This document shows positions 1 through 20,000 of a stretch of DNA of 20,000 nt, one piece after another; position 1 is the first letter of the stretch, and each line of letters opens with the position of its first letter. Both the position numbers and the translations under genes were made by a program. The notes under the pieces are model-generated. The model did no database searches. It was given only the letters and a program-made list of their open reading frames with translations, and was not told where the DNA came from. The DNA is from Psammoneis japonica (Eukaryota), in contig QPGO01000300.1 in assembly GCA_008632985.1 (NCBI GenBank), positions 48,525 through 68,524 on the forward strand, in the 5' to 3' direction.

Positions 1-506
1 GCGTTTGATCGCATGACTGATTGCTCATGTGAGGGGAGGTGCAGCGATTTTGTCATTGTCCATTTAGAGGAGGATGCAATGGAAGAATTGGGTTGGAGAT
101 CGTTTTGGCGCTGAGTTTCCATTGGAGGTGCATGGTGCATGGATGCAAACTTCTGACCTGTGGTGATTGATGTTCGTGCATGATTCTGCATGGTTGAAAG
201 TTTCAAATGCAATGATCCAGTTGCATGTCGAAATCATCATTGACATTTAATTGTGCAATTGGTCACTTGAACTGAAATGAATGTAACCAAGCATGTGGTT
301 TTCCAAGTTAAATGACAAAAATTAGCAAACATGATGATTTGGGGAAGATTTGACAGTTGACAATGCATGAGGATGGGAAGGCAGCATCGCCATAAAGTGT
401 CAGGAACAGGTTTGAAATTTTGCAAAGACAATCTTCCTCGTAAGAGCTGTTCCACTGCACGATTGCAGACAGGAGGAACTGACAGCGACACAATGAGTCA
501 AGGGCG

Positions 507-1778
507 ATGGGAAGGAGGAAGAAAGTGGCTAAGATGGATGCTGCAGGGGCAGAGGGAGCGCCCCACAGCCCGAGGCTTACGGCGGCATTGCAGCGGTCGG
601 GGGCTGTGGCGGATCACAAGTCACCAAAGAGAGAGGTGGAAGAGGTGGCACGGAGAGAGCTGTTCCCAAAGGCGAAATTCCTTGTGAAGGCGGACATGGC
701 GAGTGGTGGCAAGGTGTCAAGGCCAACACGCAAAAACACAGCAGATGGCAAGTTCAGCAAGTGCGAATGGGTGGGATCATGGGAGGACTGGGCTAAAAAA
801 AGCGTGCTCAATGCGATCAATGCAAAAAGAAACACCGTGTGTCAGACGACAATGAGGAGTGCAATGAGTGGCAAGTGAGGAGGAATGGAGCATTTCCAAA
901 GCGAGAGTGGAAAGTGGTGCTGCCAATGAATTGCTCGTTTTTCTGCAGTCATTGCAACAGAAAAACAAGCAGAGGAAATCCGAGACAAAAGATGCGTTCC
1001 AGCCCTGGGTGGGAGCTCGTAGCACTGACGTGTGACACAAATAATTTTCATCATCCGTCGCATGTTTCGTGCGCACATTTCCACGTGTGACATTTAAAAA
1101 AAATTGTCCAGACTTGCTGTTTTGCGAAGCCCCAGACGTTTTACATGACGCATTTGTGGAAACAACAATGCGCCAGCTACATTCTTCAATGTCTGAAGAA
1201 TGCAACTGGCCAAGTAAAAATTGATGCACTTCAATNAAATTCACGAAGAGTGCTGCGATGTGGAGGAGGATGGCAGAGTCCGGAAGCACCAAGGCCACAG
1301 ATCTGTCTGCTGCAAGCGACGAGGCACTGGCCCTGTTGATGATGGAAAACTGCTGAAAGGTTTGGGAGTGCAAGAAGATGCAGGAGCCAGATGAGGAAGG
1401 GAGCAAAGAGGAAAAACCGGCTCCATTGCACACGGACCCGTCGCAACAGCATGACTCTTGGAAGGATGAGAAACAAAGCGCTTCAACAAATTGCCAAAGG
1501 AGGTAAAGGAAGACAGGGCGAGAGAGCAAGGTGTGCATTTCGACACGTGGCACACAGACAAAAAGAAAAAGGAGAGCAAAGAAAAGGGAAAAAAGGCAAG
1601 AACCACTCAAGAGCCAGTGAAAACAGAGACAAGAACGCAGGCAACATTGGAACTTTCTAGTGACAATGAGGAGGACGATGAAGCAACAGAGACACCAGGT
1701 GGCAGAGAAAATGAGGAGGAAGACGAAGCTGGCCAGGAAGACAGTGACGGAAGCGAAGGAAATGAGACTCCAGTGTGA
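507..1778 (+). pseudogene. Three-exon relic of an uncharacterised protein (SDEAxALLxxEN..W / SW....RFNxL...VxEDR motifs, acidic C-tail); possibly a transposon-associated accessory gene
   Basis: Phase-consistent model: exons 507-870, 949-1008, 1112-1778; introns 871-948 (GCAAGT...CAG) and 1009-1111 (GT...CAG). Exon 3 reads ...SDEALALLMMENC*KVW...PLHT...SWKDE, then a frameshift into KRFNKLPKEVKEDR. It has in-frame TGA stops and a frameshift near 1470-1480. I recall this motif set from unnamed diatom hypothetical proteins but cannot verify it here. Confidence 0.7.
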
Positions 1779-3838
1779 GCAAATTGGAAATGTAGGACGA
1801 CCAGGACTGTGGCATTAACCCAGCATTGATTGATGACAGATGTTAAAAAACTGTGGCGATGCGTCTTGGTTGGTTGAAAAGAGTTGACCAGTTCATTGTG
1901 ATCATCCCTTTAAATTGTAAAACATTGTTGCATGATGTGAAAATTGACAATGATGTTGATCATCAGCAGTTGTGGTGAACAAAGGCACACGCTGATTGGG
2001 AAAAGAGGGGGATGTTTGCATGGTTGAGGTTTGTTCTTACAGACAAAAAGATGTCTCTGTGGTGAAAAAAGATTGACCATCATAGATCAATTTTTTTTGC
2101 CAGCTGCACAACTGATGAGGTTTAAAACCACAAAAATGTTGTCTGTCAAAGAGACAAAATTCACAATGAAAAGACAAAGCCAGATCACTGTGTTGCGCCC
2201 TCTGATGTTTTTTTGGTTTTGCAAAGATGGTTTGAAAACAAAATCAGGGGAGAAGGAGACAGAGCAGGCAAAGTTGTTGACATGCTCATTTGGGGTCTCA
2301 TCTGGGCAGGCATTGGTTGTTCATTTTTTGGGAAGTTTCTTGGCTGTGGCTTGTTTGTGGTGGCAACGAGTGCTTGCTGAGTCAGGCTTGGCTTCTGACA
2401 GCAGCTCAGCATTGTCAGTTTGTTTCACACAGTCATGCAGTTGGTGGCTGGCATTTTTGCACTGGAAGCAACTGTTGCCTGAAGAGGACAGCAGCCCCCA
2501 CTTCACCACCACAACCAAGTGAAACATTCTGAACAAGCAATTTGTCAGATTTGGATTGGCAAAGGCTGCCAACAAACATTGAGTCACAGCAGAAGTGTGC
2601 CAGAGAAAATGGATTTTGTTGACATTTCACAAATTCAGCGAAAAGGTGGCTTGCAGTCAGCCAGGTTGTGTTTTCTTGCCATGCATGACTTTTGATTGCA
2701 CCCTGCTTGTTGCCACCTGCTGCAGAGGAGTGTTTCCTTTCCACTTTGTTTGTGGCATCAATCCAGTGGGGGTGGCTGCATTTGCTCACAGCAGTTGCCA
2801 TGCTGCAAAAAGCCAAGATGCAGCAATTTGGCAGCAGCCACTTGTTTGCATTCTTTGTGTTCAAACCAATTTGTTGCCAATGACAACCATGGCTCAAAGA
2901 GGAAGAACCCAGATGAGTGACAAGACAATCTGACAGCCCAGCCATCCACAAAATCCTGTCACTCTTGACCACATGGCAGATGTGTTTGACCCACTCCATG
3001 GGTGCACACCAGCGGAGATGTTTGCAGGCCATCATTGCACAAGACACCACCGTGGTTGTCCATGACTCACAAACATGCACCAAGTCAACAACTTGGCTTG
3101 TGCAGAAGTTGCAGAAAATTGCATTTTTTTGTGACTGAGGTGAGACTGCCACCAGCAGAGCTTGCTGCTGCTGTCAGCTCACCACAAGCTGGTGGAAAGC
3201 CAGAAATGAACAGAAAATGCAGAGTGGCAGCTGCTCAAAAGCAGAAAACTGTGGTTTTGCTTTCATTTGCAGAGCTTTTGAAACATTTAGAAAATCTCAG
3301 GCACCTGCTCATCCTGCACCACACAGGACATTGATCACTTGCTGCAGTGCAAACTGCTTGCCAAATCAGCACACTTGCAGCATTTTTGTCAATGAAAGCT
3401 TTGATGGACATTGGTGGAGCTGGGCTGGAATCAGCTGGACAAGAATGATTTTGCATGAACAGCAAAGTGCGTGGTGTGTTGGCTTGCACCTCAGTTTGGT
3501 TTTGCCCAAAATGGCAAGGGCAAGGGGGAGCCAACTCACCTTTTTGGGGAACACCCAGAAAATGAGGGGAATTTGTGGGAAGAGACCACTGAAATGGCTC
3601 AGGGGAGGGGAACAAAAAAGAGTGGATTGTTGGAATCCCGCATCAATGCTTGACAGACGGTTGTGCTTCATCCCAAAGACTGGCAAAGTTGTGCATGCAC
3701 CACACACTGAGGGTGACAACCATGACTGAACCGCCGACACATTGACACTAAGTGGCCCCATGCGGCAGAGCACCTTTTGGTGTGGTGCAAAAAAAATTGG
3801 CTTTTCAAGGTGCCATTGAGATGACCAAACTTTGCCAT

Positions 3839-3871
3839 GGACTATGGAGATTCGGAAAACTTGGTCGCACT
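3839..3871 (+). repeat. Left terminal inverted repeat
   Basis: Outer 14 bp and inner 10 bp are identical to the reverse complement of 5681-5712. Confidence 0.9.
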
Positions 3872-3985
3872 GTCCGTCAGTCACCAGGCATCGGAGGTCA
3901 AAATCTGCGGCGATGATGCTCTTTTCGCACCGGTACGAAGAACCGTCATTAAAAGAATAGAAAGAGATTTGTAAGAGATCACATT

Positions 3986-4197
3986 CTACTTTAACATTTG
4001 AAGCACTGGTTTAGACATAAAGCTGCACTGAAACCCCCAAGCAATCCACAAGTCAGCTGTCATTTCAAGATCCTGCCGCTGGTGGATACCACCACTCATC
4101 ATGCCACATGCCTTCATGCGTTTCACGGCTTGTTCATTCGCCGACCGATCACTGGCTACAGCTGCTGAGACAAGAACCGCTTCGCTGGTGAATTTGG
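3986..4197 (-). pseudogene. C-terminal fragment of a DDE transposase (DDE_Tnp_4 / IS4-IS5-like, ISL2EU type)
   Basis: KFTSEAVLVSAAVASDRSANEQAVKRMK fits the FTxExV.....(I/V)ASxRxxxExA(I/V)xRxK pattern (R-x3-E-x6-K, third catalytic Glu; 4112-4147), followed by ...LWIAWGFQCSFMSKPVL. The 5' part is replaced by the minisatellite at ~4197. Confidence 0.7.
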
Positions 4198-5350
4198 GCT
4201 CCAACCGCCGCCATTGCTAGCAGCTATACTCAAATACAGGATACAGCCTCCCACTGCCACCAGTGCTAGTGGGAGCCACATACAGTCTCTAACCGCCGCC
4301 AGCGCTAGCAGCTGTGCAGGATACAGCCTCCCACTGCCACCAGCGCCAGCATCATACAGGGGAACCCACCGCCACCAGATAAAAAGGATAGTAGTGCACA
4401 GGCTCCAACCGCCGCCATTGCTAGCAGCTATACAGGATGCAGCCTCCCACTGCCACCAGTGCCAGCATCATACAGGGGCACCAACCGCCACCAGATAAAA
4501 AAAGATTGTGGTGCACAGGCTCCAACCGCCGCCAGTGCTAGTGGTTATACAGGATACAGCCTCCCACTGCCACCAGTGCTGCAGCAGTAGCACACAGGCT
4601 CCTACTGCCACCAGTGCTAGCAGCAAAAGGCTCCAACCGCCATAAGGCTCCAACCGCCTCGATTGCTACCAGTGCACAGGCTCCAACCGCCGCTAGTGCT
4701 AGCAAATATACAGGATACAGGCTCACACTGCCACCAGTGCTACAGCAGTAGCACACAGGCTACTACTGCCACCAGTTCTAGCAGCAAAAGGCTCCAACTG
4801 CCTCAAGTGCCAGTAGTGTACATGATCCCACCGCCACCAGTGCTACAGCAGTAGCGATGTATACAGGCTCCCACTGCAACCACTGGCCAGTAGCAAAAAA
4901 GCTCCAACCACCACCAGTGCCAGCAGCATACAGAAGCATCCACCACCACCACATAATAAGGCTCCAACCGCCTCGATTGCTACCAGTACACAGGCTCCAA
5001 CCGCCGCTAGTGCTAGCAAATATACAGGGTGCAGGCTCACACCGCCACCAGTGCTACAGCAGCAGCACACAGGCTACTACTGCCACCAATTCTAGCAGCA
5101 AAAGGCTCCAACTGCCTCAAGTGCCAGTAGTATACATGATCCCACCGCCATCAGTGCTACAGTAGTAGCGATATACAGGCTCCCACTGCCCACTGCAACC
5201 ACTGGCTAGTGGCAAAAAAGCTCTAACCACCACCAGTGCCAGCATCATACAGGGCTGCCAACCACCACCAGATAAAAAGGACAGTAGTACACAGGCTCCA
5301 ACCGCCGCCTGTGCAAAAGCAGTAAAAGGCTCCTGCCGCCGCCAGTGCTA
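4197..5350. repeat. Degenerate minisatellite, ~33-42 bp monomer (core CAGGCTCC(A/C)AC(C/T)GCC(A/G)CCAGTGCTAGCAGC), with ~117-bp and 314-bp higher-order units
   Basis: The core recurs at about 4197, 4246, 4284, 4325, 4401, 4440, 4518, 4557, 4597, 4629, 4679, 4720, 4758, 4790, 4866 and onward. 4401 vs 4518 gives a 117-bp period; 4642-4933 vs 4956-5252 gives a 314-bp period. Confidence 0.92.
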
Positions 5351-5680
5351 CCACATTCAGCCCTGCCATAATAGTCCAGTCCATAAATCATAAATTCATG
5401 TTGAAAACAACACCTTCAGAGACGCCACCAATGAGACAGATCTCTTTCAAACTTTCCAACACACATTGTCACATGTAGAAGCATATACTGTGGTATGGCT
5501 ACGGGAACGTACTGAAAACGCCGCCGCCGCCGCATCATCATCGTGAAAGTGCCGTTTGCGTTGGCCTCACGCAAATTTGAATGAGCTGATTGGTGCAACT
5601 GCCATTTCAGTATCGCCCCACGTAACATTACGTACGTGGAATCCTACATATGTTTGGTAAACGCATGGAAGGACAGGCCG

Positions 5681-5712
5681 AGTGCGACCATTTTTTCAAA
5701 TCTCCATAGTCC
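5681..5712 (-). repeat. Right terminal inverted repeat
   Basis: AGTGCGACCATTTTTTCAAATCTCCATAGTCC, the reverse complement of the left TIR with a variable A-rich middle. Confidence 0.9.
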
Positions 5713-6013
5713 ATTGTTTTCACCGTGTGGGTCGCCTTGCCAAAAAAAGCTCAATTTGCAGTGCTGTTTTGCAGTGTGGCTTTGTGAATGTTGACAAACA
5801 CAACTGCAAAAAGCGCGCTTTGAATGAAGCATTTTGGCAAAATGGCACATCACATGATTTTGTCATGTGCTTTGTCACTGAATTCTGAAAAATGTGTGTG
5901 AAAAACACCCACATCATTTGACAATGTGCAAAATTTTTTGACCGCATCGAAAGGTGAGGAAAGAACAATCTTTGCCATCAAATCATCCATGTTGACATTG
6001 CTCATGTCTGGCT

Positions 6014-6435
6014 CTTTTTTTGCCTTGGCCTTTGCTCTAGATCCCTTTTGGTTTGCACTTGTCACCACACAACACAAGAGGGAAAACATGATCCACTGCA
6101 TTCTGCAAATGAGACAGGTCAAAGGAAAGCACAAAAAATGATCCACTGCACTCTGCATGTGAGACAGGTCAAAGGAGAGAACAAACATCATCACTCAATC
6201 AGCCACATTTTGTTGGCCATGTGAAGCTCTGCTTTTGCCTTGGCCTTCACTCCAGGTGCCTTGTGGCTTGCATTTGTGGCTGCAAAACACCAGAGTGATG
6301 CCAAATGATCCACTTCATTTTGCACATGAGATGCATCAATTGGAAGAACAAGAATGAGCAATCAATCCACCATGATTTTGTTGGCAATGCATCTTTCTGC
6401 TTTTGCCTTGGACTTTGCTGTGGATGCCACATGGC
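6014..6435. repeat. Degenerate tandem duplications (50-bp pair nested in three ~170-215 bp units); probably duplicated exon+intron units of a minus-strand relic
   Basis: ATGATCCACTGCA.TCTGCA..TGAGACAGGTCAAAGGA at 6088 and 6138, with a diverged copy at 6305. TTTTGCCTTGG(C/A)CTT at ~6017, ~6233 and ~6401. The minus strand reads repeated ..KAKAK(A/K)E.. peptides separated by pyrimidine-rich, TCTCAC-containing intron-like DNA. Confidence 0.65.
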
Positions 6436-6949
6436 TTGCATTTGTGATCACATGACAAAGAACAAGTGCAATGATCTGTCAATGCACCAGCTTTCTGATC
6501 AACATCATTCGCTGCACTTCTGTTTCATTTTGTCTTTTGCACTGCAGGTTGCAATGTTGTTCCCAACATTGACTGGTGTCATTGTTGTTTTGACAAAAGC
6601 CGTGTCATGAATGGGGCGCGAATGCACCATGGTGTGTTGCCCATTTTTGTTCTTCCAGCCGGTCGACCGTTGATTTGCACCTTCATCTGCTGTGTGGTTC
6701 CACACGTGTGCCGGCATGTAGAATGTGCAGAAATGTGCAAGAGAGGAAGCACAGGAATTGCCAATGTGTCATTTTTCATCCATGCATCGAGCGCACATGT
6801 GACAAAGCATCATCTGTGCTTTTTCTCCAGGAGCTCATGCTTCCCATGAAAAAACACGGCAAAAAGTGGTGTTTCCGGGGAATTTCAGGGAGCCCCGCTG
6901 CAAAACCAAACCAAGGTTTGCTCTGACACAGAAGGGAGTGTTCATTGTT

Positions 6950-8363
6950 TGTGACAGCTGCTGTCACATCGGAGACATCCATTTTTGCATTTGGCGGGCA
7001 AAGGATTCTTCATGATCAGCAGTGGCAAGGGCAACCTTTGGCAGAGCACTGGCCAATGCTCTCTGGCATCTCTGGCAGTTGCCTGCAATGTCAGCTTGAA
7101 AACCTCTTTGCCCTGATTCCTTTCAACAGGCAGAAGATGACAAGACAGCCATCAGTGCCCAGATCATGCATGGTGTCTGCAACCAGATGCAGCCATGTTT
7201 TCCCACTTGATTCAACCAAATTGTTGCAAGCCATCTCACAAAGAGTGACAAAACACAGCAAACAAGACTTCACGGAAAGGTGCGGAATTTGCACACAACT
7301 CCGTGGCCAAAAGAGGGAGTCACAAAACATGATGATCACGTGACAACAAGAAAATTTGAGTTCACACTCTGAATTCACATTGCAACGTACGTTCTCATTC
7401 CCTGTCACTTTGCGGAGTGAGCATGTTCCGATGCCTCAATCCATGCTCCACAAAAGGCATTTTTTCATTGCACTCCGATTGCCAACCCATTTCCTGCACT
7501 CCGTTAAACACATTCCACACAAGGAACGGAGTCGACATTTGATGCAACATGGAATGCACTGTGCCACTGCCAAAAGGGGAAAATGGAATGCTGTGTGGAA
7601 CATGTCGAGCATGTGGCAAATGCAATGCTGTCGGAACAGTGTGGCACCTGTGGTCCATCTGCTGCAACAGCCAGCTCTAGAGAGAGCAGAGTTGTCCTGT
7701 GCCTCGGCGAGCCTCTGAGTCATCCTTTGCTTGCTGCACTCACCAAATCACAAGACTTCATTGAAAAGCAACAATCCAATCTTATGACACACGAAGATGA
7801 CCTCGTGTGTGCCGAGTTCTCATTGCTTGGTGCTGGGCGCATGTTGACATTCACTCTTCATTCTTGTCCACCAAGTCTTGACAGAGTGTGCCGGGGACCA
7901 GCAGTGGCTCGGGCATTTCTGCACTTCTGAAGACAAGCTTGCAAGTCTGAGAGAAAAACAATGGCAGAAGAATGAGATGATGTGAGCAAAGAACATGAAA
8001 ATGCATGGCGACACACTGCACAGAACATCCCCAGAAATCTCGGCACTCACCCTCAAACATGATTCTGAAAAATGACACGACGAATTCGACAATGGCACTT
8101 CTCAAGCTGCTGGCATCAATGAACAGAGTTTGCTGCAATGGAGTGCCTCACACTGCCACAACGTTGCAGCCACACTCGGTGCTCATGAAATGAAGAGGCT
8201 CTCTGTGACAAAATGAAAATGAAAAGAACAGTGAGTGGTTCAGAAAATTTGAATGAAAATTGAAGCGTTCAGCTGATGTCCTCAAACATGCCATCAAGCA
8301 AGAGTGGATTGGTGCCCCCTCCACCTCCTCTTGATGCTGGTTTTCCTCAGCATTGTCATTCAT
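6950..8363 (-). pseudogene. Relic of an unknown intron-containing gene (3' end uncertain)
   Basis: ATG at 8363 (MNDNAEENQHQEEVEG). Intron-like 8291-8203 (GCATGT...CTCAC...TTTTGTCACAG) and 8050-7947 (GTGAGT...CTCAC...TTTTCTCTCAG). Frames are broken by TGA stops and no domain is recognised. Confidence 0.45.
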
Positions 8364-8835
8364 TGATGCACTCAACTTGTGCAAGATTTTTGAGAAGTGG
8401 AAGTGCAGAGAGGAAAAAGACGCCAATGCAAAAACTTGCTCCAGCATCAATTTGCATGCACGCTGCCAATTCCAAAAAATGCATGGAATTTCATGACAGT
8501 TTTCTCCACACTTTCAAGCAAAGAGTCCACATTTCTTAATGTCAAATGCATCCACATGGTGCATGAGAGATGATCCACACATGTTTGTTGCTGAACAGCT
8601 CTGCTGCGGAGCTCACACACAGAATTCTGTGGACCAATGTCCAATCCAGGACCAGCCCTGGGTGAAATGACATTTGCCCATGGAGAACTTTGTGTGAGTT
8701 CTTCAACTCCATGTTTCAGTCAATGAACATGCTTGTCTTTAAACTCTGAACAAACAAACAATTTTGCAGTGTGGTTGTGCCTCCAAATGCTTCAAGCTGC
8801 ACCTGCCCCATGCAATTTTCAAGACATTGAAAAAG

Positions 8836-10130
8836 TCAAAAGTTGTTGAACAGATTGCTTGTCAATTGAACTGCCCAGCAGCACAAAATGTTGCCAAAGT
8901 CAGGTGGAGACATGCTTGTGCAACATGCGATGTGATCCAAACAACTGTCAGTGTTGCAGCTCAGCAGCGCAAGGTCCCACCCAGAGCTGAAGCACATTTG
9001 AGAGAGTGCTGCATCTCCACTTTGTGGTTGACACATGAGCTGCTCCCCGCCAACAAGATTGCACATCAATTTGATTTGGTGCATCCTTGCCTGTTGCATT
9101 GCTGGGTGCAATGAAGGAGCAGATCAAAGGATGCTCCAGCAAAGATGATGAGCTGCCAGCAAAACTTTGCCAAAATGTTTGAACATTGCATCTGCATGAG
9201 TCTGGTCTCACACATTTGACACAAGGCAGAGCACATGTTCCTCTTGTTCCACCTTGCCCTCATTGACATTTGTCCTCTCATTGCAGCGCACCTGGCAGAT
9301 CTCATCTGCAAATCACCCCCTTGATCACAGACTTGTGACAACAGATTCAGCCATGGGTGTTTTCAACTGACAAGACAAAACAGGTCACAGGATGTTCCTG
9401 CGTGTTCAAAAAATCTTTCAATGCTCCCCTTGCTCTGATGGAGAGCAGTGTGCACAGTCATGGAATGGTGCATGTGTCCCACAGCACAGAAAGACAATCA
9501 TCAGTTGCCCTGGGGGAAGGTGAGAAGATGCTGAGATCCATCCAACTTGGAACAAACTCATCTCAACAACAGGATTCTTAGAAAAGGCATGAACAACCCC
9601 TTCTTCAACAGTGAGGGGGCAGGCATCACTGGGTGTTCTTCATTGCTTGAGTCGCTGGGCATGATGTGGTCAATGATGTTGGGAAGTGGGTTTTTCCACT
9701 GCCCTTTTGAGAGCAAAGCAAATGATGATGCCACCTCCTTGCCTTCACAAGCACCTTTGACAAATGCCGCATGTTTGCCAACCTTAAAACTGTGGTGCTT
9801 GATCCCAAACAAAGGTGCTTGGCAGACAATCACAACATCTTGGTTGACAGGAAGTGAAGCAAGCAAAGGAAGTCTCAAAACAGGTGCACAGCACTGACAT
9901 GCAGGGATGCACATGAGAAAAGGAAATGCCAGCTTGAGCGAAGTGACAACATGACAACATTGATGCAATGCTGCCCCTGCATGATTTTCTCCCTTGAGGT
10001 GTGGCTCCATGGCATGATGGTGGTGCACAAAGCTGACATTCATCAAATGCTTTGTTCTTTGTGGCATGCCCAGTTGAACATTGGCCGGTGCAACAGATTT
10101 CAAAACAGACAGATTTCTGCCCTTTGGAGC
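8836..10130 (-). pseudogene. Unidentified coding relic directly downstream of, and possibly fused to, the NRPS E domain
   Basis: Protein-like frames continue from the E domain with no obvious intergenic gap: 9558..10103, then DEFVPSWMDLSIFSPSPRATDDCLSVLWDTCTIP*LCTLLSIRARGALKDFLNTQEHPVTCFVLSVE..., then 8948..9211 and 8836..9111. Interrupted by TGA stops and frameshifts. Confidence 0.4.
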
Positions 10131-13100
10131 ACAGCTTTCAAGAACTGTGCAGCAGGTCAGAACAAAACTGCCAACTCATCTTGAGATGTGATCCCATCAT
10201 GTGATGTGACACATCAAGAATGGAGTTGTCCGACTGGTTTTGTGGATCCCAATCTGATGTGGGAATGCTGTCCAACAAGGAAAGCATGAGGTCTGAGGAG
10301 TCTAAAGAATCCAGCGTCTTTAAGTCCATGCCATCTGATGCACTGGCCTGGGTCCACGAGTGCCCCAGACAATTGAGGGTGACCTGAGAAGCATGATGAT
10401 TGGAAAGAGATGAACATCTGCAATGCATTTGGAGCTTCTTGCAGCTTTTCCAAGGCTGCGCAGAACACATTTCCAGCATCCGCAACCCCATCAAACTAAA
10501 AGCGTGCAGAAAAGACGGACGTGAACCAACCAACAGTCCTGGCAAGGTCAAGCCCAGAGGCGATGATGCCCGATTTGCGGCCATGACCTTCAACGATGAT
10601 GCAGACATCTGTGCTTTCACCAGATGGCTCCACCAGACTCTGGGCAAGTGCCAAGACCACTGGATCTTTGACAGCAATGGTCAACAGCAGCCCTTCGATG
10701 TTTGCACATTCAACCAAAAATGATGTCCCATCCTTTCTGGGCTCAACACTTGCACGCCCATCTTGCAAAGCTCTCAAAGGCAACTTAAAGGGAGGTGCCA
10801 CTGTGTGGCACCAGTGCGCAAGCTTGTTTGACAAGGAAGATGATTTTGAGCACTTCTGCAGTGCAGATGTCCACTGTGCAAAGGAGTGTGATTTTGCCGG
10901 GAGGCTCGCTGGTCCCTGGCGTCAGTTGGGAGCACAGGCCAAATTGAGGTCATCCACAATCACTCTCCAGCTGACCTCATCAATGACAAGGTGATGAACA
11001 ACAGTCAACAGCAGGGGTGGATCAGGTGATGGCCTTCTGAATGGTGCTGCTGCTGCCATTGTTGGCCCATTCTCCAAGTCACGCAAAGATTGATCTCGTT
11101 CAATTTCGCGTTCAATTTCAATCAGCAGCCCATCAAATTTTAACATTTGAATTGTCTTCAATGTGGAATGCGAGAAATCTTGATGCAATTTCATCAGTGT
11201 GCTGGATCTGCCTGGCATGACGATTCACTGTTTCATGAGAGAAGCGCAAAGTGTCATGATGGATGATGAGTGACAGGAGTGCAGCCTGGAGAGCTGCCTC
11301 ATCAACATCATTCCAAACCAGAAACATTGTTGACTGGTTGCAGTGCAAAGGTGCTGGAAACTGCTTGCCAAAAAACCATCTGAGGATTGGGGTCAGGTGA
11401 ACCAGCCAATTTTGGCCCTTTGTTCAGGTGGTCCAAATGAAGCCCAAAAGAGGCTGCAGAAAGCAAAAAGGAAGCAAGCTTCTCCACTGTCTTAAATTCC
11501 ATCACAGAAATCACATTGAGACAGTGCTCAAGGCTCTGGGCAAGGGCAGCCAGCTGAAAGCTCAGGAGGGAGTCTCCTCCCAGCACAAAGAAACTGTCCT
11601 GCATGTCCACCCATGGAAGGTCCAGCACTTTGCAAAACATCGCTGCCAGCCTGACTTCCTCAGTCATCCTGGGTTCCAGAAAATCCTTGGCAGATCTTTG
11701 GAATGCAGTGACAGCGTTGCCACCCGGATGATCTCTGTGAACTGATTCCAGCTCATCATGCTTTCCAATGATGCTCGATTCTGTGCAAGGGTTGCACCCC
11801 GCAGGATGCTTTCAAGTTGATCAATCGCCTGCCCAACCGTTGACCAATCAAACAGGTCTGTGGCAAACTTGGCTTCAACGAGCAAGTGGTCACCAGATCC
11901 CAGACTGAACCTGATTGAAAAAAACAAACATCGCTGTCTTGGTCTCCTTCACTTCAAGCTCTGCCACTTTCAGCCCATCCAACACCAGGCCTGGAGCAAC
12001 ATTTTCATGTGTTCGTCAACAGCCAGCATTGTTTGAACAAGCAGGGTCTGTCCCCGCAATCTTGAATGAACTGGCCTTTTCACAAGATCCTCCAAGGCAA
12101 TGTCTTGATGATCAAATGTCATGACAGTTGCCCGCTTCACCTTTGCAACAAGTTCCGAAAATGTGAGATTCGCGCCAAGTTGGAATTTGATTGGCAGCAT
12201 GTTGACAAACATGCCAATGAGGGACTCTGTTTTTGGGTGAGATTGTCCTGATGACAGGACACCTGCAATGATTTCTTTTGGCCGGTGAGGTGATGGAGCA
12301 AAATGAAATGTGCAGAGAGCAAGATGGAGAAAGATGTTGTTGCATGTGTGGCTGCAGCTGCACAGAGTGCAGACACAATCCCATGGAACTGTTTCATGAA
12401 GCTCCCACCTTCACCCGAGTGGAGCACAGGTCTGAGCCTGTCAGTGGGAAGGCACAGAGGTTTGGGATTCTCCCCAAGCTCCTCCCTCCAGCAATCTGGC
12501 AGTTCTTGGCAGGCCGCACTCCACCAAAACTTTGCCTCCCAAAGGCAGAAGTTGCCAAATTGAATTGTGAGAAGTGGCAAGCGTTGATTTGCACAGGCAG
12601 CTGACAGCTCCATGCACAAAATGTCCCATGACAGACCATCAATGGCAATGTGGTGTGCAGTGATGACAAGCTGCAAGCGTTGCTCTTCAAGCCAAACAAG
12701 CAGTGCTTGGATGGGCAAAGTGTTTGAATCTTTGAGGTGGAAAGGAGCTGAAGCGATGTCTGTCATTGCTTTCTTCATGTGCAGCTGCCTGTCACCATCT
12801 TCCACATTGCACACATCAAGCTGACGCAAGAGAAACAAAAAATCATCTTGGACAACTTGAAAGGGTTCTTTTGTAGAATGCCCACAAGAAGAGCGGAGGA
12901 TCTCATGGCAACTGATGACAGTTCGGAGTGTGTTTTCAAGGCAACAATGATTCACAACATCATTTCTCAGATCAAAAACTGCAGATGCATGGCAGATCGG
13001 TGAACTGGGATCAAGCAGATGAAGGAAATGCATTTGTGCTTGTGCCAAGGAGAGAGGAAGCTGCTTTCCAACTCTTTGGCTGCATGGGCAGACCTCAATG

Positions 13101-15023
13101 TCCACGTTGTCTGTTGCTCCAGCATCCACGATGCGTGACAAAACATCACTTAGAGTGGGTTCTGCAAAAAACTCAGTGAACCGGACCCGTGTCACAAATT
13201 CTTGTCTCACTTTACCGAGGAGCCTCACGGCTGAAAGAGATTGACCTCCAAGGCTGAAAAAGTCAGCATCCTGCCCAACATCTTGCGGCTCGAGATCCAG
13301 CACATCAGCAAAAATCTGTGGCAGTTTCTTGCACAGCGGTGACTGATGATTCTTTGGATCATGAGACCCGACCGTCGAAGCCCAGGAGTGATCTGGGAGG
13401 CGAGATCTGTCCGTTTTGCCAGAGGAGTCGACCCGGCATGCAGCAATCTTGACAAATGCAGCAGGGACCATGTGATCTGGAAGAGAAGATGCCAGATGGG
13501 ATTGCAGACTGCATGCATCTGGCCTTGTGCCCATTCTCTCTGGGACCAACTGTGCACAAAGAAATGGAATGCCTTCCTTTTGGTGGCAAAGAGCGACAGC
13601 ACAAGCTCAAACATCCCTCCTTTTGAGCAACTTTGTTTCAATTTCACTAAGCTCAATCCGAAACCCTTGCAGTTTCACCTGTGTGTCCAGCCTTCTGAGA
13701 TGCTCAATGCTGCCATTGGGAAGCCAGCGGCAGCGGTCTCCGGTCTTGCAGATGACTGGCATTTCGGCTGAAACAGAGAATCTGTTTTTGACGAATTTCT
13801 CTGCCGCAAGGTCTGGCAAGTTGAGATGCCCACGGGCCACCTGTGGGCCCGCTGCACAGAGCTTGCCCGGAACACTGGGTTTCACAGGTTCACCATCAGA
13901 ATCAAGGATGTAAAGCTTTGTGCTGCCAGGATTCGAAAACCCAATTGACTTTGGATGTTTCATGTCAGGAGTGCATTGGATGGATGTCACAGTGACCGTT
14001 GCTTTGGCAGGTCCACATTGATTGTTGATGAGACAGCAAGGTGCTGTGCCCATTCTCTGATCAACAGGGGAGGGACAGCCTCACCACCAATGGCAGCCAT
14101 GTGCAAATTGGGAACCTCCTGAGGTGACACTGTGCCAAGCTGTGTTGGAGTGCACCCAAGGGTTGTGACATTGCATGTGCAAATAAACTTGCCAAAGCCT
14201 TCAAGGGCCGTCCACTTGTCACAAAGAACCGCCATCCCACCAAATGCCCACACCATCCAAATGTCAAAAACAGATGAATCAAAGGTCAGCTGCCATGATT
14301 TGGATGACCCGCTTGTTGGGCCCAGGGTCAAGGACAGCCCGCATCAAATCAATGCAATGGGCCACAGCCAAGTTTGGAACCACAAAACCCTTGGGCTTGC
14401 TGGCAGTGCCCGATGTAAAAATCACACAAGCAAGTTTGTTCCCTGTGACCATTTCCTCTGTCTCTGCTGTTGGTGAATCATGGTGGAGGATGAGATCATT
14501 GTTGTTGACCACACACAGCGGCTCAATGCCCAGCTTGGAAAACTGCTTGGAACAGGCCTTGCTGCACATGACCAATGATGGCAAAATGTCTTCCAGCACG
14601 GTTTGGATGCGAGCATTGGGAAGTCGCAAGCCAAGAGGGACGCAGGCCCCACTGGCTTTTAGAACGGCCAGTGCAGGTGCCAAACAGCCAATTGTCCATT
14701 CAGCAGCCAAGCTGACGAGAGAGGATTCGGGTCCGATGCCGCAATGCAATTGCAGCCTGGCAGCCAACAAGTCAGCAAGCACAATCAAGTTTTCTGCAGG
14801 AGAGCTTCTGCTTTCCCGTTGCATCTTCAAGGGCTGCATTGTCGGGCACTTGTCTTGCTGTCCGTGCAAAGATCTCTCTGAGGGTGGCAAGACCACGATG
14901 CGGACGAATCTCTCTGCCGAGCTCCAACACATTCACACCTTCTTCCTTGTCATGCAGTGGCAGTGGTGCCATCTCTGCACTGTGCCAAAGCAGCTTTTGT
15001 GCATGCGTTGCAGCATCTTCCAT
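10130..15023 (-). pseudogene. Non-ribosomal peptide synthetase pseudogene, domain order A-T-C-T-E, multiple frameshifts and stops
   Basis: A domain: KLSCRKLD, LKASGACVPL, LACVIFTSGTASKPKG (14387-14428), TFDSSV, CGPAKAT, GKLCAAGPQVARGHLN, CKTGD (13736-13750), DTQVKLQGFRIELSEIE, LPDHMVP, SGKTDR. T1: FFSLGGQSL (GGQSL 13235-13249). C: PLSLAQ, HEILRS, HHIAIDG (12635-12655), LPTDRLRP, GMFVNMLPI. T2: FFVLGGDSL (GGDSL 11566-11580). E: LTPILRWFF, HCNQS, HHLVIDEVSW (10967-10996), EGHGRK (10574-10591), RTVGWFTS (10517-10540), TLNCLGH (10360-10380). Confidence 0.95.
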
Positions 15024-15036
15024 CAAAGGACGATGG

Positions 15037-15042
15037 TGTGTG

Positions 15043-15084
<42 letters not shown>
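15037..15084. repeat. Compound microsatellite (TG)3CA(TG)7(AG)13
   Basis: Read directly from the sequence; lies just upstream of the first NRPS ATG (15023, minus strand). Confidence 0.95.
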
Positions 15085-15092
<8 letters not shown>

Positions 15093-15886
15093 ACAAAGAT
15101 GGTTTGGCTTGAGAGAAGGAGCTGCAGGTTGTGATGAGAGGTGGGTTGGCCATCGGCCATCCCAACAACATCACACTGTGCACTGCAAGTGACGTTGGTG
15201 TTTGCAACATTCATTTTTATGTCCATCATGGTGCACCACACAAAAACACACCAACGCCACATGCCGCTTGCAATGTCAAAACAAACAATGTCAAAGACAT
15301 TGTCAGGAACTGACAACAACTGTTTCAGGAAACACTTGTCAACATCAACAATGCAAAGCCAACTGGGAATGCTCTGACTCTTTTTGCTGAACATTGGAGG
15401 TGAGTTGAAGCTGACAAGAGTGGGAAAGATCTGGGGAAGTCAGCTGGTTGTCAACCTCACTTTTGTTCTGCTGGCTCTCATGTTTCTTCAGAGTGGCAAG
15501 GTCATTTGCAATGTTGAGCATTGTGACAAATTGGCGATGACACATGCAACTGCACATTGCTCCAAATGTTTTGTTTCAGTTTTGAGACCAAGAGGGCAAC
15601 AAGAACAAACAAGAGCTGGTGTGTCCCCAAGATGCCACGGTGGCAAGTCTGCCTCTTCTCATTTGAAGTGAGTTTGTTTTTTCCTCCTTGCCCCAGCTTT
15701 CAACAATCTTGCCAACCTTTGCATTGTTTGTTTGTTCTCTCACATTCTCTGATGCTTTAGTTTGCTCTCTGTGTGAATCCAACTCTTCGTGTCCAACTGC
15801 ACACTTGCTGCGACATGTGTTGCTGCAGAATGAATGGTCAAGACCATCCTTTTAACATCAAGAGGTGGAGGCAACAACACTTGACT

Positions 15887-17871
15887 TTAAGGATTCACTT
15901 GGATCCCCCATTTGAAGGAATGAGTGGAGCCAAGCAAGGTTGATTTGCCTTTGACAAATTCTGGAGAAATGTGTGCCTGCAGCTGTTTGAGACAATGTGT
16001 CTTCTTCAATCTCTTCCTGTGGCTAAATTGATTTTGACATGCACTCAATTGCAGCATTGTCAACAAGTCTGCAAAATCAAATTGACTGCAGAAGCATTGT
16101 CTCTTTTCCATCATGGTTTGTTGGCTTCTCTCATGCTTCAGCGCCAGGCGCACACTGCAAAAAGATGCACTTCCACAGTCTCTGCAAGTGTGCTCTCTGT
16201 TCTGAGCAAACCCACAAAGCTCAAGTCCCCCCCCCCCAACAAAAGGCAAGTTTCCTTCACTTGTTTGGTGCCAGTTGTGACCAACACAGTCCTTTCATCT
16301 TGCAGCCAACATCGTGGTCCTTTCATCTTTGGTGGCTGGCCAGTCTAGAGTGCAGCCGCTGCAGGGCTGTTTTTGGTTGGCCTGCTGCAGGAAACTGCTT
16401 GGCTGCTTGTCTCTTGCAATGTGTGGGTGGCTCATTTCCTTTTGCAATCATTTTTCCATGCAGAGCTGACAGAAGTTCTGAGCAAGCCCATGAAAGCTCA
16501 AGTTGGTGCAACAAATCTGGCACACATTGTGCAACAAAACAAAAGAGAAATCCTCTTTGTTTCCTTTGAGCCTTGTTCAGCAAGCCAACAAGGGGGGATC
16601 AGCGAGCAATGTGCACATCCTGTGTGAGCTTGAGAGCAGAATTTTGGGTCATGCTGAGCTGCTCTTGTGGCCCTGGAGTTCCTCCCAGACAAAAAGAAAG
16701 TTTCCTGCACTTGTTTGGCGCCAGTTGTGACCAACACATTCCTTTCATGTTGCAGCCAACATCATGGTCCTTTCATCTTCAGAGGCTGTCCAGTCCAGAG
16801 TGCAGCCACTGCAGTGCTTCTTCAAGCAGCTTGCCACAGGAAACTGCTTGGCTTCTTGTCTCTTGTGTTGCAGGTGGCTTTTTTTCCTTTTGCAATCATT
16901 GTTTCATGCAGAGATGACAGAAATGTCCATTTGACTGCAGCGGCACAGCTGCGTGATCTGACCCAATGCAGGTGTCATGAGAGGATGACAGCCCACCATG
17001 ATGGAGGCTGATGGAGCTGTGCCCTGCATCTGGTCTTGCCAGCACAGCGCCACAAACAAACACAACTCCTGTGACACCACACCACTGGAAAATGCACTCT
17101 TGATTGCTTGTCTCTTGTGTTGCAGGTGGATCCTTTCCTTTTGCAGCCATTCACACAGATCTGGCTGCTGAGCCACACCAAGCAGCCTTGCTGCCCCTCC
17201 GCTTGCAAGCACAATGCCAACAACAGAACCTGGCACCTCATCACTGAGAGTCAACCTTTGATCTGTCAAGCACAAACTCAAAACAAAGTGCACAAGCTTG
17301 TGAGAGCTGAGAGCCTGAGTTTTGCAGCAAAGCCACATGAAGGGCTTTTGTTTGCCCTGCTTGTTTGGGTTTTCTCTCCTGCTGCTTTTCTTTTCATTGG
17401 CACCATCATCAGAGAGAAACACAGCATGCTGCTCATTGTCAATTTTGGTGGGAAATGTTTGGCAGCAAACAGAACATTGGCTGTTGCTGCGCAAATTGTG
17501 AAAATCTGGAGTCCAAGCAGCACAACCACAAGAAGAAGCTTCTGTCCATTTTTGGGTTTTCTCTCACCTCTCTTGCCATTGACACACTTGTCACAGAATG
17601 AATGTGGATGTCACACATCAACATTTTTTACAGGAAAAGGTTTGGTGACAAAATTGGTCATCGGTTGTTGCCACATCATGGATGGTTTGCAGTTTCTGTC
17701 TGTGTTGTTGCAGCAGCATGAGAAGCAAAAAATGTCTGGCCATCACATGCACTGACACAACATGCAGTGTTCTGCTCTTCTCTCTTCAATCTTCTGCTTT
17801 TCTCCACTTTTCCCAAGCTTTTCCTCTTGTTTTTTTTTCAGAAACTTGGAGCTGATTTGGCGATTGCTCAT
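15887..17871 (-). pseudogene. Relic of an unknown gene with an internally duplicated segment
   Basis: ATG at 17871 (MSNRQISSKFLKKKQEEKLGKSGEKQKIEERRAEH), intron-like 17765-17700 (GCATGT...TTCTCAT...AACACAG), then broken protein-like frames (16904..17494, 15887..16249) containing the duplicated ALQ.LHS.L.S..R*KDHDVGC.MKG.CWSQLAPNK.RKL.FC.GG unit. Confidence 0.4.
16248..16922. repeat. Diverged direct repeat of ~225 bp (16248-16474 and 16698-16922, 450-bp spacing), with a partial third copy at ~17106-17145
   Basis: AAGTTTCCT.CACTTGTTTGG.GCCAGTTGTGACCAACACA.TCCTTTCAT.TTGCAGCCAACATC.TGGTCCTTTCATCTT...CAGGAAACTGCTTGGCT.CTTGTCTCTTG is present in both copies. Confidence 0.9.
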
Positions 17872-18081
17872 TTGGATTGTGTTGGTTTGTCTGAACAACG
17901 ACGCACAAGAAGCCAAGTGTTCCAGGTTCCAAAAAAGGCTGTCATGCTTCCAGCTCACCCCACACAAACAGATGCTCACATTGCGCCTGTTGGTCGATGT
18001 TGCTGTGCAATTGATTGTGATGCTTCATCACTGCAAAATTAAATTCATGATGTTTGTGGGGTCATGAATTGCTTGTTCACA

Positions 18082-19050
18082 TCAACATGTGCGCGCAAGC
18101 AAACAATCAAAACAATGGTCAATGTCATCATGGCTGTCCTCAACAGCCCTGGTTTCTTGACCGTCAGAAATGTTCCACAGTGAAAGTCCATTGTCCATGC
18201 TGGTGGCCAGCATGCAAGAGTCAGCAGAAAAATGAATGGAACATGCTCCTGCTGCCTTTCCTGAAATGCATGGTGTCAATGCTTGCAGCCACCAATGGCT
18301 GTCATCATGCTGCCACATCTTGACTGCATCAACAGCAGCAGTGGCAAACAATCGACCATCAGGAGAGAATGATGCTGCATGTGCACTTCCTTCTTGTGAC
18401 CTTTTGTGTGACCTTCAAGGCCGTCCTTGGGAGACTTTGCTGTGTCTCACATTGAGTGGCCATGATTGAAAGCAGTGCCGCTTTCACTCGAATCCGATCT
18501 GACACCAAGCAAGACGTGCCGTCCATCAGGGGAAGTGCAAAGGACGTCCCATCCAAAAAGGACAGCTGCTCATCTGTTTTTTCTTTCTTGGTTCTGTCCC
18601 AGATTTGAGTGTTGCCACCAACAACAGCAACAAGTCTTTTGTCATTGGGTGAGTGTGCCACTTGACTTGTTCCAGACTTTGGTGTGCACACACGCAAAAA
18701 AAATCCCCTTTTCACATGAAACACACAGTCCAAACTTGCGGCACAACTTTGAACAGTTAAAATGTGATGATCTTCAAATCTGTTGTTGCAAGTGCATGCA
18801 GAAAGGTCTTGTGCATGTGCCCATGCATTCGAAACTGAGGATGGACCAAGTTGTTGATCCCCAAATTGCTCCGCAAGATGAGAGCTCTTTTTTCCGATGA
18901 GTGATTTGTGCTGCATTTGTGTGTCGACAAACAACATCAATTGCTGTTCTTGCACAACAATTTGCTCTCGAGTGCAACATTGACAATGTTTTGTCATCTC
19001 ATTTGGGTGCAAGTTGCTCTCAACAGATTGGACAAAACATTCATTGACTG
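18082..19050 (-). pseudogene. WD40/beta-propeller repeat protein relic
   Basis: Blade-like motifs VAHSPNDKRLVAVVGGNTQIWD (~18596-18661), SFSPDGRLFATAAVDAVKMW (~18313-18372) and IHFSADSCMLATSMDNGLSLWN (~18171-18236), in different frames. 5' end uncertain. Confidence 0.7.
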
Positions 19051-20000
19051 ACAAGTTTTGGAAGATGTGAGAAGAAGTGAAGCTCAGCACATGCAATGGC
19101 GTCGACTTTGGAGTGTCAGCACAAATGACTGACACACTTGCACAAGTCAATGCTGTGGAGGAAACACACATGGAAATGGAAAAGAAATGCACCTTGGAGG
19201 CAAATTGTGAGTGAGCTGAGGCTCAATTGTTGGTGATGAACAGACTGAGTCTTCTTGTGCCGACGTGTTCCAGCCCCACAGGTGATGCACAAAACGACAA
19301 TCAATTTTGAACATGAATCATGCATCTCTTGTGTGTGCGGCATTTGCGTGTGGGACACTTGGGCAAATGTGCTTTTGCAGGTGTCCAGAGCACAAACATT
19401 TGATTGATTTTTTTGTTGGCATGCAAGTCCTCATTGGATGTGCATCATGAACTCCCTCAGTGGACTCAAAGACTGTGCACAGTGCATTGTGTGCAGAGAT
19501 TTTTCTGCAGGCAGAAATTGCACCAGAAAGCATTGTAGAAAAATCATTCATGTTGACATCAAAATGATGGCAACAATTTCACCGACAATCATTCATTGCG
19601 TGTTGCGACTTGTTTGTTGCAACAAAAAACATGGATTGCAAAAAAACAACAACATTGCAACACTGAGCCCATCCCTCATCATTGCACAAAAACAAAAACA
19701 AAAACAAAAAGTTTTTTTGTTTTTGTGACATGTGCAATGGCCTTGTTGTCAAACAAAAACAAAAACACCCCTTCCATGCATTTTTGCACCAAACCAAGCA
19801 TGTGCAGAGCCACGCGCTGACAACACTGGCTCTAGAAAGCCGCAACAAACAAAAGGGGCAAGACACGCAATGGCATGCTCGAATCCATTTTATGACAGCA
19901 ATTGTTGGTCAATCATGGCACAGGTCAATGCAGTCAACACTGTTGATTGAATGTCATCCACAGCACAGTTGACAAGGTGAAACATGGCAGCTCATGTGCA

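Follow-up and report, generated by a model that had tools for sequence, protein, structure and literature searches.

A TA-erased block and its surroundings

The window, by which we mean the whole 20,000-nt stretch of DNA analysed here, comes from the diatom Psammoneis japonica (GCA_008632985.1, contig QPGO01000300.1, 48,525–68,524, forward strand). Between 9541 and 15060 it contains a block in which TA is almost erased, with 16 TA left and observed/expected ratios per 500 bases of 0.00–0.09; CG is also depleted (0.11–0.52), and CA and TG are enriched. Within the block lies a broken non-ribosomal peptide synthetase (NRPS) gene (10141–14932, minus strand) of A-T-C-T-C architecture with in-frame stops, the pieces of its open reading frame (ORF) matching the Pfam families AMP-binding, PP-binding and Condensation. 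A sister copy on C162 aligns at 87% over 10428–15008 and carries a C-terminal β-lactamase-type part that is absent from the window copy, while an outgroup sequence, P0001, aligns to 10141–14797 with stops inside.

The DNA on both sides of the block is TA-erased as well. No protein family was recognised at 5715–9540 (nine TA in 5700–9540), and 5720–10152 read through with X at stops gave no Pfam match; the opposite flank, 15061–20000, holds 12 TA, nine of them with TTA or TAA. A weak WD40-type relic lies near 18140–18435 on the minus strand (E 7e-5, under the Pfam cut-off).

A young non-autonomous element with terminal inverted repeats (TIRs) and inner tandem repeats occupies 3837–5714, its inverted arms lying at 3837–3859/5692–5714 and 3855–3871/5681–5697. 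It keeps most of its TA though embedded in erased DNA and serves as an internal control for the direction of change: of the 94 TA of the young copy L268, 13 have changed in it, and the sister element L269 has TG or CA at 78 of 87 TA.

Flank bias at the remaining TA

The hand tally of the initial annotation proved exact for all 16 TA of the block, in position and in tetramer: TTAA five times (9785, 10321, 10786, 11141, 11493), TTAG (9579, 13151, 14660) and CTAA (10303, 10497, 13648) three times each, GTAA twice (13911, 14416), and TTAC (13213), ATAA (14184) and GTAG (12874) once. TTA or TAA is present in 15 of the 16 (P = 4e-5 against base composition, null 0.44) and RTAY in none (P = 0.01). 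The accompanying estimate that roughly half would carry TTA or TAA by chance was an overestimate, the genome's normal DNA giving 38.5% and 31%; against the normal-DNA rate, 15/16 has P = 6e-6. The remaining TA-poor parts of the window behave alike, with TTA/TAA in 36/50 and RTAY in 1/50 (P = 1.6e-6).

Of 352 TA in TA-erased DNA elsewhere in the genome, 73% carry TTA/TAA and 2% are RTAY; among 3303 TA of normal DNA the shares are 38.5% and 30%. The block thus sits high within the erased DNA of the genome (15/16 versus 73%, P = 0.045). An unmutated baseline from metagenome Copia loci contains 36% TTA/TAA and 30% RTAY among 14646 TA. None of 80 such loci has any 1-kb bin with TA observed/expected below 0.25, a null that is uninformative on spread: the process removes Tyr, present in five of the six seed peptides, and assemblies favour young copies. 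Within P. japonica, gene-rich stretches keep TA observed/expected near 0.5–0.7; Copia, LINE and TIR elements and the duplicated NRPS gene are erased. Retention of NCGN classes spans only 0.29–0.69, compared with 0–0.39 for NTAN.

The flanking preference originally read from the block, fast at RTAY and slow at TTAA and YTAR, holds in four repeat families and in two genome samples. The accompanying statement that TTA/TAA is protected is right as to slowing, the protection being partial: in heavily hit segments, TTAA is kept at 30/49 sites and RTAY at 20/424, and sites with TAA on a single strand are lost through the other strand (ATAA 29/125 and GTAA 24/124 kept).

Origin of the 16 TA

The description of the 16 as survivors applies to part of them. 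In the pairwise alignment the sister copy covers 14 of the sites, and six of these are TA there as well (10303, 10786, 13911, 14184, 14416, 14660); these are true survivors, and all six contain TTA or TAA. The other eight (10321, 10497, 11141, 11493, 12874, 13151, 13213, 13648) are not TA in the sister, and we compared their codons with outgroup P0001. At least four of the 16 look new, apparently made through C-to-T or G-to-A change: 10497, where the new TA creates a stop, and 11141, 11493 and 13648, which differ from both the sister and the outgroup residue. The independent run X1 has C at 13648; 11141 adjoins an indel and is the least sure of the four calls. Codon comparison leaves the other four of the eight unpolarised, and two TA, 9579 (TTAG) and 9785 (TTAA), lie beyond the NRPS alignment.

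A per-strand rule for A-to-G change

Young and old copies were compared directly in four repeat families and pooled, the polarised counts being confined to sites inside coding DNA at which young copies have TA. In six old Copia copies, A had become G at 496 of 1904 TA sites (26%), and outside TA at 22/3140 AA (0.70%), 20/3393 CA (0.59%) and 14/3568 GA (0.39%), non-TA sites being 37–66 times colder. Divided by 3′ base, the TA sites changed at 232/599 TAC, 160/569 TAT, 67/348 TAG and 37/388 TAA, with fitted rates relative to TAT (site bootstrap) of 1.16 (0.77–1.51) for TAC, 0.44 (0.29–0.58) for TAG and 0.19 (0.13–0.26) for TAA. A-to-G change therefore acts per strand: a 5′ T is nearly obligatory, and the next base orders the rates as TAC ~ TAT > TAG > TAA. 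The base 5′ of T matters too, more weakly (A > C > G, T). The rare non-TA changes have a 3′ pyrimidine at 37 of 44 sites and fall in NAG at one of 44.

The direction of change in the pooled families follows the same order (TAA:TAT 39:93, TAA:TAC 44:130, TAG:TAT 44:94, TAC:TAG 226:87), with counter-counts at CTAA in family 2 (4:0 in the opposite direction) and at ATAA in the LINE (11:11). Since each TA offers one target A per strand, TTAA should be slowest, CTAA and TTAG next and RTAY fastest; TTAA alone is slow on both strands. The fit agrees with genome-sample retention of the ten NTAN classes (Spearman 0.93), and at 6% retention it predicts 85% TTA/TAA and 5.0 TTAA among 16 sites, the block showing 15/16 and 5. 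In the main Copia family, we found no effect of CpG distance, CpG density, local GC or hairpin stems, nor, in direction-only fits, of the base two after A. The 3′ part of the Copia element is resistant.

Mutation is independent after insertion, as seen in copies L121 and C332, which changed in the same direction at 56 of 102 shared sites. Near-identical copies differ by 4–26 TA changes, which suggests recent action.

That there is no mutator rule at all, the pattern arising instead from base-calling artefact at modified bases, from TTAA or TA target-site duplications, from new TA or from composition, has next to no chance of being right. The new TA in the block and the absence of some window indels from run X1 speak for such a reading. 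Contigs of that independent run nevertheless carry the erasure themselves; where they match the window, in four pieces of 550–860 bases, they show 3, 7, 5 and 8 differences from it, and none of 21 differences checked brings back a TA. The polarised counts, moreover, rest on TA present in young copies and in coding DNA; together with run X1 and retention in heavily hit segments, those from Copia refute artefact and composition as sources of the rule. Target-site duplications were rejected as a source of TTAA because it persists in coding DNA (30/49 kept; 10786 shared with the sister).

A candidate deaminase and its rivals

To our knowledge, hardly any natural enzyme is known to turn A efficiently into G in DNA; the adenine base editors now used are products of laboratory evolution that started from a tRNA enzyme. 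We propose, with a probability of roughly 55%, that the change of TA to TG or CA is deamination of A by a TadA-fold DNA adenine deaminase obeying the flank rule measured above. In repeat-rich domains, the A of 5′-TA-3′ is converted to G at the DNA level, on either strand and site by site; adenine would be deaminated to hypoxanthine, which would be read as G at replication. The agent would be recruited to silenced chromatin and would probably serve in defence against repeats and foreign DNA; the 16 sites of the block are leftovers, or later arrivals that lingered, at about 94% erasure.

The initial annotation had suggested a comparison with published contexts, and the rule matches that of TadA-derived editors, which the account examined gives as most active at TAY (PMC10879117), and not those of ADAR (UAG) or Pol η (WA). 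As a fingerprint for naming the enzyme, which was its intended use, the preference goes part of the way: it narrows the range of possible enzymes and speaks against three of them, ADAR, Pol η and amphioxus ADAT2. Searches of the genome with PF00383 and PF14437 returned at least the housekeeping-type genes (TadA, ADAT2), with no unusual deaminase and no expanded TadA-like family among the results. In the bacterial-type TadA, Asp occupies the position aligned by eye to E. coli D108, the RNA-only state (the role of D108N is as described in the part of PMC10354150 examined), and the diatom ADAT2 carries an Asn motif, CRNDRFGG, that appears by eye to match that of amphioxus ADAT2.

Some TadA-type hallmarks are missing, which counts against a deaminase: there is no TACG boost (factor 0.83) and no hairpin-loop boost (0.81), both from 157 sites of one Copia family. 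Same-strand runs, expected of a single-strand deaminase on long bubbles, were not found in eight copies either (z −1.58 to +1.55).

An unlikely alternative is single-base repair of the Pol ι type, in which a TA-specific glycosylase or nick removes A and G is placed opposite template T, the rule belonging to the gap-maker or the polymerase. This route would leave transitions that are isolated, free of runs and spread over both strands, and among solved relatives an open Y-family gene of the genome is closest to Pol ι (E 2e-26, versus 2e-14 for κ); human Pol ι is described as placing G opposite T 3–10 times more efficiently than A and as having dRP-lyase activity (PMC3979402, in the account examined). 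It requires, however, a hypothetical TA-specific first step, and the rate is unlinked to CpG distance, though repair would begin there in methylated DNA. The literature searched yielded no context table for Pol ι.

Changes at TA are almost purely single transitions (483/485; TG 254, CA 229), with one transversion. Psoralen-type or UV photoproducts of TA were rejected, transversions being lacking. A-to-G and T-to-C are indistinguishable in double-stranded sequence. It is thus conceivable, if quite improbable, that T is the modified base, an oxidised thymine of the 5-hydroxymethyl- or 5-formyluracil type at RTA pairing with G to give T-to-C. Oxidised T mispairs with G, and the rule read from T (GTA, ATA > CTA > TTA) fits the sequence equally; against this, an exon-wise search, itself weak, gave zero TET/JBP candidates in the genome.

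The two strands bear also on ADAR/Tad1-type editing, whether of an element's RNA prior to reverse transcription or, in DNA:RNA hybrids, of their DNA strand, which we judge very unlikely. Two A_deamin-domain genes are present, and the hybrid route could explain why, in the main Copia family, A changed somewhat more on the antisense strand (sense/antisense 0.68, 0.56–0.80). RNA editing nevertheless predicts sense A-to-G only, whereas TG and CA are both abundant; the two strands of the NRPS gene changed 16:18, and copies mutate independently after insertion. The ADAR optimum, moreover, is UAG (PMC10661471), whereas TAG here runs at about half of TAY and NAG is nearly absent from the non-TA changes.

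Even less to be expected is patch synthesis by Pol η at WA motifs, in the style of antibody hypermutation. Reading of their sequences suggests two Pol-η-like genes in the genome, and AA is the highest non-TA class. Pol η hotspots, as far as the account examined goes, include AA besides TA (PMC7884765), whereas TA here lies 37-fold above AA; the single transversion in 485 changes and the absence of strand tracts also argue against it.

Relation to known systems

The closest parallel to the diatom process is found in the chlorarachniophyte Bigelowiella natans, in which TpA hypermutation of integrated viral DNA is described, with de novo A:T-to-G:C changes at TpA only and A deamination proposed (Mettrop et al., bioRxiv 10.64898/2026.01.13.699255, 2026 preprint, main text). 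A total of 231 de novo mutations fall in the two viral regions concerned, and for some of the lines the ongoing rate is put at about 1000-fold the genome baseline. In both systems the changes are A:T-to-G:C transitions limited to TpA; they strike either strand and occur in particular regions of foreign or repeated DNA, and the diatom shows the same traits: transitions only, TpA confinement, foreign or repeated DNA only. The B. natans targets, however, are two viral inserts with mildly reduced TpA (rho 0.45 in that text), whereas in the diatom a duplicated NRPS gene and transposons belonging to several classes are almost fully erased; the ongoing rate was measured in B. natans. TpA hypermutation itself is therefore known from B. 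natans. The per-strand flank rule is absent from the main text of the preprint, which has no flank analysis and no mention of context, flank, trinucleotide or diatom.

TadA-derived editors (ABE7.10 and relatives) share A-to-G change on DNA and the TAY optimum; they are engineered and Cas9-guided and, in the account examined, act in broader contexts, favouring CAT, GAC and GAT as well (PMC10879117), whereas the diatom process is almost TA-only. Amphioxus ADAT2/3 is a natural DNA deaminase of tRNA-deaminase fold making A-to-I in nuclear DNA, described there as preferring GAA, TCG and hairpin loops (PMC10354150). The diatom process shows none of these, GAA being cold in the six old Copia copies (4/917). 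Pol η and Pol ι share A-to-G at TA, and genes of both types are probably present; Pol η hits AA too, and TA targeting is absent from the published Pol ι account examined.

Fungal RIP makes C-to-T changes at CpA, creates TpA, saturates repeats after insertion and spares genes. The diatom process resembles the ascomycete form in its dinucleotide-specific transitions, which saturate repeats and spare genes, and differs in destroying TpA by A:T-to-G:C; RIP-type change is lacking in the six old Copia copies (C-to-T at CA 2/3401), and TpA falls. The literature searched, mostly outside subscription journals, contained no report of TpA depletion through repeat-induced A-to-G change in transposable elements, nor, for diatoms, of TpA hypermutation in repeats or a TpA bias of transposable elements. 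One Rhizoctonia paper, as far as its examined text goes, merely applies RIP indices.

The erasure of TpA from repeats of a diatom, and a process of like polarity in the unrelated alga B. natans, point to an unrecognised algal genome defence. We suggest tentatively, and hold it to be somewhat less than an even bet, that diatoms have a dedicated chromatin-targeted A-to-G mutator, in effect a natural adenine base editor whose fingerprint is T-A-Y. It would defend against transposons and duplicated genes as a kind of inverse RIP and would have counterparts of the same kind in Rhizaria, and its enzyme would be none of ADAT2, ADAR and Pol η. The rule (TAC, TAT : TAG : TAA of about 1 : 0.45 : 0.2) offers a quantitative pass/fail test for candidate enzymes and for whether the diatom and B. 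natans share a mechanism. In such genomes, transposon ages and protein searches are distorted: among the 488 residues of one erased ORF are 25 Cys and no Tyr.

TA sites in and around the broken NRPS gene

The window forms the end of contig C301 of the 91-Mb assembly, and the bulk of its positions 9541–15060 is a broken non-ribosomal peptide synthetase (NRPS) gene on the minus strand. The stretch holds exactly 16 TA, and a recount bore out the position and tetramer that the initial annotation had given for each: RTAY occurs at none of them, and TTA or TAA at 15 of the 16 (P = 4e-5 against base composition; P = 6e-6 against the same genome's normal DNA, 38.5%). The rest of the window's TA-poor DNA has 36/50 TTA/TAA and 1/50 RTAY. 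The stretch is a favourable example, as erased DNA at large, in which TA has been rewritten to TG or CA, stands at 73% TTA/TAA (15/16 versus 73%, P = 0.045).

A less mutated sister NRPS copy sits on contig C162. In the alignment, the sister's TA are read in the window as CA (18), TG (16), TA (6) or other (3), and its CG as TG (90), CA (87) or CG (83). The 16 sites had been taken as survivors, which holds for 6 of the 14 alignable ones, also TA in the sister; the other 8 are not TA there. Comparison with a metagenomic outgroup protein (P0001) marks 4 of these 8 as new in the window copy, and at the new TA at 10497 a CAG-to-TAG change creates a stop. Survivors and TA that arose later thus stand side by side among the 16, and both kinds end in slow contexts.

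Contigs from a public run (X1), possibly related to the window's source, also cover 9541–15060, with four near-identical pieces differing from the window by 3, 7, 5 and 8 letters. Among 21 differences examined, out of 41 listed of 586, all 19 with an aligned base match the sister copy; 11 restore CG, none restores TA and one takes away the TA at 13648. The erasure is common to the window and X1, real and no assembly artefact; an artefact is scarcely credible as the explanation of the flank preference. Several window indels are absent from X1, so some frameshifts in the assembly may be errors.

The sister NRPS (L003; C162, 16.3–22.5 kb) is partly TA-erased and spread over three frames. It has an A-T-C-T-C layout with a beta-lactamase-type end, like P0001, to which it is 53–56% identical. 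It is without the (GT)n(GA)n microsatellite expansion found just upstream of the window's NRPS gene (15040–15085).

Context bias across the genome

We tabulated NTAN tetramers in TA-depleted and intact DNA, as had been proposed, and the bias is present in both genome samples. The first comprised 26 ten-kb stretches (15 chosen blind from coordinates and 11 next to the window, to the sister NRPS or to LINE copies), with one-kb bins classed as erased (117), intermediate (44), normal (79) or unclassed (20). Erased bins (n = 352 TA) have 73% TTA/TAA and 2% RTAY, versus 38.5% and 30% in normal bins (n = 3303). In the second sample, of 34 loci, the counts are 82/117 and 4/117 in TA-erased DNA versus 618/1978 and 641/1978 in normal DNA, and the retention of NCGN tetramers spans only 0.29–0.69. 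Retention in the first sample ranges from TTAA 0.39 and CTAA 0.25 through GTAA 0.09, CTAG 0.09, CTAC 0.07, ATAA 0.03, ATAG 0.02, GTAC 0.01 and ATAC 0.003 to ATAT 0.

Mutation spectrum and a per-strand rule

In one Copia family, the young copies are near-identical and normal in TA, and the older ones fall to as low as 79% identity. We aligned 29 loci to one young copy and fixed the starting state by six young copies; the spectrum came from six old copies (seven loci) in which transversions are almost absent, and the rate fit from ten, the others being left out. A-to-G change affected 496/1904 adenines at TA, and 22/3140 at AA, 20/3393 at CA and 14/3568 at GA. TA pairs ended as TA (455), TG (254), CA (229), CG (1) or TT (1). 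C-to-T at CG reached just 58/2619, so CpG decay is far behind TA loss. Copies mutate independently of each other: at shared sites, direction agrees slightly over half the time. No same-strand runs of change were found in eight copies.

In a rate model in which the two adenines of each TA compete (40 site bootstraps), the rate by the base after A was TAT 1, TAC 1.16 (0.77–1.51), TAG 0.44 (0.29–0.58) and TAA 0.19 (0.13–0.26), and the factor for the base before T was A 1.54, C 1.38, G 0.91 and T 1. A separate fit ranks ten classes much as genome retention does (Spearman 0.93) and gives, at 6% retention, 85% TTA/TAA and 5.0 TTAA per 16 TA, with the window close to both. Direction of change follows the rule, with two small exceptions, when counts are pooled over the main Copia family, another Copia pair, LINE elements (three copies) and the inverted-repeat element at 3837–5714; rare non-TA adenine changes have a 3′ pyrimidine at 37/44 sites. 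The flank preference in the initial annotation is largely right when recast per strand, with the rate depending on the base 3′ of A and more weakly on the base before T. Its protected TTA/TAA are real slow contexts, but TAA lowers the rate about fivefold on one strand, TTAA being the one context that slows both.

Strand asymmetry and spared regions

Sense-strand adenines of the main Copia family changed less than antisense ones (ratio 0.68), as they did, mostly weakly, in most other comparisons, where past selection may contribute to the skew. Several independent copies are erased through the reverse-transcriptase region and spared past its end: TA loss is resisted, with a fairly sharp boundary, at L103:3200–4372 (contig C37) and in sister copies (TA changed 1/16 and 0/16, for example, in L118–L120). 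CpG density does not explain the spared 3′ part. The boundary shared across independent copies suggests that the process is directed by the sequence or chromatin of the element itself and not by where it inserted.

The ~1.9-kb element at 3837–5714, which has terminal inverted repeats and, in its interior, 41/116/314-base tandem repeats, is one of a dispersed family (85 matches). Most TA of the window copy remain although the DNA around it is erased, and several sister copies are erased. A LINE-like element (L009; C301:19261–27733), whose two close copies lie on C26 and C63, is TA-erased yet largely open and has lost little CpG. An open reading frame that encodes a C-5 cytosine DNA methylase (C301:35234–36328, L008:6710–7804, minus strand; PF00145, E 4e-44), 12 kb ahead of the window, is TA-erased and surrounded by relics of transposons. 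Another element, short, inverted at its ends and high in copy number (L153–L171, matching L073:1200–1410), has many copies 97–99% identical.

Candidate enzymes

The process resembles the TpA-only A:T-to-G:C hypermutation seen in Bigelowiella natans mutation-accumulation lines (bioRxiv 10.64898/2026.01.13.699255), sharing three of the defining features described there; the preprint's main text gives no flank rule, although its supplements may carry flanks. Our literature search, in which subscription journals were thinly covered, found no diatom report of TpA hypermutation and no flank rule.

Compared with published contexts, as far as the cited passages give them, the rule fits TadA-derived base editors, most active at TAY (PMC10879117). 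The diatom process differs from the TadA pattern in showing no TACG or hairpin boost and a far stricter TA dependence. We consider TadA-fold deamination the source of the erasure with a probability of roughly 55%. The deaminase genes found in the genome search are a TadA of bacterial type, a single ADAT2, further nucleotide-level deaminases and two A_deamin genes. The GAA preference described for amphioxus ADAT2 (PMC10354150) does not match. Editing of the ADAR type is very improbable, its reported UAG preference (PMC10661471) being unlike the diatom rule, and Pol eta, whose described hotspots take in AA (PMC7884765), a context rarely hit in the diatom spectrum, is slightly less probable still.

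Sequence by itself cannot separate attack on A from attack on T. One of five Y-family polymerase genes is nearest Pol iota, and human Pol iota is described as favouring G opposite T (PMC3979402); one-base repair synthesis of this type is therefore a live rival to TadA-fold deamination, if an unlikely one. A modified thymine is more doubtful; an exon-wise genome search found no TET/JBP match.

The Pol-iota-like gene is L182 (C22:251128–254793); elsewhere in the genome are REV1-like and kappa-like genes and two eta-like ones. Named relatives of the ADAT2 include diatom sequences, from Skeletonema potamos and Thalassiosira exigua, which makes the host of the window a diatom as well. The A_deamin (Tad1/ADAR-type) genes are separate (L177 on C40; L178/L179 on C79), with no RNA-binding domain in the scanned pieces of either. 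A dCMP-deaminase-like gene with two tandem deaminase domains occurs on two contigs (L133/L136 on C41; L134/L139 on C317). A further candidate enzyme, L137 (C79:87006–90176), is a 491-residue frame joining a zinc deaminase to what its motifs mark as a putative 2-oxoglutarate/iron oxygenase domain.
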